Origin: Melioribacter sp.
GTDB lineage: Bacteria; Bacteroidota; Ignavibacteria; Ignavibacteriales; Melioribacteraceae
NCBI GenBank assembly: GCA_023250955.1
Contig: JAHEZQ010000022.1
Coordinates: forward strand, 4,958 to 68,957
DNA: 64,000 bases
Direction: 5' to 3'
Of the stretch, positions 1 through 64,000 are shown piece by piece. Numbering within the stretch: position 1 is the first letter of the stretch; each line of letters starts with the position of its first letter. Under the pieces are notes generated by a model. The model had not been told where the DNA came from. It made no database searches and worked only from the letters and a program-made list of their open reading frames with translations. Both the position numbers and the translations under genes were made by a program.

Positions 1-397
1 TTGAATTATTCTTACTAAAAATAATTATCCATTTTTTTTCACCTGGAATAAAATGGAGTCCGTATTTACCGGCAGGTAAATTATTGCCTTCAACAGTAAC
101 GTCTTTACTAAATTCAATTGTGGTATTTTCGTTAGCACCGCCTCTCCACGGGAAAGGATTATTGTTTGAATATTTATTGCCGGGGGCTAAACCGTATGGA
201 ACAAGATCGCCCCAAATTTTTCTTCCTTTAACACCGGGCCTGCTGTAAATGATTGTAATGTCGTTGTCAACACCAATTCTTTGAGAAACGCTTGCTTTAA
301 GACTCTGTCTTGGTTTATTATCTTGTTGAGCAATTGTTGTAACTGAAAGAATTAATAGGAGTGAAATAACTGAGGTAAAGCATTTATTAAGTTTCAT
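1..397 (-). CDS. DUF2911-like secreted protein, 3' end cut by window edge
   Basis: Own reverse-strand translation from ATG at 397-395: MKLNKCFTSVISLLLILSVTTIAQQ (signal peptide) ...IIYSRPGVKGRKIWGDLVPYG...PWRGGANENTTIEF...LPAGKYGLHFIP. The frame stays open to position 1, so it is absent from the ORF track. The motif pattern matches my recollection of DUF2911. Confidence 0.55.
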   Translation of the reverse strand, partial: MKLNKCFTSVISLLLILSVTTIAQQDNKPRQSLKASVSQRIGVDNDITIIYSRPGVKGRKIWGDLVPYGLAPGNKYSNNNPFPWRGGANENTTIEFSKDVTVEGNNLPAGKYGLHFIPGEKKWIIIFSKNNS

Positions 398-662
398 CTT
401 TTGTCCTTTATTTTTTTTGACGTATTGAATTTATTAGTTTTTTGAGTCAAACAAAATGAGTTTATCTGGTAGTATAAAATACTTTTTTACCCTTTTACTT
501 ATAATAATTATTATTTAAGCTACTTTATAATACCAAAAGTACCCATTATAATTCAATAAGATTACTTTATTATTCCAACATCTTCAATTTGATATTTATA
601 TATAGTAACTTTGATTATTGTAAGTCAAAACTTCAATTAAAATTAAATTAAAGAGTCTAAAA

Positions 663-1838
663 ATGAAAAAAGTTGTAATAACACATGCAAAAAGAACGGC
701 AATCGGATCATTTAATGGATCATTAAACAGCTTTAGTGCTCAGCAATTGGGAAGTATTGTAATTAAATCACTTTTAGATGAATCAAAAATAGATTCATCG
801 AAAATTGATGAAGTAATTATGGGCAATGTATTAACTGCGGGATTAGGGCAAGCTCCTGCACGCCAAGCCGCATTGTTCGCGGGTCTTCCTGAGAGGACAG
901 AGTGTTTAACAATCAATAAAATGTGCGGCAGCGGATTGAAAGCCGTTATGCTTGCTCATCAAGCAATAATGTGCGGAGATGCGGATGTAATTATAGCAGG
1001 CGGACAGGAAAGTATGTCTAATGCGCCATACATTTTACAAAATGCACGGAATGGATATCGTTTGGGTAACTCATCAATTTATGACACAATACTTGTAGAT
1101 GGTCTAACGGATGTGTACAACAATATTCACATGGGTAATTGTGCAGAGGCAAGCGCGAAAGAATTTAACTTCACAAGAAAAGATTTGGATGATTATGCAA
1201 TTCAGTCGTACCAACGAACGTTGAATGCTCAGAAAGAAGGAAAATTTGATGAAGAGATAGTTGGAGTAAAAGTAAAGACTAAAAGTGGAGAAATAATTGT
1301 AACTAAAGATGAAGAACCGGAAAAAGTAAATTTTGAAAAGATACCTACACTACGTCCTGCATTTGATAAGAATGGTGTCGTAACTGCCGCCAATGCCTCC
1401 AAAATAAATGATGGGGCCGCAGCAGTTTTGATAATGAGTGAAGAAAAAGCAAAAGAACTTGGATTCAAACCGATGGTGGAAATTATTTCACAAAGCTCTG
1501 CAGCAAAAGCACCGGTACAATTTACAACAGCTCCTGCAGATGCAATTAATAAAGCATTAGCAAAAGCAAATCTGAAACATTCGGATATTGATCTGTATGA
1601 AATTAACGAAGCATTTGCAGTTGTTAGTTTAGCGGTTAATAAATTAGTTGGACTCAGCACAGATAATGTAAATGTTAACGGCGGCGCAATTGCATTAGGA
1701 CATCCGATTGGTGCAAGCGGTGCAAGAATTTTAACAACTCTTCTTTATGAAATGAAAAGAAGAAATTCAAAATACGGATTAGCATCTCTGTGTATTGGAG
1801 GAGGCGAAGCTTCTGCCCTGATTGTAAAGAGTTTCTGA
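663..1838 (+). CDS. acetyl-CoA C-acetyltransferase (thiolase II)
   Basis: 391 aa. Thiolase signatures NKMCGSGLKA (acyl-Cys), GHPIGASGARIL and CIGGGEA. Confidence 0.9.
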   Translation: MKKVVITHAKRTAIGSFNGSLNSFSAQQLGSIVIKSLLDESKIDSSKIDEVIMGNVLTAGLGQAPARQAALFAGLPERTECLTINKMCGSGLKAVMLAHQAIMCGDADVIIAGGQESMSNAPYILQNARNGYRLGNSSIYDTILVDGLTDVYNNIHMGNCAEASAKEFNFTRKDLDDYAIQSYQRTLNAQKEGKFDEEIVGVKVKTKSGEIIVTKDEEPEKVNFEKIPTLRPAFDKNGVVTAANASKINDGAAAVLIMSEEKAKELGFKPMVEIISQSSAAKAPVQFTTAPADAINKALAKANLKHSDIDLYEINEAFAVVSLAVNKLVGLSTDNVNVNGGAIALGHPIGASGARILTTLLYEMKRRNSKYGLASLCIGGGEASALIVKSF

Positions 1839-1867
1839 TAATAAAAATTTGTCAATTATAATATTGT

Positions 1868-3409
1868 ATGAAAGATAAAAATGTAATGGAAAAACCAGTT
1901 GATTGTATTTTAGTAATATTTGGTGCATCTGGAGATCTTACCAACCGGAAATTAATTCCGGCAATTTTTGAATTGCAAAACCAAAATCTTCTTCCTAATA
2001 AATTTGTTGTTCTCGGTGTAGGAAGAACAGAAATGACCGATGATAGTTTCCGAAAAAAAATGGAAGAAGGTGTAAGGAATTTTTCCAGCGAAAAAGATTT
2101 TAACAATGATACTCTTCAACAATTCATTAAAAAGTTAAACTATGTTTCGATCAATACGGAGAATGTTTCCGATTTTGAAATATTAAAAAGAAAGTTAGAG
2201 TCACTTAATCTTGATCATCAAATAGGTGGGAATTATTTATTCTATCTTGCAACTCCGCCGATTTTGTATGAACAAATTGCCGAGAATCTTGGTGCGGTCG
2301 GACTTCAAAAAGAAGGTGATGGATTTAGAAGGCTAATTCTTGAAAAACCTTTTGGTTATGATCTAACATCTGCAATAAAATTAAATCTAAAATTACACGA
2401 ATCATTTAACGAAGAACAGATTTACAGAATAGATCATTATTTGGGAAAAGAAACTGTACAAAATCTATTAGTTACAAGATTTGCGAATGGAATATTTGAA
2501 CCGCTCTGGAATAGGAATTATGTTCAGCATGTCGAGATAACTTCCGCAGAAAGTATCGGAGTTGAAAACCGGGGCGGATATTATGATTCTGCTGGCGCTC
2601 TTCGTGATATGGTTCAGAATCATTTATTGCAGATGGTCGGCTTAACTGCTATGGAACCACCTTCAACTTTTGATTCAAACTCAATTCGAAATGAAACATT
2701 AAAAATTTTTCAATCACTCCGTCCTTTTAAGGAAGAAGATATTGATAAATATGTTATTCGCGGTCAATATATTTCTTCAAAAGTAAAAGGTGAAAATATT
2801 ACCGGATACAGAAACGAAAAGGGAGTTAATCCCAAATCCCGGACAGAAACATTTGTAGCAATAAAATTTTATATTGATAATTGGAGATGGGGCGGAGTAC
2901 CGTTCTATATCCGCGCTGGCAAAAGACTTCCCACACGTGTTACGGAAATTGTAATTCATTTCAAACCAACTCCGCATTATTTGTTCTCACTGGAAGAACA
3001 AGATAATTCAAGTAATCAACTTATAATTCGTATTCAACCGGATGAAGGAATTCTATTAAAGTTTGGAATGAAAGTACCCGGTGCAGGTTTCAAAGTAAAA
3101 AATGTAAATATGGATTTTCACTATTCCGATTTATCAAATGTTCATGTTCCCGGTGCATACGAAAGACTTCTTTATGATGCGATGGTTGGTGATTCAACTT
3201 TATATACCAGAGCAGATGCAGTTGAAGCTGCCTGGAAATTTGTTGAACCGATTCAAAAAGCATGGGAGAATAATCATAACATAAAAATCCACGGATACCC
3301 GGCCGGAACATGGGGCCCGGATATTGCTGATGACCTTATTAAGGAAGATAAGACGTGGCGTTATCCATGTAAAAATCTAGCCGATGATGGAAATTATTGT
3401 GAGCTTTAA
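1868..3409 (+). CDS. zwf: glucose-6-phosphate 1-dehydrogenase
   Basis: 513 aa. FGASGDLT dinucleotide loop and RIDHYLGKE active-site motif. Followed by pgl. Confidence 0.92.
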   Translation: MKDKNVMEKPVDCILVIFGASGDLTNRKLIPAIFELQNQNLLPNKFVVLGVGRTEMTDDSFRKKMEEGVRNFSSEKDFNNDTLQQFIKKLNYVSINTENVSDFEILKRKLESLNLDHQIGGNYLFYLATPPILYEQIAENLGAVGLQKEGDGFRRLILEKPFGYDLTSAIKLNLKLHESFNEEQIYRIDHYLGKETVQNLLVTRFANGIFEPLWNRNYVQHVEITSAESIGVENRGGYYDSAGALRDMVQNHLLQMVGLTAMEPPSTFDSNSIRNETLKIFQSLRPFKEEDIDKYVIRGQYISSKVKGENITGYRNEKGVNPKSRTETFVAIKFYIDNWRWGGVPFYIRAGKRLPTRVTEIVIHFKPTPHYLFSLEEQDNSSNQLIIRIQPDEGILLKFGMKVPGAGFKVKNVNMDFHYSDLSNVHVPGAYERLLYDAMVGDSTLYTRADAVEAAWKFVEPIQKAWENNHNIKIHGYPAGTWGPDIADDLIKEDKTWRYPCKNLADDGNYCEL

Positions 3410-3443
3410 TACTTTCGAATTACTTTACTAACTTTTACAATTA

Positions 3444-4181
3444 ATGACTTCTATAAACCCAGAAATAAAAATATTTTCTACTACGGAAAGCGCTGCTGAA
3501 GGTTTAGCTGAAGTCTTTTTTAATTTGAGTGATGATTATTATCTCAACAACAAAAAATTATTTGTAGCTATTTCGGGCGGTAATACCCCCCAAATTTTTT
3601 TTAACAAACTCGTTGAAAAATATAAAGAGAAGATCCACTGGAACAATATTTGTTTTTTTTGGGTGGATGAGAGATGTGTAGCACCAACCGACAACGACAG
3701 CAATTACGGAATGACAAAACAATATCTCTTTGACAAAATTCAAATACCCGCCGAAAACATATTCAGAATTCAAGGTGAAAACAATCCATTGAAAGAAGCT
3801 GTGCGGTACTCTTCAGTTATAAAAAAATATGTTCCGGAAAGAAATAACTTACCATCATTTGATTTAACAATACTTGGAATGGGAGGCGATGGACATACTG
3901 CATCAATATTCCCGGATCAACTTCACTTGCTCAAGTCAGATAAGATTTGTGAGACAGCAATTCACCCAATTACATTTCAGAAACGGATAACACTTACCGG
4001 GACAACCATTAATAACTCATCTCAAATTATATTTTTTGTAACCGGCGAAAACAAATCAAAAATATTAGCCGACATTTTAAGTTTATCTGAAAATTCAAAA
4101 TTATTTCCGGCAGCGTACATTAAACCGATTGATGGTAATTTAAGCTGGTATTTAGATAAAGATTCGGCTTCCAATCTTTAA
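3444..4181 (+). CDS. pgl: 6-phosphogluconolactonase
   Basis: 245 aa. SGGNTP and GMGGDGHTASIFP motifs. Directly downstream of zwf. Confidence 0.85.
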   Translation: MTSINPEIKIFSTTESAAEGLAEVFFNLSDDYYLNNKKLFVAISGGNTPQIFFNKLVEKYKEKIHWNNICFFWVDERCVAPTDNDSNYGMTKQYLFDKIQIPAENIFRIQGENNPLKEAVRYSSVIKKYVPERNNLPSFDLTILGMGGDGHTASIFPDQLHLLKSDKICETAIHPITFQKRITLTGTTINNSSQIIFFVTGENKSKILADILSLSENSKLFPAAYIKPIDGNLSWYLDKDSASNL

Positions 4182-4195
4182 TAAAGGAGAGATTC

Positions 4196-4540
4196 ATGGA
4201 AAATCAATTTGGAGTAACCGGATTTATATTTAACAATGATCACCAATGGGAAAAATTTGGTGAAGGAATAAGAAGAAAAATATTGGGTTATGAAAAAAAT
4301 ATTATGCTTGTAGCTGTTGAATTTAAGAAGGACGCTGCAGCAAACATTCATAAACACCCACACACACAAATTAGTCATATAGTAAGAGGATCGTTTGAGG
4401 TCACAATAAATGACGAAAAGAGAATTATGAAAGCAGGCGATGTATTTCTTGTGCTGCCAAATCTTGATCACGGTGTTACTGCACTAGAAGAAAGTATGTT
4501 AGTTGATGTGTTTACACCTTACAGGGAAGATTTTGTTTGA
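4196..4540 (+). CDS. cupin domain protein
   Basis: 114 aa. HKHPHTQISHIV...G...LPNLDHGV resembles the two-motif cupin metal site. RBS AAGGAGA lies upstream. Confidence 0.6.
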   Translation: MENQFGVTGFIFNNDHQWEKFGEGIRRKILGYEKNIMLVAVEFKKDAAANIHKHPHTQISHIVRGSFEVTINDEKRIMKAGDVFLVLPNLDHGVTALEESMLVDVFTPYREDFV

Positions 4541-4544
4541 TTTT

Positions 4545-4835
4545 TCATTTCCTTAGTTGATCTGATATTGTATCAATCCTATCTACAATTCCCACAATTA
4601 TACTTCTTAACGGCTCACGATTTTTTAATTCAAGTATATCCATCGTACTTCTTCCTTCAGACATAACAAGTACTGTATCTCCTTCACCTGCACGTACAGT
4701 ATCTATCGCAACCATTGTTCCTGATTTAAATTTGCCGTCAGGTGAGATTGGTCTGACGATCATAATTTTTTTGTTTCTATATGAATCGTGTTTAATTGTA
4801 GAAACAATACTTCCAATTACTTTACAGAGAATCAT
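4545..4835 (-). CDS. EutN/CcmL-family microcompartment vertex (BMC-P) protein, paralog 3
   Basis: 96 aa. MILCKVIGSIVST...VAIDTVRAGEGDTVLVMSEG...IVGIVDRID matches the EutN/CcmL pattern. Its start overlaps the upstream paralog by 4 nt. Confidence 0.8.
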   Translation of the reverse strand: MILCKVIGSIVSTIKHDSYRNKKIMIVRPISPDGKFKSGTMVAIDTVRAGEGDTVLVMSEGRSTMDILELKNREPLRSIIVGIVDRIDTISDQLRK

Positions 4836-5110
4836 AATTTTTTTAAATCCATTCTATCAACCAATCCGACAATTGTAACGTCGCTTGGTATTTGTTTATC
4901 AGGGAAAGCTAAAGTTGCTTCTCCGCCGCCAACCCAGTAAACTAAATCACCTTCGCGGGAGCTAACTGTATCAACAGCAACTTGCGCCATACCGATTGGA
5001 TTTTCATCTTCATCAACGGGCTGAAGAATGTATAATGTGCAATTATTCAGTTTAGGATCTTTTACTGTTGCCCAGACTTTTCCTTGAATTCTACCGAGTT
5101 TCATAATCAC
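4832..5110 (-). CDS. EutN/CcmL-family BMC-P protein, paralog 2
   Basis: 92 aa. KLGRIQGKVWATVK...VAVDTVSSREGDLVYWVGG...IVGLVDRMD. Abuts paralog 1. Confidence 0.8.
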   Translation of the reverse strand: MIMKLGRIQGKVWATVKDPKLNNCTLYILQPVDEDENPIGMAQVAVDTVSSREGDLVYWVGGGEATLAFPDKQIPSDVTIVGLVDRMDLKKL

Positions 5111-5401
5111 TCAACTTTTTCTAAAAACTACTTTGCCTTTAAATTCTACCGAATCTACAATTGCAACGATACTCGAATCGGTTGGAACATTTGTAAGTTT
5201 CTCCGCTTGCCGTGCGGAACTTCCGCGAACAACAATAACTACTTCACCTTCTCCTGCGCCAACTGCATCAACCGCTACAACATAATTATTTGATGAACTC
5301 ATATCCGGGTTAATTAGATTAAGTAAAAGCAATTTGTAGCCGAGAAGTTTTTCCGATTTAGCAGTGGAGACAATTGTTCCTTCGACTTTTGCCAATTCCA
5401 T
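5111..5401 (-). CDS. EutN/CcmL-family BMC-P protein, paralog 1
   Basis: The ORF track gives 5111..5449. I prefer the internal ATG at 5401 (MELAKVEGTIVSTAKS...), which has GGTGA 5 nt upstream and gives the usual ~96 aa length. AVDAVGAGEGEVVIVVRGSSARQA closely resembles E. coli EutN. Confidence 0.8.
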   Translation of the reverse strand: MELAKVEGTIVSTAKSEKLLGYKLLLLNLINPDMSSSNNYVVAVDAVGAGEGEVVIVVRGSSARQAEKLTNVPTDSSIVAIVDSVEFKGKVVFRKS

Positions 5402-5614
5402 TATTTCACCGTTAATTTTTCTATCTATAATTAACTTTTTCCGATACAAAACTCAATTGTTTTGTTAACAATGAAATTCTAATGTCAAATTATATAAGAT
5501 AATCGGTTCGTAAAATTTTTGAACAAACCATTTGAATTTATAATCAAGTATAGCTTAATTTATTCTTAGGATTGGCTAGTTAATCGATTATTGTTCAACG
5601 GATGTCGGTAAAGT

Positions 5615-6448
5615 ATGCTGGTATTTTATAATGGTAAAATTTTAGATCTGGAAAGTGTAGCAATTTCTCCTTTTGACAGAGCATTTCAATTTGGGGACGG
5701 GGTATACGAGGTAATTAGATATTATCCATCAGAATTTTTCAAATCCGAGTTACATATAAATCGTTTGAAAAACAGTTTAAAAGAAGTCGGAATTCCTTAT
5801 AACAATTGCGATAGTATCGAATCAAATTTGAATGAACTTATAAAACTGAATAATCTTACTGATGAAGTTTCGATTGGCTATATACAAATTTCCAGAGGGT
5901 ATCATATTCCACGCAGACATTATTTCGATGATGGAATGGAACCGACAGTATTTATGTACGTGGAAAAATATCCGGCAAGACTAGAAGAAATGACAAATGG
6001 CGTTAAGATTGGTTTGGAAGAAGATATTAGATGGCTGCGTTGTAATATTAAAGCAACTTCACTTCTTGCAAATATTTTAACAAGAAACAAAGCAGTTAGA
6101 AAAGAACTTTCGGAAATTGTCTGGCACAGAAATGGAATTATTACGGAAGGAACACAGACAAATATCTTCTTTGTAAAAAACGGAGAATTATTTACTCCTC
6201 TGCTAAGTAATTTTATTTTACCCGGAGTTACTAGAAGAGTTGTTCTTGATTTATGCGGCAAAAATGGAATTCCTTTTACTGAAAGGAACATTACTATTGA
6301 TGAGTTAACAAAATCCGATGAAATATTTTTAACCAGTACCACAGCGGAAGTAACACCTGTAATTGAAATTGAAGGAACGAATGTTAAAGATTTGAAACCC
6401 GGTCCAATCAGCAGAATATTGCAGAAAGAGTACAGTAAATTATATTAG
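5615..6448 (+). CDS. dat: D-amino-acid (class IV) aminotransferase
   Basis: 277 aa. RWLRCNIKATSLL (PLP-Lys region as in Bacillus D-amino-acid transaminase) and EGTQTNIF. A branched-chain aminotransferase is not fully excluded. Confidence 0.7.
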   Translation: MLVFYNGKILDLESVAISPFDRAFQFGDGVYEVIRYYPSEFFKSELHINRLKNSLKEVGIPYNNCDSIESNLNELIKLNNLTDEVSIGYIQISRGYHIPRRHYFDDGMEPTVFMYVEKYPARLEEMTNGVKIGLEEDIRWLRCNIKATSLLANILTRNKAVRKELSEIVWHRNGIITEGTQTNIFFVKNGELFTPLLSNFILPGVTRRVVLDLCGKNGIPFTERNITIDELTKSDEIFLTSTTAEVTPVIEIEGTNVKDLKPGPISRILQKEYSKLY

Positions 6449-6470
6449 TAATAAATTTATCCGGCAGAAT

Positions 6471-7085
6471 ATGATAAAAAAAGAATGGATGTTTCTAAAA
6501 CAATTTAAGAAACCGTTTGATATACAAACCTACCTTAATGATTTAAAATACAATTCGGAATATGTAACAAAATCCCCAAGAAAAGTTTTTAAAGAAAAAA
6601 CTGCAAACTGTTTTGAAGGAGCTCTGTTTGCAGCGGCAGTATTAAGAACAATGGGGCATAAACCGCTTATAGTAGATATTGTTGCTGAAAATGATGATGA
6701 CCATGTAATTGCAATTTATAAACAGAATAATTGTTTCGGCGCGGTTGCGAAATCAAACACAACACTTTTGCGTTTTAGAGAGCCTGTTTACCGTAATTTG
6801 CGGGAATTAATAATGTCTTACTTCGATTTTTATTTTAACACTATAGGTGAAAAATCTTTGCGCACGTATTCTAATTCGGTTAATCTTTCCAAGTTTGATA
6901 AATACAATTGGATGACAACCGATGATGACTTGGAATTTATCGGAGATTATCTATATACAATTAAGCATCATAAGATTTTAGATTCAAAATCAGTACGTTT
7001 ATTAAACACAGCAGATAAAGAAATTGTTGATCTATGTTTCAGCGGATCAATCGAAGAAGGATTGTTTAAACCCAAGAAGAAATAG
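6471..7085 (+). CDS. hypothetical protein with transglutaminase-like Cys-His core
   Basis: 204 aa. ANCFEGALFAAAVLRTMGHKPLIV followed by DDHVIAIY resembles the transglutaminase-like cysteine protease core. By-eye motif only. Confidence 0.45.
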   Translation: MIKKEWMFLKQFKKPFDIQTYLNDLKYNSEYVTKSPRKVFKEKTANCFEGALFAAAVLRTMGHKPLIVDIVAENDDDHVIAIYKQNNCFGAVAKSNTTLLRFREPVYRNLRELIMSYFDFYFNTIGEKSLRTYSNSVNLSKFDKYNWMTTDDDLEFIGDYLYTIKHHKILDSKSVRLLNTADKEIVDLCFSGSIEEGLFKPKKK

Positions 7086-7088
7086 TAA

Positions 7089-7550
7089 ATGGCAAACACA
7101 TATTCACAAATGTACATACAGATTATATTTTCAGTTAAAGGAAGAGTTAATCTAATCCGTAAAGAATTTCGAGATGAATTATACAAATACATTGCCGGTA
7201 TAATTAAAAACGAAAAACAAAAATTACTAGCCATTGGCGGTACCGGTGATCATATACATATTTTTATATCTTTGAATCCTGATAAAAAATTAGCAGATCT
7301 AGTCAGAGTGATAAAATCAAATTCTAGTAAATTCATTAATGAGAAAAAATATATAAGAGGAAAATTTAACTGGCAGGAAGGTTACGGTGCATTTTCATAT
7401 GCGCATTCACAAAAGGAAACTGTGATTAATTATGTTTTGAATCAAGAGAAGCATCACGCTAAAAAGACGTTTAAAGAAGAGTATTATAAATTGCTAAAAC
7501 TTTTTGAAATTGGATTTGATGAAAAATATTTATTTGATTGGATCGATTGA
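7089..7550 (+). CDS. IS200/IS605-family Y1 (HUH) transposase-like protein, RAYT type
   Basis: 153 aa. HUH motif in HIHIFISL and C-terminal Tyr region INYVLNQEKHH. Single gene without tnpB. Followed immediately by a REP-like hairpin array. Confidence 0.8.
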   Translation: MANTYSQMYIQIIFSVKGRVNLIRKEFRDELYKYIAGIIKNEKQKLLAIGGTGDHIHIFISLNPDKKLADLVRVIKSNSSKFINEKKYIRGKFNWQEGYGAFSYAHSQKETVINYVLNQEKHHAKKTFKEEYYKLLKLFEIGFDEKYLFDWID

Positions 7551-7557
7551 ATTTTAT

Positions 7558-7952
7558 GCCGCTCCTACGGAGCTGATGTTTTATATGTTATGTTTTGTTA
7601 TCTAGATTTCGCCCCTACGGGGCTAAATGAATAAAGATTAATTAATCTATAGTCAGTGCCTTTAGGCACGACATATTGGTAGAGCCTTTAGGCACGACAT
7701 ATTGGTAGAGCCTTTAGGCACGACATATTGGTAGTGCCATAGGCATGAAATATTGGTAGTGCCATAGGCATGAAATATTGGTAGAGCCTGTAAGCACGAA
7801 AAATTGGTAATGCCGTAGACACGAAATATTGGTAGTACCGTAAGCACGAAAAATTGGTAGTGTCGTTGACATGAAATATTGGTATTACCGTAGGCACGAC
7901 ATATTGATAATAAGGTAGTCATGGCATTTAAATAGCTCCGTTAGGAGCGGCA
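7558..7952. repeat. REP-like hairpin region downstream of the RAYT-like gene
   Basis: Short GC hairpins GCTCCTACGGAGC (7562-7574), GCCCCTACGGGGC (7611-7623) and GCTCCGTTAGGAGC (7935-7948). The outermost 18-19 nt (7558-7575 tgccgctcctacggagct and 7934-7952 agctccgttaggagcggca) are reverse complements apart from one loop base, and they bracket the tandem array. Confidence 0.8.
7656..7909. repeat. tandem array of ten 25-26 bp hairpin-containing units
   Basis: Unit starts at 7656, 7682, 7708, 7734, 7759, 7784, 7810, 7835, 7860 and 7885. Consensus is GTGCC-(T)TTA/ATA/GTA-GGCAC GA(C/A)ATATTGGTA. Each unit has a 4-5 bp stem and the units abut with no spacers. Confidence 0.9.
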
Positions 7953-8004
7953 TAAGTTTGTTAAATCTTAATTAAAATATTTAATATTCATAAGGAACAA
8001 TTCT

Positions 8005-9681
8005 ATGCAGGCAATCGGACTAACATTCATAGATTGGGTAATTATACTGATCTACTTTGCATTTGTTCTCGGTATCGGGTGGTATCTAAGAAGATTCACA
8101 AAAAATGAAGAGGATTTTTTCCTTGCCGGAAGAAAAAATTCTTCATGGGTAGCCGGACTCGCTTTTCTTTCCGCAAATCTTGGTGCACTCGAACTTTTAG
8201 GAATGACAGGCAACACTTTTAAGTATGGAATGTACGTTGCTCATTTTTATTGGATCGGTGCAATTCCCGCCATGGTCTTCCTCGGAATTTACATGATGCC
8301 TTTCTATTATAGCAGCAAGATCAAATCAGTTCCGGGTTATTTAAAATTAAGATTTGATGAAAAGACGCGCGTACTAAACGGTTTTGCTTTTGCAATTATG
8401 ACCTTGCTCGTTTCCGGAATTAATCTTTACGCAATGGCTCTTGTGCTTCATACATTTCTCGGCTGGAATTGGGATTACGCAATGTGGGCTTCTGCAATTA
8501 CTGTTGCCGGTTACGTGGGATTAAGCGGATTAATGTCCGCGATCTTTACAGAGATAATTCAATTCTTCTTGATCTGGTTTGGATTGTTTCTTGTTTCCAT
8601 TTTTGGAATTCTTGAAATCGGAAGTCTAAAAGAAATTATGGCAAGGATAAATGAATTTGGTTCCCAAGGTTCATTTACAACACTTTGGTCAACTTCTTCC
8701 AACCCGATGCAGAACGGAATGTTAGTTCATTGGGGAGGAATTGTATTAGGACTTGGTTTTGTTTTATCGTTCGGTTATTGGACTACAGATTTTCTTGTTG
8801 TACAGAGAGCATTCTCTGCAAAAGATTTACGGTCGGCAAGAATGACTCCTTTGCTTGCTTCGTTTTTCAAAATGGCTTTACCGTTTCTAGTTATACTTGC
8901 CGGATTAATAGCAATTGCGCTTTCGATGGATCCTAACAGCGGATTTAAATTATTAAATGACGGAGGACAAGTAAATTATGATTCCGCACTTCCTCTTTTG
9001 ATCGCACGATATTATCCATCCGGTTTGGTTGGATTAGGTGTAACAGCTTTGCTTGCCGGATTTATGGCCGGGCAAGCGGGAAACATCAGCGCATTCAACA
9101 CTGTTTGGACTTACGATATTTATAAATCTGTTCTGAATAAAAAAGCTACGGATTCACATTTACTTTGGATGGGACGCGTTTCTACAATTGTTGGAGTTTT
9201 AATTTCTCTCGGAACAGCATACTGGGCAAAAAGTTTTCCAAGCATAATGGATTATATGCAGGCAATTTTTTCCTGGGTGAACGCGCCTCTGTTTGCAACA
9301 ATGCTTCTTGGAATGTTTGTATGGTGGATAACACCTAACGGTGCTTTCTGGGGATTAGTAACAGGAATGACTTCATCATTTTTTATGTGGATGGCAGTTA
9401 GGTTTCATTGGTTCCATGAAAGTATAATTACAATGTCCGGCGTTCAAAGTGATATGGCGGCAAATTTTTGGCGTGCCTGGTGGGCTTGGGTAATTTGTGC
9501 TGTTGTTACAATTGTGATTAGTCTCTTCACTAAAAGAAAACCGAAAGAGGAATTGATTGGTTTAGTTAAAGGATTGACCGATCAAAAACATGATCAGCAT
9601 TTGCCGTTTGTTAAACGTCCCGAGTTTGTTGCGATTATTGCTCTGATAGTATTAGTGATTCTAAACTTATTATTCTGGTAA
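8005..9681 (+). CDS. sodium:solute symporter (SSS) family transporter
   Basis: 558 aa, about 13-14 hydrophobic segments, typical SSS N-terminal region (FFLAGRKNSSWVAGLAFLSANLGA). Substrate unknown; a sugar is plausible from the gal/PPP context. Confidence 0.8.
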   Translation: MQAIGLTFIDWVIILIYFAFVLGIGWYLRRFTKNEEDFFLAGRKNSSWVAGLAFLSANLGALELLGMTGNTFKYGMYVAHFYWIGAIPAMVFLGIYMMPFYYSSKIKSVPGYLKLRFDEKTRVLNGFAFAIMTLLVSGINLYAMALVLHTFLGWNWDYAMWASAITVAGYVGLSGLMSAIFTEIIQFFLIWFGLFLVSIFGILEIGSLKEIMARINEFGSQGSFTTLWSTSSNPMQNGMLVHWGGIVLGLGFVLSFGYWTTDFLVVQRAFSAKDLRSARMTPLLASFFKMALPFLVILAGLIAIALSMDPNSGFKLLNDGGQVNYDSALPLLIARYYPSGLVGLGVTALLAGFMAGQAGNISAFNTVWTYDIYKSVLNKKATDSHLLWMGRVSTIVGVLISLGTAYWAKSFPSIMDYMQAIFSWVNAPLFATMLLGMFVWWITPNGAFWGLVTGMTSSFFMWMAVRFHWFHESIITMSGVQSDMAANFWRAWWAWVICAVVTIVISLFTKRKPKEELIGLVKGLTDQKHDQHLPFVKRPEFVAIIALIVLVILNLLFW

Positions 9682-9695
9682 AAGGAGATTATAAA

Positions 9696-9911
9696 ATGAC
9701 GGAACATAAAATGAAACCGATTTGGTTCTTTGTAGGGCTAATTTTATTGGTAATGGGCGGAATAATATTTCTAACCGGAATATTTCAGATTATTATTCCA
9801 TCTGAACGGGTAACAGTACTTAGTAACACGCATCCTAATATTTGGTGGGGTGCTGTAATGTTTTTATTCGGCGGATTTATGTTTTGGAAAACAAGAAAGC
9901 AGACTGTGTAG
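9696..9911 (+). CDS. small two-TM membrane protein
   Basis: 71 aa with two hydrophobic helices. AGGAGA RBS, 14 nt after the symporter stop. Confidence 0.45.
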   Translation: MTEHKMKPIWFFVGLILLVMGGIIFLTGIFQIIIPSERVTVLSNTHPNIWWGAVMFLFGGFMFWKTRKQTV

Positions 9912-9950
9912 TTAATATCACTTGCTATCACTGCTGGACTGTGACAGCTT

Positions 9951-10144
9951 GTAAACAACGGCGTTGCAACTAAACCGCCGCCCAGAACAGCAATGCAACT
10001 TTGATAAACTAACGCCAATGATTTTATAAATACTTTTTTATTGCAACCTACCTTTAAGAGCAACCAACTTTTACAATGCAACTTTATTACCTAATAAATG
10101 CCGCTATGTTTAAAGCGGACGGCTTGAAGAACTTGTTAGCTGCA
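9951..10144 (-). repeat. attC-like long junction element, copy 1 (3' frame of locus A)
   Basis: In gene orientation: TGCAGCTAAC AAGTTCTTCAAGCCGTCCGCTTTAAACATAGCGGCATTT ... GGGCGGCGGTTTAGTTGCAACGCC GTTGTTTAC. Homologous to 53296-53487 (last 39 nt 34/39 identical) and more distantly to 54786-54959. Confidence 0.75.
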
Positions 10145-10780
10145 TTCACCTTTAGATTTTACTTTTTCATCAAGTAACGCTTTATAAGTCAATTTTTCCT
10201 TTATTAATTCAGCTATTATTTTTTGTGAACTTTCGTTATTTGCGGCAACATTTGATACCTCAAATTCTGCTATTCGTAGCGTTGGATTTAAACCATTTAC
10301 TGATGGTAACAAATCTCTAAAACAATCAAGATATGCCCTTTGAGCTGTTCGTCCACCAACAAAATTAAAATCAACAGTAGTTTTTGATTTTCTATACTTA
10401 TCAGCTTCAACTTTGTGCACATTACAAAGTAATTTGTATTTTTTTATATCGAAAGCCGTAGCCAGTTCATTGGGATAACAATCAAGAGTTTTTAACCGAT
10501 ATGAACTAAAATGCTGATATTCATCAAACTCAAAAATGAAATTATAATCACCACCGAAATATGCATCACAATCAAGTGACACATTTTTTTTGTTCTGATT
10601 TGCTTTTATATCACCTTTCAACGTATCGAATATTTTTGAAATAACTTGGAAATGATGTCCAAAATATTCTTCGCTATGTTTATTTATGAACCAAGGAAAA
10701 GTAATATTCGTTTGTGCTGACACATTTAATACTTTTGCGACTATTTCTGTTATTAATTTTTGTTTATCACCAACTGGCAT
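10136..10780 (-). CDS. hypothetical protein, possible restriction-endonuclease-like fold
   Basis: 214 aa. LDCDAYFGGDYNFIFEFDEYQH resembles the D...E-x-D-x-x-H arrangement of Vsr/DUF559-like nucleases (weak, by eye). GAGG RBS. Same module as the DUF2130-like gene. Confidence 0.35.
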   Translation of the reverse strand: MPVGDKQKLITEIVAKVLNVSAQTNITFPWFINKHSEEYFGHHFQVISKIFDTLKGDIKANQNKKNVSLDCDAYFGGDYNFIFEFDEYQHFSSYRLKTLDCYPNELATAFDIKKYKLLCNVHKVEADKYRKSKTTVDFNFVGGRTAQRAYLDCFRDLLPSVNGLNPTLRIAEFEVSNVAANNESSQKIIAELIKEKLTYKALLDEKVKSKGECS

Positions 10781-10844
10781 ATTACCTCAAAATTTTTAAG
10801 TGAGAATATTTTTTTAATATCACACGTTTACGATAAATTGTAGC

Positions 10845-12104
10845 CTATTCTAATTGTTTATTGCTGTCTTCAAGTTGTTTAACTTCTTGAGTAAGTGAAT
10901 CAATTGCAATTCCATCTACTCGACCCCAAAAATTAATTACACTTTGCTTGGCTTGGAAAATATGCGCTTCTCTTTCTGCAAATCTTTTCAATGATTCTTC
11001 TTTCTCTTTTTGTAGTGATTTATCCATTTTTTTAAATGCATCAAGAATTCCAATTATATGATTTTGAAAATCACTGCTTCTTAGATAGTCGTAAAGCATT
11101 TCCATTTTTGTGCCCTTATCAGTTTGCGAAGCTAAAGCCGAATATTGTTTAATTAATCCATCTCTTAATAGCGTTGTCATTATTTTAATATCATTTAAAT
11201 TACAAACCCATACTCCATCTCTGAAGTGTGTTTCTTTATTATCCGTTGGCATTGTTTGCGAAACTATTACACAAATGTCCGCCTTAACTCGACGACCATC
11301 ATCTTTGAGTTTTGAAACCCAATCTTTTCCAAATGTCTGAGTTTGTTTTCTTTCATATAGTATAATCCCACTTGGCTGACCAACATTATTTTTCACAACT
11401 TGAAGAATATCTGCACCGGTAACACCGGAAGGAACATCTTTTATCTCATCAATAGGAAAGCTATATCTTAGAAAATCTCGAAGCTCGATTTCTTTAACTT
11501 CACCAGATAATTTGTTTGAACCTTGCTCTAGTTTTGTTTGAGCATCTTCAAGTCGTTTGTTTAAATCATCAATTAGTTTATCTCGTTTTTGAAGCTCTGT
11601 CTTGCTCTTTTCAGTCTCGGTCACTTTTATTTTTTCTTTTTCTTGCAAAAGAAGTTCATTGAATTTCTTTTCGGCATCAGCCTCAATCTTATCTTTTAAT
11701 TCAGATTTCTCTCTTTGAACCCTTGCTAGTTCGCCCTTTGTTTTGTTTAGCTCTTTTACTTGTTCTGACTTTTGCTGCAATTCAGTTTCAAGCGCTTTTA
11801 GTTGTTCTGATTTTTCTTCATCAATTTGTTGACGAACAGTTTTTTCGATTTTTGTTTTTTCTATCTTGAGTTTACCTTGAACTTGTTTTTCAACAAGTTC
11901 AGTAAGTTTTTCCTTTTCTTTTTCTAATTCTTTTTTGTCGGATTCAATTTCTTGAAACTTAGATTGAAGTTCTTTCTCTTTTTTGACAATTTTTTTGTCA
12001 TAGTCTTTCTTAATTTGTGTTTCAAGTTGGTCATAAAGAACATCATTAACATTAATTGCAGCACCACATTCTGGACATTTGATAAAATTATCTTTCTCGC
12101 TCAT
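10845..12104 (-). CDS. DUF2130-like protein: CxxC knuckle, long coiled coil, C-terminal PD-(D/E)xK nuclease-like domain
   Basis: 419 aa. N-terminal KCPECG, about 200 aa of K/E-rich heptad-like sequence, then GADILQVV...GIILYERK (D...ExK). Paralog of 53513..54751. Confidence 0.7.
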   Translation of the reverse strand: MSEKDNFIKCPECGAAINVNDVLYDQLETQIKKDYDKKIVKKEKELQSKFQEIESDKKELEKEKEKLTELVEKQVQGKLKIEKTKIEKTVRQQIDEEKSEQLKALETELQQKSEQVKELNKTKGELARVQREKSELKDKIEADAEKKFNELLLQEKEKIKVTETEKSKTELQKRDKLIDDLNKRLEDAQTKLEQGSNKLSGEVKEIELRDFLRYSFPIDEIKDVPSGVTGADILQVVKNNVGQPSGIILYERKQTQTFGKDWVSKLKDDGRRVKADICVIVSQTMPTDNKETHFRDGVWVCNLNDIKIMTTLLRDGLIKQYSALASQTDKGTKMEMLYDYLRSSDFQNHIIGILDAFKKMDKSLQKEKEESLKRFAEREAHIFQAKQSVINFWGRVDGIAIDSLTQEVKQLEDSNKQLE

Positions 12105-12124
12105 AATAATGACTCCAATTTAAT

Positions 12125-12149
12125 TGCAGCTAACGGCTTGTTATAGCGC
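12125..12149. other. short module junction TGCAGCTAAC-GGCTT-GTTATAGCGC
   Basis: The right inverted-repeat arm of the DUF2130-A module and the left arm of the OLD module are separated by only 5 nt. Confidence 0.8.
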
Positions 12150-12152
12150 TAC

Positions 12153-13934
12153 TTAAGAATATATTTTAATTATCTTTTCCTTAAAACCTTGTTTAATAAC
12201 AAAATCATCCGCATCAACTTTCTTCAAAGCAAAGAATGGTTTACTTTTATTAGACTTATCAGTTATTCCAATTTCTTCTTCTATATCATTTTCTAATATG
12301 ATAGTGCTACCGTAATTTTTATCTATTGCATCTTCTATACGTTTGGAAGATTTATCAGCACTTGCAATACCATCTGGTTTTTTATCTGCTTGATGGTCTT
12401 TGTCATAAATTGCTATATAGGGTAAGCGGAATTTATTTAGTAATTCTATATATGGAACAAAAGCGTCTTTACTTCCACATTCAATCAGAGTATAATCATA
12501 CCTAAAAATATTTAGTTGTTTTGCTAAGAAAGGAATAACTGTTTTATCGGAAGGACCTTCAACTAAAACAACCTTTTTTGAGAAAAATAATTCACTTCTA
12601 TCCGGATTAAACCAGTGGACAAGATTAAAATTCTTCTTGTCATCGACATCTGAAAATAAGTCTGTTTTGCATTGAAATATTGTTGTGCCAGCGGTATCAT
12701 TTTCTTTTTTCACAATACAAATTGACTTATACATATTCATATCAATAAATGAACTTGAATGAGTGCAAAGCAATATTTGATTGTCAGAAGCAGAAAGTAA
12801 AACCAACGATGAAAACAACTCTCTTTGTGCTTGCGGATGCAAGTATAACTCTGGTTCTTCAAAAATGAAATACGCGGAATTAGACGTTTGCCTAATAGGA
12901 CGATCTTCCTCTGGCGTGGTAGTAGCATTTTCTCTTTCTTCTCTAATAATATTTGCCCAAGTTTTAATTAACGCAAATATTAGTGCCCTTTGTAAGCCGT
13001 GCCCCTTTCTTGAAATATCTGTTTTAATGCCATCATTTACCCAAACAGAAGTTCCAACTTTGAAAACATCATCAAAATTAGGTGGAGTTATTTCAACATC
13101 TATTTTAGTATTCCAAGATGATAATTCTCGTTCGAGACGTTGTTCAAATAGATTTAGTTCTGGTGGACGAGCTGTGTTTGCATTTCCATTCTCATCAATT
13201 TTATTTAATGAGTTTACCATTGTAACGATTTTATTCTTTGCGTCTTTGTAATCTTGGTTTGTCTCAGACAATTTTTGAATTACAGAAGAATATAATTGGT
13301 TAAAGAGTGTGCTTCCTTTCAGATTCAATTCTTCTGAAGCCGACTTGACGGATGGGATATAAAACACTGAACCAAATATTCCTTTTGCAACATTTTTAAG
13401 ACCCAAAAAGTTGGTAGTCTCTAATTCGTAAGAAAAAGTAATAGCAGTATGATTTTGTTCAATGTATTGGTTTATAGCATTAATAAATATTTCTTTAGTG
13501 ATTCTTCCATCGGCAGGGATTAAATTATATAAAGGTAGCTGACTTGCCGTTTCTCTTTTTAAATAGTTTGAAACATTTTCTTCTTTCAGCCATTCTTCAT
13601 TCGGATTTTGTATGTAACCATTATAAGAAAATTGACCAGATTTATTTGCGGTTTTTCTAACCCTAATTTCATTTTCAGATGTCAGATATTTCTTAAACTG
13701 ATTCTTATCAAAATCATCCAAATTAGAAAATGTTACTTCGACAAATAATTCATCAGAATTTTGGTTGAAATCAAGTTCATCATGTTTGATTTCTCCAAAG
13801 AAATACAACAAGGCGGAAAGTAGATTTGATTTACCGTGATTATTTTGACCGATGAAAATCATTACTTTTTCGTAATCAAGTTCAATCTCTCTTATAGAAC
13901 GCCAATTTTTAATATGAACATTTTTAATAACCAT
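12153..13934 (-). CDS. OLD-family nuclease (ABC-type ATPase fused to Toprim domain), P2 Old-like class 1 architecture
   Basis: 593 aa. Walker A GQNNHGKS, Walker B/D-loop FIFEEPELYLHP, H-loop CTHS. C-terminal Toprim VVLVEGPSDK ... IAIYDKDH. No helicase partner gene. Confidence 0.8.
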   Translation of the reverse strand: MVIKNVHIKNWRSIREIELDYEKVMIFIGQNNHGKSNLLSALLYFFGEIKHDELDFNQNSDELFVEVTFSNLDDFDKNQFKKYLTSENEIRVRKTANKSGQFSYNGYIQNPNEEWLKEENVSNYLKRETASQLPLYNLIPADGRITKEIFINAINQYIEQNHTAITFSYELETTNFLGLKNVAKGIFGSVFYIPSVKSASEELNLKGSTLFNQLYSSVIQKLSETNQDYKDAKNKIVTMVNSLNKIDENGNANTARPPELNLFEQRLERELSSWNTKIDVEITPPNFDDVFKVGTSVWVNDGIKTDISRKGHGLQRALIFALIKTWANIIREERENATTTPEEDRPIRQTSNSAYFIFEEPELYLHPQAQRELFSSLVLLSASDNQILLCTHSSSFIDMNMYKSICIVKKENDTAGTTIFQCKTDLFSDVDDKKNFNLVHWFNPDRSELFFSKKVVLVEGPSDKTVIPFLAKQLNIFRYDYTLIECGSKDAFVPYIELLNKFRLPYIAIYDKDHQADKKPDGIASADKSSKRIEDAIDKNYGSTIILENDIEEEIGITDKSNKSKPFFALKKVDADDFVIKQGFKEKIIKIYS

Positions 13935-13954
13935 TTGTTCCTCAAATTAAATAT

Positions 13955-14181
13955 GCGCTATAACTATTAATTAACCCGCCAAAAAGAAGGCGGACAAGCC
14001 CGCCAACGGATAGCATGGTGGAAGTTGTTTATCTACTTGTAAATTATTTGTTTTTATTTCATTACAAAAAGCAGAAAAGGAAAATCTATTTTCTTTGTTC
14101 TATGTATCTAAACAAAGTACCCCATTTATAGAAGCGTTTTTGGTACTAATTTAACTTAGTGTAAAAGAAAATTTTAGTCAA
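13955..14181 (-). promoter_or_regulatory. conserved 5' frame of locus A: promoter-like boxes plus structured leader
   Basis: Gene orientation: TTGACT (14181-14176), 17 nt, TAAGTT (14158-14153). The leader has stems AGTACC/GGTACT (14116-14147) and CTTTGTT/AACAAAG (14093-14117). It ends GGCGGGTTAATTAATA-GTTATAGCGC. Homologous to 55795-55992. Confidence 0.6.
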
Positions 14182-14422
14182 CCGTTTTCTTGACCCAGCC
14201 AAAAAGATCCGTCAAAAAGATGCCGGACAAGCGGCGGGCAAGCTCACCCGCCCGGATTAACCGGGCACCCTCTCCTTTGTAAGGAGAGGATGGGGTGAGG
14301 TTCTTAGTTGTAAAGACGGGATATATCCCGTTTCTACGTTTTAATTTGTTGTGTTATATCATGGAATAATTGTAATCAAAACAGATATTAAATAAGTTGT
14401 AATAACTAAAATTTAAGAAAAT

Positions 14423-15580
14423 ATGTTATCCAAACTTGTCACACAAAAATTTCAAGAATTATTTAATGAGAAACCCCTGCTTGTCCGCTCACCCGGAAGA
14501 GTAAATCTAATTGGAGAGCATACAGATTATAATGAAGGATTTGTTCTTCCCGCCGCAATTGATAAAGCAATTTACTTTGCAATTTCTCCGCGCAATGATG
14601 AGAAATGTAATTTATTTGCTCTAGATATGAACGACAGTTTTCAGTTCTCAGTTAACAGTTTGCAGTTTACAGAAAAGCATTGGCCAAATTATTTGATGGG
14701 TGTTGTTGATCAGATTTTAAAACTCGGTTGCAATCTCAAAGGATTTAATTGTGTCTTCGGCGGAGATATTCCTATCGGTGCAGGTATGTCCTCATCAGCA
14801 GCAATTGAAGCGGGATTGGCATTCGCACTTAATCACATTTATAATTTAGGAATTGATAAATTATCACTTGTAAAACTTGCACAGAAAGCCGAGAATGAAT
14901 TCGTCGGTGTTAACTGCGGTATAATGGATCAGTACATAAATATTTTTGGGAAGTCCGGGAACGTACTTCGTATTGATTGCCGCTCGCTTGAGTATGATTA
15001 TTTCCCTTTCGATTACAAAGATATTTCCATTGTCTTATTTGATACTGGCGTCTCACACTCTTTGGCTTCATCGGAATATAATCAAAGAAGAAAGGAATGC
15101 ACTTTAGGAGTTGAGTTAATAAAAAAAGATCATAATCAAATAAAAAGTTTGCGGGATGTAACTTTAACAATGTTGAACGGTTATAAAAATAAATTAGATT
15201 CAAAAATATTCCGGCGCTGTAAATATGTTGTGGAAGAAAATGATAGAATGATGAAAGCATGTGAATCATTAAATAAGAAAGACTTGAAATCATTCGGTAC
15301 GCTTATGTATCAAACTCATGAAGGTTTGAGCAAAGATTACGAAGTAAGCTGTAAAGAATTAGATTATTTGGTGGAGCTTACAACTAATAACCCCGGAGTT
15401 TACGGTGCAAGAATGATGGGTGGCGGGTTCGGCGGTTGTACAATCAATCTTATCGAAAATAAAATTGTAGATGAGACTAAGAAAATTATTTCTGAGAAGT
15501 ATAAACAAAAATTCAATATAGATTTGAAAACATACATTACTTCAATTGGTAATGGTACAAGTGTAATGGATGAGAATTAA
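14423..15580 (+). CDS. galK: galactokinase
   Basis: 385 aa. GEHTDYNEG and GAGMSSSAA GHMP-kinase motifs. Confidence 0.92.
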   Translation: MLSKLVTQKFQELFNEKPLLVRSPGRVNLIGEHTDYNEGFVLPAAIDKAIYFAISPRNDEKCNLFALDMNDSFQFSVNSLQFTEKHWPNYLMGVVDQILKLGCNLKGFNCVFGGDIPIGAGMSSSAAIEAGLAFALNHIYNLGIDKLSLVKLAQKAENEFVGVNCGIMDQYINIFGKSGNVLRIDCRSLEYDYFPFDYKDISIVLFDTGVSHSLASSEYNQRRKECTLGVELIKKDHNQIKSLRDVTLTMLNGYKNKLDSKIFRRCKYVVEENDRMMKACESLNKKDLKSFGTLMYQTHEGLSKDYEVSCKELDYLVELTTNNPGVYGARMMGGGFGGCTINLIENKIVDETKKIISEKYKQKFNIDLKTYITSIGNGTSVMDEN

Positions 15581-16628
15581 GATGCCGACAAATAATTATC
15601 CCCACAGAAGAAAAAATATTCTAACAGGAGAATGGATATTAGTCTCACCTCACCGTACACAGCGTCCATGGCAAGGAGAAATCGCCGATCAAGAAAACCA
15701 AATTCGTCCGTCGTACGATCCGGAATGTTATTTATGTCCGGGAAATAAACGGGCGAACGGGGAAGTAAATCCAAATTATACCGGCACATTTGTCTTCACA
15801 AATGATTATTCAGCTTTGATGGAAGATATTCCTACCAAAAAAATTAATCAGAAAAATTTATTAATTGCAGAAAATGAAAAAGGAATTTGCAGAGTTGTAA
15901 ACTTTTCACCTCGGCATGATTTAACTTTAGCTGAAATGAATGTTGATGAAATTGAAAATGTAATTACAACCTGGCAGGATGAGTTTAAGAATTTAAGTTC
16001 GAATAAGAATATTAATTATGTGCAGATCTTCGAGAACAAAGGTGCGATGATGGGCAATAGCAACCCTCATCCGCATTGTCAAATATGGGCACAAGAAAGT
16101 ATTCCGCTAGAACCACAAAAAGAATTAAAACAATTTCAGAAATATTATTCCAAGAATAAAAAAAGTTTATTAAGTGATTATCTAAAGTTAGAGCTGAAAC
16201 AAAAAGAAAGAATTGTTTATGAGAATGATTCTTTCACTGCTGTAGTTCCTTTTTGGGCGATATGGCCGTATGAAACTTTAATAATTTCAAAAAGAAAAGT
16301 TGCAAATCTTCTTCAGCTGAATGCTAAAGAGAAAAGAGATTTTGCAAAAATTATAAGTACAGTTACAATTAAGTATGATAATCTTTTTAATATATCATTC
16401 CCATATTCTGCCGGCATTCATCAAGCTCCCACCGACGGAAATAAATACCCAGAATGGCATTTCCACATGCATTTTTACCCGCCGCTATTGCGTTCGGCAT
16501 CAATAAAAAAATTTATGGTCGGTTATGAAATGTTGGCTGAACCGCAGAGAGATATTACTCCGGAAGCGAGCGCAATTATATTAAAAAATTTGTCTGTTAA
16601 ACATTATAAATCTTACATGAATCATTGA
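15570..16628 (+). CDS. galT: galactose-1-phosphate uridylyltransferase
   Basis: 352 aa. HPHCQIW (His-Pro-His active site). The start may be the ATG at 15582, just after the galK stop. Confidence 0.9.
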   Translation: MRIKMPTNNYPHRRKNILTGEWILVSPHRTQRPWQGEIADQENQIRPSYDPECYLCPGNKRANGEVNPNYTGTFVFTNDYSALMEDIPTKKINQKNLLIAENEKGICRVVNFSPRHDLTLAEMNVDEIENVITTWQDEFKNLSSNKNINYVQIFENKGAMMGNSNPHPHCQIWAQESIPLEPQKELKQFQKYYSKNKKSLLSDYLKLELKQKERIVYENDSFTAVVPFWAIWPYETLIISKRKVANLLQLNAKEKRDFAKIISTVTIKYDNLFNISFPYSAGIHQAPTDGNKYPEWHFHMHFYPPLLRSASIKKFMVGYEMLAEPQRDITPEASAIILKNLSVKHYKSYMNH

Positions 16629-16715
16629 ATATTTGATTGCAATAATTTTTATAATTAAACTTTGAAAGACAAACTTTGAGTTTTATTATTAATTATTAAA
16701 GAGGACTAACTTAAT

Positions 16716-18167
16716 ATGAATAAGGCAGATATCGGTTTGATTGGTCTTGCTGTAATGGGAGAAAATCTTGTATTAAATATGGAAAGTCATGGTTTTACAG
16801 TTACAGTATATAATAGAACAGTTGACAAGGTAAATAATTTTTTAGCCGGACGCGGTAAGGGAAAAAAGTTCATCGGTGCTCATTCAATTGAAGAATTAGT
16901 TGCTAGTTTAAATTCTCCAAGAAAAATTATGATGATGGTAAAAGCCGGGAAACCGGTTGATGATCTAATTGAATTGCTGATTCCTCATCTCGATAAAGGA
17001 GATATTATTATTGATGGAGGTAATTCTCATTTTCCTGATTCCACCAGAAGAACAAAATACTTAGAGAGCAAGGGATTGTTGTTTATAGGAACCGGAGTTT
17101 CCGGCGGAGAAGAAGGTGCATTAAAAGGTCCGTCAATCATGCCCGGCGGTTCTCCGAAAGCTTGGCCTTTTGTTAAACCGATTTTCCAATCAATTTCCGC
17201 AAAGGTTGAAGATGGTACACCATGCTGTGATTGGGTTGGTGAAAACGGTGCCGGACATTTTGTTAAAATGGTTCACAACGGAATTGAATACGGCGACATG
17301 CAATTAATAACCGAAGCATATTTGATAATGAGAGATTTATTAGGAATGACCGCAGATGAAATGCATGATGTATTTAAGGAATGGAACAAAGGTGAATTGA
17401 ATAGTTATCTTATAGAAATCACAAGAGATATTCTTGCGTTTAAGGATGAAGACGGGAAACCGCTTGTAGATAAAATATTAGATACTGCCGGGCAAAAGGG
17501 AACAGGTAAATGGACAGGAATTTCATCGCTTGATCTTGGTATTCCTTTAACTTTAATCGGTGAGGCAGTTTATGCCCGTTGTCTTTCTGCAATGAAAAAT
17601 GAAAGAGTAGAAGCATCAAAAATATTACATGGGCCTAAACCTAAATTTGAAGGCGATAAAAAATTATTCATCGAAGATATTAGTAAAGCATTATTTGCCT
17701 CAAAACTTGTTTCGTACGCTCAAGGCTATGTTTTAATGAAAGCAGCAGCTGAAGAATACAAATGGAACTTGAATAATGGCGGAATCGCTTTGATGTGGCG
17801 GGGCGGTTGTATTATTCGTTCCGTATTTCTTGGTAAGATCAAAGAAGCATTTGATAAGAATCCTACTCTTTCAAATTTATTGTTGGATCCATTCTTCAAA
17901 GAAAAAATTGAGAGTTCACAAGAAGCTTGGAGAAAAGTTGTTGCTGCTTCTGTTCTAAATGGGATTTGGATTCCTGCAATGACCACCGCCTTAAATTATT
18001 TTGACGGATATAGAACAGAAAAATTACCGGCTAATCTTTTGCAAGCACAGCGCGATTTCTTCGGTGCACATACTTATGAGAGAGTTGATAAACCACGTGG
18101 AGAATTTTTTCATACAAATTGGACAGGACACGGTGGGACAACAGCCTCAACAACTTATTCAGTATAA
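16716..18167 (+). CDS. gnd: 6-phosphogluconate dehydrogenase, decarboxylating
   Basis: 483 aa. GLAVMGENL NADP loop, GGNSHF, long C-terminal all-helical domain. Confidence 0.92.
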   Translation: MNKADIGLIGLAVMGENLVLNMESHGFTVTVYNRTVDKVNNFLAGRGKGKKFIGAHSIEELVASLNSPRKIMMMVKAGKPVDDLIELLIPHLDKGDIIIDGGNSHFPDSTRRTKYLESKGLLFIGTGVSGGEEGALKGPSIMPGGSPKAWPFVKPIFQSISAKVEDGTPCCDWVGENGAGHFVKMVHNGIEYGDMQLITEAYLIMRDLLGMTADEMHDVFKEWNKGELNSYLIEITRDILAFKDEDGKPLVDKILDTAGQKGTGKWTGISSLDLGIPLTLIGEAVYARCLSAMKNERVEASKILHGPKPKFEGDKKLFIEDISKALFASKLVSYAQGYVLMKAAAEEYKWNLNNGGIALMWRGGCIIRSVFLGKIKEAFDKNPTLSNLLLDPFFKEKIESSQEAWRKVVAASVLNGIWIPAMTTALNYFDGYRTEKLPANLLQAQRDFFGAHTYERVDKPRGEFFHTNWTGHGGTTASTTYSV

Positions 18168-18194
18168 TTTATCATCATTAAGGAATTTTGAATA

Positions 18195-20204
18195 ATGCCG
18201 ATTGACAAAACAAATATTTCACTAGAGAAATTAGCAGCTAATACGATAAGAATTTTATCAGTGGAAGGTGTTCAAAAAGCAAACTCCGGTCATCCCGGTA
18301 TGCCTATGGGTATGGCTGATGTTGCTTCTGTTTTATGGAGTGAATTTCTGAAGCATAACCCCGATGAACCTAAATGGGTAAACAGAGATCGTTTTGTTTT
18401 ATCAGCCGGTCATGGTTCAATGCTATTATATTCTTTACTACATGTTAGCGGATATGCTGTAACAATTGATGATTTAAAATCTTTCAGACAATGGGGCAGC
18501 AGAACGCCGGGGCATCCCGAGTACAATCATCTTCCCGGTGTGGAAACAACAACTGGTCCGTTGGGACAAGGATTTGCAAACGGAGTCGGAATGGCGATCG
18601 CATCAAAAATGATTGCCGCAAGATTTAACGATGATAAAAATCAATTGTTTGGAAACCATTATATCTACGGTATTGTTAGTGATGGCGATCTTATGGAAGG
18701 AATTTCTCACGAAGCGGCTTCGATTGCAGGACATTTGAAACTTGGTAACATAATTTATTTTTATGACGACAACAGCATAACAATTGAAGGGAATACCGGA
18801 CTAACTTTTTCGGAAAATATTGCAAAAAGGTTTGAAGCTTACGGATGGCAAACTTTACAGACAGATGCGTATGATCATGAAACTATTAGAACTTCAATAA
18901 AAATTGCACAGAGCGAAAAAGAAAAGCCAACAATTATAATCACAAAGTCTCACATCGGGTTTGGAAGTCCGCATAAAGTTGATACACCGGAAGTTCACGG
19001 CTCACCTTTAGGTAAAGAAGAATTAGCTGAAACCAAAAAGAATTTAGGATGGAATTACGAACAGGATTTTTATGTGCCTGAAGAAGTTAAAAATTTATTT
19101 GGAGCGAGAAAAAAGTTATTAATAAATGAATACTATGATTGGACTAATAAATTCGAATCGTGGGAAAAAGAAAATCCCGACAAAGCAGAATTGTTTAACA
19201 AATATGAAAATAATTGGCTACCCGAAAATCTATATGAGGAATTGCTAAACGCTGTAGGTAAAGAAGCCAACGCAACACGGGTTTTATCTAGCAAGGTAAT
19301 TCAAAAAATTGCAGAACTTGTACCAAATTTTATTGGCGGCTCTGCAGATCTCGCTCCTTCAACAAATACTTTAATGAAAAACTACAGCGCAATCGCTCCC
19401 GGAAAATTTGAAGGAAGAAATTTTCATTTCGGAATCCGCGAACATGCAATGGGTTCAATTCTTAACGGCATAACACTTTACGGCGGCTTCAAAGTATTCG
19501 GTGCAACTTTTTTAGTCTTTTCAGACTACATGCGCCCTTCAATTAGACTTGCTGCTATAATGGGATTACCTGTTGTTTATGTTTTTACTCACGATAGTAT
19601 TTTTCTCGGTGAGGACGGACCTACTCATCAACCGATTGAACATCTATCGGTACTTCGTGCAATTCCAAACGTTACCGTCTTAAGACCGGCAGATGGAATT
19701 GAAACTGCTGCCGCTTGGTATTATGCTTTACATCATAAAGGTGGACCGGTTGCATTAATTCTTACAAGACAAAAAATTGATCCAATTGTTCGAGGACTAG
19801 ATTTTGATCCTAAAGAAGTTTTGAAAGGTGGATATATAGTATCGCAAGAAAATGGAAAGAGTATTGATTTGGTTATTGCATCTACCGGCTCCGAACTACC
19901 AGTAGCTATTGCTGCACAAAAAATATTGGAAGGAAAATTATCAGTTAGAGTCGTTTCTATTCTTTCAAAAGAAATTTTTGAAAGACATAACGAAGATTAT
20001 AAAAAGAAAATCGTTCCCGATAATGTTCCCGTTGCTGTAATTGAAGCTGCATCTATGACCGGTTGGGGAGATTTGTTTAGAAATAAATTATTAACCATTG
20101 GAATGACTGGATTCGGTGCTTCGGCTCCATATCAAACTTTAGCTGAGAAATTTGGCTTTACCGGAGAACAAGTAGCAAAGAAAATTGAGGACTGGCTTAA
20201 ATAA
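18195..20204 (+). CDS. tkt: transketolase
   Basis: 669 aa. GHPGMPMGMADV and HDSIFLGEDGPTHQPIEHL motifs. Confidence 0.93.
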   Translation: MPIDKTNISLEKLAANTIRILSVEGVQKANSGHPGMPMGMADVASVLWSEFLKHNPDEPKWVNRDRFVLSAGHGSMLLYSLLHVSGYAVTIDDLKSFRQWGSRTPGHPEYNHLPGVETTTGPLGQGFANGVGMAIASKMIAARFNDDKNQLFGNHYIYGIVSDGDLMEGISHEAASIAGHLKLGNIIYFYDDNSITIEGNTGLTFSENIAKRFEAYGWQTLQTDAYDHETIRTSIKIAQSEKEKPTIIITKSHIGFGSPHKVDTPEVHGSPLGKEELAETKKNLGWNYEQDFYVPEEVKNLFGARKKLLINEYYDWTNKFESWEKENPDKAELFNKYENNWLPENLYEELLNAVGKEANATRVLSSKVIQKIAELVPNFIGGSADLAPSTNTLMKNYSAIAPGKFEGRNFHFGIREHAMGSILNGITLYGGFKVFGATFLVFSDYMRPSIRLAAIMGLPVVYVFTHDSIFLGEDGPTHQPIEHLSVLRAIPNVTVLRPADGIETAAAWYYALHHKGGPVALILTRQKIDPIVRGLDFDPKEVLKGGYIVSQENGKSIDLVIASTGSELPVAIAAQKILEGKLSVRVVSILSKEIFERHNEDYKKKIVPDNVPVAVIEAASMTGWGDLFRNKLLTIGMTGFGASAPYQTLAEKFGFTGEQVAKKIEDWLK

Positions 20205-20231
20205 AATTTGATCAAATTTTCATTTTATATA

Positions 20232-20262
20232 AAGCCCGGCATATTTAGTCGGGCTTTTTTGT
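20232..20262 (+). terminator. rho-independent terminator after tkt
   Basis: AGCCCG-gcatatttagt-CGGGCT followed by TTTTTT. Confidence 0.8.
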
Positions 20263-20271
20263 TTACACGAT

Positions 20272-20288
20272 GTAAAAATATTTTACAT
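20272..20288. promoter_or_regulatory. palindromic candidate enhancer (UAS) site 1
   Basis: TGTAAAAATATTTTACA, within the 9+3+9 palindrome GATGTAAAA-ATA-TTTTACATC (20269-20289). About 125 bp upstream of the sigma-54-type promoter. Confidence 0.45.
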
Positions 20289-20326
20289 CATCTATCTCAT
20301 TGCATTGATTAGTCTTACAGAATAAC

Positions 20327-20343
20327 TGCAAAATATTTTAACA
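20327..20343. promoter_or_regulatory. candidate enhancer (UAS) site 2
   Basis: TGCAAAATATTTTAACA, related to site 1. Centres are about 55 bp apart. Confidence 0.35.
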
Positions 20344-20403
20344 CACCGCAAATTCTCATCATCAAAAACATCTCATTAACAACGCAATTTGAGTATTACT
20401 AAC

Positions 20404-20419
20404 TGGTATGTTCCTTGCA
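20404..20419 (+). promoter_or_regulatory. sigma-54 (-24/-12) type promoter
   Basis: TGGTATGTTCCTTGCA against consensus TGGCACG-N4-TTGCW. GG (20405-6) and GC (20417-8) have the exact 12-nt offset. It lies 38 nt before the ATG at 20457, and an NtrC-type activator is encoded in the same cluster. Confidence 0.65.
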
Positions 20420-20456
20420 CAGTTAAGTGCAATTATTCAATAAGGAGAAACTAAAA

Positions 20457-21452
20457 ATGCAAAAGAGAATATTATTAATAGACGACGAGCCATCGTTAAG
20501 ACGATCACTTTCATTAGGGTTAAATCAGAGAGGAATTGAAGTTGACCTAAGCGAAAACGGAATTAATGCACTCAAGAAAATTGATCTATACAAAAAAAAT
20601 GAAATCACTTTGGATACGGTAATTCTTGATATTCAGTTGCCTGATATAGACGGAATAAAACTTGGTAAGATTATTAAATCAAAATATCCAAACACATCAA
20701 TGATTTACATTACCGGTTATGCCGATAAACTTGAAGAAACGGAGATTGATGATTTAAAGGTAGATGCATTTCTAGAAAAACCATTTGATGCTGATGATCT
20801 AACTGCGGAGATCAATCGAATACTAGAGAAGAAACCAAAAACTCCCAACAAAGAGATCGAAGAAAAAAAAGAAGAAAAAACCGTTGCTGCATATATGCTC
20901 TTAAAGGTTGATCCTAAGGCGGACTTCTTTGCAGTTTATAAAAAATTATACTTTATGGAAAACGTATTGTATTGTGATGCTACAAAAGGTGATATAGATA
21001 TTTTCCTACTTGTACAATCCGACTCGATAGAAAAATGTAAAGAATTATTTGAAAAAGAAATTCGAAGTATGGATGGAATTAAAGAAGCTGAATTTCTTCC
21101 TGTTAGTGTACCGATGATGACAGATAATATTAAAGAAATTATAAACTCAGCCGGTATATCACTTTCAAACGAGATTCCAAGCCTTGGCGCAGTAAGAGAC
21201 TCAAGTCAATCCGTCTGTTCATATGTGTTAGTTGAAGTTGAGAGAGAGAAGATCGAAGATATTTACCCAATACTAAAACTCACAGAAAATGTAGTCTATT
21301 GCGATTTCATTTCCGGGAAATTCAATTTAATAATGATGGTAAGTGGAACGCACTTTGGCCAGATTGATAAATTTCTCGAAAATAAATTAGTCAACCTAGA
21401 AGGTGTTGTAAAAATAAAAGAGTATCCGATCATCAATATATATGAAATGTAA
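20457..21452 (+). CDS. response-regulator receiver protein with two Lrp/AsnC-type (RAM) ligand-binding-like domains and no DNA-binding domain
   Basis: The ORF track starts at GTG 20427. I prefer ATG 20457, which is preceded by AAGGAGA. REC domain (ILLIDDEPS ... DIQLPDIDG ... K), a K/E linker, then two ~75-aa beta-alpha-beta-beta-alpha-beta units (LLKVDPK...GDIDIFLLV...GIKEAEFLPV; VLVEVERE...GKFNLIMMV...GVVKIKEYPI). Confidence 0.65.
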   Translation: MQKRILLIDDEPSLRRSLSLGLNQRGIEVDLSENGINALKKIDLYKKNEITLDTVILDIQLPDIDGIKLGKIIKSKYPNTSMIYITGYADKLEETEIDDLKVDAFLEKPFDADDLTAEINRILEKKPKTPNKEIEEKKEEKTVAAYMLLKVDPKADFFAVYKKLYFMENVLYCDATKGDIDIFLLVQSDSIEKCKELFEKEIRSMDGIKEAEFLPVSVPMMTDNIKEIINSAGISLSNEIPSLGAVRDSSQSVCSYVLVEVEREKIEDIYPILKLTENVVYCDFISGKFNLIMMVSGTHFGQIDKFLENKLVNLEGVVKIKEYPIINIYEM

Positions 21453-21487
21453 AAGCCGCTTTATCAACTACAAAGTGAGTAAAAATT

Positions 21488-21994
21488 ATGAACGATACAG
21501 AGGTTCAAGAGAAAAAAAGTATTCTAAATTTTAAAATTGATCTTGTAAACAAGAGACATCAAAATGGTTCGCTCATTCCGTTGCTTCAAGCAGCACAGGA
21601 TTCTTACGGATACATTCCCGAAAAAGTTATCTATTATATAAGTGAATTAGTTGGAATACCTGCCGCAGAAATTTATGGAGTCATCACTTTTTATTCACAA
21701 TTCAGATTGAAACCGCTCGGTAAAAATTTAATTAGAATTTGCGAAGGCACCGCATGCCATGTTAATGGAGCTAAAAGTATTCTAACTGCACTTCAAGATG
21801 AGTTAGGTATTACTGTTGGAGAAACTACCGATGATGGAATTTTCAGTTTGCAGTCGGTAGCGTGTTTAGGCTGCTGTTCCTTAGCTCCGGTGGTAATGAT
21901 AAACGATGCAACGCATGGAAATCTTACAATGGATAAGATCAAAAAGATATTGAAGAAGTACAAAACCGAAGAAAAAATCCGGATCGCATCATGA
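21488..21994 (+). CDS. NuoE/HydC-like thioredoxin-fold [2Fe-2S] subunit
   Basis: 168 aa. CEGTACHVNGA ... CLGCCSLAPV four-Cys pattern. Confidence 0.85.
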   Translation: MNDTEVQEKKSILNFKIDLVNKRHQNGSLIPLLQAAQDSYGYIPEKVIYYISELVGIPAAEIYGVITFYSQFRLKPLGKNLIRICEGTACHVNGAKSILTALQDELGITVGETTDDGIFSLQSVACLGCCSLAPVVMINDATHGNLTMDKIKKILKKYKTEEKIRIAS

Positions 21995-23754
21995 AAAAAA
22001 TTAAAGTCGGTTTAGGCACATGCGGAATTTCTGCAGGCGGAGAATTGGTTTTCAATAAACTCAAAGAAGAGATAAAAACTAGAAATCTTGGAATTGAGGT
22101 CAACGAAACCGGCTGCATGGGAATGTGTTATGAAGAGGCTTTGGTAGAAGTTGTTGATGATAACGATAGTTTTCTTTATTCAAATGTTACTGTTGATAAA
22201 GTCGGCAGAATTGTAAATGAACATTTGATAAATAATAAACCGGTTATCGAATGGATAATTAAAAGCAATGAAGTTTCTAAAGAGGATGCTTTTCTAAAAA
22301 ATCAAAAACGAATAGTTCTACGCAATTGCGGTGTTATAGATCCGACATCTATAGATGAATACATTGAACAAGACGGTTACAAAGCAATTGAGAAAGTTTT
22401 GAAAAATTTTACACAACAGGAAGTTATTGATCTGATTATTAAATCCGGTTTGCGAGGTAGAGGCGGTGCCGGATTTACAACAGGAATGAAATGGAAATTT
22501 GCCAATCAAGAAAAAAGTGAAAAAAAATATATTGTCTGTAATGCCGATGAAGGTGACCCCGGTGCATTTATGGACAGAAGTGTTTTGGAAGGAGATCCGC
22601 ATTCCGTGCTTGAAGGGATGATGATTGCAGCTTATGTAATCGGCTCTGATGAGGCATACATTTACTGCCGAGCAGAATACCCGCTTGCAATAAAAAGATT
22701 ACGGACAGCATTAAGGCAATGCGAGTTGAAAGGATATTTAGGAAAAAATATTCTTGGTTCAAATTTCAACTTTACAATAAAAATTAAAGAAGGCGCCGGC
22801 GCATTTGTTTGTGGTGAAGAAACTGCGTTAATGGCTTCGGTAGAAGGAAAGCGCGGAGTACCACGGCTTCGTCCTCCGTTTCCTGCTCACAAAGGTTTAT
22901 GGGGTAAACCAACAAACATCAACAACGTTGAAACTTTTGCAAATGTACCGTGGATTATAAATAACGGCTGGGAAAAATATTCTTCTCTTGGAACCGAAAA
23001 AAGCAAGGGTACAAAAGTTTTTGCTCTTGCCGGAAAAATAAAAAGAAGCGGACTTGCAGAAGTACCGATGGGAATGACGATTAATGAAATTGTTTTTGAT
23101 CTTGGCGGCGGAATTAAGAACAATAAAAAATTTAAAGCTGTGCAAATGGGCGGACCATCCGGCGGTTGTATACCCGCAAGTATGGGTAATCTTAAAATTG
23201 ATTACGATGAGATCGTGCGCACCGGTGCAATAATGGGCTCCGGCGGATTGATCGTTCTTGATGAAACTACCTGCATGGTAGATCTTGCGAGATACTTCTT
23301 AAACTTTACACAAAATGAATCTTGCGGCAAATGTACATTCTGTAGAGTCGGTACGAAAAGAATGCTGGAAATTTTGGAAAGAATTACAATTGGTAAAGGA
23401 AAAGAAAATGATGTTGATATACTTCAAGACTTAGCAAACAAAATTACAAAGAACAGTCTTTGCGGATTAGGGCAGTCTGCACCAAATCCGGTTTTAACAA
23501 CTATCAAATATTTCAGGGAAGAATATGTATCGCATATACACGACAAAAAATGTCCCGCGCATAGCTGCTCAGCATTAATTGATTATACAATTGACGAAGT
23601 GAATTGTAAAGGATGCGGACTTTGTATTAAAGCATGTTCATCCAATGCAATTACCGGAAGCAAGAAAGCGGTTCACTACATCAATCAAGAATTGTGTATT
23701 AAGTGCGGGCGTTGTTTTGATGTATGCAATTTAGATGCAGTAATTAAAAACTGA
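21991..23754 (+). CDS. NuoF/HydB-like NAD(H)- and FMN-binding iron-sulfur subunit with extra N- and C-terminal cluster domains
   Basis: 587 aa. N-terminal thioredoxin-like 2Fe-2S region (GTCGISAGG...GCMGMC), GRGGAGFTTGMKW FMN loop, SCGKCTFCR cluster, C-terminal 2x[4Fe-4S] (CKGCGLCIKAC; CIKCGRCFDVC). Confidence 0.85.
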   Translation: MKKIKVGLGTCGISAGGELVFNKLKEEIKTRNLGIEVNETGCMGMCYEEALVEVVDDNDSFLYSNVTVDKVGRIVNEHLINNKPVIEWIIKSNEVSKEDAFLKNQKRIVLRNCGVIDPTSIDEYIEQDGYKAIEKVLKNFTQQEVIDLIIKSGLRGRGGAGFTTGMKWKFANQEKSEKKYIVCNADEGDPGAFMDRSVLEGDPHSVLEGMMIAAYVIGSDEAYIYCRAEYPLAIKRLRTALRQCELKGYLGKNILGSNFNFTIKIKEGAGAFVCGEETALMASVEGKRGVPRLRPPFPAHKGLWGKPTNINNVETFANVPWIINNGWEKYSSLGTEKSKGTKVFALAGKIKRSGLAEVPMGMTINEIVFDLGGGIKNNKKFKAVQMGGPSGGCIPASMGNLKIDYDEIVRTGAIMGSGGLIVLDETTCMVDLARYFLNFTQNESCGKCTFCRVGTKRMLEILERITIGKGKENDVDILQDLANKITKNSLCGLGQSAPNPVLTTIKYFREEYVSHIHDKKCPAHSCSALIDYTIDEVNCKGCGLCIKACSSNAITGSKKAVHYINQELCIKCGRCFDVCNLDAVIKN

Positions 23755-23776
23755 AACTCTTCTAAGGACTGAAGTT

Positions 23777-26700
23777 ATGGAAAATGTAAAAGTAATTATC
23801 AATGATAAAGAAATTATTACAACCATTGATAAAACAATATTAGAAGTTGTTGACGAAAATAAAATTGATAAAATTCCAACACTATGTCATGATAAACGTC
23901 TTGAACATTTTACATCATGTTATCTTTGTGTTGTTGAAATTGAAGGAATGAACAAACATGTTCCTTCATGTGCTACACTTGTACGCGACGGAATGAGAAT
24001 TCACACCAACAGTGAAAGTGTATTAAGTGCTAGAAAAACCGCGTTGGAACTTCTCTTCTCAAATCATTATGCGGATTGTATTGGTCCTTGTAAAAGTAAT
24101 TGCCCTGCTGGAGTTGATGCGCAATCATATATAGCGTTAATCTCAGTTGGTAATTACAAAGGTGCAATCAAACTAGTGAAAGAAAATAATCCGCTGCCTT
24201 TATCAATAGGGAGAGTTTGTGTTAGAGATTGCGAAACAGCTTGCCGTAGAAATTTTGTTGATGAACCTGTCGGTTGTAATTATTTGAAAAGATATATCGC
24301 AGACATAGACAGCAGCGATAAATGGATTCCCGAATTAAAACCGAGAAAGAATAAAAAAGTTGCAATCATCGGCGGAGGACCTGCGGGATTAACATGCGCA
24401 TATTATCTTACTCTCGAAGGTTACTCTCCAACAATTTTTGAAAAACTACCTGAACTTGGCGGAATGCTTAGATACGGAATTCCAGAGTATCGTTTGCCCA
24501 AAAAAGTTCTTGACGATGAGATCAATTGGATTCTTGATCTTGGTGTTGAAGTAAGAACCGGAATTGAATTAGGTAAAGGTGTTTCAATAAAAGAATTGAT
24601 GGATAAAGGTTTTGAATCTGTATTTGTTGGAGTCGGCGCGCACAAAGCATCAACGATGGGATTAAAAGGAGAGAATGAAATTGAAGGAGTATTTGATGGG
24701 ATCGGTTTCTTGCGGGAAGTTGAGAATGGAAATGTTCCTAAGCTAAAAGGAACAGTTGTGATTGTAGGCGGCGGTAACACTGCAATTGATGCAGCAAGAA
24801 CTGCATTGAGATGCGGTGCTGAAAAAGTAAAAATCGTTTACAGAAGAAGCATAAAAGAAATGCCCGCACATCATGAAGAAATTGAAGCAGCTCAAAAAGA
24901 AGGAATTGAAATTTTGTTTCTTACAAATCCTAAATCTATTGTTGAAGAAAATAAAAAATTAAAAGGGGTTGAATGCTTAAAACAAAAACTTGAAGAGGCA
25001 AAACCTGGAGAACGTCCGCAGCCCGTTCCGATTGAAGGATCGGAATACATAGTTGAATGTGATTTTCTCATTGGTGCAATTGGTCAAAAAGTGGATACAG
25101 CTTTTGTAAATCTTGATAAAGACTGCTCACTTGAAAAATGGGGAACAATAACAGTAAATAAAAAAACACTTGAGACATCAATTCCGGGCGTATTTGCCGG
25201 GGGTGATGCAGTAACCGGTCCTTTAACTGCAATAAGTTCTATTGCTCAAGGCAAACTTGCAGCACAATCTATTATGAGTTACTTGGGGTTAGGAACAATT
25301 ATGAAGTCTGAAAAAAGTTTCTTGAGTTCTAAAAATAGATTTGGTGAATTATCCGAAAGGGAATTTTCGCAAATTAAAAAGTTAGCACGCGAAAAAATGG
25401 CTGAACTAAACGTAACGGATAGAATTCACACATTTGAGGAAGTAGATTTAGGAATTACTGAAGAGCAGTCGCTGAATGAAACAGCACGGTGTTTAGAATG
25501 CGGTTGTTCTGAATACTACGATTGTGCTCTCAGAAAATATTCCGAAGATTTTAATTTGGATATTTCGGAATACATCGGTGAGACAAAAAAATATTTAGTT
25601 GATAACAGACATCCGTTTATTTCTTTAGATCCCAACAAATGTATTAACTGCGGAAAATGTGTACGAACTTGTACGGAAATATTAAAAGTATCGGCACTTG
25701 GATTTGTTTACCGTGGATTCAAATCGGTTGTTAAACCAGCAATGGAAAAACCTCTTCTCGATACAAACTGTATTGCATGCGGTAATTGTATTGATGTTTG
25801 CCCGACCGGGGCTATAAGCGAAAAATTCCCGTTTAAAGTTATGGGAACGTTACCAAAAGAAAATCATGAGACTATTTGCGGGTTCTGTTCCGTTGGATGC
25901 AAGGTTAATTTCAAAAAGATCAATGATGATATTTTCTATGTGTCAAATTCTACAGAAGAGATAATTGATACCCATAACAAGGGTTATCTATGTGTTAAAG
26001 GAAAATTCGGGCATAGATACTTGATGGGAAAGAATAGAGTAAGCAACGCTATTATTAGAAAAGATGATTTGGTGCATGAAGCAGGAGTTGATGAAGCTAT
26101 TCTTTATTCAGAGAAAAAAATAAAAGAGATAATTAATAAATACGGATCCGATTCAGTCGCCGTTTTTGCTTCACCGAATTTATCTAATGAAGAATTATAT
26201 CTTCTTCAAAAATTCACTCGTGTTGGATTGAAAAACAATAACGTCTCCAGTTTCTCGAATCTGTTCCAGAATAAAGAACTCGATGCGCTTGATGAATCTC
26301 AAAGACTTACTATATCAACAACAACAATGGATAGATTGAAATATGCTGACGTGATCATTGTAATCAATTCAAATCTCTCCGAAGAAAATTTAGTAATGGA
26401 ATTGAAAATTAAAGACGCACAAAAAGGAGGAACAAAACTAGTTGTTGTGAATTCATCGGAGATCCAACTTGTAAGACAATCAGGTCTTTGGATTGACAGT
26501 ACTAAAGGGACAAATACACTTTTGCTCGATATATTAATGAAAAAGTTTATTGAGAATGGATGTACTGATCAAGAATTTATTAATTCAAGAACAGAAATGT
26601 TTAACGACCTTAAAAAGAAACTTGAGATGATGAATCTTGATGAAGCGATTGAGTTGATAAATATTGACTATGAAAAATTTCAACAACTGTATGATTTAAC

Positions 26701-27532
26701 AAAAAATAAAAATTCAAATATTGTTTTCATTTATAATCCGGATTCAACAAGAGAAAAATCCAATAATGATCTTAGAGCAATTGGTAATTTTTTATTAATG
26801 ACAGGAAGAATTAATAAGGAAAACAGCGGAATAATTTTGTTGAGAGATAATTGTAACTCAGCCGGACTTTTAGATATGGGAGTTAACCCGAATTACTTGC
26901 CCGGTTATGTTAAACAAGATGAATTAGACGAGATCGAGAGGATTGGAAATAAGTGGGGAGTAAACCTGAATTCAATATTTAAGAAGGTTGATCTTGAGAA
27001 CAAAATGGTCCGTGGAGAAATTAAAGCTGCACTAATTTTTGGAGAAGACCCTTTAACATCTAGTGTTCACAGAAAATTCCTTAGCAATTTAGAATTCTTA
27101 CTGGTAAGCGATTCATTTTATACAGATTCAGTTTATGAAGCTGATGTTGTCTTACCTGCGCGAACTTATATCGAACAAGATGGAACATATACAAGGTGTG
27201 ATCATACTTTGCAGAAAGTAAATAAATTTATTGATCACGGCGATATCACTAACTTGGAAATAATTGAGAAACTCGCTAGCCGCTTTGTCCAGGGCTTCAA
27301 ACATAAAACCACAGATGAAATTTTTGATGAAATAAAAAGTGTAAATAAATTTTACAGTACAATTGAAATTGGAAAATCTTGGATTGAAGACCTGACTGAT
27401 AATGATATTATGCAAAAGAAATTGAAATTCTCAATAACCAAATCAGACTTAACAACTTTTGAAGCGATCAAACCAGTAATTCATTTCCCGGAGAATTATT
27501 ATGTTTCAAATGTAAAAATGCAGTTGGTTTAG
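23777..27532 (+). CDS. 1251-aa fusion: NuoG-type [2Fe-2S] N-terminus + GltD/NfnB-like FAD/NAD(P)H module + 2x[4Fe-4S] + molybdopterin-oxidoreductase-like (NuoG C-terminal-like) domain
   Basis: TLCHD..SCYLCVV..PSCAT 2Fe-2S. HYADCIGPCKSNCPAG + VAIIGGGPAGLTCAYYL + VIVGGGNTAIDAART (GltD-like). CINCGKCVRTC and CIACGNCIDVCPTGAI. ICGFCSVGCKV (MopB-type 4Fe-4S), then about 550 aa of MopB-like sequence. No [FeFe]-hydrogenase H-cluster motif seen. Confidence 0.7.
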   Translation: MENVKVIINDKEIITTIDKTILEVVDENKIDKIPTLCHDKRLEHFTSCYLCVVEIEGMNKHVPSCATLVRDGMRIHTNSESVLSARKTALELLFSNHYADCIGPCKSNCPAGVDAQSYIALISVGNYKGAIKLVKENNPLPLSIGRVCVRDCETACRRNFVDEPVGCNYLKRYIADIDSSDKWIPELKPRKNKKVAIIGGGPAGLTCAYYLTLEGYSPTIFEKLPELGGMLRYGIPEYRLPKKVLDDEINWILDLGVEVRTGIELGKGVSIKELMDKGFESVFVGVGAHKASTMGLKGENEIEGVFDGIGFLREVENGNVPKLKGTVVIVGGGNTAIDAARTALRCGAEKVKIVYRRSIKEMPAHHEEIEAAQKEGIEILFLTNPKSIVEENKKLKGVECLKQKLEEAKPGERPQPVPIEGSEYIVECDFLIGAIGQKVDTAFVNLDKDCSLEKWGTITVNKKTLETSIPGVFAGGDAVTGPLTAISSIAQGKLAAQSIMSYLGLGTIMKSEKSFLSSKNRFGELSEREFSQIKKLAREKMAELNVTDRIHTFEEVDLGITEEQSLNETARCLECGCSEYYDCALRKYSEDFNLDISEYIGETKKYLVDNRHPFISLDPNKCINCGKCVRTCTEILKVSALGFVYRGFKSVVKPAMEKPLLDTNCIACGNCIDVCPTGAISEKFPFKVMGTLPKENHETICGFCSVGCKVNFKKINDDIFYVSNSTEEIIDTHNKGYLCVKGKFGHRYLMGKNRVSNAIIRKDDLVHEAGVDEAILYSEKKIKEIINKYGSDSVAVFASPNLSNEELYLLQKFTRVGLKNNNVSSFSNLFQNKELDALDESQRLTISTTTMDRLKYADVIIVINSNLSEENLVMELKIKDAQKGGTKLVVVNSSEIQLVRQSGLWIDSTKGTNTLLLDILMKKFIENGCTDQEFINSRTEMFNDLKKKLEMMNLDEAIELINIDYEKFQQLYDLTKNKNSNIVFIYNPDSTREKSNNDLRAIGNFLLMTGRINKENSGIILLRDNCNSAGLLDMGVNPNYLPGYVKQDELDEIERIGNKWGVNLNSIFKKVDLENKMVRGEIKAALIFGEDPLTSSVHRKFLSNLEFLLVSDSFYTDSVYEADVVLPARTYIEQDGTYTRCDHTLQKVNKFIDHGDITNLEIIEKLASRFVQGFKHKTTDEIFDEIKSVNKFYSTIEIGKSWIEDLTDNDIMQKKLKFSITKSDLTTFEAIKPVIHFPENYYVSNVKMQLV

Positions 27533-27535
27533 ATT

Positions 27536-29425
27536 ATGTTGAGAACAACTAGCTATAAATTGATTTACGAGCTATTTGATCATGTATTAATCTTTGATCG
27601 AAATAATGAAGTAGTATTCGAAGGTAATGCTTTTAAAAGATTATTAAATAGTACTGCTAAAAATATTAACAGTCTTCTCTCTGAGTCTCTTCAAGCTAAC
27701 TATAAATCCAAAACACTTTTTGAAACCATTGAGCAAGTCAAATCTGATTTAGAACCACACACAATTAAATTAAACGGAATTAAAGAAGAATATATTTTAT
27801 TTCCTCTTAATTTTGATTTAGATCCGCACATTCTCTTAACACCGAAAGATAAAGTTGTAGAGATAACAAGAATCGAACATGATCTAAAAGAAAGAGTAAA
27901 AGAATTACGTTGCCTTTATAATGTAAGCAAGGAGTTAGAAACTCCTCAATCAATTAATGAAGCTTTTGAAAAGTGTATTAAACATGTTCAAGCGGCTTTT
28001 CAAATTCCTAACGATGTTATAATCAACTTTGAAATTGGTAAAAAAATATTTGGCGATACTTCATGGAATCCCAAAACAATTAACTCAATTTATTTTTCCG
28101 ATATAAATGTTAATAATAAAAAACACGGTGAGATTAAAGTATTATTAAAAAGTAATGTCGGTTTTCTCGAAGAAGAACAGAGCATGATCAATGAAATCTC
28201 CGGTAAATTTGCGAGAGCTATTGAAGAATCGGAGAAGACAATAAATCTTGAAAAACAAAAAAAAATATTACTTGCCAAGAACGAAACCCTATTAAGGTTA
28301 ACAGAAGAATGTCATCAGAAACAAGAGAAGCTTCGCACCTTCTTCAGCGCAATATCAGATCGTATCGTTGTTATAGATCATGAATTCAACATTATTATGT
28401 CGAATAAAGATAACATTGGTGACTCAGGTAAATGCTACAATAAATTATTCGGACTAAATGAGCGATGTACTAATTGTCCTGCATTAAATACTTTTAAATC
28501 CGCGGAAAATTGTTCGTTAGAAAAAGATGAAGGTGATATTTATTATACGTTAAGATCATATCCAATCTTTGATCAGGACAGCAAAGTTGATAGAGTCTTA
28601 GAAGTTTGCAGAGATATAACTGTTCAGAAAAGAATGGAAGCCCAACTTTTACAATCGTATAAATTAGCATCACTAGGCAAACTAGTTGCCGGAGTAGCCC
28701 ATGAAATCAATAATCCGAATACGTTTATACTTGGCAACTTAAAAATCATACAAGAAGCATTGGATGATATTTTTCCGATACTTGATAATTATTATTCAAC
28801 TAAAAAAGATTTGAAAATTGCACGATTAGATTACGATGTTTTTAAGGATAACATTTCCACATTAATTACAGATATGATTAATGGTGCGAATAGGACAAAA
28901 AAAATAGTTGGTGATCTGAGAAACTTTGCCAAAAAAGATGATGGAACGCTGACTGATAATATTGATCTGAATTATATTATAAAAAATAATCTTACACTCA
29001 CAAGGAAACATGTAAAGAAATACGCTGAATTGGAAATGATTCTTGCTGAAAACTTGCCGGTGTTTAAAGGTAATATTAATAAGATTGAGCAAGTGATTCT
29101 AAATTTGGTAATGAATGCTTCTGAAGCAATTGAAAAAAGTGATGGTCTGATAGTAATCAAGACTGCTTATGATGAAAATAAAAAAGAAGTTTTGTTGACA
29201 ATAATGGATAACGGCTGCGGAATGAATGAAACAACAATAAAAAATATTTTCGATCCGTTTTTTACTACTAAAAGAAATAAAGGCGGAACTGGATTAGGAC
29301 TATCAATTACTTATGGAATAATTAAAGATCATAATGGATACATAAATGTAGATTCAAAAGTGGGAGTGGGGACCACATTTACAATTCATTTTCCAATAAA
29401 AATTTATGCGGGAAAAGATGAATAA
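27536..29425 (+). CDS. cytoplasmic sensor histidine kinase (PAS-containing)
   Basis: 629 aa, no obvious TM segment. H-box VAGVAHEINNPNTF, N box NLVMNASEA, G boxes DNGCGM / GTGLGLS. Cys-rich insert GKCYNKLFGLNERCTNCP...ENC. Confidence 0.85.
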   Translation: MLRTTSYKLIYELFDHVLIFDRNNEVVFEGNAFKRLLNSTAKNINSLLSESLQANYKSKTLFETIEQVKSDLEPHTIKLNGIKEEYILFPLNFDLDPHILLTPKDKVVEITRIEHDLKERVKELRCLYNVSKELETPQSINEAFEKCIKHVQAAFQIPNDVIINFEIGKKIFGDTSWNPKTINSIYFSDINVNNKKHGEIKVLLKSNVGFLEEEQSMINEISGKFARAIEESEKTINLEKQKKILLAKNETLLRLTEECHQKQEKLRTFFSAISDRIVVIDHEFNIIMSNKDNIGDSGKCYNKLFGLNERCTNCPALNTFKSAENCSLEKDEGDIYYTLRSYPIFDQDSKVDRVLEVCRDITVQKRMEAQLLQSYKLASLGKLVAGVAHEINNPNTFILGNLKIIQEALDDIFPILDNYYSTKKDLKIARLDYDVFKDNISTLITDMINGANRTKKIVGDLRNFAKKDDGTLTDNIDLNYIIKNNLTLTRKHVKKYAELEMILAENLPVFKGNINKIEQVILNLVMNASEAIEKSDGLIVIKTAYDENKKEVLLTIMDNGCGMNETTIKNIFDPFFTTKRNKGGTGLGLSITYGIIKDHNGYINVDSKVGVGTTFTIHFPIKIYAGKDE

Positions 29426-30788
29426 AATCTTAGTCGTTGATGATAATCAAGCAGTTCTTAATTTCTTAAATATTTTCTTGCTACAAACGGAAAAGTATCA
29501 TATAAAAACATTACAAGATAGTACACAAACATTTAATCTTTTAGATTCGGGGAAATATGATTTGTTACTATTAGATATGGATATGCCAAACGTAACTGGG
29601 CTGGATATTTTAAAACATATCACTGAAAATAAAATTAACATAACAACAATTGTGCTTACAGGCGTAGAAGATATTGATCTTGCTATTTCAGCAATGAAGT
29701 TAGGTACTTACGATTATATGCTTAAGCCAATTGAGGAAGAAAGATTAATCAAAACTATTGATTCTGCGCTTGAAAAGAGAAAATTTGAATTGAATGAAAG
29801 CAGCATAACGCAACGATTATCTTTAGATACACTAGCTTATAAAGATGTTTTTGAAAACATAATCACTAACGATGAAAAGATGGTTAAAATTTTTCATTAT
29901 GTTGAAAAATTTGCCATCACGGATAACAGCGTTTTAATTTGGGGAGAAAGCGGGTCCGGGAAAGAACTTATAGCGCAAGCAATTCATAAAATCAGTAACA
30001 GACGGAATAAAAAATTTGTTGCTGTTAATGCCGGTGCATTTGCTCAAGAATTATTCTCATCAGAATTTTTTGGTCATGAAAAGGGTGCTTTTACAGGCGC
30101 ATCATCTGATAAGATTGGTTTTATTGAAGATGCTAATGGCGGAACATTGTTTTTAGATGAAATAGGCGAGCTATCTCTACCCATCCAAGTAAAACTTCTT
30201 CGAGTACTGCAGGAAGAAGAGTTTTACCGTCTGGGTTCAATAAAAAATATCAAAGTTGATGTAAGGATTATTGCAGCGACTAGTAAAAATCTTTTTGAAG
30301 AAATTAAAAAAGGAAATTTTAGAAAGGATCTTTTTTTCAGATTGAATATTAATTCTATCAACCTACCTCCATTAAGAGAAAGAAAAGGTGATATCGAATT
30401 ATTGGCAGATTATTTTCTCAAAATGTTCAATGAGAAGTATAAAAAGAATGTAGAGAAAATCTCTTCGCAAGTATTAAATTGTTTTAAGGGCTATTCTTTC
30501 CCAGGTAATGTTCGTGAGCTGATGAATTTAATTAACAGCGCGATAATTGTTGAAAATTCAAACGAGCTGCATAAAAAATCACTTCCAAATTACTTTTTAG
30601 AAAACAACAATTCTTATAGTGAGTTGGACAGAGAAATTATACCACAATCTTTAGAAGAAATGGAAAAGAATCATATTAAAAATGTTTTAGAGTTTACAAA
30701 TAAGAATCGTTCTAAAGCGGCCGAGATATTACACATATCACGGGTAAATTTAATTTCGAAAATAAAAAAGTATAAAATCGAGAAATAA
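29406..30788 (+). CDS. sigma-54-dependent response regulator (NtrC family)
   Basis: 460 aa. REC domain, AAA+ GESGSGKE, GAFTGA motif (EKGAFTGA), C-terminal Fis-type HTH. The start may be the ATG at 29418. Confidence 0.9.
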   Translation: MREKMNKILVVDDNQAVLNFLNIFLLQTEKYHIKTLQDSTQTFNLLDSGKYDLLLLDMDMPNVTGLDILKHITENKINITTIVLTGVEDIDLAISAMKLGTYDYMLKPIEEERLIKTIDSALEKRKFELNESSITQRLSLDTLAYKDVFENIITNDEKMVKIFHYVEKFAITDNSVLIWGESGSGKELIAQAIHKISNRRNKKFVAVNAGAFAQELFSSEFFGHEKGAFTGASSDKIGFIEDANGGTLFLDEIGELSLPIQVKLLRVLQEEEFYRLGSIKNIKVDVRIIAATSKNLFEEIKKGNFRKDLFFRLNINSINLPPLRERKGDIELLADYFLKMFNEKYKKNVEKISSQVLNCFKGYSFPGNVRELMNLINSAIIVENSNELHKKSLPNYFLENNNSYSELDREIIPQSLEEMEKNHIKNVLEFTNKNRSKAAEILHISRVNLISKIKKYKIEK

Positions 30789-32090
30789 CTAATTAACTTG
30801 CTTAACATTCCACAAAAATAATTTTGTCTCCTTCCTTAATTCATAAATAAAAATTGCAATTACAGGAATGTATTCCAACATCAATACAATTGGATATTCT
30901 TCCCACAATCCATTTAGCTGATAATTTAAAACTGTAAACACAGTCAAGGAGCTTAATCCAACATAGAAAATTCCACTCCATTTTGGAAATACAGGCAGCA
31001 ACACAGCTAACCAAGCAATATACCACGGATGAACAACAGGGGAGAAAATCATAAGTAGTAATACCGAATAATAATATTTATGTAGCAAATCAAGTTTATT
31101 GAAGACAAATGGAAGGAAACAAATAACTAAAAGTATTCCGCAGATAATTCTTGCCGTTTGATTGTTTTGAATAAATGAATCAATAATGTTGAACACAATA
31201 CCGTTGAACATCCAATTCTTTGCGTAAACAAAAAATGCTTCAAATGGATTAGAAGAAAATATATAAGGTAAAAATTGAAAACCAAAAGCTATTAATGGAA
31301 TAAAAACAATTTTAATCTTGTCCGTAAATTTATTTTCGTAGAAGAAGAGGATCGGAAGGAAAAGAAGTCCTACAGGTTTTATCGAAAAAGATAATCCGAG
31401 AAAAATTAATGAGAGTATTTTTTTATTATCTACATAGAAAAATAATGCAAGAATTAAAAGAGGTAATCCAAAACCGTCAAGATGAGCATCAAGAGAGAAT
31501 TGAATTATCGGTAAAGGGCATAATGCATAAAGTAAAATATATTTATCGGGGAGATTCTTCTTCCTTATTAAAAGAAAAAGTGCTAATAAAGTTATCAATT
31601 CGGAAATGAGCAACAATAATTTATAGCCCCAGGCAGCTTCTCCGCTTAATGAGTAACCTGCATAGAACAACCATTGACTCAAAGGGAAATAAATTGTTTT
31701 TAGTTCAGGATTGTTGACAAACTTTGGAATAATCTCAGAATGAAGTTTTTGTAAGGCCGGATCATTCGGCAAATAAAGATAAGGGTTGATTCCGGCTGAT
31801 TGGACTTTCCCATCCCACATGTATCTGTAATAATCATCGGAACCAATTGGATTAACGGAAATAAAGCTCACTCGTAGTAAAATTCCAACAGCAACAAATC
31901 CAACCACATATCTAAAAGGGATTTCATTTTTTAGAATTAAATAACTGATAAAAATAAAAATTATAGAGGAAGATATATAAATGATTGAGTAAGTTATAAT
32001 TGGCCTGATATTAAGTATATGTATCAATAGAAAAAGGAAACACAATACTAATGCGGATAAGATTAACAAGACTTTGCTTTGTGATTTCAT
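30789..32090 (-). CDS. polytopic membrane protein, GT-C-type glycosyltransferase-like (DUF2029-like)
   Basis: 433 aa, more than 10 TM segments, periplasmic loop GSDDYYRYMWDG typical of GT-C mannosyl/arabinosyltransferase-like families. By-eye assignment. Confidence 0.5.
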   Translation of the reverse strand: MKSQSKVLLILSALVLCFLFLLIHILNIRPIITYSIIYISSSIIFIFISYLILKNEIPFRYVVGFVAVGILLRVSFISVNPIGSDDYYRYMWDGKVQSAGINPYLYLPNDPALQKLHSEIIPKFVNNPELKTIYFPLSQWLFYAGYSLSGEAAWGYKLLLLISELITLLALFLLIRKKNLPDKYILLYALCPLPIIQFSLDAHLDGFGLPLLILALFFYVDNKKILSLIFLGLSFSIKPVGLLFLPILFFYENKFTDKIKIVFIPLIAFGFQFLPYIFSSNPFEAFFVYAKNWMFNGIVFNIIDSFIQNNQTARIICGILLVICFLPFVFNKLDLLHKYYYSVLLLMIFSPVVHPWYIAWLAVLLPVFPKWSGIFYVGLSSLTVFTVLNYQLNGLWEEYPIVLMLEYIPVIAIFIYELRKETKLFLWNVKQVN

Positions 32091-32218
32091 TTGTAATGAA
32101 TGTTTTATTAGGATTAAAGATAAACAAAAGAAAATAAATCGGGGAAATGCATAGCTGTTTTTAATTAAATCATTATTTTGTTATAGGTTTTTGTCAACAC
32201 TATTTATATAAAACATAC

Positions 32219-33562
32219 ATGTTGAAAAAAGAATTGATCGCAGCGTTGATCCTCTTCATACTTTTTCAAGGTTGTTCATCAATGTTGATAAAAGAAAATA
32301 ATAGTTTCATAAAAGTTAAGAACACTCATTTAGAACTTAACGACAAACCATATTACTTTACCGGCACTAATTTTTGGTACGGGTGTTATCTCGGCTCACA
32401 AACGAATCCAGGAAACAGAGAAAGATTAATAAGAGAGTTGGATAATCTCCATTCAATTGGAATAACCAATTTAAGAATCTTAGCTTCCTCCGAAGATTCC
32501 TACATTCAGAAGTCTCTCAAACCAACAATTCAAAATGAACCTGATGTTTTTAACGATGATCTATTGGATGGATTAGATTTTCTAATTTCAGAAATGAAGA
32601 AACGAGACATGCACGCAGTGATTTTTCTAAATAATTATTGGGAATGGTCCGGTGGAATGGCTGTTTATAATAAGTGGTTTAATAATGGTAAGGTTATTGA
32701 TCCTTATGATACAACACAAGGTTGGACTGCATTCATGGATTACACAGCTTCTTTTTATAAGAATGAAAAAGCCAACGAATATTTCAGAAAGTACATTAAA
32801 AAAATTGTTACCAGAGAAAATTCATATACAAAACAACTCTATTTTGAAGATCCCACAATTATGGCTTGGGAATTAGCAAATGAACCGCGCGCGGGGAGTT
32901 TAGATAACGGTTTTAATAATCTTAATAATTATTATAAATGGATTGACGAAACAGCAAGGTATATTCATTCTATTGATCCCAATCATTTAGTCACAACCGG
33001 AAGCGAAGGAGTTATAGGAAGTTTACTTAAGGAAGATATTTTTCTGAAAGCGCATGAAAGTAATTATATAGATTATGCAACATTTCATCTTTGGGCAAAA
33101 AATTGGAATTGGTTCGATGCTAAAAAAAATGATGAAACTTATATGACAGCAGAAAAAAATGCGATTGAATATTTCAACCAGCACATGATTCTTTCACGTA
33201 AATTAAATAAGCCAATTGTTCTTGAAGAATTCGGGCTACCTCGCGATAATGAAAATTATAATTCCGGAACACCAACAATCGCTCGAGATAAATATTACGA
33301 AAAATTGTTATCTGTGGTTTATGATAGCGCTGCTGCCGGAGCTCCTATAGCCGGGACAAATTTTTGGGCATGGACCGGAGAGGGGCGCGGAAAGAATGAA
33401 GATAATTTTTGGCGCGTTGGAGATCCATTTACTGGCGATCCTCCTCACGAACCTCAAGGAATAAATTCTGTTTACGATACTGATTTTACAACAATTAATA
33501 TTTTAAAAAATCATGCTGCAAAAATGAATATTCTAAATGAAAAAAATTTTATTAATAAATAA
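32219..33562 (+). CDS. glycoside hydrolase family 5 (beta-mannanase-like) lipoprotein
   Basis: 447 aa. Lipobox LFQGCSS, acid/base WELANEPR, nucleophile VLEEFG. Confidence 0.8.
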   Translation: MLKKELIAALILFILFQGCSSMLIKENNSFIKVKNTHLELNDKPYYFTGTNFWYGCYLGSQTNPGNRERLIRELDNLHSIGITNLRILASSEDSYIQKSLKPTIQNEPDVFNDDLLDGLDFLISEMKKRDMHAVIFLNNYWEWSGGMAVYNKWFNNGKVIDPYDTTQGWTAFMDYTASFYKNEKANEYFRKYIKKIVTRENSYTKQLYFEDPTIMAWELANEPRAGSLDNGFNNLNNYYKWIDETARYIHSIDPNHLVTTGSEGVIGSLLKEDIFLKAHESNYIDYATFHLWAKNWNWFDAKKNDETYMTAEKNAIEYFNQHMILSRKLNKPIVLEEFGLPRDNENYNSGTPTIARDKYYEKLLSVVYDSAAAGAPIAGTNFWAWTGEGRGKNEDNFWRVGDPFTGDPPHEPQGINSVYDTDFTTINILKNHAAKMNILNEKNFINK

Positions 33563-33579
33563 AATGGCGAGGGATAATT

Positions 33580-34752
33580 ATGAAATCATTTTCAAAAACA
33601 TTTATGAAATATGCTTTAGTTAGTTTATTTCTATTAGTTAATATTACTTTAATCTCATGCAAGAATAAGGAGAAAAATGAGGCAATGGAAGTGAAGAAAG
33701 AATCCTTTGGCAAAACTGCTGATGGGCAGAATGTTGATATTTATACTTTGATAAATAAAAACGGCATGACTGTAAAAATCACAAACTACGGTGCAGCTGT
33801 GGTCTCTTTAACTGCTCCGGATCGAAACGGAAAATATGAGGATGTTGTTTTAGGGTATGAAAACATTGAGGGATATGAAGCAGACAAATCTTATTTCGGT
33901 GCGATAGTAGGCAGATATGGAAACAGAATCGGAAAAGGTAAATTCAAGCTGGATGGAAAAGAATATCAACTCTCTATCAACAACGGTGAAAATCATCTTC
34001 ATGGAGGAACAATCGGTTTTAACAAAAAAGTGTGGCAGGTTCTTGGTTATGATTATTTAATGGACGGTTCATTTATAACAATGAAATATATTAGTAAAGA
34101 TGGAGAAGAAGGATATCCCGGTACAGTTGAATTAACAGTTAGTTATAATCTCAATAATGAAAATGAACTTACAATTAATTATTCGGCATGGACGGACAAA
34201 AACACAATTCTAAATCCTACACATCATTCATACTTTAATTTAACTGGCGATCCGAACAAAACAATTCTTGATCATGAATTAATGATTGATGCTGATAAAT
34301 TTACTCCGGTTGATAAGGGATTAATTCCAACAGGTAAGTTCGCAGATGTAGCAAATACTCCGATGGATTTTCGTAAACCGACAAAGGTTGGCACACGTAT
34401 AAATGAAAACTATGAACAATTAAAATTAGGTATTGGCTATGATCATAATTGGGTTTTGAATAAACATCAAGAACTTCAACCTATGATTGCTACTGTATAT
34501 GAACCAATTTCCGGAAGATTTATGCAAGTATGGACTGATCAACCCGGTGTTCAATTCTATTGCGGTAATTTTCTAGATGGAAAAGTAAAAGGTAAGAATG
34601 GGGTTATGTATCAGTATAGAACCGGATTATGTTTGGAAACTCAGCATTTCCCTGATTCCCCGAACAAACCTGATTGGCCTTCTACAGTTTTGAAAGCAGG
34701 TAAAACTGAATCTTATAAACAAACTACGACTTATAAATTTTCGGCAAAATAA
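33580..34752 (+). CDS. galM: aldose 1-epimerase (galactose mutarotase), secreted/lipoprotein
   Basis: 390 aa. NHLHGG, NPTHHSYFNL and CLETQHFPD motifs. Signal peptide with ISCKN. Confidence 0.85.
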   Translation: MKSFSKTFMKYALVSLFLLVNITLISCKNKEKNEAMEVKKESFGKTADGQNVDIYTLINKNGMTVKITNYGAAVVSLTAPDRNGKYEDVVLGYENIEGYEADKSYFGAIVGRYGNRIGKGKFKLDGKEYQLSINNGENHLHGGTIGFNKKVWQVLGYDYLMDGSFITMKYISKDGEEGYPGTVELTVSYNLNNENELTINYSAWTDKNTILNPTHHSYFNLTGDPNKTILDHELMIDADKFTPVDKGLIPTGKFADVANTPMDFRKPTKVGTRINENYEQLKLGIGYDHNWVLNKHQELQPMIATVYEPISGRFMQVWTDQPGVQFYCGNFLDGKVKGKNGVMYQYRTGLCLETQHFPDSPNKPDWPSTVLKAGKTESYKQTTTYKFSAK

Positions 34753-34767
34753 TTTGATGGAGGAATA

Positions 34768-37347
34768 ATGCAAAAGATGTTATCAGTTCTATTACTTGTT
34801 TCTTACTCATTTATTGTTGGACAAAATTTAAAATCTCCTGAAGAATTTCTGGGATATAAAGTCGGCGCCGATTATAAAATTGCCGACTATGCAACAATCA
34901 CAAAGTATTTTAAGCACCTTTCGGAAAACTCAGATAAAATCCTTTATCAAAATATTGGTAAGACTACTCTAGGTAAAGAAATGTTCATGGCAATAATTAG
35001 CTCACCCGAGAATTTAAAATCAATTGATAAATACAAAAAAATAATTCAACAGCTTTCTGATCCACGCAAAATAAATGATGCAGATGCATTGCAGTTAACT
35101 AAAGATGGAAAAGTTGTAGTGCTCGTTACTTGCAATATTCATTCTACAGAAATTGCTTCATCCCAAATGTCTATGGAATTTGCTTACACACTTGCAAGCG
35201 GAACAGCACCGGATAAATCTAATAAAGCTCTCAATGATGTTATCTTCATAATAATCCCGTCAATTAATCCAGATGGTACCACGATGGTGGTTGACTGGTA
35301 TAACAAATATTTGAATACCGAATATGATGGTGCTTCTATGCCATACTTATATCATCCATACGCCGGGCATGATGACAACCGTGACTGGTTTATGTTCAAT
35401 CTGAAAGAAACACAAAATGTTGTTAAGGTTGCTTTCTACGAGTGGTTTCCGCAAATATGGTTGGATGAACATCAAATGGGAAGCAATGGTGCACGCTTGT
35501 TTGTTGTACCTTATAAAGATCCGATCAATCCGAATGTGAATCCGCTTATTTGGAGATGGCAAAAAGTAATAGGCGGATTAAGTGCACTGGATCTTCAAAA
35601 GAAAAACTTTACTGGTGTGATTGATCAAGCGTTATATGATGCTTATTGGGAAGGTGCAACAGAAAATTCTCTTTGGCATAATCAAATCGGTATGCTATCT
35701 GAAATGGCAAGCTGTAATGTTGCAAGTCCGATCTTTATTGATTCATCCGAAGTTAAAGCAACTCAAGAAATTACTACTTATGATGTTCGAACAAATTATC
35801 CTTCGCCATGGCGCGGCGGCTGGTGGCGTTTGCGTGATATAGTTGATTATGAACTTGGTCTTACTTACAGTTTGCTTGAAACATCGGCCATGTTTAAGGA
35901 AGATTTATTAAAAACTTATTATACAATGTGTAAGGAAGCAATTGAAAAAGGAAAGGAAGGCAATCCTTACGCATATATAGTCCCGAGAGATCAAAAAGAT
36001 CCTATTACTACCTCATTAATGATTGAAAAACTTCAAATGGGCGGCGTTGAAGTTCAATTTTCTGAAAAGGAATTTAAAGTTGGTAACACTATTTATCCTG
36101 CTAACAGTTATATAATATTTTTAGCACAACCGAATGGAAGATATGTTAAAGATCTTTTTGAAGAGCAAACGTATCCAGATCTTAGAAGATCAAGAAGCGA
36201 AACCCCATTACGTCCTTATGATGTTGCCGGATGGACGCTTCCTTATCAAATGGGTATAAAATTTTTTACTATAAACGAATCAGTTCAAATTGATGCTAAA
36301 ATTATAAATGACCCTCTATATCAATCTGCAATAATACCTACTGATGGGAATTACTTTGTCTCACCTGCGGGATTAAATGTTAATTCGACTTTTATTAATA
36401 GACTTCAAAAAGAAAATATTCCGGTCTATTGGAATAACGAAAAAATCAAGAACGACTCAAACGAATTTGAAGACGGATCAATATTCGTTCAGGTAAATGA
36501 TAGATCAACAAAAGCAGTTAAAGAATTAGCAAATGAACTTCATTTAAAATTAGTTTCTACTGATGTAACAGATAAATCTAAATTGAAAGAACTAAAAAAA
36601 GTTAAAGTTGGATTGTATAAATCTTATTCCGCTAGTATGGATGAAGGGTGGACAAGATTACTTTTAGAAAATTATCAGTTTGAATTTTCACCTATTGTAA
36701 ATAAAGATTTCAAGAATAAAAAATTGAAAGAGAATTTTGACGTTATCATATTTCCTGATATGTCCGGAGACATAATTAAAGCCGGTAAACCAAGCGGCGA
36801 GAATGCGCGTTTCTCCAGACCGAAACCACCTGAATATGAGGGGGGAATTGAAAAAGACGGTGTAGAAAACCTAAAAACATTTATTGAAAAAGACGGTGGC
36901 TATGTAATAGCTCTTGGCCAGGCTTGTAATTTTGCCATTGATGACTTAGGATTGAAAATAACGAATGTTATGAAGAATGTTAAGAGCGATGACTTTTATT
37001 GTCCAGGCTCTTTAGTTAGGATTAATGTAGATAATACAAATCCAATTGGTTACGGAATGGATAGAGAATCAATTGGTTATTTAAGTGATAATATGGCTTT
37101 TGCAACATCAACACCATTTGGTCAGTTCGATAGAAGTGTGGTGGTAAGATATCCGTCAAATAATTTATTAAAGTCTGGATTTTTATTAGGTGAAGATTAT
37201 TTATTCAAACGAAATGCTGTTGTAGATGTTAAACAAAAAAACGGCCATGTAATTTTATTTGGTTTCAAAGTTCAAAACCGTCATCAAACATTTGGGACAT
37301 TTAAGCTACTCTTCAACGCGATTCATTTAGCAGGTATGCAACAATAG
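34768..37347 (+). CDS. M14-family zinc carboxypeptidase-like protein with large C-terminal extension
   Basis: 859 aa. Signal peptide, HSTE (HxxE), INPDG and DDNRDW motifs. Confidence 0.65.
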   Translation: MQKMLSVLLLVSYSFIVGQNLKSPEEFLGYKVGADYKIADYATITKYFKHLSENSDKILYQNIGKTTLGKEMFMAIISSPENLKSIDKYKKIIQQLSDPRKINDADALQLTKDGKVVVLVTCNIHSTEIASSQMSMEFAYTLASGTAPDKSNKALNDVIFIIIPSINPDGTTMVVDWYNKYLNTEYDGASMPYLYHPYAGHDDNRDWFMFNLKETQNVVKVAFYEWFPQIWLDEHQMGSNGARLFVVPYKDPINPNVNPLIWRWQKVIGGLSALDLQKKNFTGVIDQALYDAYWEGATENSLWHNQIGMLSEMASCNVASPIFIDSSEVKATQEITTYDVRTNYPSPWRGGWWRLRDIVDYELGLTYSLLETSAMFKEDLLKTYYTMCKEAIEKGKEGNPYAYIVPRDQKDPITTSLMIEKLQMGGVEVQFSEKEFKVGNTIYPANSYIIFLAQPNGRYVKDLFEEQTYPDLRRSRSETPLRPYDVAGWTLPYQMGIKFFTINESVQIDAKIINDPLYQSAIIPTDGNYFVSPAGLNVNSTFINRLQKENIPVYWNNEKIKNDSNEFEDGSIFVQVNDRSTKAVKELANELHLKLVSTDVTDKSKLKELKKVKVGLYKSYSASMDEGWTRLLLENYQFEFSPIVNKDFKNKKLKENFDVIIFPDMSGDIIKAGKPSGENARFSRPKPPEYEGGIEKDGVENLKTFIEKDGGYVIALGQACNFAIDDLGLKITNVMKNVKSDDFYCPGSLVRINVDNTNPIGYGMDRESIGYLSDNMAFATSTPFGQFDRSVVVRYPSNNLLKSGFLLGEDYLFKRNAVVDVKQKNGHVILFGFKVQNRHQTFGTFKLLFNAIHLAGMQQ

Positions 37348-37360
37348 TTGTTAATTAATA

Positions 37361-37387
37361 ATTGCCCGGATTTATATTCGGGCAATT
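37361..37387 (+). terminator. putative terminator hairpin
   Basis: ATTGCCCG-gatttatat-CGGGCAAT followed by an A/T-rich tail (weak U-run). Confidence 0.5.
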
Positions 37388-37538
37388 ATTATTAATTAAA
37401 AAAACATCAAGCTCTTTTACTCCTTTCGTTTCAACACAAATCACATTTTATATTTTGGATATTAATTTATCTTGAAGGTAATTAAACTTTCTTTTAACAT
37501 CGCATGTCAATTAATCAGACAATAGGTATACATATTCT

Positions 37539-38951
37539 ATGGGCACTTCAAATTATCTGAAAAAAATTTCTGTTTGGGATGCAGATGCAGCACGACATAT
37601 TTTATCGCGTTCACTTTTTGGTTTTACAAAAGATGATGTAACATTTGCACTTACGAAAACTCTCGACGATTTTGTTGATAATTATCTTCTCCAAGATCTT
37701 ACCGAGCCGGCCGCACCTCAATATAATGGTGCTGATTGGGTTACATTGCCGAACAACGTTACTAATCAAACTAGCTACACTAATTGGTTCCGATCAATGG
37801 TTTATTGGTGGTATAATTTAATGATCACTCAAGGTTATTCACTTAGAGAGAAGATGGTGCTGTTTCTACACAATCATTTTGTTTCAGAATATAACACAGT
37901 ACAAATTCCGCAATTGATGTACATTCAAAATAAATTATTTCGACAATATGCTTTTGGAAATTTTATTGACCTTACAAAAAAAGTAACTATTGATTCTGCT
38001 ATGCTGATTTATCTAAATGGAAATGTCAGCACAGGCTCAGCCCCGAATGAAAATTATGCTCGCGAGTTACAAGAATTATTCACTTTAGGTATTGGGAATT
38101 ATACTGAAGATGATATTAAAAATATGGCACTTGCGTTAACAGGCTGGCAAGTAAATGGAGGCTCACTCACATCATTTTTTACCCAGAGTAGATGGGCTAA
38201 TAAATCAAAAACAATTTATGGTAAAACAGGAAATTACACCTATGATCAGGCCGTTGATTTGATATTCTCTGAAAAAACAATACCCGCTTCAGAATTTTTA
38301 TGCAGAAAACTTTACAAAGAATTTGCATACTATGAACCAAACACAGATTACATTACACAACTTGCAGCAGTAATGCGGAATAATAATTTTAATTTGAAAC
38401 CGGTTCTTTCTACTATGCTTAAATCAGAATATTTTCATTCCGTAGATATACGCGGTGCAAGAATAAAACCGCCGGTAGAGTTTTTACTTTCCTCATTGAA
38501 ACAACTTAGCATTACATATTCGAATAATGATCTGCCGAATTACATTCGAACAACTGCTGATTCACTTCAACAGTCTCTATTTAATCCGCCGGATGTTCGC
38601 GGGTGGGAAGGGCAGCGCAAATGGATCAGCACGATTACTTATCCAAACAGAAATGTTTATACGGATGCATTGGTAAACGGGAAAACATATAATAGTATTA
38701 ATTATAAAATGAATGTACTTGCATATGCCAGAAGTTATCCTAATTCTGAAAATGCAGTACAGTTTGTGGAAGATGTTACTAAGCAGCTGATTCAATTTCC
38801 GTTAAGCCAGGCAAGAAAAGATTCGCTATTAAGTACAATGTTAGACGGAACAGTTGTGGGTAATTGGACAACTTACAGCCCCGGTGCAGATACGCGACTG
38901 CAAAAATTGTTTAAGGCATTAATGCGGTTACCAGAATTTCAGTTATCATAA
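37539..38951 (+). CDS. DUF1800 family protein
   Basis: 470 aa. LFLHNHFVSE motif. Paired with DUF1501 downstream, as is usual for these two families. Confidence 0.7.
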   Translation: MGTSNYLKKISVWDADAARHILSRSLFGFTKDDVTFALTKTLDDFVDNYLLQDLTEPAAPQYNGADWVTLPNNVTNQTSYTNWFRSMVYWWYNLMITQGYSLREKMVLFLHNHFVSEYNTVQIPQLMYIQNKLFRQYAFGNFIDLTKKVTIDSAMLIYLNGNVSTGSAPNENYARELQELFTLGIGNYTEDDIKNMALALTGWQVNGGSLTSFFTQSRWANKSKTIYGKTGNYTYDQAVDLIFSEKTIPASEFLCRKLYKEFAYYEPNTDYITQLAAVMRNNNFNLKPVLSTMLKSEYFHSVDIRGARIKPPVEFLLSSLKQLSITYSNNDLPNYIRTTADSLQQSLFNPPDVRGWEGQRKWISTITYPNRNVYTDALVNGKTYNSINYKMNVLAYARSYPNSENAVQFVEDVTKQLIQFPLSQARKDSLLSTMLDGTVVGNWTTYSPGADTRLQKLFKALMRLPEFQLS

Positions 38952-38967
38952 TTTTTTAGAGTTTAAA

Positions 38968-40509
38968 ATGAAGAGAAGAGAATTCTTAAAAAATCTTGGA
39001 ATAGTGACCGGTGCCGGGGCAGTTACACTTACAATCTCCGGAATTCCGATCAAAGCTTTTTCCCGACCATTTATGAATATAAAATCTACTAACGGGAAAA
39101 TTTTAGTTCTCATTCAGCTTAAAGGCGGCAATGACGGATTGAACACTATCATTCCCTATGAAGATTCTGTCTATTATAATAAAAGGCCCGTTATAGGAAT
39201 ACCGAAAGCAAATGTTGTTCAATTAAACAGTTTAACAGGAATGAATCCATCTCTTCAACCGTTAAAACAACTTTTTGATGATGGCAAATTTACTGTAATA
39301 CAAAATGTTGGTTACCAGAATCCAAATCGTTCACATTTTAGAGCCACTGATATTTGGCTTTCTGCTTCTGATTCTAATCAATATATATATGATGGTTGGG
39401 TTGGAAGATATTTATTAAAAACTTATCCAGATTTTCCAAATATTCCCCCACCTCACCCGATGGCAATTCAAATCGGTTCCGTTCAATCTGGTGTATTCGA
39501 TAGTACAGAAGGAGGATTAGCAGTTTCATTCGATAATCCGGATAATTTTTACACGTTAGTTAATGGGATTAATGCCGATACTGATCCACCCCCAGCTACG
39601 ATTGCGGGAGACGAACTAAAATTTTTAAAAGAAGTTGCCGCTCTTTCAATTCAATATGCAAGTGTAATAAAACAGAAAGCTGACTTAGGAAATCCTGTTG
39701 CAAGTTATACTGCTGGAGGCACTTTTGGATCTCAGCTAAAAATTATTGCAGATTTAATTTTGGGCGGATTGGAAACCCCGGTATACTTAGCCACACTTGA
39801 AGGATTTGATACTCATTCAAATCAGAACGGTACAAACTCTCACCCGCTTTTATTAACAAGATTGGCAGAATCTATTAAAGCTTTTCAATCTGATCTTGAG
39901 AAATATGGATTGGCAGATAAGGTTGTTATTCTAACCTTCTCGGAATTTGGAAGGAGAGTTAATGAGAATGCAAGTGCGGGAACCGACCATGGTACTGCAG
40001 CACCAATGTTCTTGATTGGGAAAAATGTTAACGGCGGAGTATTTGGAAATAATCCAAGCTTAACAGATTTAGACAGCAACGGAGATATTAAATATATATT
40101 TGATTTCCGCCAAGTTTACGCTACTATGCTTAAAGATCATTTTGGAATGTCAGCAACAGAAGTAGATCAAGTTTTATTAAAACGTTTTGAAACTCTTGCT
40201 TTGATAAAAACTACTAGCGACGTTAAATATGATTTTAATATTCCTACAGATTTTACATTAAAACAGAATTATCCTAATCCTTTCAATCCGACAACAAGAA
40301 TTGAATATTCATTGCCGCAATCAACAGATGTTAGGTTGAAGGTATACGATACACTTGGAAGAAATGTTGCAACAATTGTAGATGCATTTCAAGCAGCCGG
40401 TAGTTATACGGTAAATTTTAACGGAAGCGCTTATGCAAGCGGCACATATCTTTATTCGTTAGAAGCCGGTTCAGAAAAAATTGTTAAAAAAATGATTCTT
40501 GTTAAATAG
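38968..40509 (+). CDS. DUF1501 (sulfatase/phosphatase-fold) protein with Tat signal and T9SS C-terminal sorting domain
   Basis: 513 aa. MKRREFLKNLG twin-arginine motif; GGNDGLN, GFDTHSNQ, SEFGRR and GTDHG motifs. C-terminal NYPNPFNPTTRIEYSLP...YLYSLEAGSEKIVKKMILVK (Por secretion tail). Confidence 0.85.
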   Translation: MKRREFLKNLGIVTGAGAVTLTISGIPIKAFSRPFMNIKSTNGKILVLIQLKGGNDGLNTIIPYEDSVYYNKRPVIGIPKANVVQLNSLTGMNPSLQPLKQLFDDGKFTVIQNVGYQNPNRSHFRATDIWLSASDSNQYIYDGWVGRYLLKTYPDFPNIPPPHPMAIQIGSVQSGVFDSTEGGLAVSFDNPDNFYTLVNGINADTDPPPATIAGDELKFLKEVAALSIQYASVIKQKADLGNPVASYTAGGTFGSQLKIIADLILGGLETPVYLATLEGFDTHSNQNGTNSHPLLLTRLAESIKAFQSDLEKYGLADKVVILTFSEFGRRVNENASAGTDHGTAAPMFLIGKNVNGGVFGNNPSLTDLDSNGDIKYIFDFRQVYATMLKDHFGMSATEVDQVLLKRFETLALIKTTSDVKYDFNIPTDFTLKQNYPNPFNPTTRIEYSLPQSTDVRLKVYDTLGRNVATIVDAFQAAGSYTVNFNGSAYASGTYLYSLEAGSEKIVKKMILVK

Positions 40510-40583
40510 ATTTAACACTTTTTAAATTGTTTGAATTGATTGTGTTATTTATTTTAATCACATACAACAAATAGGATGGAAAT

Positions 40584-40961
40584 ATGAAACCAAGATTCGT
40601 AGTTATTTTGTCAATACTCTTCTTATTCGGGTTTACAGCACAAACATTTTCTCAAGGTATGGGAGGAATGAATCCACAAGAACGAATGAAGCAGCAACTT
40701 CAGACCTACAAAGAAAGACTTAAACTCACAGATGCTCAATTCAATAAAATTGATACTATTCTTAAAGATCAAATGGGCGAGATGCAGAAACTTAGAGACA
40801 GCAGCAGCGGTGATAGAGATGCAATGAGAGAAGCAATGATGAGCTTAAGAGAAAAAATAAATAAAAAAATTGAAGCACTTCTAGATGATACACAAAAAGC
40901 AGAATTTAAAAAGATTCAGGAAGAAGCAGCTCAAAGAAGACAGGGAATGGGTAGGGGATAA
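40584..40961 (+). CDS. periplasmic Spy/CpxP-like (LTxxQ) protein
   Basis: 125 aa. Signal peptide, LTDAQ motif, helical K/E/Q-rich sequence. Confidence 0.5.
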   Translation: MKPRFVVILSILFLFGFTAQTFSQGMGGMNPQERMKQQLQTYKERLKLTDAQFNKIDTILKDQMGEMQKLRDSSSGDRDAMREAMMSLREKINKKIEALLDDTQKAEFKKIQEEAAQRRQGMGRG

Positions 40962-41235
40962 TAATTTGATAAATCTATATATCGGATGCCGGATATATTA
41001 CGGTATCCGGTATATAATATCAATAAAAATCCAACAGTGATAAGATTTAATCTTAATAAAAACCACTTCTCCTTTGAAAAAAAATATTATTAGCTTTATC
41101 TTAATATTGAAATTAAAAATTACTTATCAGAACTGTGCTCAATTTATTCAAATCACGTAAAAGACTTATCTCAAGTTTAATTCAACCAACCTTATCTATT
41201 ATCAAGGTCAATCATCTTAAAATAGGAGAGAACTA

Positions 41236-41904
41236 ATGGGCTGGGTTTGGAAAAGTTTGAACTCCTCCATCGGCAAAAAGTTGGTAATGGCAATTACAGG
41301 AATATGTCTAATCTTATTTTTAGTAATCCATTTAATTAACAACTTAACACTGTATGCAGGACCGGATTTATTTAACACCGTAGTAAAAAGTTTAGACGGC
41401 ATTAAACCATTAATTAGAGTTGTAGAAATAATTCTTGGCCTCATCTTTATTCTTCACATCATTAACGGAGTACGGTTGTGGATCGAAAACAAAAAAGCGC
41501 GGCCAGTTAATTATACCGTTAACGGTTCATCAAAGAACACAACTGTATTTTCCAGAACTGCTTTTTTTACCGGCAGTATCATATTTATTTTTCTTGTTAT
41601 CCATCTTAGAACTTTTTGGGTTGCATTTAATATGGGAAGTGAGTTAGCAGAAAGCCACAGGTATTATGATATTCTTGTCGAAGCATTTCAAAGTCCGATA
41701 TATTCAGGACTTTATGTTGTAGCTGTATTGCTTTTGGGATTTCATCTTAATCACGGTTTCCAAAGTGCGTTTCAAACTTTCGGATGGAATCATAAAAAAT
41801 ATTTTCCATTGATTGAAAAAATTGGAACTATTTATGCCGTGATTATGACGATCGGTTTTGCTTCAATTCCAATTTACTTTTTATTTTTCTTCGGAGGCAA
41901 GTGA
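41236..41904 (+). CDS. sdhC: succinate dehydrogenase/fumarate reductase cytochrome b subunit (b558 type)
   Basis: 222 aa, five hydrophobic helices with conserved His residues. Precedes sdhA/sdhB. Confidence 0.85.
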
Positions 41905-43814
41905 TGATAAAATTAGATGCGAAAGTACCTGCGGGTAAATTAGAAGAGAAGTGGACAAGTCACAAATTCAACATGAAACTTGTTAATCCCGCCAACAAAC
42001 GTAAATACGATGTAATTGTTGTAGGAACAGGATTAGCCGGCGCTTCTGCGGCCGCTTCATTAGGTGAACTTGGTTATAATGTTAAAGCATTCACTTTTCA
42101 TGATAGTGCAAGACGTGCACACAGTATTTCTGCACAAGGCGGAATCAACGCCGCAAAAAATTATCAGAATGACGGTGATTCAGTTTATAGATTATTCTTC
42201 GATACAGTAAAAGGCGGAGACTTCCGTTCGCGTGAATCAAACGTTTACCGTCTTGCAGAAGTAAGCAACGGAATTATTGATCAATGTGTTGCCCAAGGCG
42301 TGCCTTTTGCACGTGAATACGGAGGTTTACTTGATAACAGATCTTTCGGCGGTGCTCTTGTATCAAGAACATTTTATGCAAGGGGGCAAACAGGTCAGCA
42401 GCTTTTACTTGGCGCTTACACTGCAATGAACCGTCAAATCAATCTTGGAAAAGTAAAACTCTACACCCGGCGTGAAATGCTTGATGTGGTAGTTGTTGAC
42501 GGTGTAGCTAAAGGAATTGTTGTAAGAAATATGATAACAGGCGAGATAGAGAAATATTCTGCGCATGCAGTTATTCTTGCAACAGGCGGATATGCCAATG
42601 CATATTTCCTTTCTACCAGTGCTATGAATTGTAACGCAACTGCTATATGGCGTGCACATAAACGCGGCGCCGCTTTTGCAAATCCGTGCTTCACACAAAT
42701 ACATCCTACATGTTTGCCTGTTCACGGAGAAAATCAATCTAAGTTAACATTGATGAGTGAAAGTTTGCGGAACGACGGACGCATTTGGGTTTCCAAAATT
42801 AAAAAAGATATGCGCAAACCAAACGACATTCCTGAAGAAGAACGTGATTATTATCTCGAAAGAAAATATCCTACTTACGGAAATTTAAGTCCGCGCGATA
42901 TTTCATCACGCGCCGCAAAGGAAGCTATTGATGACGGAAGAGGCGCTCAGGGACAAGACGCTGTTTATCTTGATTTTCAAGATGCGATCAACCGTCTTGG
43001 ACAACATGTAATTGAAGAACGTTACGGAAATCTTTTTGAAATTTACGAAACAATCACCGGTGATAATCCTTACAAATCACCGATGAAAATTTATCCTGCA
43101 CCGCATTACACTATGGGCGGTTTATGGGTGGATTACAATTTGATGAGTACGATTCCCGGATTGTTTGTAGCCGGTGAAGCTAATTTTTCAGATCACGGTG
43201 CAAACCGTCTTGGTGCAAGCGCTTTAATGCAAGGATTAGCAGACGGTTACTTTGTTATACCTTATACAATCGGAAATTATCTTGCTGGAGATAAACCTAC
43301 TTTAGTTAAAGCTGATCATGCAGAATTCAACAAAGTTCAAAAAGAAGTTGAAGATATGACAACAAAACTGCTTTCGATCAAAGGAAAGAGAACTGTTGAT
43401 GACATACACAAACAACTCGGCAGAATTATGTGGAATAAAGTAGGCATGGGTAGGAATGAAAAAGGATTGAAAGAAGCAATAGTTGAGATAAAAGCTTTGA
43501 GAGAAGAATTTTGGAAAGATGTAAATGTAGTTGGTGATTCGAAAGATGTTAATCAATGTCTGGAACGCGGTGCAAGAATTGCAGATTACCTTGAGCTTGG
43601 AGAATTAATGGCTCTTGATGCTCTAACACGCAATGAATCATGCGGCGGACATTTCAGAGAAGAATATCAAACGCCCGAAGGTGAAGCTTTAAGGAATGAT
43701 GAAGATTATACTTTTGTTTCAGCATGGGAATTTAAGGATGTTGGTAAATGGGAATTGAATAAAGAACCTCTTGAATTCACTTCTGTTAAATTAGCTACAA
43801 GGAGTTATAAATAA
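41901..43814 (+). CDS. sdhA: succinate dehydrogenase/fumarate reductase flavoprotein subunit
   Basis: 637 aa. [13 protein letters not shown] loop, [10 protein letters not shown] flavinylation His region. Confidence 0.93.
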
Positions 43815-44584
43815 TGGAACATAAAAAAATAAATTTAACTCTTAAAATTTGGCGCCAGCATGGTCCCAAAACACCCGGCAGTTTTGTTGCATATAAAGTA
43901 GCTGTTTCACCGGATTCATCGTTCTTAGAAATGCTGGATGATATTAATAATGACCTTGAAAGCAAAAGTCTTGAGCCGATTGCTTTTGAAAGCGATTGCC
44001 GCGAAGGAATTTGCGGAACTTGCGGACTTGTAATTAACGGACAGCCTCACGGACCAATTCCAAGAATTGCTACTTGCCAATTGCACATGAGAAATTTCAA
44101 AGAGGGCGATACAATTTATATTGAACCGTTCCGTGCAAAAGCATTTCCGATCATTAAAGATTTGATGACAGACCGTTCTGCTATGGATAGAATTATGGAA
44201 GCAGGCGGATTTATTTCTGTTAATACTGGTAGTGTTCCGGATGGAAACGCAATTCCGATCGCAAAAGAAATTGCATCCGAATCAATGGATGCCGCACAAT
44301 GTATCGGATGCGGTGCATGTGTAGCTGCTTGCAAAAATGCATCGGCAATGTTGTTTGTAAGTGCTAAAGTTTCTCAATTTGCACTTCTTCCTCAAGGAAT
44401 GCCTGAGCGTTATCAGCGTGTAGAAACAATGGTGAAAGTGATGGATGAATACGGATTCGGAAGCTGCTCTAACACTTATGCATGCGAAGCTGAATGCCCT
44501 AAAGGAATTTCCGTAAAGAACATTGCACGTATGAACCGAGAGTATTTTATGGCTAAAATTAAATCTACTAATGTAAAAGTGTGA
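43814..44584 (+). CDS. sdhB: succinate dehydrogenase/fumarate reductase iron-sulfur subunit
   Basis: 256 aa. [20 protein letters not shown] and CEAECP cluster motifs. Confidence 0.92.
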
Positions 44585-44606
44585 AAACCTTGAAGGTTGC
44601 ATAATT

Positions 44607-44638
44607 AAATCCCGGCTAATTAAGTCGGGATTTTTTTA
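44607..44638 (+). terminator. rho-independent terminator after sdhB
   Basis: AAATCCCG-gctaattaagt-CGGGATTT followed by TTTTT. Confidence 0.8.
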
Positions 44639-44705
44639 TGGCTTTTTGGTATTATTGACCGTGCACTTTGATTTTTCGGTGTTGTTAAAGGAGAATTACT
44701 GATTC

Positions 44706-46355
44706 ATGTTCGAAAGAGAAATAAAATTCATCTATGATTTCAATCTGAATAAGGTTAATAAACTCGGACCTTTTTTCACATTCGAACAACTTCTTGCTTC
44801 CGATGTACATCCGGCAATCCTTCAATATATATCAGCGGAAATAGATTACTTGATTTTTGAGGATCGGCAGAAACTTCTTAAAAATTCCGTCTTCGATTAT
44901 TCGGGGGAAAAAATTTCATATCATTTTAACCAGATATCGGAAGAAGTTAAAAAGACAAAACGTTTTGCTGTTGAGTACATTGCTAAGTTAGTACTGCACG
45001 CTTCATCGTTTACTGTAAATTATCTTATACATCCTAAGTGGACGTTACAAAAATTTGTATTTGATGAATCCCCGACCAAAACAACAAATGAAATCAAACA
45101 GATTCTGAATTATGTTCATTATTACAAATACACAAACAGAATTCTAATATCATATATCAACACAAAAAAGATTTTATCAATGAACTCGCAAGAGTTCGAG
45201 GAACTTCTGAACAAAGCCGATAAGCTTGGAACGGAAACTTATTTAGAAGCTATTTTATCGAATGCACTTAAATCAATGGCTGAGTTTTTAAATATCGGCG
45301 AGATCAAGAAATCAAAAGTGCCTCTTTCAGCAGTAGAAATGTTTTTAGAAGAAAAAGAATTAATATCATATTTGCAAAAGGTCAGCGAAACATTTGGTAA
45401 AGATGAAAATGCAAAGATTGAGATCAGTGATATATTAAAAGTTATGAAAAATGTTATGATTGTTAAAGAAGAACCTTTACCCGAGATCGAGGAAGAAGAG
45501 AAATTTGAAACTGAAGAAATAGAAGCGGAAAAACCAAAAAATGAAGAGGGTAAAGCAGAAGTAAATTTGGAAGAAGAACAACAGCAAGAGCATGAGAAAG
45601 AAGAGATTGAAACATTTGACGAACAAACAGATACTGTAGAAGAAGAGCTTTCAGAAGAAGAAGTTATGGTAGAGAAAGAAATTTCTATTCCACAATCTGC
45701 TAAGCTAAGAATTAGAATGGATGAGGATATTAGAATTGAACCTGTGTATGAAGAACAAACTGCGAGTGTTGCGGAAAACACATTAGAAGAAAGTGATGAA
45801 ATTGACGATTCAACTGCGGCTGTAAACAATACTGTTGACTTGAATGTTGCAGAAGAAAAACACGAAGAAGATTTATTCGATAAATCCGAAATGCCTAATG
45901 AAGAAAACGAAGAACAGGATCGCCTCTCATTTATAATTAAACAAAAGGAAAATGTACAAACTGATGTTAAAAACAAAAAGTTGAAAGAAGAAGAATTGAC
46001 CAATAGTGAAAATGCTGTTGAAAGTGGTGATAACACTGATTCTGAAAAAGAATTTGAATATGTAGATAAGGCAAATGAGTTAGCAGAAAATTTTCAGCAG
46101 GAAAGTGATGAGTCATTCAAAGTTGATCTCGCAGAGATTCTTGAACATAAAGAGATGACAAAAATAATAGAAATCATCTATGATTATGATATTGAAGACT
46201 TTGCAAAAACTCTCGATGAAATTTCGAGCTGTAGAAATGCTGATGATGCACATTTGGTAATTAACCAAACTTTGATAACCCGCCGTATTAATCGCAATTC
46301 AAAAGAAGCAGAAATTTTTAGATCAATCATTTCAGAATATTTCGGCGGTAAATAA
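44706..46355 (+). CDS. hypothetical protein with long Glu-rich acidic central region
   Basis: 549 aa. Structured-looking N- and C-terminal parts flank about 200 aa of E/K/D-rich low complexity. Its stop codon directly abuts the obg start (TAAATG). Confidence 0.5.
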   Translation: MFEREIKFIYDFNLNKVNKLGPFFTFEQLLASDVHPAILQYISAEIDYLIFEDRQKLLKNSVFDYSGEKISYHFNQISEEVKKTKRFAVEYIAKLVLHASSFTVNYLIHPKWTLQKFVFDESPTKTTNEIKQILNYVHYYKYTNRILISYINTKKILSMNSQEFEELLNKADKLGTETYLEAILSNALKSMAEFLNIGEIKKSKVPLSAVEMFLEEKELISYLQKVSETFGKDENAKIEISDILKVMKNVMIVKEEPLPEIEEEEKFETEEIEAEKPKNEEGKAEVNLEEEQQQEHEKEEIETFDEQTDTVEEELSEEEVMVEKEISIPQSAKLRIRMDEDIRIEPVYEEQTASVAENTLEESDEIDDSTAAVNNTVDLNVAEEKHEEDLFDKSEMPNEENEEQDRLSFIIKQKENVQTDVKNKKLKEEELTNSENAVESGDNTDSEKEFEYVDKANELAENFQQESDESFKVDLAEILEHKEMTKIIEIIYDYDIEDFAKTLDEISSCRNADDAHLVINQTLITRRINRNSKEAEIFRSIISEYFGGK

Positions 46356-47342
46356 ATGTTCATAGACTACGCAAAGATTTATATCAAAGCCGGCAACGGC
46401 GGCGATGGTGCTGTGGCTTTTAGGAGAGAGAAGTATGTTCCTAAAGGCGGACCCGCAGGAGGCAACGGCGGCACCGGAGGAAGTGTAATTTTCCGTGCGG
46501 ACCGGAATCTAACTACACTTTTAGATTTTCAGTATAAAAGAAAATACATTGCTGATGACGGAGACCCGGGCGGATCTTCATTAAAAGACGGAAAGAACGG
46601 TCAAGATATTATTATTAAAATTCCTATCGGAACTTTGATTAAGGACGCAGAAACAAATGAAATAATTTTTGATTTGGACTCAGATCAAAAAGAATTTGTA
46701 GCAGTAAAAGGTGGCAAGGGCGGCAAGGGGAACAGTAACTTTGCAACTCCTACAAATCAAACCCCGCGCTTTGCAGAACCCGGAAGACCGGGTGCAGAAA
46801 AAAATATTGAATTGGAATTAAAATTAATTGCCGATGTCGGTCTTGTTGGATTTCCAAATTCCGGTAAATCGACTTTGATCTCTGTGATCTCAGATGCAAA
46901 ACCGAAAATTGCAGATTATCCTTTCACTACACTTGAACCTAATTTGGGAATTGTTCGTTATAAAAATTATCAAAGTATTACAGTTGCGGATATTCCCGGA
47001 ATAATTGAAGGCGCACATCTTGGTAAAGGACTCGGATTAAAATTTCTAAGGCATATCGAAAGAACTAAAATTCTTTTGATAATGATTGACATCACTTCGG
47101 AAGATTACGTTAAAGATTATAAAACACTTCTTGGAGAACTTGAGAAGTATTCAAAAATTTTGAGTAAGAAGAAAAAATTTGTAGCATTAACTAAATCCGA
47201 TCTAATCGAACCAAAAGAATTAAAAAAATTACGTAGCAAAAAAATCCCCGGTTATAAAGGAGAAATGTTAATTTTTTCCTCTGCAACAAAAGACGGTATT
47301 GATAAATTACTCGATGTACTTTGGAAAGAATTGAATGATTAA
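46356..47342 (+). CDS. obg: GTPase Obg
   Basis: 328 aa. Gly-rich Obg fold (GNGGDG, GGNGG), G1 GFPNSGKST. Confidence 0.92.
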   Translation: MFIDYAKIYIKAGNGGDGAVAFRREKYVPKGGPAGGNGGTGGSVIFRADRNLTTLLDFQYKRKYIADDGDPGGSSLKDGKNGQDIIIKIPIGTLIKDAETNEIIFDLDSDQKEFVAVKGGKGGKGNSNFATPTNQTPRFAEPGRPGAEKNIELELKLIADVGLVGFPNSGKSTLISVISDAKPKIADYPFTTLEPNLGIVRYKNYQSITVADIPGIIEGAHLGKGLGLKFLRHIERTKILLIMIDITSEDYVKDYKTLLGELEKYSKILSKKKKFVALTKSDLIEPKELKKLRSKKIPGYKGEMLIFSSATKDGIDKLLDVLWKELND

Positions 47343-47392
47343 CTATTCGATTTTTTAAAAAGATTCTGTACATCCAAATAGAAAGGTTTACC

Positions 47393-48226
47393 ATGGAAAA
47401 GAAAAACTTAAAAATCATTTTTATAGTACTGATTCTTATTATTGCCGCATGTTCAACCGGCTTGAATATTTTTACTGATCAAGATGAAGTGAATTTTGGT
47501 GCGCAAATGGATCAGGAGATTCGTAAAACTCCTCAGCAATATGTTATTTACAAAGGTGACCCTTCAATAAAAGATTATATTGATAAAAATATTTTTCGAC
47601 CAATTTTAGCATCACCTGAAGTTGCCAAAAAGAGTGTGTATAAATATCAATTAGAAATTCTACAGAACGACACAACTCTAAATGCATTTGCGACACCAGG
47701 CGGTTACGTTTATGTCTATACAGGTTTATTAAAGTATCTTGATTCTGAAGCAGCGCTTGCCGGTGTTATAGGACATGAAATTGCACATGCTGAAAGAAGA
47801 CATGCAACACAAAGAATGACTGAGATGTATGGTTTTCAAATACTAGCAAGTCTAGCACTAGGACAAAATCCATCACAGGTTGCAGAAATTGCTGCAAATT
47901 TAGTTACAGGTCTAACTCTATTAGCTAACAGTCGTGCAAATGAAGATGAAAGTGATCAATTCTCAGTTAAATATTTAGCATCAACAAAATATTATCCGGG
48001 CAGTGTAAAATTCTTTTTTGAGAAATTACGTGATGACGGTAAAGTTGCTCAGCGTGGTAGTGGAATTGGTACTTTTCTTTCAACTCATCCTGACCCGATA
48101 GCAAGAATAACATCTACGGACCAACGTTTACAAGCTCAGGGATTAGAAATTAAGAATTATAAAGCAACAGGCAAGGGAATCTATAAGGACGAATACAAGA
48201 AAAATATACTCGCTAAATTAAGATAA
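47393..48226 (+). CDS. M48-family zinc metallopeptidase lipoprotein
   Basis: 277 aa. Lipobox IAACS, HEIAHAERRH. Confidence 0.8.
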   Translation: MEKKNLKIIFIVLILIIAACSTGLNIFTDQDEVNFGAQMDQEIRKTPQQYVIYKGDPSIKDYIDKNIFRPILASPEVAKKSVYKYQLEILQNDTTLNAFATPGGYVYVYTGLLKYLDSEAALAGVIGHEIAHAERRHATQRMTEMYGFQILASLALGQNPSQVAEIAANLVTGLTLLANSRANEDESDQFSVKYLASTKYYPGSVKFFFEKLRDDGKVAQRGSGIGTFLSTHPDPIARITSTDQRLQAQGLEIKNYKATGKGIYKDEYKKNILAKLR

Positions 48227-48304
48227 CAGAGCAAAAACAAGCCTATCATTGGCTTGAACTTGGAAGGGTGATGCTTTATATTTACACCCCGTTTTAAGCG
48301 ATTT

Positions 48305-48378
48305 GGCGAGGTAGCTCAGCTGGTTAGAGCAATGGAATCATAATCCATGTGTCGGGGGTTCGAATCCCTCCCTCGCTA
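48305..48378 (+). tRNA. tRNA with CAU anticodon (elongator Met, or Ile2 if lysidine-modified)
   Basis: Hand-folded cloverleaf: acceptor GGCGAGG/CCTCGCT (G1-U72 wobble), D arm GCTC-AGCTGGTTA-GAGC, anticodon arm ATGGA-ATCATAA-TCCAT, T arm GGGGG-TTCGAAT-CCCTC, discriminator A. No encoded CCA. Confidence 0.85.
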
Positions 48379-48397
48379 CTATTAACAAGGAGTCTAT

Positions 48398-48742
48398 ATG
48401 TACACATTACTTATTATGCTTTCAGTTATTATTGCATTTTTTCTGATAATTGTTGTTTTGCTTCAATCAAGCAAAGGCGGCGGATTAGCAGGTTCGTTCG
48501 GCGGTGCTGGTCAATTTGGAACAGTTTTCGGCACAAGAAGGACAGCAGATTTCTTAAGCCGAATTACCTGGTGGTTGGGCGGCGCACTGTTAATTTTGGC
48601 AGTAGTTATTAATTTATTCTTTTTACCGGGTCAATCAACATCTGCACAGCAAGAAAGTATTATTCAGGGCGGAGGAAGACAACCGGTACCAACTGCACCT
48701 GCCTTACCGCAGCAGCGATCAACTCAACCGGCTCAAAAATAA
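48398..48742 (+). CDS. secG: preprotein translocase subunit SecG
   Basis: 114 aa. MYTLLIMLSVIIAFFLIIVVLLQSSKGGGL typical SecG N-terminus, second TM, Q/P-rich tail. Confidence 0.85.
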   Translation: MYTLLIMLSVIIAFFLIIVVLLQSSKGGGLAGSFGGAGQFGTVFGTRRTADFLSRITWWLGGALLILAVVINLFFLPGQSTSAQQESIIQGGGRQPVPTAPALPQQRSTQPAQK

Positions 48743-48840
48743 ATTTTGGATTAAGCCTCGGACACTCGGGGCTTTCTTCTCATAAGTTAATCATGAATAC
48801 TATTCTTAAATCTGATCTTATTTATTTTATTTGGTGAAAA

Positions 48841-49671
48841 ATGAAAAATGGACATAAGCCGCCTGTAAAGGCTTACAATAATTTAGAATTCTTAAATTCT
48901 GCAGACGGCAGGACGATTAGAATTCTATCGGAATTTTATGAACCTAAAGCACGTTTCAGAAAAAATAAAATTGTTGATACAGTAGTTTTTTTCGGTTCGG
49001 CAAGAATAATTTCCAGAAAAGATGCTTTAAAACTTTTGAATCAAGCAAAGAAAGAAAAATCATCTTCTTCAAAGAAAAAATTTGAACATGCTCTAAAACT
49101 TTTGGAAATGTCTCAGTATTATGAAGATGCTGTTGAACTTTCAAAAAGATTAACAGAATGGTCTATGGCTCTTCCTGTTAATGAGAAGAGATTTATTATA
49201 TGCAGCGGCGGCGGTCCGGGTATTATGGAAGCTGCTAATAAAGGAGCTAAACTTGCAAACGGGCATTCAATAGGTTTGAACATCAGCATTCCTTTCGAAC
49301 AATTTGTTAATAAATATGTTGATCCCGAATTAGCTTTTGAGTTTCACTATTTCTTTATGAGAAAATTTTGGTTTATTTATCTGGCAAAAGTTCTTGTTGC
49401 ATTCCCGGGTGGATTTGGCACGATGGATGAACTAATGGAAGTTATCACTTTGATTCAGACGAAAAAAGTTACCAAGCCGCTTAAAGTAATTATATATGGC
49501 GAGAGCTATTGGCGCGAGGTTATTAATTTTGATGCAATGATTGAACATGGAATGATTAACAAAACAGATATGAAAATTTTAGATTTTTGTTCCAACGTTG
49601 ACGAAGCATTTGAAAAAATCACTTCACATCTTAGAAAACATTATCTCAATAATCACAATAATGGTAAATAA
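48841..49671 (+). CDS. LOG/TIGR00730-family (lysine-decarboxylase-like) nucleotide-binding protein
   Basis: 276 aa. GGGPGIMEAANKGA and PGGFGTMDE motifs. Confidence 0.8.
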   Translation: MKNGHKPPVKAYNNLEFLNSADGRTIRILSEFYEPKARFRKNKIVDTVVFFGSARIISRKDALKLLNQAKKEKSSSSKKKFEHALKLLEMSQYYEDAVELSKRLTEWSMALPVNEKRFIICSGGGPGIMEAANKGAKLANGHSIGLNISIPFEQFVNKYVDPELAFEFHYFFMRKFWFIYLAKVLVAFPGGFGTMDELMEVITLIQTKKVTKPLKVIIYGESYWREVINFDAMIEHGMINKTDMKILDFCSNVDEAFEKITSHLRKHYLNNHNNGK

Positions 49672-49672
49672 G

Positions 49673-49702
49673 AAAAAACCCCGCAAGTGCGGGGTTTTTT
49701 TT
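49673..49702. terminator. bidirectional rho-independent terminator
   Basis: AAAAAA-CCCCGC-aagt-GCGGGG-TTTTTTTT, between the convergent LOG-like gene and rpsU. Confidence 0.85.
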
Positions 49703-49703
49703 G

Positions 49704-49910
49704 TTATGACGATTTTCTATCGCGCATAGCTTGATCTCTTGAAGCTCTTCGCTTTGCTTTAATTCCTTCCAATCTTTTTTCAACGGACGGTTTAACAAAG
49801 AAAGTTCTCTTCTTGAATTCTTTTAGAACACCTGAACGCTCATATTTTTTCTTAAAACGCTTTAACGCTTTATCAATATTCTCGTTCTCTGAAACGGTAA
49901 TTCCAACCAA
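49704..49910 (-). CDS. rpsU: 30S ribosomal protein S21
   Basis: 68 aa. [30 protein letters not shown] matches the S21 pattern. TTG start. Confidence 0.9.
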
Positions 49911-50012
49911 CTGATATCACCTACCTTATTGTTGATAAAATTTTTGCGGCGTAAACCTATAAAAATCGGTACTGAGAATCAAATCAGGCAAGTAATTGGT
50001 ATTACAACCCCT

Positions 50013-50465
50013 TTAATCTTCATCGGGTTTAATCACTAAAACCGGGCATTTTGCATACCTGATAACCTTTTCAGCTACACTGCCCATTAAAGTATGCAGA
50101 ACACCTGTCCTTCCGTGTGTAGCAATGACAATCAAATCACAACTATTCTCATTAGCATATTTGATGATCTCCTCGTAATCAATTCCTTTTCTTAATACCT
50201 CAATAACATTTAATGAAGAATCTTCTCTCAAATCTTCTGCAGCTTCATTTAATTGTAATTTTGCATCATCTTCCATCTTACGAAGAATATTTTCTTTAGA
50301 ATCACCTTGGTTTCCTGAAGTCGAAAATGGCGGAGTTTTTTCTAATACATGGATCAAATGAACATTTGCATTCATTCTTTCTGCAAGATCTTTAGCATAA
50401 CTAAATGCACTGGCAGAAAATTTACTTAGATCGGTTGGAACGATAATGTTTTTGATGATGAACAT
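50013..50465 (-). CDS. universal stress protein (UspA family)
   Basis: 150 aa. ATHGRTGVLHTLMGSVAEKV ATP-binding motif. Confidence 0.85.
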   Translation of the reverse strand: MFIIKNIIVPTDLSKFSASAFSYAKDLAERMNANVHLIHVLEKTPPFSTSGNQGDSKENILRKMEDDAKLQLNEAAEDLREDSSLNVIEVLRKGIDYEEIIKYANENSCDLIVIATHGRTGVLHTLMGSVAEKVIRYAKCPVLVIKPDED

Positions 50466-50487
50466 ATTTTTAGCTTAATGAAGAAGA

Positions 50488-50715
50488 TTAGTTGTTAATG
50501 TTTTGCGATATATATAGAAATATTTTTTTGTCTAAACCAATTGGGGATTTACAGCAGGCGAACCGTGTTCTTAAAAGATCTTTCATACATTTTTGAATCA
50601 TATATTCTTTCCGGATAACACAATCATCAGCAATAAGTCTTTTCATGCGGAAGCAAATATTCTGATCTTTTAATTCTTCATCCACGTAAGATGTTATTTC
50701 TTCTAACAATTCCAT
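50488..50715 (-). CDS. putative small Cys-rich anti-sigma factor
   Basis: 75 aa, 2 nt downstream of the ECF sigma gene. Several Cys residues. Assignment rests on position only. Confidence 0.45.
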   Translation of the reverse strand: MELLEEITSYVDEELKDQNICFRMKRLIADDCVIRKEYMIQKCMKDLLRTRFACCKSPIGLDKKIFLYISQNINN

Positions 50716-50717
50716 TT

Positions 50718-51335
50718 TTATAAACTGGATTTTTTTGCGAGAATTTTTTTCTTAATGAAACCTTTGTCTTTGGCGTAATCGAAAAGTTGGACATAAAGCA
50801 TTTTGCGTGCACGGTGTAAACGCGATCTAACTGTTCCTACCGGGATATCAACAAAGTCGGCAATCTCTTCGTATGTAAATCCTTCAATATCACTTAAGAT
50901 TACTACCGTTCTAAAGTCTTCCGGCAATTCCGATATTGCTTTCGAGACATCATCATCAAGCAGATTTGCAAAAGCATCTTCTTCATAGTGCTGGGTCTCA
51001 ACTTCATCGGCTTTTATATTCTCATAAAAATTTTGAATGTCGTCGTAATCAACTTTATTTGGTTCTTTGGTCGTCTTGCGGTAATCGTTAATGAATGAGT
51101 TCTTTAAAATTCTAAAGAGCCATGCTTTGCAGTTTGTACCTTTTTCAAATTTATCGAAGAAGCGGAATGCTTTTAGATAGGTTTCTTGAACGAGATCATC
51201 GGCGTCATCTTCATCGCCGGTCATCCTTAGTGCGAAGTTATATACTGCATCAAGATGAGGAACTGCTTCTTTTTCAAATTCTGCATACCTCTGTTGAAGT
51301 TCTTTATCATTCAACGTATTTGTTATTGCGCGCAT
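50718..51335 (-). CDS. ECF-type RNA polymerase sigma-70 family factor
   Basis: 205 aa. Region 2 (DLVQETYLKAFR) and region 4 (YEEIADFVDIPVGTVRSRLHRARK). Confidence 0.88.
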   Translation of the reverse strand: MRAITNTLNDKELQQRYAEFEKEAVPHLDAVYNFALRMTGDEDDADDLVQETYLKAFRFFDKFEKGTNCKAWLFRILKNSFINDYRKTTKEPNKVDYDDIQNFYENIKADEVETQHYEEDAFANLLDDDVSKAISELPEDFRTVVILSDIEGFTYEEIADFVDIPVGTVRSRLHRARKMLYVQLFDYAKDKGFIKKKILAKKSSL

Positions 51336-51417
51336 TGTAGTCGCTTTCTAACAATAAAAAATTATTGTTATCATTAAAATAATTAATTAGCTCTCCATTT
51401 GATAATGAAGTAATCTG

Positions 51418-52629
51418 CTATTTAACCTTTTCTATAATGAATCCGTTCCTAACTTCTTTTTTAAGTTGACCGTTAAATAAGATTTTCAGATCGGCAGGTT
51501 CATCAACATTAAGTTTATTATCCGGAATTACTTGATAACCGGTTAGATCGTGTTCTTCTATACCGTAGAAAATTGAAAGATCGCCTAAATCGGCAATTTT
51601 ACTTTTATAATAGAATGATTGTAATTCTTTATTAAGTTTTTTCTCACGCTTAATTCCGATATCAATCTTAAAATTTCTTCCGTTATAGTTTAAGGTTAAA
51701 TTTCTTAAAAGTAGATCAAAAAGAAGTTCTTCGTTTTCCGGAATATCGAAATACTTTTTATGTTCAATACTTTCATAATCTTTTTCCGCAATTGATTTGA
51801 AAGCGGAAAGTAAAGCAACGAAATTCAATTTGCGGACAAAATCTTTTTTTACATCGTTTTTATAAAAGCCGGACTCAATTAAAATTATGCTAATACCATT
51901 CCTGGTAAAATTATCACCGAATGCACGCGGTTCAAAATCATCTTTGTAACGCGCAATGTTTTGAGGAATGAAAAGTGAAAGAGCTTCCTTGATTCTGCAA
52001 ATTACCTGCATACTTTTTTCGCGCGTGTAATTTATACTTTTAACATAATTCATCGGCGAAGATAAAAGAGAAATTGCCGAAGCGTTATTTGATTTTCCCG
52101 CTGTGTAATAGCTGTTTTGATCGTGTAAATTAAAGCCGAACTCTGGTTCAAGCTTTTCTGCATAATCCCAAATAATTTTTGATTCATCGGATTGCAAACG
52201 CAAAGCATCACGGTTGAGATCAACACTATAAGCATTCTCGCGCGTGAACATTTCGGCACCGTCGGGATTTAACATCGGGATAAAATGAAATGTAATTTTC
52301 TTTAGAAGGATTTCTCGCAGATCATCATACTTATCACTTGAAGAGAAAAAATTGAACAGATCGAACAGTGCTGAAGTTGCGGTTGGTTCATCACCGTGCA
52401 TCTGTGACCAAGCTAAAATTTTTGTTTCACCTTCACCCAACACAGCAGAAAATATTTCTTTTCTTTCAAGCGACTCACCAATTTTTTCAATTCGGAAAAG
52501 ATTGTTGGTTTGCATTCCGGCAATAAGTTCTTTGAGCTGTGCGTGACTAATAAAATCTGAATTAAGTTTTTTCTCGCGGTAATTATCATAATCGTTAAAA
52601 AGTGACTTAAAGAGTTCGTTGGAATTCAA
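51418..52629 (-). CDS. M14-family zinc carboxypeptidase-like protein (cytoplasmic type)
   Basis: 403 aa. MHGDE (HxxE), NPDGAE and DLNRD motifs. No signal peptide. Confidence 0.7.
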   Translation of the reverse strand: MNSNELFKSLFNDYDNYREKKLNSDFISHAQLKELIAGMQTNNLFRIEKIGESLERKEIFSAVLGEGETKILAWSQMHGDEPTATSALFDLFNFFSSSDKYDDLREILLKKITFHFIPMLNPDGAEMFTRENAYSVDLNRDALRLQSDESKIIWDYAEKLEPEFGFNLHDQNSYYTAGKSNNASAISLLSSPMNYVKSINYTREKSMQVICRIKEALSLFIPQNIARYKDDFEPRAFGDNFTRNGISIILIESGFYKNDVKKDFVRKLNFVALLSAFKSIAEKDYESIEHKKYFDIPENEELLFDLLLRNLTLNYNGRNFKIDIGIKREKKLNKELQSFYYKSKIADLGDLSIFYGIEEHDLTGYQVIPDNKLNVDEPADLKILFNGQLKKEVRNGFIIEKVK

Positions 52630-52724
52630 TTTATACTCCGTTATTTTTCACTAAGTAAATTTCAACAAGTTTAGTATTGATTCAAAAATAATTTAAGAAA
52701 TATTTTAGATACACGGAGGATTTT

Positions 52725-53264
52725 ATGGCAACCGATACATTAAAAATCGGCTCTTTGGCACCGGACTTTAACTTGTCTGCAACCAACGGCAAGAAATATT
52801 CGCTTAACACATTTGCAGATAAAAAAGCACTTATAGTGGTATTCAGTTGTAATCACTGTCCTTATGTTCAAGCTTATGAAGACAGGATTATGGAAATACA
52901 AAAAGATTACGCAAAAGATCTTCAGGTAATTGCGATTAGTTCAAACGAGGATGAAAATTATCCGGAGGATTCTTTTGAGAATATGAAAGCACGTGCGCAG
53001 ATGAAGAAGTTTAATTTTCCGTATTTGCATGATGAAACTCAAAACGTTGCAAAAGCTTACGGTGCAACTCACACGCCGGAAATTTTTCTTTTTGACAAAG
53101 AAAGGAAAATGGTCTTCCACGGAAAGATTGACGATAACTGGCAAGAACCTCAAAGTGTAAAAAGTAAATATTTACGAAATGCAATTGATGAACTCTTAAG
53201 CGGAAAACAAATCTCTGTGCCGGAAACGTTTACTATAGGTTGTACGATTAAATGGAAAAAATAA
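52725..53264 (+). CDS. thioredoxin-fold (AhpC/TSA-redoxin-like) protein
   Basis: 179 aa. FSCNHCPYV CxxC-type motif in a redoxin-like context. Confidence 0.7.
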   Translation: MATDTLKIGSLAPDFNLSATNGKKYSLNTFADKKALIVVFSCNHCPYVQAYEDRIMEIQKDYAKDLQVIAISSNEDENYPEDSFENMKARAQMKKFNFPYLHDETQNVAKAYGATHTPEIFLFDKERKMVFHGKIDDNWQEPQSVKSKYLRNAIDELLSGKQISVPETFTIGCTIKWKK

Positions 53265-53295
53265 ATTTTAAGTAATAAATGTTAAGTTCTGGATA

Positions 53296-53487
53296 GTGGT
53301 AACGACGGGGTTTTTAAGCCGCCGCTCATAACTGCAATGCCGCTTTGAAAAACCTACGCCAATAATTATTTACAAATGTGTTTTGTCCACTATATTCAAA
53401 AAGCAACTAAATTTTGCAGAGCTACTTTATAACAACACAAATGCCGCAATGTTTAAAGCGGACGCCTTGGAAAACTGGTTATACCGC
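53296..53487 (-). repeat. attC-like long junction element, copy 2 (3' frame of locus B)
   Basis: Gene orientation: GCGGTATAAC CAGTTTTCCAAGGCGTCCGCTTTAAACATTGCGGCATTT ... GAGCGGCGGCTTAAAAACCCCGTC GTTACCAC. Homologous to 9951-10144. Confidence 0.75.
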
Positions 53488-53512
53488 CTTCGTATTAAAC
53501 AAGAACAGAAAA

Positions 53513-54751
53513 TCATTTTTCCAATTCTTCGATTCTAATAAATTTACTTTTTTCAGTAAGTAACAACTTAGATTTTTGTTCAATTCTGTTTTGAATTAAG
53601 TCCTTAAGTTTATAGTCAATTATACCAATATCGGAAAATAGATCACGATAAATATGATAACGTTTCTCCCACGTCTTCTTGTGAGATGAAATTTCCACTT
53701 TGAGATCTCTTCCTAGTTCCATTAGCTGACCAGCGACATCATTCATTTTATTGTTATAATCATTGCTTGATAGATAATCATAAACACGTTGAACAGCTTT
53801 TTGTTTTGCCTCGTTTGACATTTTCAGCAATGCTATTTTTACAAGACTTTCACGGAGAGTATAAGTTATTGGTTCAAGACTTACTGGACTTATAACAAAG
53901 ACGGTATTTTCCACAAAGTAATATTGTTTCTTTGAAGGGAATGCATTTGTAACCAATATTGCAAAATCAGCTTGGCGTATTTTGCGAGCTTCTTTAGCTT
54001 GTTCGATATGATTTTTGCTAAATGTTTTTACTTTTTTGCATTCGTAGACAATTTTCCCAATTTCTTTTTCTTGTTCGAGAACTATCTGAATAATGTCGCC
54101 AGCTTTTCCAGGATGTTCAAATTTGTCTTGGGGAAAAAGCTCCTTGAGCTTTGCAAGAAGTTTATCTTCTTCTAATAAACCTTCAATTTGTGGAGTTATA
54201 CCTTTCTCTATTTGCTCTTTCAGTTTTTTGATTTCGTCATTAGCTTGTTCATATTTCTTAGCAGATACTTTGAGACTGTTTTCGAGCTGAGACATTTTGT
54301 TTTTAGTTTTTTTAAGGTCGTCTTGCTGCTTCTTGAATTCTTTTTTCTGAGTCTCAACTCCTTTATCAACTCCTTTTTTAATCTCAGTCTTCAATTTATG
54401 GTTGAAAGATTTTTCTAATTGATTTCGCTGATTTTTCATTTGCAACGAAGCTTTCTTTGCTTGTTCAGTCAAAATGCGTTTAGAATCACGCAATAATTTT
54501 GCTTGTTGTTTCTTAAATTCATTCGCTTGTCCCTTAACTTGATCTTTATAAACTTTTTCTTGCTCTTTAAGTTTCTTCCTCTCGGCTTCCAACTTCTTTT
54601 TATTAAGTTGTTCTTGTGCTTTCATTTTCTTCTGTTCAGCTACAAGATGTTTTATATGTTCTTGTTTGTCTTTCCACAAGCCAAGAGCTTTATCATATTC
54701 AGTTTCTGTCAAAGGTTTTCCACAAACTGGACACTTTAATGTTCGTTCCAT
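53513..54751 (-). CDS. DUF2130-like protein (CxxC knuckle, coiled coil, PD-(D/E)xK-like C-terminal domain), paralog B
   Basis: 412 aa. KCPVCG, long K/E/Q-rich coiled coil, GDIIQIV...GKIVYECK (D...ExK). AAGGAG RBS. Confidence 0.7.
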   Translation of the reverse strand: MERTLKCPVCGKPLTETEYDKALGLWKDKQEHIKHLVAEQKKMKAQEQLNKKKLEAERKKLKEQEKVYKDQVKGQANEFKKQQAKLLRDSKRILTEQAKKASLQMKNQRNQLEKSFNHKLKTEIKKGVDKGVETQKKEFKKQQDDLKKTKNKMSQLENSLKVSAKKYEQANDEIKKLKEQIEKGITPQIEGLLEEDKLLAKLKELFPQDKFEHPGKAGDIIQIVLEQEKEIGKIVYECKKVKTFSKNHIEQAKEARKIRQADFAILVTNAFPSKKQYYFVENTVFVISPVSLEPITYTLRESLVKIALLKMSNEAKQKAVQRVYDYLSSNDYNNKMNDVAGQLMELGRDLKVEISSHKKTWEKRYHIYRDLFSDIGIIDYKLKDLIQNRIEQKSKLLLTEKSKFIRIEELEK

Positions 54752-54785
54752 ATTTAGACTCCTTTACATTTTAGTAAAAACATAT

Positions 54786-54959
54786 GCGGTATAACGGCGT
54801 TACGGTTAAGCGGACGCCACGAAGTGTCGGATACCAACAACATGATTTATTGTTTATAAATTTCATTTGCACAAATGTCGAACAAAAACCAAATCAACTA
54901 AAACTACAAATACCACGACCGACTACAGCGTTCCGCATGAGACGCTTGTTATACACAAA
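54786..54959 (-). repeat. attC-like long junction element, copy 3 (between the two modules of locus B, diverged)
   Basis: Gene orientation: TTTGTGTATAAC AAGCGTCTCATGCGGAACGC ... GGCGTCCGCTTAACCGTAACGCC GTTATACCGC. It shares end motifs and central blocks (caaatgt, caactaaa) with copies 1 and 2. Confidence 0.65.
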
Positions 54960-54964
54960 CTCAA

Positions 54965-55786
54965 TTAACTATTTGCATATTCAACACACTTTGCTCTTAA
55001 TTCTGATATTTCATTAAGTGCTACTGGATTTTTGGCGAGATTAATTAATGGAAGATATTTTCTAATTAGATAACTCTCCATATTCTCAAAATCACCAGCA
55101 AATTCTATCCAGTTAACTACTAAGTTTGTATTAATCCAGTTGATAATGGTGGATTCGTTTCCTTTGTTGAACTTATAATTACGTTTGTTAGAATGGTTTT
55201 TCAATGAACCTTTTATTGGAAGGAAACCTAAAATAGCACCAAGGCTTCTAAAAAACGTTCCGTGACCCCTCGCCCTTAATTCTTGATTTAAAAAACGAGT
55301 ATTTAGACTTTCTGTCGCAATACCAATGTAAATGATATTGTGATTCCGTTTTTTAAGATGTTCGTTAAATGGGGCGGGAATTGAATCTTTATTTTTAATT
55401 CTGATACAATATATTCCAGGAACAGAGGGCACTTTTTCATCAATAGTATTTGCATCAATATAGTTGTCGGAATTAAATAAATATTTTTCCAGCTCTTTTG
55501 AATCAACAGAATTTTGAAAATCAACTTTGGGAGGATGTTCATTGATTAATTGAACAGGTGAATTTTTAGATAATCCAGAAATAACTTTTAAAATGACAAT
55601 ATTTCCTTTGCGATCAAATAAATGTGAATATTTTCTAGTTCTTCCGTGAATTTGAAATGCTGTAATTAAAGAGCCATCTTTCTTTTCATACCACTTACTT
55701 TTATTTAGTAGGTCTGCAATTTTTTGTGTGGTCATCGAGTTTTTATTCTCAGCTAATACTTTTATTATTGCCTCGTGAAGTGTCAT
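54965..55786 (-). CDS. HARE-HTH-like winged-helix domain fused to GIY-YIG-like nuclease domain
   Basis: 273 aa from ATG 55786 (RBS AAGGAAG); see the rejected 55858 start. N-terminus MTLHEAIIKVLAENKNSMTTQKIADLL...HLFDRKGNIVIL resembles HARE-HTH. C-terminus VPGIYCIRI...NIIYIGIA...R...E...N resembles GIY-YIG. Confidence 0.6.
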   Translation of the reverse strand: MTLHEAIIKVLAENKNSMTTQKIADLLNKSKWYEKKDGSLITAFQIHGRTRKYSHLFDRKGNIVILKVISGLSKNSPVQLINEHPPKVDFQNSVDSKELEKYLFNSDNYIDANTIDEKVPSVPGIYCIRIKNKDSIPAPFNEHLKKRNHNIIYIGIATESLNTRFLNQELRARGHGTFFRSLGAILGFLPIKGSLKNHSNKRNYKFNKGNESTIINWINTNLVVNWIEFAGDFENMESYLIRKYLPLINLAKNPVALNEISELRAKCVEYANS

Positions 55787-55794
55787 ATTCTTCC

Positions 55795-55992
55795 TTTGTG
55801 TATAACTATTAATTAGCCCGCAGCAGACTTCAACTCTTGGAATGTTATCTACCAACATTTATTTTGTTTTAATTAATTTGCAGACAGAAAAGGAAATCTA
55901 TTTTCTTTGTTCATATCTTCAAACAAAGTACCCCAATTATAGAAGCATTTTTGGTACTATCTCAACTTAGCTTAAAAGGAAATTGATGTCAA
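55795..55992 (-). promoter_or_regulatory. conserved 5' frame of locus B: promoter-like boxes plus structured leader
   Basis: Gene orientation: TTGACA (55992-55987), 17 nt, TAAGTT (55969-55964). Same two stems as in locus A. It ends GCGGGCTAATTAATA-GTTATACACAAA. Confidence 0.6.
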
Positions 55993-56070
55993 TACTTAGT
56001 TTACAGTAGACAGTTATCAGTAAACAGTTGCAGTTTTAATACTGCCAACTGTAAACTGCATACTGCAAAC

Positions 56071-56778
56071 TTATTCAAACTTTTGTAATTCTTTCATCGG
56101 CTGAGGCGAGATTGCGAAGCAGTAGAGCGGGTAAAGTGTGGTTATGGTTTTCATCATCTCGGGAATAATATCACTCGAGTATAATTTTTTTAGACTTGGT
56201 TTTTTCTTCTTATGAAGAATTATCATTTCAATTTCTTCCAGCTTGCCGTAATGTTTTTCCGCATTAAACTTTCCGACAATTTCTTCATCTTCTTTGTTTA
56301 ATTCATACAAACTGAAATTATCATTTATACCAAAACGGCCGCAGACGGAAATAATTTCTTTCTTGAACTTTGCCAAATTTTGTCGGAAGTAAAGATTTTC
56401 ACCGTTTGTGTTGTTGATGAATAATCCTATTTGATAGTCGTTAGGTTCAAAGTAGAGAAAAAATTCGCTGTCTAATTTAAATCTGCCGAAGTGAATCAAT
56501 AAAAATGCGCGGTAAGGATCGCCTTTTGAAAAACGCATATCTTTATTCAAACGCATTATTGTTTTGTTAAATTTTGGCTCGGTTCTAATTGCGGGATTAA
56601 GCTGGTTTAAGAATGGTGCAAGATCTGTAATAAATCCTTTTGCAGGTTCAACTAAAAATTTTTGGTACCGTTCTTTATTCTTATGAAACCATTCAACGGA
56701 ATTATTTTTATCTAAACCGCGCAGAAATTTAAAAATCTCTTCGCTGAAACCGTTGAAAGAATTGTTCTCGGATTTCAA
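56071..56778 (-). CDS. DUF2461 (TIGR02453) family protein
   Basis: 235 aa. N-terminal FSEEIFKFLRGLDKNNSVEWFHKNKERYQ is typical for this family. Confidence 0.75.
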   Translation of the reverse strand: MKSENNSFNGFSEEIFKFLRGLDKNNSVEWFHKNKERYQKFLVEPAKGFITDLAPFLNQLNPAIRTEPKFNKTIMRLNKDMRFSKGDPYRAFLLIHFGRFKLDSEFFLYFEPNDYQIGLFINNTNGENLYFRQNLAKFKKEIISVCGRFGINDNFSLYELNKEDEEIVGKFNAEKHYGKLEEIEMIILHKKKKPSLKKLYSSDIIPEMMKTITTLYPLYCFAISPQPMKELQKFE

Positions 56779-57416
56779 TACATTATCCCGACGGTAAGAG
56801 TTAAAGCAAACTGCCCGAAATTTTTTCTAAAAATATTAGTAATGTTTTCAATTCCATCACCCAAAACATAGGTGTAGTAATATCTAACATTTAAGCCAAT
56901 CAAATTTGATTTGCTCACCCCCATGTTAGCGCCAAATCCAACATACCCGCCAATAGCATATTTGGTTTGTGCAGAACCGAATGCATTAAAAAATTCTTTA
57001 TTGTAAGGAGTGGTTATAATTAAAGTTGGTCCAACACCGGCAGTTAAATATGGGCGGAGGTTTTCAGTTAAAGATTCTGAAAATAATCTGTATTGAACAC
57101 CAAAATTTATTGGTAGCTGGAAAGAACGGTTTACTTTATCTGGAGTAAAAGTATTTCCGAAATAATCTATGTATGTAACTTCGCGTTCATCTTTTGTTTC
57201 AGATATCGAGAAATCAATAAATCCGGTGAGATCAGTTCCTAACGATTTCCGTAAAAAAGTGCCGAGACCAAATCCGCCCTCGGTAAACATAACATCAACA
57301 CCCCAGGCGTTGTTTGGAAATATTTCCGGCGGCCGTTCCGGCGCTAGTTCGCCGATTTTTTGAGCACTTGATAAACCGAACGGAACAATTAATAGAAGAA
57401 TCATTAACGCTTTCAT
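56775..57416 (-). CDS. outer-membrane beta-barrel (OmpW/porin-like) protein
   Basis: 213 aa. Signal peptide, alternating hydrophobic strands, C-terminal aromatic residue (GIMY). Confidence 0.65.
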   Translation of the reverse strand: MKALMILLLIVPFGLSSAQKIGELAPERPPEIFPNNAWGVDVMFTEGGFGLGTFLRKSLGTDLTGFIDFSISETKDEREVTYIDYFGNTFTPDKVNRSFQLPINFGVQYRLFSESLTENLRPYLTAGVGPTLIITTPYNKEFFNAFGSAQTKYAIGGYVGFGANMGVSKSNLIGLNVRYYYTYVLGDGIENITNIFRKNFGQFALTLTVGIMY

Positions 57417-57547
57417 CTTATATTTCCTTTTGCTAAGCTTCTTATTAAAGATATGGATTATATGTTAAAAATCAACCGGAGAAATTAATTCACACTAGGG
57501 TTAATCTTAACTCTTAGACAACACAAACCAAAAATAAGTTCAAAAAA

Positions 57548-58045
57548 ATGCCTCTAAATTTAGAACTAAAAATCAAAGTAGAATCACATACAAAATTAAT
57601 AAATGCGCTTAGAAGAATAAATGCTGAAAAAAAAGGCATTCTTAAACAAAAAGACGTTTACTACAAAACTAGGAACGGTTTACTCAAACTACGTATAGAG
57701 GGAAGTTCCTACACTTTAATAAAATATTTACGTAATGAAAAAGGAAAACGTTGGAGTAACTATGAATTACTGCGGTTAGAAGGGAAGAATCCGGAAAAAT
57801 ATTTGAAAGATGTCTTTGATGTTGATACAATCGCTGAGAAAAAAAGAATTTTATATCTATATAAGAATACACGGATTCATCTTGATGAAGTTAAAGGACT
57901 CGGAAAATTTCTTGAACTGGAAACACTTTTGGTTTCAACACGAAAAGATGCAGAAGCGCGTTTTAAGGAAATAATAAAATTGTTGAACCTTGATCTTAAC
58001 AAACAAATTAGAAAGTCTTACAAATTATTAATGCTTAGTAAATGA
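57548..58045 (+). CDS. CYTH-domain protein (class IV adenylate cyclase / triphosphatase-like)
   Basis: 165 aa. N-terminal NLELKIKV ExExK-type motif. Size typical of CyaB-like CYTH. Confidence 0.7.
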   Translation: MPLNLELKIKVESHTKLINALRRINAEKKGILKQKDVYYKTRNGLLKLRIEGSSYTLIKYLRNEKGKRWSNYELLRLEGKNPEKYLKDVFDVDTIAEKKRILYLYKNTRIHLDEVKGLGKFLELETLLVSTRKDAEARFKEIIKLLNLDLNKQIRKSYKLLMLSK

Positions 58046-61000
58046 TTCTGACAAAAGAAAATATTGGAAATGTAAATGTTGATCTTTTGATTAGCGAAAA
58101 GATTGATGCATCCAAGCTGAGCGAATTATTGCTGATTGTTCCAACGAACCGTAAAGCAAGAAATCTTAGGAAAGAATTTATATCAAGAATTCCAAACCGT
58201 GCAACATCCGGATTAAATATTGAAACACTCGGAACGATTTCAACAAAACTTCTTTCTGTTTCACACCCCTTCAAGCAGTTGAGTGAAGCTGCAGCAACTG
58301 TTTTTATCAGACAAAGTGCTGCTGAAATTGAACTGAAATATTTTTCTCTTTATAAGAATGAAATTCCTTTTGGTGCGTTAGACCGGATAAAGAATGTAAT
58401 TTCAGAATACAAACGGCAAGGAATTACACCGAGCTTGTTGCGAAGCGAAGCCGGGAAGCTGGAACAATCAGAAAAGCAAAAAGCATTAGACATCGCCGAC
58501 ATTTATGAAAATTACCGCAATAAATGCTTTGCGCTAAATGCTTATGAAACCGGAGATATTTATTCTCAGCTGAATCAGCTAACAATCAAAGAATTTATTG
58601 TAAACTTCCGCAAACTGTATGATGAAGTTAATTTGATAATTATAGATGGATTCAATGAGTTTTCTAATCCGGAAATAGAAATCATTCAAAAACTTTCCAG
58701 CGTTGGCAACACAAAATTATTTTTGAGTTTCGATTATTCACCAAATAATAAATCAATCTTTTCCCATCTTGATAAATGTTACGATAAACTTTATCAACTA
58801 GGATTTATTAACATCGAAGAGAAAAACATTCATAACCAAAATAAATTTCACACGATCTTGCGTGATAAATTATTCAATTCGCAAAAGCTTACATCAAAGA
58901 TTGATTATACTGTAAGCATTTCAAAAATTATTGCCAACGACCGCGAAAAAGAAATCGAACTAATCACACGGGAAATAAAAAAAATAATCACTTATGAAAA
59001 TTGTGAACCGCATAGAATATGTCTAGCGTTTAATCTAATTCAGAATTACTCATCGACCATTAAAGATGTATTCGAGAAGTACGGATTGCCGTATAATCTA
59101 TCGGATAGAACACCGCTTGATAATTCTAATCCCGTTACCGCAATTGTAAATTTTTTAGAGATAGCTGAAAACGATTTTTATTTCAAAAACATTTTTCGCG
59201 CATTAAGCAGCGGATTCATAGATACTAATAATGTTGATGTCTCTAATCTTTACAGACTATCATCAGAATTAAAAATCGTTTCCGGAAAAGAGAATTGGAC
59301 CAACTCACTTAAAGATGCAATCGCAAATCTTGATTACAGCGGTGATGATGATAACGACAGCGACGCAAAGAAAAGCCTTTATAATAAGGCTTTGAGCGAC
59401 ATTCAATTTATATCGGAATTACTAAAACCTTTCGAAGGGAAATTACCGATTGAGGTATTTCATAAGAGGTTTAGTGATTTTATTGTTAAGACAAAAATTC
59501 CTTTTAAGCTTCTTTCGATAGAAATAGACCAGGAGAAAAATGTAAGAGCGTTTACCGATTTTCTTGAAACAATGTCTGAAATATTCCAGCTCTTATCCGA
59601 AGAATATGGTAATGAAAAAGCATTTACGATTGATTTTTATATGGACCAAATACGCACAGCATGCAACTGGGCGCGTTTCAATGTAAAAGAGAAATCAGAT
59701 TACGGCGTGCAGATCACTACTCTCGATGAAATTCGTGGATTGGAGTTCGATTATCTTTTTATAGGCGGGCTATGCGATGGGGATTTGCCTACGCGTTATT
59801 CACCGGAAATATTTTCTTCAGGTTCATTCAAGAAACAAGCAAAGATTCATCAAACCGAAGAACGCTACCGTTTTTATCAAGCGCTTTGTACATGGAAGAA
59901 GCAATTATTTTTGACTTACCCGCTGACCGAAAGCGGAAAAGAAATTATTGTCTCAACTTTTCTGGACGAGTTTGAGGAAGTCTTTTCTATTTCATCAAAA
60001 AATGAAAACGATTATGAAGACATAATTTTTTCGAATGAAGATTTGCAAACTCTTATTGGAAAAAACGGAACGGAGTCTGTCAGCGGTAAAATGAAAAGTA
60101 ATCTAACGGTTGATCTTGATAAAATATCACACGCACTAGAAATAGATAAGATCAGAAATTCTGAAGAGCAAGTTGAATCTCCGTATTCCGGAAATATTTC
60201 TTCCGATGATCCGGAAATCACAACTAAGTTGAATTCATTCCTATCAAAACAATATTCTATTTCACAGCTGGAAACTTACGCTAAGTGCCCGTTCAAGTTT
60301 TTTGTTGAGCGTGTATTGGGAATAGAAACAATTGAAGAACCAACCGAAGATATTGAAGCGATAGAAATGGGAAGATTGCTTCACTCAATATTATATGAAT
60401 TTTATTCTTCGCTGAGAGAGAAAAAAATAAAACTGGTTAATTGCGATGAAAAAACTTTTCAGCAGGCAGAGAAAATAATTTTTGAGATTGCTACAGACCA
60501 GCTTCAGTTAACGGCATTTAGATCGCCACTAACATTTTATGAACGCGAAAAAATTCTTGGTCTAAACGGAAATAAAAAAGAATCAATTCTGTATAAGTTC
60601 TTAGAGACCGAACGGAAATGCGAAGATGATTTTATCCCTATGTTCTTCGAGGTAAGTTTTGGAAGGTTAAAAGAAAGTGGTTCTGATAAAATATTAAGCG
60701 ATCAGGAACCGATCATAATTGACAACATAAAACTTCGCGGAAAGATTGACCGGATAGAGGTAGATGAAAAAATAAAATCATTCAACATTGTTGATTACAA
60801 ACTTAGCGGAGCAAAACCAAGTTTTGATGATCTGAAAACAGGAATATCGCTTCAGCTTCCGGTTTATCTTTTCGCTGCAAGTGAATTACTTAGCAGAAAA
60901 TTCAATGGTAAATATTCTCCCAATGAAATGTTCATCTACTCTTTGAAATATGCTGTAGATGATTTTGGAAAAGATAGAGTAACATCAACAAAAAAAGGAG

Positions 61001-61176
61001 ATGAGATTCAATCGGTGGAGCAGCTTGTTGATAAATCAATAGAACATGTTAAAAATTATGTTGAAGATATATCGAAAGGGAAGTTTTACCTCTCAAAACT
61101 TGAAGAAAGGGAAAACAAGGTATGCCGTTTTTGCCAGTTTAGAACTGTCTGCAGGATAGACGAGGTGAGCAACTAA
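58042..61176 (+). CDS. AddB-like PD-(D/E)xK nuclease family protein with C-terminal Fe-S Cys cluster
   Basis: 1044 aa. Degenerate helicase-like N-terminus (LLIVPTNRKARNL), C-terminal nuclease (CPFKFF ... GKIDRIE ... IVDYK ... CRFCQFRTVC). ATGA overlap with the CYTH gene. No AddA/UvrD-like gene is adjacent. Confidence 0.7.
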   Translation: MILTKENIGNVNVDLLISEKIDASKLSELLLIVPTNRKARNLRKEFISRIPNRATSGLNIETLGTISTKLLSVSHPFKQLSEAAATVFIRQSAAEIELKYFSLYKNEIPFGALDRIKNVISEYKRQGITPSLLRSEAGKLEQSEKQKALDIADIYENYRNKCFALNAYETGDIYSQLNQLTIKEFIVNFRKLYDEVNLIIIDGFNEFSNPEIEIIQKLSSVGNTKLFLSFDYSPNNKSIFSHLDKCYDKLYQLGFINIEEKNIHNQNKFHTILRDKLFNSQKLTSKIDYTVSISKIIANDREKEIELITREIKKIITYENCEPHRICLAFNLIQNYSSTIKDVFEKYGLPYNLSDRTPLDNSNPVTAIVNFLEIAENDFYFKNIFRALSSGFIDTNNVDVSNLYRLSSELKIVSGKENWTNSLKDAIANLDYSGDDDNDSDAKKSLYNKALSDIQFISELLKPFEGKLPIEVFHKRFSDFIVKTKIPFKLLSIEIDQEKNVRAFTDFLETMSEIFQLLSEEYGNEKAFTIDFYMDQIRTACNWARFNVKEKSDYGVQITTLDEIRGLEFDYLFIGGLCDGDLPTRYSPEIFSSGSFKKQAKIHQTEERYRFYQALCTWKKQLFLTYPLTESGKEIIVSTFLDEFEEVFSISSKNENDYEDIIFSNEDLQTLIGKNGTESVSGKMKSNLTVDLDKISHALEIDKIRNSEEQVESPYSGNISSDDPEITTKLNSFLSKQYSISQLETYAKCPFKFFVERVLGIETIEEPTEDIEAIEMGRLLHSILYEFYSSLREKKIKLVNCDEKTFQQAEKIIFEIATDQLQLTAFRSPLTFYEREKILGLNGNKKESILYKFLETERKCEDDFIPMFFEVSFGRLKESGSDKILSDQEPIIIDNIKLRGKIDRIEVDEKIKSFNIVDYKLSGAKPSFDDLKTGISLQLPVYLFAASELLSRKFNGKYSPNEMFIYSLKYAVDDFGKDRVTSTKKGDEIQSVEQLVDKSIEHVKNYVEDISKGKFYLSKLEERENKVCRFCQFRTVCRIDEVSN

Positions 61177-61257
61177 AACTTGGTAAAAACCGACTTCTTA
61201 AAGACGTAGGGTTCTTGTAATAGTTGAAATCAATACAATATTTTTATAAGTTTGGAC

Positions 61258-61290
61258 TGCCACTGCATAAAAGCAGTGGCAATTTTTTTT
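61258..61290 (+). terminator. rho-independent terminator
   Basis: TGCCACTGC-ataaaa-GCAGTGGCA followed by ATTTTTTTT. Confidence 0.85.
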
Positions 61291-61319
61291 ATTAGACCAC
61301 ATAAATAGGAGTTTATTAA

Positions 61320-61790
61320 GTGACGAATTTTGTCTACTTAAGCAAAGAGAGAATCAGAGAGCTTGAAAAAGAGCTTAGCGAAATGAAAAATGGCGGCAGA
61401 AAAGCAATGGCTGAAAGAATTGCTGAAGCCCGTTCTCACGGCGATCTTTCCGAGAATGCAGAATATGATGCAGCAAAAGAAGAGCAGGGATTGCTTGAAT
61501 TAAGAATCAGCAAGATGGAAGATGTCCTTTCCAGAGCGTCAGTAATTGATATTACAAATATGCCGAAAGATCAAGCTCACATTCTTTCAACGCTTACAGT
61601 GAAAAACATAAACAATTCCAAAACTTATAGATATACTTTAGTTTCTCCGGAGGAAGCTGATATTGATAAAGGAAAAATTTCTATTACATCACCGGTCGGG
61701 CAAGCTCTGATGGGTACAAAAATCAAGCAAGTTGTTCAGGCTAAGGTTCCGGCAGGTCTTATAAAATTTGAAATTTTGAAAATAGAATAG
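61320..61790 (+). CDS. greA: transcription elongation factor GreA
   Basis: 156 aa. GTG start after AGGAG. GDLSENAEYDAAKEEQ motif. Confidence 0.9.
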   Translation: MTNFVYLSKERIRELEKELSEMKNGGRKAMAERIAEARSHGDLSENAEYDAAKEEQGLLELRISKMEDVLSRASVIDITNMPKDQAHILSTLTVKNINNSKTYRYTLVSPEEADIDKGKISITSPVGQALMGTKIKQVVQAKVPAGLIKFEILKIE

Positions 61791-61822
61791 TTTTAAGAAA
61801 AATTCTGCGGATATTAACTGAG

Positions 61823-61849
61823 AGTCTCATTTGAGACTTTCTTTTTTTT
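61823..61849 (+). terminator. rho-independent terminator after greA
   Basis: AGTCTC-attt-GAGACT followed by TTCTTTTTTTT. Confidence 0.75.
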
Positions 61850-61864
61850 ATTGTCATTAATAAA

Positions 61865-63226
61865 ATGAAAAAGACAGAGCAAAAAGTTTTAAGATTTATT
61901 GAGCAGAATAAATTAATCTCTGCAGGCGATAAATTATTGGTTGCTTTCAGCGGCGGACCCGATTCTGTTTTTGCTTTGCATTTTTTAGAAAAGTTTAGAA
62001 GAAAATATAAAATTGATTTACGGGCTGTCCATTTTAATCATGGATTACGCGGCAAAGAATCCGATGCCGATGAAATTTTTTCCAAAGAGTTTTGTAAGAA
62101 AAATTCTACTCCGCTAGATGTTGTAAAACTAAATGTAAAATCATTTTCTAAGAAAAATAAAATTTCAATTGAAGAAGCTGCACGAACTCTCCGTTATGAA
62201 AATCTACAAAAGATTGCGGAAAAAACTCATTCAACAAAAATTGTAACTGCTCATAATCAAAGCGATAACACAGAGACAATCCTATTAAATTTATTCAGCG
62301 GTACCGGATTCTCCGGATTTAGCGGAATTCCAATCCAACGCGGAAATATTATCCGTCCATTCCTATGCTTGACTAAGCAAGAGATCAGTGATTATTTAGA
62401 ACATGAAAAAATTTCTTTCCGAGTTGATTCATCGAATATGAAGGATGATTATAAAAGGAATTATATCCGCAATAGAATTCTTCCATTGGTTCGGCTAAAA
62501 TTAAATCCTTCGGTTGATGAAGCATTGTTCCGCTCATCCAAAAATTTTGAGAATACGTTATTCCTTAATTATAAACTGATTGATCATATCGTTGCGGAAT
62601 ACGTTACACATAATTCAAATGAAGTAAGCTTTCCTTTACTTTTTGCGGATTTATTTGACGGGAAGATCCCGGGTGAGATTTTAAAAATTATTTTTAAGAG
62701 ATATCTAAAACATGAATTTGAATACGATGATTACGTTAAGATCAATTCATTGATCACAAAACAAAAAGGAAAGAAGATTCAGCTTTCTAAAACATTAGAT
62801 GCAATTCGTGAAGAAGAAAGTATTAGAATCGAATTAAGCGGTAAAACATCTAACCAAATTGTTACATTAAAAACTGGTAATCAGATTAAACTTGGATCTA
62901 AATTAATTGGCATAGAACAAGTGAATAGCGAAAACGTCCAATTCAAGAATAACGGAAAAATTGAATTTATTTCTGCAGATGGTATGAATGAAAATTTTAT
63001 TTTACGTACGTGGAAATTTGGAGATAAATTCAAACCGCTCGGTATGAAAAATTTCAAAAAGATTTCTGATTTCCTAACTGATCAAAAAGTTTCTGTATCA
63101 GAAAGAAAAAACCGACTTGTACTTACTAACCGGAACCAAATTGTGTGGATAGTTGGTTTAAGAATAGACGACAGATACAAACTGAATTCAAAAACAAAAA
63201 AGATTTATAAATTATGGGTGAAATGA
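61865..63226 (+). CDS. tilS: tRNA(Ile)-lysidine synthetase
   Basis: 453 aa. PP-loop SGGPDS. Conserved tilS-hpt-ftsH order. Confidence 0.9.
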   Translation: MKKTEQKVLRFIEQNKLISAGDKLLVAFSGGPDSVFALHFLEKFRRKYKIDLRAVHFNHGLRGKESDADEIFSKEFCKKNSTPLDVVKLNVKSFSKKNKISIEEAARTLRYENLQKIAEKTHSTKIVTAHNQSDNTETILLNLFSGTGFSGFSGIPIQRGNIIRPFLCLTKQEISDYLEHEKISFRVDSSNMKDDYKRNYIRNRILPLVRLKLNPSVDEALFRSSKNFENTLFLNYKLIDHIVAEYVTHNSNEVSFPLLFADLFDGKIPGEILKIIFKRYLKHEFEYDDYVKINSLITKQKGKKIQLSKTLDAIREEESIRIELSGKTSNQIVTLKTGNQIKLGSKLIGIEQVNSENVQFKNNGKIEFISADGMNENFILRTWKFGDKFKPLGMKNFKKISDFLTDQKVSVSERKNRLVLTNRNQIVWIVGLRIDDRYKLNSKTKKIYKLWVK

Positions 63227-63774
63227 AAAATCAGAAAAACGAGATTTGGGTTGGAACTGATAAATTTGTTCCGTTCCTATCCGAAGAAGAAATTCAGAAA
63301 AGAATTGCCGAAATGGGCAAACAATTATCGGAAGAGTATCAAGCAAAACTTCCAATATTTATTGGTGTGCTCAACGGTTCATTTATGTTCATGGCGGATC
63401 TTCTTAAACACGTTACAATAAACTGTGAAATGGATTTCTTCAAATTATCTAGCTATGGCGATGAAAAAATTTCATCAGGCAAAGTAAAAATGGTTAAGGA
63501 TTTAAACGCAGATATCAACGACCGCCACTTAATAATAGTTGAAGATATAATTGATACCGGTCTTTCAATTAACTACATCGAACAACTTATTAAAGAACAC
63601 ACGCCTGCAAGTTTGAAAGTAGCAACGCTCTTAGTGAAGCCCGAGAGTTTAAAATATGATGTCCAAATTGATTATATTGGCTTCAAAATTCCAAATAAAT
63701 TTGTGATTGGTTACGGTCTCGATTACGCACAGAAGTATCGAAATCTAAGCTCAATCTATGTTTTAAGTGAATAA
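63214..63774 (+). CDS. hpt: hypoxanthine phosphoribosyltransferase
   Basis: 186 aa. IVEDIIDTG PRPP-binding motif. Confidence 0.9.
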   Translation: MGEMKNQKNEIWVGTDKFVPFLSEEEIQKRIAEMGKQLSEEYQAKLPIFIGVLNGSFMFMADLLKHVTINCEMDFFKLSSYGDEKISSGKVKMVKDLNADINDRHLIIVEDIIDTGLSINYIEQLIKEHTPASLKVATLLVKPESLKYDVQIDYIGFKIPNKFVIGYGLDYAQKYRNLSSIYVLSE

Positions 63775-63791
63775 CGGAGAAAGAATTAAAA

Positions 63792-64000
63792 ATGCAAGAT
63801 ATTGTGAATAAATTATTCATGGCTGACGAAGGAAAAAAATCGAAACAGAACAAACCCAAGAAAGGATTTACTCCGCCTCAGAAACCGGATGGTGAATTTG
63901 ATTGGGGAAAAATTATAAAAACTGTTTTCAGCTGGGGCGCTGTTATTGTTGCCGCAGTAATTGTTATGCAGTTTATGAGAGCAAGTTCCTCCGGAAATGT
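63792..64000 (+). CDS. ftsH: probable ATP-dependent zinc protease FtsH, N-terminal fragment (runs off window)
   Basis: Own translation MQDIVNKLFMADEGKKSKQNKPKK...FSWGAVIVAAVIVMQFM (basic tail plus first TM). The call rests mainly on the conserved tilS-hpt-ftsH synteny. Confidence 0.55.
   Translation, partial: MQDIVNKLFMADEGKKSKQNKPKKGFTPPQKPDGEFDWGKIIKTVFSWGAVIVAAVIVMQFMRASSSGN

What the first reader, a model, noticed from the sequence alone, without database searches (positions are those of the whole stretch)
53296..55992. Locus B: second copy of the frame, carrying a HARE-HTH/GIY-YIG-like nuclease and a DUF2130 paralog
The layout is the same as locus A, read on the minus strand. A promoter-like TTGACA-17-TAAGTT is followed by a conserved leader. 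Module B1 is the GIY-YIG-like gene. A 152-nt diverged long element comes next. Module B2 is DUF2130-B. The terminal long element is 53296-53477. The locus sits between a thioredoxin-fold gene and a DUF2461 gene, unrelated to the neighbourhood of locus A. So the frame plus cargo behaves as an insertion in two different chromosomal contexts.
Basis: partly seen in the sequence, partly recalled or inferred. Interest (0 to 1): 0.8.

Follow-up and report, generated by a model that had tools for sequence, protein, structure and literature searches.

The report
Integrase-less integron gene-cassette array
Locus B is a small integron cassette array: a landing site (attI) with its own promoter, then two nuclease-gene cassettes that each end in a folded attC recombination site, with no integrase gene nearby; this is a known kind of element (a CALIN), found here in an Ignavibacteria/Melioribacter-like chromosome.

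Summary
Loci A and B share a promoter-bearing leader and ~180-nt "long elements" found nowhere else in the window.

Every module is bracketed by perfect 9-10-bp inverted repeats, GTT+N6-7 ... N6-7+AAC, whose variable parts co-vary. That is the signature of integron gene cassettes.

A metagenome scan recovered at least 120 copies of the long element.
- In 68 of 109, the 9-mer ending in AAC recurs as a reverse complement 0.5-3.1 kb upstream (control 2.65).
- The arms pair with strong covariation.
- The bottom strand carries an unpaired G at position 16 and T at position 23, with a 6-bp stem between them, exactly as in canonical attC.
- Bona fide integron integrases (TIGR02249, 408-469 bits) head such arrays in relatives, including directly after DUF2461, the locus B site (L132).
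- Another relative has that site empty (L133).
- Closer relatives keep the leader but carry different cargo.

Locus B is therefore an attI platform plus two cassettes (GIY-YIG nuclease; DUF2130) without intI. It is a CALIN, presumably served in trans.

It is a new member of a known kind. The only unexplained part is the conserved ~120-nt promoter module that sits where intI would be at both loci.

The parts
55993..56070 (-). Spacer between the DUF2461 stop codon and the leader. It is rich in CAGT/ACTG inverted repeats (a possible terminator hairpin) and is part of the insert relative to the empty site.
   Evidence: Absent in L133, where the DUF2461 stop abuts the redoxin stop. Similar repeats follow DUF2461 in L125 and L132.
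55872..55992 (-). 5' promoter module of the leader. It holds TTGACA-17-TAAGTT (55992-55964), an overlapping TTGAGA-18-TATAAT (55965-55936), and the palindrome CTTTGTT-N9-AACAAAG (55927-55906). This is the presumed cassette promoter (Pc-like).
   Evidence: 83% identical to locus A 14181-14068. The -35 TTGAC and the -10 TAAnTT are kept in A, B, L003, L016, L071, L083 and L125. The palindrome occurs only at the two leaders. No homology to intI. Function is inferred from sequence only.
55804..55871 (-). attI-like site. It ends ...GCGGGCTAATTAATAG|TT, with the crossover between G55806 and T55805.
   Evidence: Homologous to the attI region directly downstream of intI in L069 (local alignment z = 6.9 for B and 21.8 for A against dinucleotide shuffles). 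The same ...TAAnTAATA|GTT ending precedes first cassettes in 14 or more loci.
54795..55805 (-). Cassette B1. The ORF is 55786-54965 (273 aa, GIY-YIG_2 nuclease with a weak N-terminal HARE-HTH), followed by its attC.
   Evidence: Starts GTTATACACA (55806-55797) and carries the exact reverse complement TGTGTATAAC at 54957-54948. Pfam.
54793..54950 (-). attC of cassette B1 ('B_mid'), 158 nt from AAC to GTT, belonging to a diverged subfamily.
   Evidence: 16 of 19 structure pairs form, and the extrahelical T (position 23) and G (position 16) are both present. Its first 31 nt are 97% identical to the attC of the first cassette of the intI-headed integron L131, from the same sequencing run as L001.
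53303..54794 (-). Cassette B2. The ORF is 54751-53513 (412 aa, DUF2130: zinc ribbon, coiled coil and a PD-(D/E)XK-type domain), followed by its attC.
   Evidence: Starts GTTATACCGC (54795-54786) and carries the exact reverse complement GCGGTATAAC at 53487-53478. Pfam. The D...E-x-K residues are kept in both paralogues.
53301..53480 (-). Terminal attC ('B_term'), 180 nt, belonging to the main family.
   Evidence: nhmmer score 168 bits, E 1.2e-49. 18 of 19 pairs form; G16 is present, but position 23 is A instead of T.
13962..14181 (-). Locus A leader: the 5' promoter module (14181-14060) and attI (14059-13962, ending TTAATTAATAG|TT).
12134..13963 (-). Cassette A1. The ORF is 13934-12153 (593 aa, OLD-family ATPase/TOPRIM nuclease). 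Its attC is reduced to R''-AAGCC-R' (12142-12132).
   Evidence: GTTATAGCGC at 13964 pairs with GCGCTATAAC at 12149. Pfam AAA_15 plus OLD TOPRIM; PADLOC Old 1.2e-71.
9959..12133 (-). Cassette A2. It holds DUF2130-A (12104-10845) and DUF7255 (10780-10136), plus the terminal attC 10137-9957.
   Evidence: GTTAGCTGCA at 12134 pairs with TGCAGCTAAC at 10144. The attC scores 144.5 bits, but only 14 of 19 pairs form because its arms come from two subfamilies.

Best explanation
Locus B, like locus A, is a chromosomal integron cassette array that lacks its own integrase. In IntegronFinder terms it is a CALIN, but it retains an attI site.

Layout on the minus strand:
- A ~120-nt promoter module (Pc-like).
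- A ~70-nt attI ending ...TAATTAATAG|TT.
- Cassette 1: a GIY-YIG nuclease gene and a 158-nt attC.
- Cassette 2: a DUF2130 nuclease-fold gene and a 180-nt attC.

Proposed mechanism:
- An integron integrase (IntI) encoded elsewhere in the genome or population folds the bottom strand of each attC into an imperfect hairpin. The hairpin has an R box, a short unpaired spacer, an L-box stem with extrahelical G16 and T23, and a long variable loop.
- IntI cuts in the conserved AAC/GTT triplet.
- It excises cassettes as circles by attC x attC recombination and inserts them at attI by attI x attC recombination.
- Because the crossover is G|TT, each cassette begins with the bases that pair with the start of its own attC. 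This explains the co-varying inverted repeats around every module.
- The promoterless, co-oriented cassette genes are transcribed from the leader promoter.
- The cargo consists of nuclease-type, probably anti-phage, genes.

Status of each step:
- Shown here: the sequence anatomy, the cassette borders, attC structure and covariation, homology of the leader's 3' part to an intI-linked attI, IntI-headed arrays in relatives, an empty site, and cargo turnover at the same site.
- Inferred: recombination in trans in this genome, promoter activity, and a defence function of the cargo.
For: (1) Cassette borders in the window. Four perfect 10-bp GTT.../...AAC inverted-repeat pairs tile the two loci exactly at the module borders.

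(2) Cassette borders in general. Among 130 non-redundant elements from at least 120 metagenome contigs, the 9-mer ending in AAC has its exact reverse complement 468-3135 nt upstream in 68 of 109 testable cases. With the variable part shuffled, the mean is 2.65. For 11-mers the figures are 32 of 109 against 0.05. The sequence before that GTT is either the 3' end of another element or a leader end TAAnTAATA.

(3) Arrays. There are 260 profile hits, up to 9 per locus, always on one strand within a locus. In 64 of 66 cassettes the longest ORF is co-oriented with the array, and it fills a median 96% of the cassette.

(4) attC structure.
- 13 of 15 alifold pairs show compensatory changes.
- 95.8% of cells are paired, against 82.0% in shuffles (0 of 500 reach it) and 31-50% when the partner is slid. 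There are 235 double-change cells against 55.
- The bottom strand folds better than the top (-4.99 against -2.26 kcal/mol).
- The unpaired G is at position 16 and the unpaired T at position 23, with a 6-bp stem between them. This is the geometry given for canonical attC in PMC5027507.
- B_term forms 18 of 19 pairs and B_mid 16 of 19.

(5) Integrases. ORFs heading such arrays are integron integrases by TIGR02249: L035 430 bits, L022 429, L132 469, L131/P0123 431 and L069 408, against a cut-off of 265. L132 places intI 150 nt after DUF2461, which is the locus B site.

(6) attI. The leader's 3' part matches the intI-linked attI of L069 (z = 21.8 for A and 6.9 for B).

(7) Site history.
- Empty sites: L133 for B and L111 for A.
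- Same leader, different cargo: L125 (methyltransferase plus BsoBI-type REase) and L129 for B; L003, L016, L071 and L083 for A.

(8) A possible helper. L131 (intI-attI-cassette) comes from the same run, SRR14366756, as L001, a contig 100% identical to locus B. Its attC 5' arm is 97% identical to B_mid.

(9) Literature.
- Complete integrons are reported in Ignavibacteriae (PMC9024848).
- CALINs are said to arise by integrase loss or translocation and to be mobilised in trans (PMC11389934).
Against: - No intI or intI remnant is present in the 64-kb window (best tblastn E = 2.4). Whether this genome encodes one could not be checked.
- The attC sites are 158-180 nt long, outside the 57-141 bp range quoted for characterised sites (PMC5027507).
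- The unpaired spacer is asymmetric, about 6 nt against 2 nt rather than 5-6 on each arm.
- B_term has A instead of the conserved T at position 23.
- In locus A, one attC is reduced to 25 nt and the terminal one is chimeric with 14 of 19 pairs. The orthologous array in L125 has a mutated crossover (ATT) and no attC. Some of these arrays are therefore decaying.
- IntegronFinder's own attC model was not available.
- Promoter activity and recombination have not been tested experimentally.
- L069, which shows intI at the locus A end, may be an assembly chimera at a repeated IS.
Confidence: 0.9

Rival explanations
1. Fossil array. The loci are integron-derived but dead: relics of former complete integrons that no integrase serves any longer. 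They are kept only because the cargo genes, expressed from the leader promoter, are useful.
For: - No intI in the window.
- The A1/A2 attC is deleted to 25 nt, and A_term is chimeric with 14 of 19 pairs.
- Position 23 is A rather than T in both terminal attC sites.
- L125 has a mutated crossover and no attC. L003 has ATT at the attI junction.
- In Xanthomonas, intI decay with frozen CALINs is documented (bioRxiv 10.1101/2025.06.18.660453).
Against: - Cargo differs completely among relatives that share the same intI-less leader. This holds for five genomes at site A and three at site B.
- The locus B cassette borders are perfect 10 of 10 complements, and B_mid and B_term keep 16-18 of 19 pairs.
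- An IntI with the same attC subfamily co-occurs in the same sequencing run.
- Cargo replacement by homologous recombination through the flanks is not excluded, however.
Confidence: 0.3
2. Unitary mobile element. The frame plus its cargo is one transposon-like or island-like unit that inserted as a block at two chromosomal places.
For: - Both loci share both ends.
- Both intervals are absent from more distant relatives (L111, L133).
- The B leader is closer to A-site leaders (83-86%) than to its own orthologue in L125 (76%), which hints at copying between sites.
Against: - There is no transposase, no terminal inverted repeats of the whole unit, and no recognisable target duplication.
- The leader stays at the same site while the cargo changes.
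- Each module has its own co-varying borders.
- The same site can hold intI plus cassettes (L132).
- The same 5' module is joined to two different attI types.
Confidence: 0.04
3. RNA-level regulatory frame. The leader is a cis-regulatory 5' UTR, and the long elements are structured 3' UTRs, terminators or processing sites of one operon transcript, unrelated to DNA recombination.
For: - The leader has a conserved hairpin-like palindrome.
- The long elements always follow ORFs and can fold.
Against: - No Rfam family matches.
- The leader palindrome shows no compensatory change.
- The strand that folds best is the non-transcribed bottom strand.
- The structure reproduces attC geometry to the base, with G16 and T23.
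- Module starts pair with module ends 0.5-3 kb away through a conserved GTT/AAC core.
- Integron integrases head the arrays.
Confidence: 0.02
4. Generic intergenic repeats. The elements are REP/MITE-like repeats that spread through the genome and happen to flank accessory genes.
For: - The window does contain a RAYT-like gene with a REP-like array (7089-7934) and GC-rich palindromic repeats near leader A.
- MITE-like inserts occur inside some leaders and attCs.
Against: - The long elements are unrelated in sequence to those repeats.
- They occur only in co-oriented arrays.
- They carry cassette-specific co-varying ends.
- They are physically linked to intI and attI.
Confidence: 0.01

Closest known systems
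CALIN (cluster of attC sites lacking an integron integrase; Cury et al. 2016, IntegronFinder; PMC9024848, PMC11389934)
   Same: Locus B has two co-oriented attC sites with promoterless co-oriented cassettes and no intI nearby. By the literature's account, such arrays arise from integrase loss or translocation and depend on a complete integron's integrase in trans.
   Different: - An attI is retained at the head of the array.
- The attI is fused to a conserved ~120-nt promoter module that occupies the place of intI.
- The same head occurs at two fixed chromosomal sites in one genome.
- Locus A has only one intact attC plus a vestige, so it would fall below IntegronFinder's default threshold of two attC sites.
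Sedentary chromosomal integrons with lineage-specific attC repeats (for example Vibrio cholerae VCRs)
   Same: The attC sites are long and highly similar within a lineage, with a large variable terminal structure. Arrays of many cassettes of mostly unknown or defence function sit at fixed chromosomal positions (PMC5027507 for attC conservation and long VTS in SCIs).
   Different: - The arrays here are tiny (2 cassettes) and have no integrase.
- The attC sites are 180 nt, longer than the quoted 57-141 bp.
- In the complete relatives, intI is mostly co-oriented with the cassettes (L035, L050, L131, L132). Only L022 has the classical divergent layout.
Xanthomonas ilvD integrons and conserved-position CALINs (bioRxiv 10.1101/2025.06.18.660453)
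   Same: An ancestral platform sits at a fixed chromosomal locus, intI is progressively lost, and CALINs are found at conserved positions across related species.
   Different: - A different phylum and a different attC family.
- intI is not merely frameshifted or truncated. It is cleanly absent and replaced by an unrelated promoter module.
Integron cassettes encoding anti-phage defence (bioRxiv 10.1101/2024.07.02.601719; PMC12614218)
   Same: The cargo is compact and largely single-gene, with nuclease, NADase or TIR-type candidates.
- In the window: an OLD-family nuclease.
- In related cassettes: Mrr/type IV REase, ThsA-Macro, SEFIR/TIR, Shedu SduA_C and HNH.
   Different: No defence phenotype has been tested. 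B1 (GIY-YIG_2 with a weak HARE-HTH), DUF2130 and DUF7255 match no PADLOC model.

Membership tests
Integron attC site | Conserved AAC ... GTT triplets at the two ends (R'' and R'), the only sequence conserved among all attC sites | tested here: met
   Invariant in all 112 distinct aligned elements. Present in B_mid, B_term and A_term. Many R boxes are canonical GCCTAAC/GTTAGGC, others are GTATAAC/GTTATAC. Definition from PMC5027507.
Integron attC site | Because the crossover is G|TT, the first bases of a cassette are the complement of the R'' of its own attC | tested here: met
   All 4 window cassettes show 10 of 10 complementarity. 68 of 109 metagenome cassettes match at 9 nt, against 2.65 in the control.
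Integron attC site | An imperfect hairpin in which the two arms pair (L box and stem), maintained by structure rather than by sequence | tested here: met
   13 of 15 pairs show compensatory changes. 95.8% of cells are paired against 82.0% in shuffles (0 of 500) and 31-50% when slid.
Integron attC site | Extrahelical bases on the '' arm of the bottom strand: usually G at position 16 and a conserved T at position 23/24, separated by a 6-bp stem | tested here: met
   Alignment columns 182 (G) and 174 (T) correspond to positions 16 and 23 counted from the R'' end, with six pairs between them. B_mid has T and G. B_term and A_term have A and G.
Integron attC site | The bottom strand is the better-folding, recombinogenic strand | tested here: met
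   Alifold energy is -4.99 for the bottom strand and -2.26 kcal/mol for the top, owing to G.T pairs. The recombination itself was not tested.
Integron attC site | Unpaired central spacer of about 5-6 nt on each arm; total length 57-141 bp | tested here: not met
   The spacer is about 6 nt on one arm and about 2 nt on the other. Length is 158-180 nt because the variable central part is about 143 nt. PMC5027507 notes that SCI attC sites often have longer variable structures, so this is a quantitative departure only.
Complete integron | An intI gene (integron-type tyrosine recombinase) adjacent to attI and the array | tested here: not met
   No intI or remnant in the window. The feature is met in relatives with the same attC family: L035, L022, L050, L131 and L132, scoring 429-469 bits on TIGR02249. 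L050 was identified by tblastn only.
Complete integron | An attI site at the head of the array, where the first cassette joins | tested here: met
   The leader's 3' part is homologous to the attI downstream of intI in L069 (z = 21.8 and 6.9). The junction ...TAATTAATAG|TT is shared. Binding and recombination were not tested.
Complete integron | A Pc promoter upstream of attI that drives the promoterless cassettes | tested here: inconclusive
   Conserved sigma-70-like hexamers are present: TTGACN-17-TAAnTT in 7 leaders, and TTGAGA-18-TATAAT in B. The overall count of promoter-like sites in the region is no higher than in shuffles, and no transcript data exist.
CALIN | At least 2 attC sites clustered with no integron integrase nearby (IntegronFinder 2 default; PMC9024848) | tested here: met
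   Locus B has 2 attC sites (54950-54793 and 53480-53301), and no intI lies within the 53 kb upstream or 8 kb downstream available in the window. Locus A has 1 intact attC plus 1 vestigial one.
MITE / REP-type repeat | Scattered copies in either orientation, element-wide terminal inverted repeats, and target-site duplication | tested here: not met
   All copies within a locus are co-oriented and lie in arrays. The ends are cassette-specific. No duplication is seen at the empty-site comparison.

The most novel reading that the evidence does not exclude
The two integrase-less heads are working satellite landing pads of a 'distributed integron', not debris.
- A dedicated ~120-nt promoter/operator module is fused to attI.
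- It is kept at two fixed chromosomal sites across a genus-level clade.
- It is homogenised between the sites: the B head is closer to A heads than to its own orthologue.
- It is combined with two different attI types.
- A single IntI encoded elsewhere inserts and removes defence cassettes at these heads in trans.
- The palindrome CTTTGTT-N-AACAAAG would be an operator that couples cassette expression to a stress regulator.
Probability: 0.3. Interest if true: 0.6.

Novelty: new member of a known kind. Interest (0 to 1): 0.35.

Why it matters
- It replaces a puzzling 'repeated frame with nuclease cargo' with a precise, testable mechanism: integron cassettes, attI and attC.
- It gives exact crossover points for four cassettes.
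- It documents a large, previously undescribed attC family. The sites are 180 nt long, with canonical G16/T23 geometry, and occur in at least 120 metagenome contigs from Ignavibacteria/Melioribacteraceae-like organisms. Existing tools tuned to 57-141-bp sites may under-call this family.
- It nominates DUF2130, DUF7255 and a HARE-HTH/GIY-YIG_2 protein as cassette-borne candidate defence nucleases. They sit alongside recognisable OLD, Mrr, Thoeris-like, SEFIR/TIR and Shedu cassettes.
- If the integrase-less heads prove active, they would be a natural example of several attI platforms served by one integrase.

Tried and rejected
1. Known RNA family for the leader or long elements. Rfam gave nothing at gathering threshold, and at the permissive threshold only a chance hit at E 2.7.
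2. Leader as a structured RNA. The consensus fold has 0 compensatory pairs.
3. Whole-element MFE z-scores are unimpressive, -0.5 to -1.4. The signal lies in arm pairing and covariation, not in total energy.
4. Viral contig scans with the leader and attC patterns returned 0 hits.
5. The genome-collection scan with the leader motif returned one true hit (L003) and two chance hits (L002, L004).
6. The 5' promoter module as a decayed intI 3' end. MAFFT suggested this, but local and chained alignments against 7 intI ends gave summed z of about 0. The only match is a marginal 29-nt one at the L035 stop codon, p about 0.03. Rejected.
7. The 5' module as the region upstream of intI. It is absent from L050, L130, L131 and L132.
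8. The palindrome as a known SOS operator. It does not match the Bacteroidetes motifs GGA-N5-TCC or CTAA-N5-TTAG (PMC8565304). This remains speculation.
9. PDB sequence search for DUF2130-B found nothing below E 0.19.
10. L069 as proof of a complete integron at site A. It is down-weighted because similarity to L071 (99.5%) begins at a repeated IS110-family element, so an assembly chimera is possible.
11. The assembly accession for IntI P0123 could not be obtained.
12. L126, L127 and L128 as empty sites for B. Their synteny is rearranged, so they are uninformative.

Full report
**1. Checking the observation**

On the minus strand, locus B (53296-55992) reads as follows:
- a promoter-like TTGACA-17-TAAGTT at 55992-55964;
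- a leader;
- an ORF (54965-55858);
- a non-coding stretch of about 160 nt;
- an ORF (53513-54751);
- a terminal non-coding stretch of about 180 nt.

Repeat search finds the partner locus A at 9957-14181. The leader core 55921-55992 is 85% identical to 14110-14181, and the terminal element 53399-53481 is 80% identical to 10056-10138. Full alignments give 81% for the leaders and 73% for the three long elements. Three diagnostic sub-patterns each match only these two places in the window, with 0-0.05 matches expected from shuffles.

Pfam confirms most of the gene calls:
- B1 is GIY_YIG_2 (3.7e-34). Its HARE-HTH hit is below threshold (1.2e-3).
- B2 is DUF2130 (9.4e-22).
- The flanks are an AhpC/TSA-redoxin gene and a DUF2461 gene.
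- In locus A, A1 is an OLD-family ATPase/TOPRIM nuclease (PADLOC Old 1.2e-71), A2 is DUF2130 and A3 is DUF7255.

The two DUF2130 proteins are only 25% identical.

**2.

Each module starts with GTT plus 6-7 variable bases and ends with the exact reverse complement followed by the long element:

| Cassette | Start | End |
|---|---|---|
| B1 | GTTATACACA | TGTGTATAAC |
| B2 | GTTATACCGC | GCGGTATAAC |
| A1 | GTTATAGCGC | GCGCTATAAC |
| A2 (DUF2130-A + DUF7255) | GTTAGCTGCA | TGCAGCTAAC |

These four perfect 10-bp pairs tile the loci head to tail. About 17 chance pairs occur elsewhere in the window.

This is what integron gene cassettes look like. Recombination occurs at G|TT, so a cassette begins with the bases that pair with the start (R'') of its own attC.

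**3. Testing this on independent data**

Nearly all hits carry the same 180 +/- 3-nt element, always starting N-(T)AAC.

- Among 130 non-redundant copies, the 9-mer ending in AAC has its exact reverse complement 468-3135 nt upstream in 68 of 109 testable cases. Shuffling the variable bases gives 2.65. For 11-mers the result is 32 of 109 against 0.05.
- The sequence in front of the upstream GTT is either the 3' end of another element (...CAACGYC|GTT) or a leader end (...TAAnTAATA|GTT).
- A profile search gives 260 hits, up to nine per locus, never on both strands of one locus.
- In 64 of 66 bounded cassettes the longest ORF is co-oriented with the array, and it fills a median 96% of the cassette.

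**4. The long elements have attC structure to the base**

I aligned 113 bottom strands spanning several subfamilies.
- RNAalifold pairs the two arms, and 13 of 15 pairs show compensatory double changes.
- With the full 19-pair structure, 95.8% of cells are paired. Shuffles give 82.0% (0 of 500 reach the observed value), and sliding the partner gives 31-50%.
- 235 cells carry double changes, against 55 in shuffles.
- The bottom strand folds better than the top (-4.99 against -2.26 kcal/mol).

Two bases on the 3' arm of the bottom strand are unpaired. Counted from the R'' end, they are a G at position 16 and a T at position 23, with exactly six base pairs between them. Nivina et al. describe canonical attC sites in these terms: G16, a conserved T at 23/24, a 6-bp stem between the extrahelical bases, and AAC/GTT as the only conserved sequence (PMC5027507).

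The window's own sites score as follows:
- B_term: 18 of 19 pairs, with A rather than T at position 23.
- B_mid: 16 of 19 pairs, with both T and G.
- A_term: 14 of 19 pairs. Its arms come from two subfamilies.

The A1/A2 junction is an attC reduced to R''-AAGCC-R'.

The departures from the textbook site are quantitative. Length is 158-180 nt against 57-141 bp, because the variable centre is about 143 nt. The unpaired spacer is asymmetric.

**5. Integrases**

Upstream of several leader junctions the DNA encodes ...[23 protein letters not shown]...GVRSPLD*. NCBIfam assigns these ORFs to TIGR02249, integron integrase: L035 430 bits, L022 429, L132 469, L131 (P0123) 431 and L069 408, against a cut-off of 265.
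- Hundreds of close homologues are already named 'integron integrase' in Ignavibacteriales and Melioribacteraceae MAGs.
- IntegronFinder 2.0 lists complete integrons in Ignavibacteriae (PMC9024848).
- In most of these loci intI is co-oriented with the cassettes. In L022 it is divergent.
- The window contains no intI or remnant.

**6. The leader has two parts**

The 3' 70-100 nt (B 55871-55804; A 14059-13962) is homologous to the attI region directly after intI in L069. Local alignment gives z = 21.8 for A and 6.9 for B.

The 5' ~120 nt is a separate module. It begins exactly at the -35 TTGAC. It keeps TTGACN-17-TAAnTT in seven leaders and carries the palindrome CTTTGTT-N-AACAAAG.
- It shows no homology to the intI 3' end.
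- It shows no homology to the regions upstream of intI.
- It is joined to two different attI types.

It sits where intI sits in complete relatives. I take it to be the cassette promoter, but its origin is unexplained.

**7. History of the two sites**

Site B (DUF2461 / redoxin):
- L133 (DUF2461 71% identical) has the two stop codons abutting, with otherwise identical synteny. This is an empty site.
- L132 (74%) has intI 150 nt after DUF2461, followed by cassettes with three or more attC sites.
- L125 (89%) has the same promoter-leader but a methyltransferase plus BsoBI-type endonuclease as cargo, a mutated crossover and no attC.
- L129 (86%) has the leader, the other attI type, a 250-aa cassette and an attC.

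Site A (galK / 71-aa membrane gene):
- L111 has the two genes 28 nt apart.
- L003, L016, L071 and L083 share the leader, but each carries different cassettes.

The insert is a platform that stays put, and the cassettes are what turn over.

L131 is an intI-attI-cassette contig from the same sequencing run as L001, a contig 100% identical to locus B. Its attC begins with 31 nt that are 97% identical to B_mid. This makes a trans-acting helper plausible, but it does not prove that the helper is in the same genome.

**8. Cargo**

Across 66 related cassettes, Pfam and PADLOC find the following:
- Mrr/type IV restriction enzymes
- ThsA-Macro
- SEFIR and TIR
- Shedu SduA_C
- HNH
- OLD/GajA-like ATPases
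- Schlafen-AlbA2
- ParE
- eight T9SS-sorted secreted proteins

This fits recent reports that integron cassettes store anti-phage systems (bioRxiv 10.1101/2024.07.02.601719; PMC12614218).
- DUF2130 is listed as a PD-(D/E)XK superfamily member of unknown function (PMC3424549).
- Both paralogues keep D...E-x-K.
- A defence role for B1 and B2 is inference.

**9. Comparison with what is known, and verdict**

The element works like, and is, an integron cassette array without an integrase, which is a CALIN. The literature already holds that CALINs arise by integrase loss or translocation and are mobilised in trans (PMC11389934). Conserved-position CALINs with decaying intI are described in Xanthomonas.

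The details specific to this case are:
- the 180-nt attC family;
- the retained attI;
- the clean replacement of intI by a conserved promoter module at two loci of one genome;
- the B head being closer to A heads (83-86%) than to its own orthologue (76%).

I rate it a new member of a known kind, of moderate-to-low interest. The one open question is whether these heads are active satellite platforms.

Noticed in passing
window 7089-7934: An IS200-like Y1 transposase ORF (RAYT-like; Pfam Y1_Tnp 1.1e-24) lies next to a tandem array of 11 or more 25-26-nt units (TAGGCACGACATATTGGTAGAGCCT). This looks like a REP/BIME cluster with its mobilising enzyme.
   Followed up: partly
window 12125-12149 (minus strand): The junction between the OLD cassette and the DUF2130-A cassette is an attC whose whole interior is deleted (GCGCTATAAC-AAGCC-GTTAGCTGCA). 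The two cassettes are therefore permanently fused.
   Followed up: yes
window 9957-10137: The terminal attC of locus A is chimeric. One arm is of the GCAACTAAA... subfamily and the other of the ...CTTGAAGAAC subfamily, giving only 14 of 19 pairs. IntI crossovers at the R box would not produce this.
   Followed up: partly
L003:225-1265; L083:11737-12290; L012; L091: Several attC sites are split in their variable centre by an inserted co-oriented ORF (ORF6N, 294 aa, in L003; a 159-aa ORF with no Pfam match in L083) or by a MITE-like insert with GGGCGTGAGAT inverted ends (L091). The profile search also gives 52 5'-only and 27 3'-only partial hits.
   Followed up: partly
L069:2770-3840; L050:4836-5903; L130:15361-16446 and 19102-20187: IS110-family transposase ORFs (Transposase_20 + DEDD_Tnp_IS110, 355-361 aa) sit immediately after attC hits truncated at model position ~162-166. 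This is an attC-targeting IS, reminiscent of the IS1111-attC group (that comparison is from memory).
   Followed up: partly
L022:4186-5508: A group II intron reverse transcriptase/maturase (RVT_1 1.7e-38, GIIM) lies beside the divergent intI of a complete integron.
   Followed up: partly
L069 vs L071 (3991 nt, 99.5% identical): The two contigs are identical from an IS110-family element through the last cassette, the terminal attC and the locus A flank. Upstream they are unrelated: one is intI-headed, the other has galK plus the promoter-leader. This is either a recombinant population or an assembly chimera at the repeated IS.
   Followed up: partly
window 55880-55992 vs 14068-14181, L003, L125: The locus B promoter module is 83-86% identical to A-site modules but only 76% identical to the orthologous B-site module of L125. 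This suggests copying or gene conversion between the two platforms.
   Followed up: partly
window 14190-14330; L083 ~9930-10040: GC-rich palindromic repeats (for example CTCACCCCATCCTCTCCTTACAAAGGAGAGGGTG) lie just upstream of leader A. A similar MITE-like insert interrupts the L083 leader between its -10 region and the palindrome.
   Followed up: no
window 55906-55927 and 14094-14116: The palindrome TTTGTT-N10-11-AACAAA occurs only at the two leaders (0.27 expected by chance). Its arms are conserved and its loop is free in seven leaders. It overlaps the predicted start region of the second promoter, so it could be an operator. It matches no published Bacteroidetes SOS motif.
   Followed up: partly

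Follow-up and report, generated by a model that had tools for sequence, protein, structure and literature searches.

Three repeated elements of a Melioribacter genome are very probably attC sites of a lineage-specific family used by Ignavibacteriota chromosomal integrons

Introduction

The attC sites of Vibrio measure about 120-130 nt, and the default upper attC size of IntegronFinder is 200 nt. An integron integrase gene (intI) co-oriented with the cassettes is found in Treponema denticola and in some Chlorobi and Planctomycetes. In general, attC sites are more alike within than between integrons, and their variable centre spans 20-100 nt (Cury et al. 2016). Complete integrons have already been reported in Ignavibacteriae by the authors of IntegronFinder (PMC9024848), and attC sites that lack an integron integrase have been described, in clusters as CALIN and singly as SALIN (PMC9024848; bioRxiv 10.1101/2022.09.11.507474). 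Insertion of cassettes by attC x attG recombination, whose mechanism and abundance have been documented, yields isolated cassettes (SALIN) or small clusters (CALIN) (bioRxiv 10.1101/2022.09.11.507474). The kind of system dealt with here is therefore already known; what is distinctive is the length of its sites, the presence of integrase-less platforms headed by an attI-like site, and a cargo of nuclease type.

The window, that is, the whole 64-kb stretch of DNA analysed, is part of a 209-kb contig of an ENA metagenome assembly and carries three copies of an intergenic element distributed over two islands, A and B. The family to which these elements belong shares with sedentary chromosomal integrons, exemplified by the Vibrio cholerae repeats, the lineage-specific similarity of the attC sites, the long arrays in a single orientation and the predominance of cassettes of unknown function, but its sites are longer and several subfamilies are mixed within one array. 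Moreover, intI is divergent in Vibrio and class 1 integrons, whereas in the complete Ignavibacteriota loci it lies upstream and co-oriented (6/6), as in integrons of the Treponema denticola type. As intI is absent from the 64-kb window, island B, whose two attC sites are separated by 1.3 kb, fits the definition of a CALIN, and island A, with its one attC, that of a SALIN, although both islands are headed by an attI-like site and a common leader (D5) that lie outside these definitions.

Results

The three elements are all read on the minus strand in gene orientation and are listed here from the first base of the R'' box to the last base of the R' box.

9953-10141, minus strand, putative attC copy 1: sole attC of island A; R'' AGCTAAC, R' GTTGTTT (hybrid)
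53297-53484, minus strand, putative attC copy 2: final attC of island B, belonging to the DUF2130 cassette; R'' GTATAAC, R' GTTACCA
54789-54954, minus strand, putative attC copy 3: member of the short subfamily (164-167 nt), separating the GIY-YIG cassette from the DUF2130 cassette; R'' GTATAAC, R' GTTATAC

An initial annotation of this DNA had described an attC-like element in three copies, all of which are present, with ends offset by 2-5 nt. The motifs that it quoted were likewise recovered, including the TAAC arm followed by AAG or CAG, the first GC-rich segments (CAAGCCGTCCGC, CAAGGCGTCCGC and CATGCGGAACGC), the second ones (GGGCGGCGGTTTAG, GCGGCGGCTTAAA and GGCGTCCGCTTAAC) and the copy ends ...CGCC-GTTGTTT, ...CGTC-GTTACCA and ...CGCC-GTTATAC. 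The spacing of the conserved blocks is identical in all three copies, with TAAC-MAG-N5-CAWGSSGNNCGCT at the 5' side and GCGKCSGYTTA-N7-CGYCGTT at the 3' side, separated by 109-132 nt. Copies 1 and 2 are about 80% identical, and copy 3 is a shorter relative that has mainly the arms in common with them. Searched with the family profile described below, the window copies gave E = 1e-48, 5e-48 and 6e-26, the next-best match in the window being at E = 0.37, and with all filters off the profile search revealed no fourth copy in the 64 kb. The three-copy signal is far beyond chance. A stop codon is located 0-30 nt before the start of every copy (3/3), and in copy 1 the R'' box AGCTAAC includes the TAA stop codon of the DUF7255 gene. 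The R'' and R' boxes of copy 3 are perfect complements of each other; the R' box of copy 2 is a hybrid to which the cassette contributes only the G.

Scanning of a species-representative genome collection with a degenerate two-ended pattern yielded 48 matches in 45 genome loci, nearly all of them from Ignavibacteriota (Ignavibacteria, Melioribacter, Stygiobacter and Kapabacteria), and the same pattern gave no match in a scan of viral contigs. The profile built from these matches detected 135 copies in the 45 loci, or 138 including the three of the window. All copies within a locus have a single orientation, in each of the 45 loci, and the number of copies reached eight in 8 kb in L033 and seven in both L036 and L023. 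The intervals between sites (n = 87) have a median of 870 nt, and the longest ORF runs in the direction of the sites in 81 of these intervals. A single orientation, gaps of about 870 nt and co-oriented ORFs together make up the layout of an integron cassette array, in which, as for attC, each site occupies the 3' end of a cassette ORF and all sites point the same way. Subfamilies differing in length and sequence were seen side by side inside single arrays.

The alignment of 112 full-length copies (alignment A2) defined the cores as R'' = RYMTAAC and R' = GTTAKRY, with AAC and GTT invariant in 112/112; the commonest forms were GCCTAAC and GTATAAC for R'', and GTTAGGC and GTTATAC for R'. These cores agree with those of attC sites (RYYYAAC...GTTRRRY), the frequent T at position 5 of R' being a small departure from R. 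Read on the top strand in gene orientation, a copy consists of R'', a 2-nt spacer, helix H1 of 6 bp, a bulged C, helix H2 of 6 bp (typically AAGCCG:CGGCTT), a bulged A and helix H3 of 4 bp or more, followed by an AT-rich variable centre of about 105-168 nt, the complementary arm, the 6-nt spacer AACGCC and R'. Among the 112 copies, 110 have C as the first bulged base and 102 have A as the second (G and T, respectively, on the bottom strand). The remark in the initial annotation that the core deviates from GTTRRRY thus holds for two of the window copies, GTTGTTT and GTTACCA, and fails for the family, whose cores are canonical; those two boxes are deviant because each belongs to the last attC of its array, where the bases after G|TT come from downstream sequence. 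Similarly, the outer three R-box pairs are paired only about half the time across the family, as expected when the sequence following G|TT is that of the next cassette.

Pairing reached 87.8%, 96.1% and 98.4% in the three helices, and compensatory double changes were found in 12 of 16 helix pairs. Standard pairs made up 89.4% of the aligned base pairs, against 77.6% when the partners were shuffled, and pair instances changed on both sides numbered 356 against 129. The covariation score was 0.331, compared with 0.120 after shuffling and with at most 0.075 when the 3' partners were slid by 1-3 columns, and none of 500 shuffles reached any of the observed covariation values. The arms therefore retain, as those of attC sites do, an imperfect pairing that is kept by structure and leaves extrahelical bases. 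The pairings with one unpaired base that had been proposed from the window alone (CCG-T-CCGC with GCGG-CGG, and GCGGA-A-CGC with GCG-TCCGC) are accordingly borne out by compensatory changes across the 112 members, the very covariation for which a search had been suggested. Top-strand mismatches of the A.C type in H1 exceed G.T pairs (53 versus 17), a bias that mildly favours folding of the bottom strand. In copies 1 and 2 the second bulged base is T instead of the family A, a state found in only three of the 112 family members, and one H2 pair of copy 2 is broken relative to its counterpart in L033; both features may reflect decay or relaxed selection.

Measured from R'' to R', the copies fall into length classes of 164-167 nt (10 copies), 185-196 nt (95) and 216-227 nt (7). 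The family, at 164-227 nt, consequently lies above the usual attC range (about 57-141 nt in all, and 20-100 nt for the variable terminal structure), as had been pointed out for the window copies; this range is descriptive and implies no mechanistic requirement. The long AT-rich centre is conserved in sequence within subfamilies. In the main subfamily its consensus fold contained weak helices with barely any covariation (covariation term -0.96 kcal/mol), and for this reason we claim no structure for the centre. Minimum-free-energy DNA folding of both strands of the three copies gave energies no better than those of shuffled sequences (z -0.5 to +1.25). Of the folding check proposed earlier, the pairing of the arms appeared in some of the minimum-energy structures, and a stability beyond that of shuffled sequence did not.

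A further comparison was made with classical attC sites. In R100 the 60-nt aadA1 attC, identical over its whole length (100%), immediately follows the aadA1 gene, as it does in over 1900 further plasmids. From 104 distinct arm sequences of relatives, excluding the window copies, we built a covariance model in which an artificial 4-nt loop replaced the centre; applied to the window copies it returned only fragments and could not span their centres of 105-130 nt, so that its use is confined to a cross-test on short classical attC sites. In that test the model matched the aadA1 attC of R100 (L126, 3001-3060) and of pSE08 (L127, 6001-6060) along the full 60 positions of the model and on the correct strand (32.5 bits, E = 7e-7), with both bulges and AAGCCG-A in register; the dfrA1 attC of the same plasmid locus was missed. 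The aadA1 attC of R100 ends in GTCTAAC...GTTAGAT, compared with RYMTAAC...GTTAKRY in the family, and its 5' arm has equal length and nearly the same sequence (TAAC-AATTCGTT-C-AAGCCG-A-CGCC versus TAAC-AAGTTCTT-C-AAGCCG-A-CCGC), with the same two top-strand bulges, C and A. On the other hand, it is 60 nt long with a centre of a few bases, whereas the family sites have 164-227 nt and an AT-rich centre of about 105-168 nt, and its spacer-adjacent helix has three pairs as opposed to six. Because of this longer helix the 3' arm of the family is 3 nt longer and its 5' spacer is only 2 nt.

Integrases were searched for by tblastn with IntI1, used as a probe only. Full-length IntI homologues, 43-48% identical to IntI1, were detected in six loci (L002, L003, L005, L007, L011 and L032), and in all of them intI is placed directly upstream of the array and co-oriented with it. 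The two proteins run against NCBIfam TIGR02249 (integron integrase), from L005 and L007, scored 413 and 423 bits with a cut-off of 265. All six integrase-linked loci contain a conserved K-TAATA-GTTAKRY site, 100-200 nt past the intI stop codon and a few tens of bases ahead of the first cassette ORF, and in all six the motif TAATAGTTA precedes the first cassette. Judging from its position and conservation, this site is presumably attI. The spacer between intI and attI typical of L003, L011 and L032 is also kept in L006, with no detectable integrase beside it. The association with IntI and attI expected of attC sites is hence observed in the relatives. The window itself has attI-like sites, and tblastn with IntI1 and two Ignavibacteriota IntI proteins (E <= 1) gave no IntI homologue in its 64 kb.

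The components of the two islands, apart from the three elements, are as follows.

Island A
14047-14181, minus strand, D5 copy A: 81% identical to copy B over 135 nt
13958-13983, minus strand, attI-like site: TTTGGCGGGTTAATTAATA-GTTATAG, about 27 nt upstream of the OLD start codon
10136-13934, minus strand, cargo: three genes with no attC between them (Pfam, PADLOC)
12153-13934, minus strand, OLD-family ATPase/TOPRIM nuclease: best PADLOC model Old, E = 1e-71
10845-12104, minus strand, DUF2130 protein gene (Pfam)
10136-10780, minus strand, DUF7255 protein gene (Pfam), preceding copy 1
Island B
55863-55992, minus strand, D5 copy B: promoter-like conserved non-coding region, homologous to that of island A
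55800-55825, minus strand, attI-like site: TGCTGCGGGCTAATTAATA-GTTATAC, 17 nt upstream of the GIY-YIG start codon
54965-55786, minus strand, GIY-YIG_2 nuclease with a HARE-HTH N-terminus (Pfam PF20815): cassette 1
53513-54751, minus strand, DUF2130 protein of 412 aa (Pfam PF09903): cassette 2

Island A thus reads, from 14181 down to 9953, D5, attI-like site, OLD, DUF2130, DUF7255 and copy 1, and island B, from 55992 down to 53297, D5, attI-like site, GIY-YIG, copy 3, DUF2130 and copy 2. Both are flanked by housekeeping genes, an SSF symporter and galK in the case of island A, and an AhpC-like gene and DUF2461 in that of island B. Three genes ahead of a single attC, as in island A, is atypical for a cassette. 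The DUF2130 cassette of island B extends from the TT of R' in copy 3 (54794) to the G of R' in copy 2 (53303), and the two DUF2130 proteins of the window are only 25% identical to each other. The true start of the GIY-YIG protein is probably Met25 (55786), because the attI-like site sits in the upstream extension of the ORF; counted from Met25 the protein has 273 aa, in agreement with an existing gene call of 273 aa, out of 297 aa for the full ORF. The OLD-family protein was the only one recognised by PADLOC, which gave no defence model and only weak coiled-coil matches for the DUF2130, DUF7255 and GIY-YIG proteins. Taken together, the cargo (OLD-DUF2130-DUF7255, GIY-YIG and DUF2130) is of nuclease type and probably serves anti-phage defence.

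In both islands D5 runs without a break into the attI-like site, and the resulting unit of about 200 nt is homologous between A and B; in fuller form the attI-like sites read GGCGGGTTAATTAATA-GTTATAG (13983-13958) and GCGGGCTAATTAATA-GTTATAC (55825-55800). The best sigma-70-type match of island B falls inside D5 (TTGAGA-18-TATAAT, 55965-55936), and in the promoter scan as a whole the number of sites was no higher than chance. No Rfam match and no significant fold were obtained for D5, and a search of the 45 integron loci did not find it. The attI variant CTGGCGGRTTAATTAATAGTTA is common to the window platforms and to the attC-bearing loci L027 and L031, whose retrieved DNA contains no integrase, and L031 has in addition about 100 nt of upstream sequence in common with the window platforms.

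The DUF2130 cassette of island B was found in a second context. Its protein is 95% identical to a homologue in L033, a Melioribacter genome bin, and positions 54808-53300 of the window align with L033 2622-4130 with 88.4% DNA identity over 1512 nt, the latter segment being flanked on either side by an attC in the interior of an array with eight sites. Homology sets in at ...AACGCCG|TTATACCGC, where the attC upstream has its 3' end, and stops at the G|TT of the one downstream (copy 2). The bodies of the upstream attC belong to different subfamilies in the window and in L033, and the sequence past the downstream GTT is unrelated. Homology bounded by G|TT between differing neighbours is the pattern expected from exchange of a gene plus its attC at the canonical crossover, and points to cassette exchange at the G|TT of R', as in attC sites.

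The gap between AhpC and DUF2461 that houses island B is a hotspot. In most of 80 metagenomic loci with an AhpC orthologue it measures about 30 nt with nothing inserted. The closest relatives at this position, with 88-93% AhpC identity, all hold other insertions, and an exact empty site was found for neither island. The gap contains 343 nt with a small ORF in L049, 1.07 kb with an interrupted D5 in L047, and attC-bearing inserts in L048, L050 and L051. In L053 it is filled by 3 kb in which D5 and a degenerate attI-like site (TAATTAATAATTATCC) accompany a methylase and BsoBI endonuclease pair, and in L052 by 5 kb comprising D5, only the left half of the attI-like site, and peptidase and transporter genes; neither insert has an attC.

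Discussion

The three elements are, very probably, attC sites of a lineage-specific family used by Ignavibacteriota chromosomal integrons. The comparison of sequences places them in a family that forms arrays, is linked to an integrase in relatives, covaries in its arms and exchanges cassettes at G|TT. The chromosomal-integron reading that had been put forward from the window sequence is in this way strongly supported by the arrays, the adjacent IntI, the attI-like sites, the covariation, the bulges and the cassette found in two contexts. The fallbacks offered with it, a separate class of recombination site and a structured RNA at the 3' end, are not supported in view of the canonical cores of the family, the match to the aadA1 attC (E = 7e-7), the lack of any Rfam match and folding energies that are, on either strand, no better than those of shuffled sequence.

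By analogy with integrons already described, the bottom strand of these sites would fold on itself, and its bulged G and T would mark the strand for the integrase. IntI would then cut at AA|C, equivalent to G|TT on the top strand, and cassettes would be excised, or inserted at attI. As for the window, its arrays could have been loaded at their own attI-like sites by an IntI whose gene lies elsewhere or has since been lost, and D5 might drive the expression of both islands.

We favour this loading at attI over direct insertion at genomic GWT as the origin of the islands. An origin in which the sites are still attC, but the islands arose from circular cassettes inserted at genomic 5'-GWT-3' (attC x attG) and not at attI, appears unlikely. 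Both terminal R' boxes do consist of G|TT followed by unrelated sequence, which fits a G|WT junction, and such insertion accounts for the terminal cores GTTGTTT and GTTACCA equally well as attI loading; in addition, AhpC and DUF2461 are about 30 nt apart in most relatives, indicating that island B was inserted there. However, both islands begin at an attI-like site that matches those of six intI-linked integrons, and not at an arbitrary GWT. Furthermore, the D5-attI unit fills the same gap in L052 and L053, with the GTT core altered or missing and without attC, so that the platform appears to be older than its present cassettes.

A very improbable alternative is that the element functions mainly as a structured 3' RNA (terminator, stabiliser or small RNA, for example) whose likeness to attC is incidental. 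The position just downstream of a stop codon, where it would always be transcribed with the gene, and the sequence conservation of the long centre within subfamilies would suit such a role, but no Rfam family was matched at any threshold, the folding energies were no better than those of shuffles, no run of T follows the stems, the consensus pairs of the centre are weak and barely covary, and the excess of A.C (53) over G.T (17) in H1 on the transcribed strand favours pairing of the opposite, DNA strand. In the Rfam searches of the window and of the elements, at gathering scores and at E <= 10, nothing with E below about 3 overlapped the elements, and the sole match at gathering score in the window was a tRNA (48305-48378). 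On the absence of an Rfam match and of a distinctive fold, the weak centre pairs and the H1 mismatch bias, we reject the structured RNA. Finally, MITE or REP-like non-autonomous transposons, with terminal inverted repeats of their own unrelated to module borders, are effectively refuted and retain a negligible probability, given that the copies, although short, non-coding, repeated, intergenic and ended by inverted repeats (TAAC...GTTA), are not flanked by target-site duplications, lie strictly at ORF 3' ends in one orientation per locus, form arrays adjoining an integron integrase, vary in their arms by compensatory change where transposase-bound ends would retain sequence, and move as a gene plus its site with a breakpoint at G|TT.

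It is conceivable, if doubtful, that D5 and the attI-like site constitute a stand-alone docking platform, maintained at conserved hotspots of the chromosome without an integrase of its own, to which cassettes (here mostly nuclease-type defence genes) are delivered in trans by an IntI encoded elsewhere. The source genome has at least two such loci, L027 and L031 have platforms of the same type, and the AhpC|DUF2461 gap of L052 and L053 contains platform copies whose GTT core is altered or missing. If true, the integron of these bacteria would be distributed over several expression sites and would not consist of a single integrase-linked array. The islands also raise the question of whether attI platforms without an integrase function.

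The analysis provides a site model for Ignavibacteriota integrons, comprising a consensus, a secondary structure, three length classes and a candidate attI, which can serve in annotating the cassettes of metagenome-assembled genomes. At 216-227 nt, the longest sites would be above the default limit of IntegronFinder (200 nt). The likeness to the aadA1 attC shows that the arm architecture of attC, with both bulges, is conserved almost base for base from plasmids of Gammaproteobacteria to a distant phylum, and that the centre of an attC is able to reach about 170 nt. The cargo of the islands adds probable examples of defence-type genes as integron cassettes. One of the Ignavibacteriota cassette contigs carries the label of an archaeon, likely a binning error, which bears on claims of integrons in Archaea.

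A conserved region heading both islands

The conserved region D5, about 135 nt long, stands at the head of both islands A and B, the integrase-less cassette arrays of the window, and was also recovered in three related metagenomic contigs (L047, L052 and L053).

D5 copies
14047-14181, minus strand: window, head of island A
55863-55992, minus strand: window, head of island B
4181-4393: L047
11366-11486: L052
7092-7213: L053

The sequence of D5 contains TTGAGA-18-TATAAT, which resembles a promoter. The region gave neither an Rfam match nor a significant fold. In all three relatives D5 adjoins the DUF2461 gene, whether attC-bearing cassettes are present or absent. Immediately upstream of the island A copy lies a nested set of GC-rich hairpins (window 14200-14330, minus strand) in the order CCTCACCC ... 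CCTCTCC-loop-GGAGAGG ... CCCGG-loop-CCGGG ... GGGTGAG, and the same nested unit again precedes D5 in L047 (about 4400-4466).

Inserts in relatives at the AhpC/DUF2461 hotspot

At this hotspot, L053 (4548-6969; 7040-7060) carries D5 together with an attI-like site that is degenerate, TAATTAATAATTATCC; next come genes for a DNA methylase and for a restriction endonuclease of the BsoBI family, and attC is absent. In L047 the D5 copy is split (approximately 4233-4324, minus strand): about 190 nt of inserted sequence, bounded by the inverted repeats GGGGGTGTGAGA ... TCTCACACCCCC, interrupts it and looks like a small non-autonomous transposon.

The longest attC sites and cassette cargo

Sites of the 216-227 nt attC class, the longest, were located in six loci.

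attC sites, 216-227 nt class
4713-4938 and 7230-7455: L042
1017-1243: L007
3239-3462: L002
1676-1900: L020
118-342: L022
1655-1870: L017

In contrast to the main class, these sites carry an additional insert of about 36 nt within the centre, which is itself a hairpin, e.g. GCAAACTGCGCTTACGATGAAAGTTAAGCACAGTTTGC. Cassette 2 of the complete Ignavibacteria integron in L007 encodes a lincosamide nucleotidyltransferase-like protein (211-996, minus strand), for which the top model was Lnu(H) (NF040958), with 419.6 bits, under the 540-bit cut-off.

Five attC sites of Ignavibacteriota type were found on a 3.4-kb contig labelled and binned as a Thermoplasmata archaeon (L016, JBBABA010000040.1, region 1-3388). 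The downstream junction of one of them, GTTAGGTTTATAAACAAA, also occurs in L019, a bin assigned to Melioribacteraceae and derived from the sample that gave L016. Misbinning of the contig is likely, a point that bears on claims of archaeal integrons.

Other features of the window

48305-48378: tRNA gene (Rfam, 68 bits)
7655-7906: tandem array, 25-nt unit AGTGCCGTAGGCACGAAATATTGGT, 9.9 copies, 83% matches

The tRNA gene, the sole Rfam match in the window at gathering score, adjoins neither island A nor island B. The tandem array is intergenic, lying upstream of the SSF symporter gene, and each of its units contains the short palindrome GTGCC..GGCAC.
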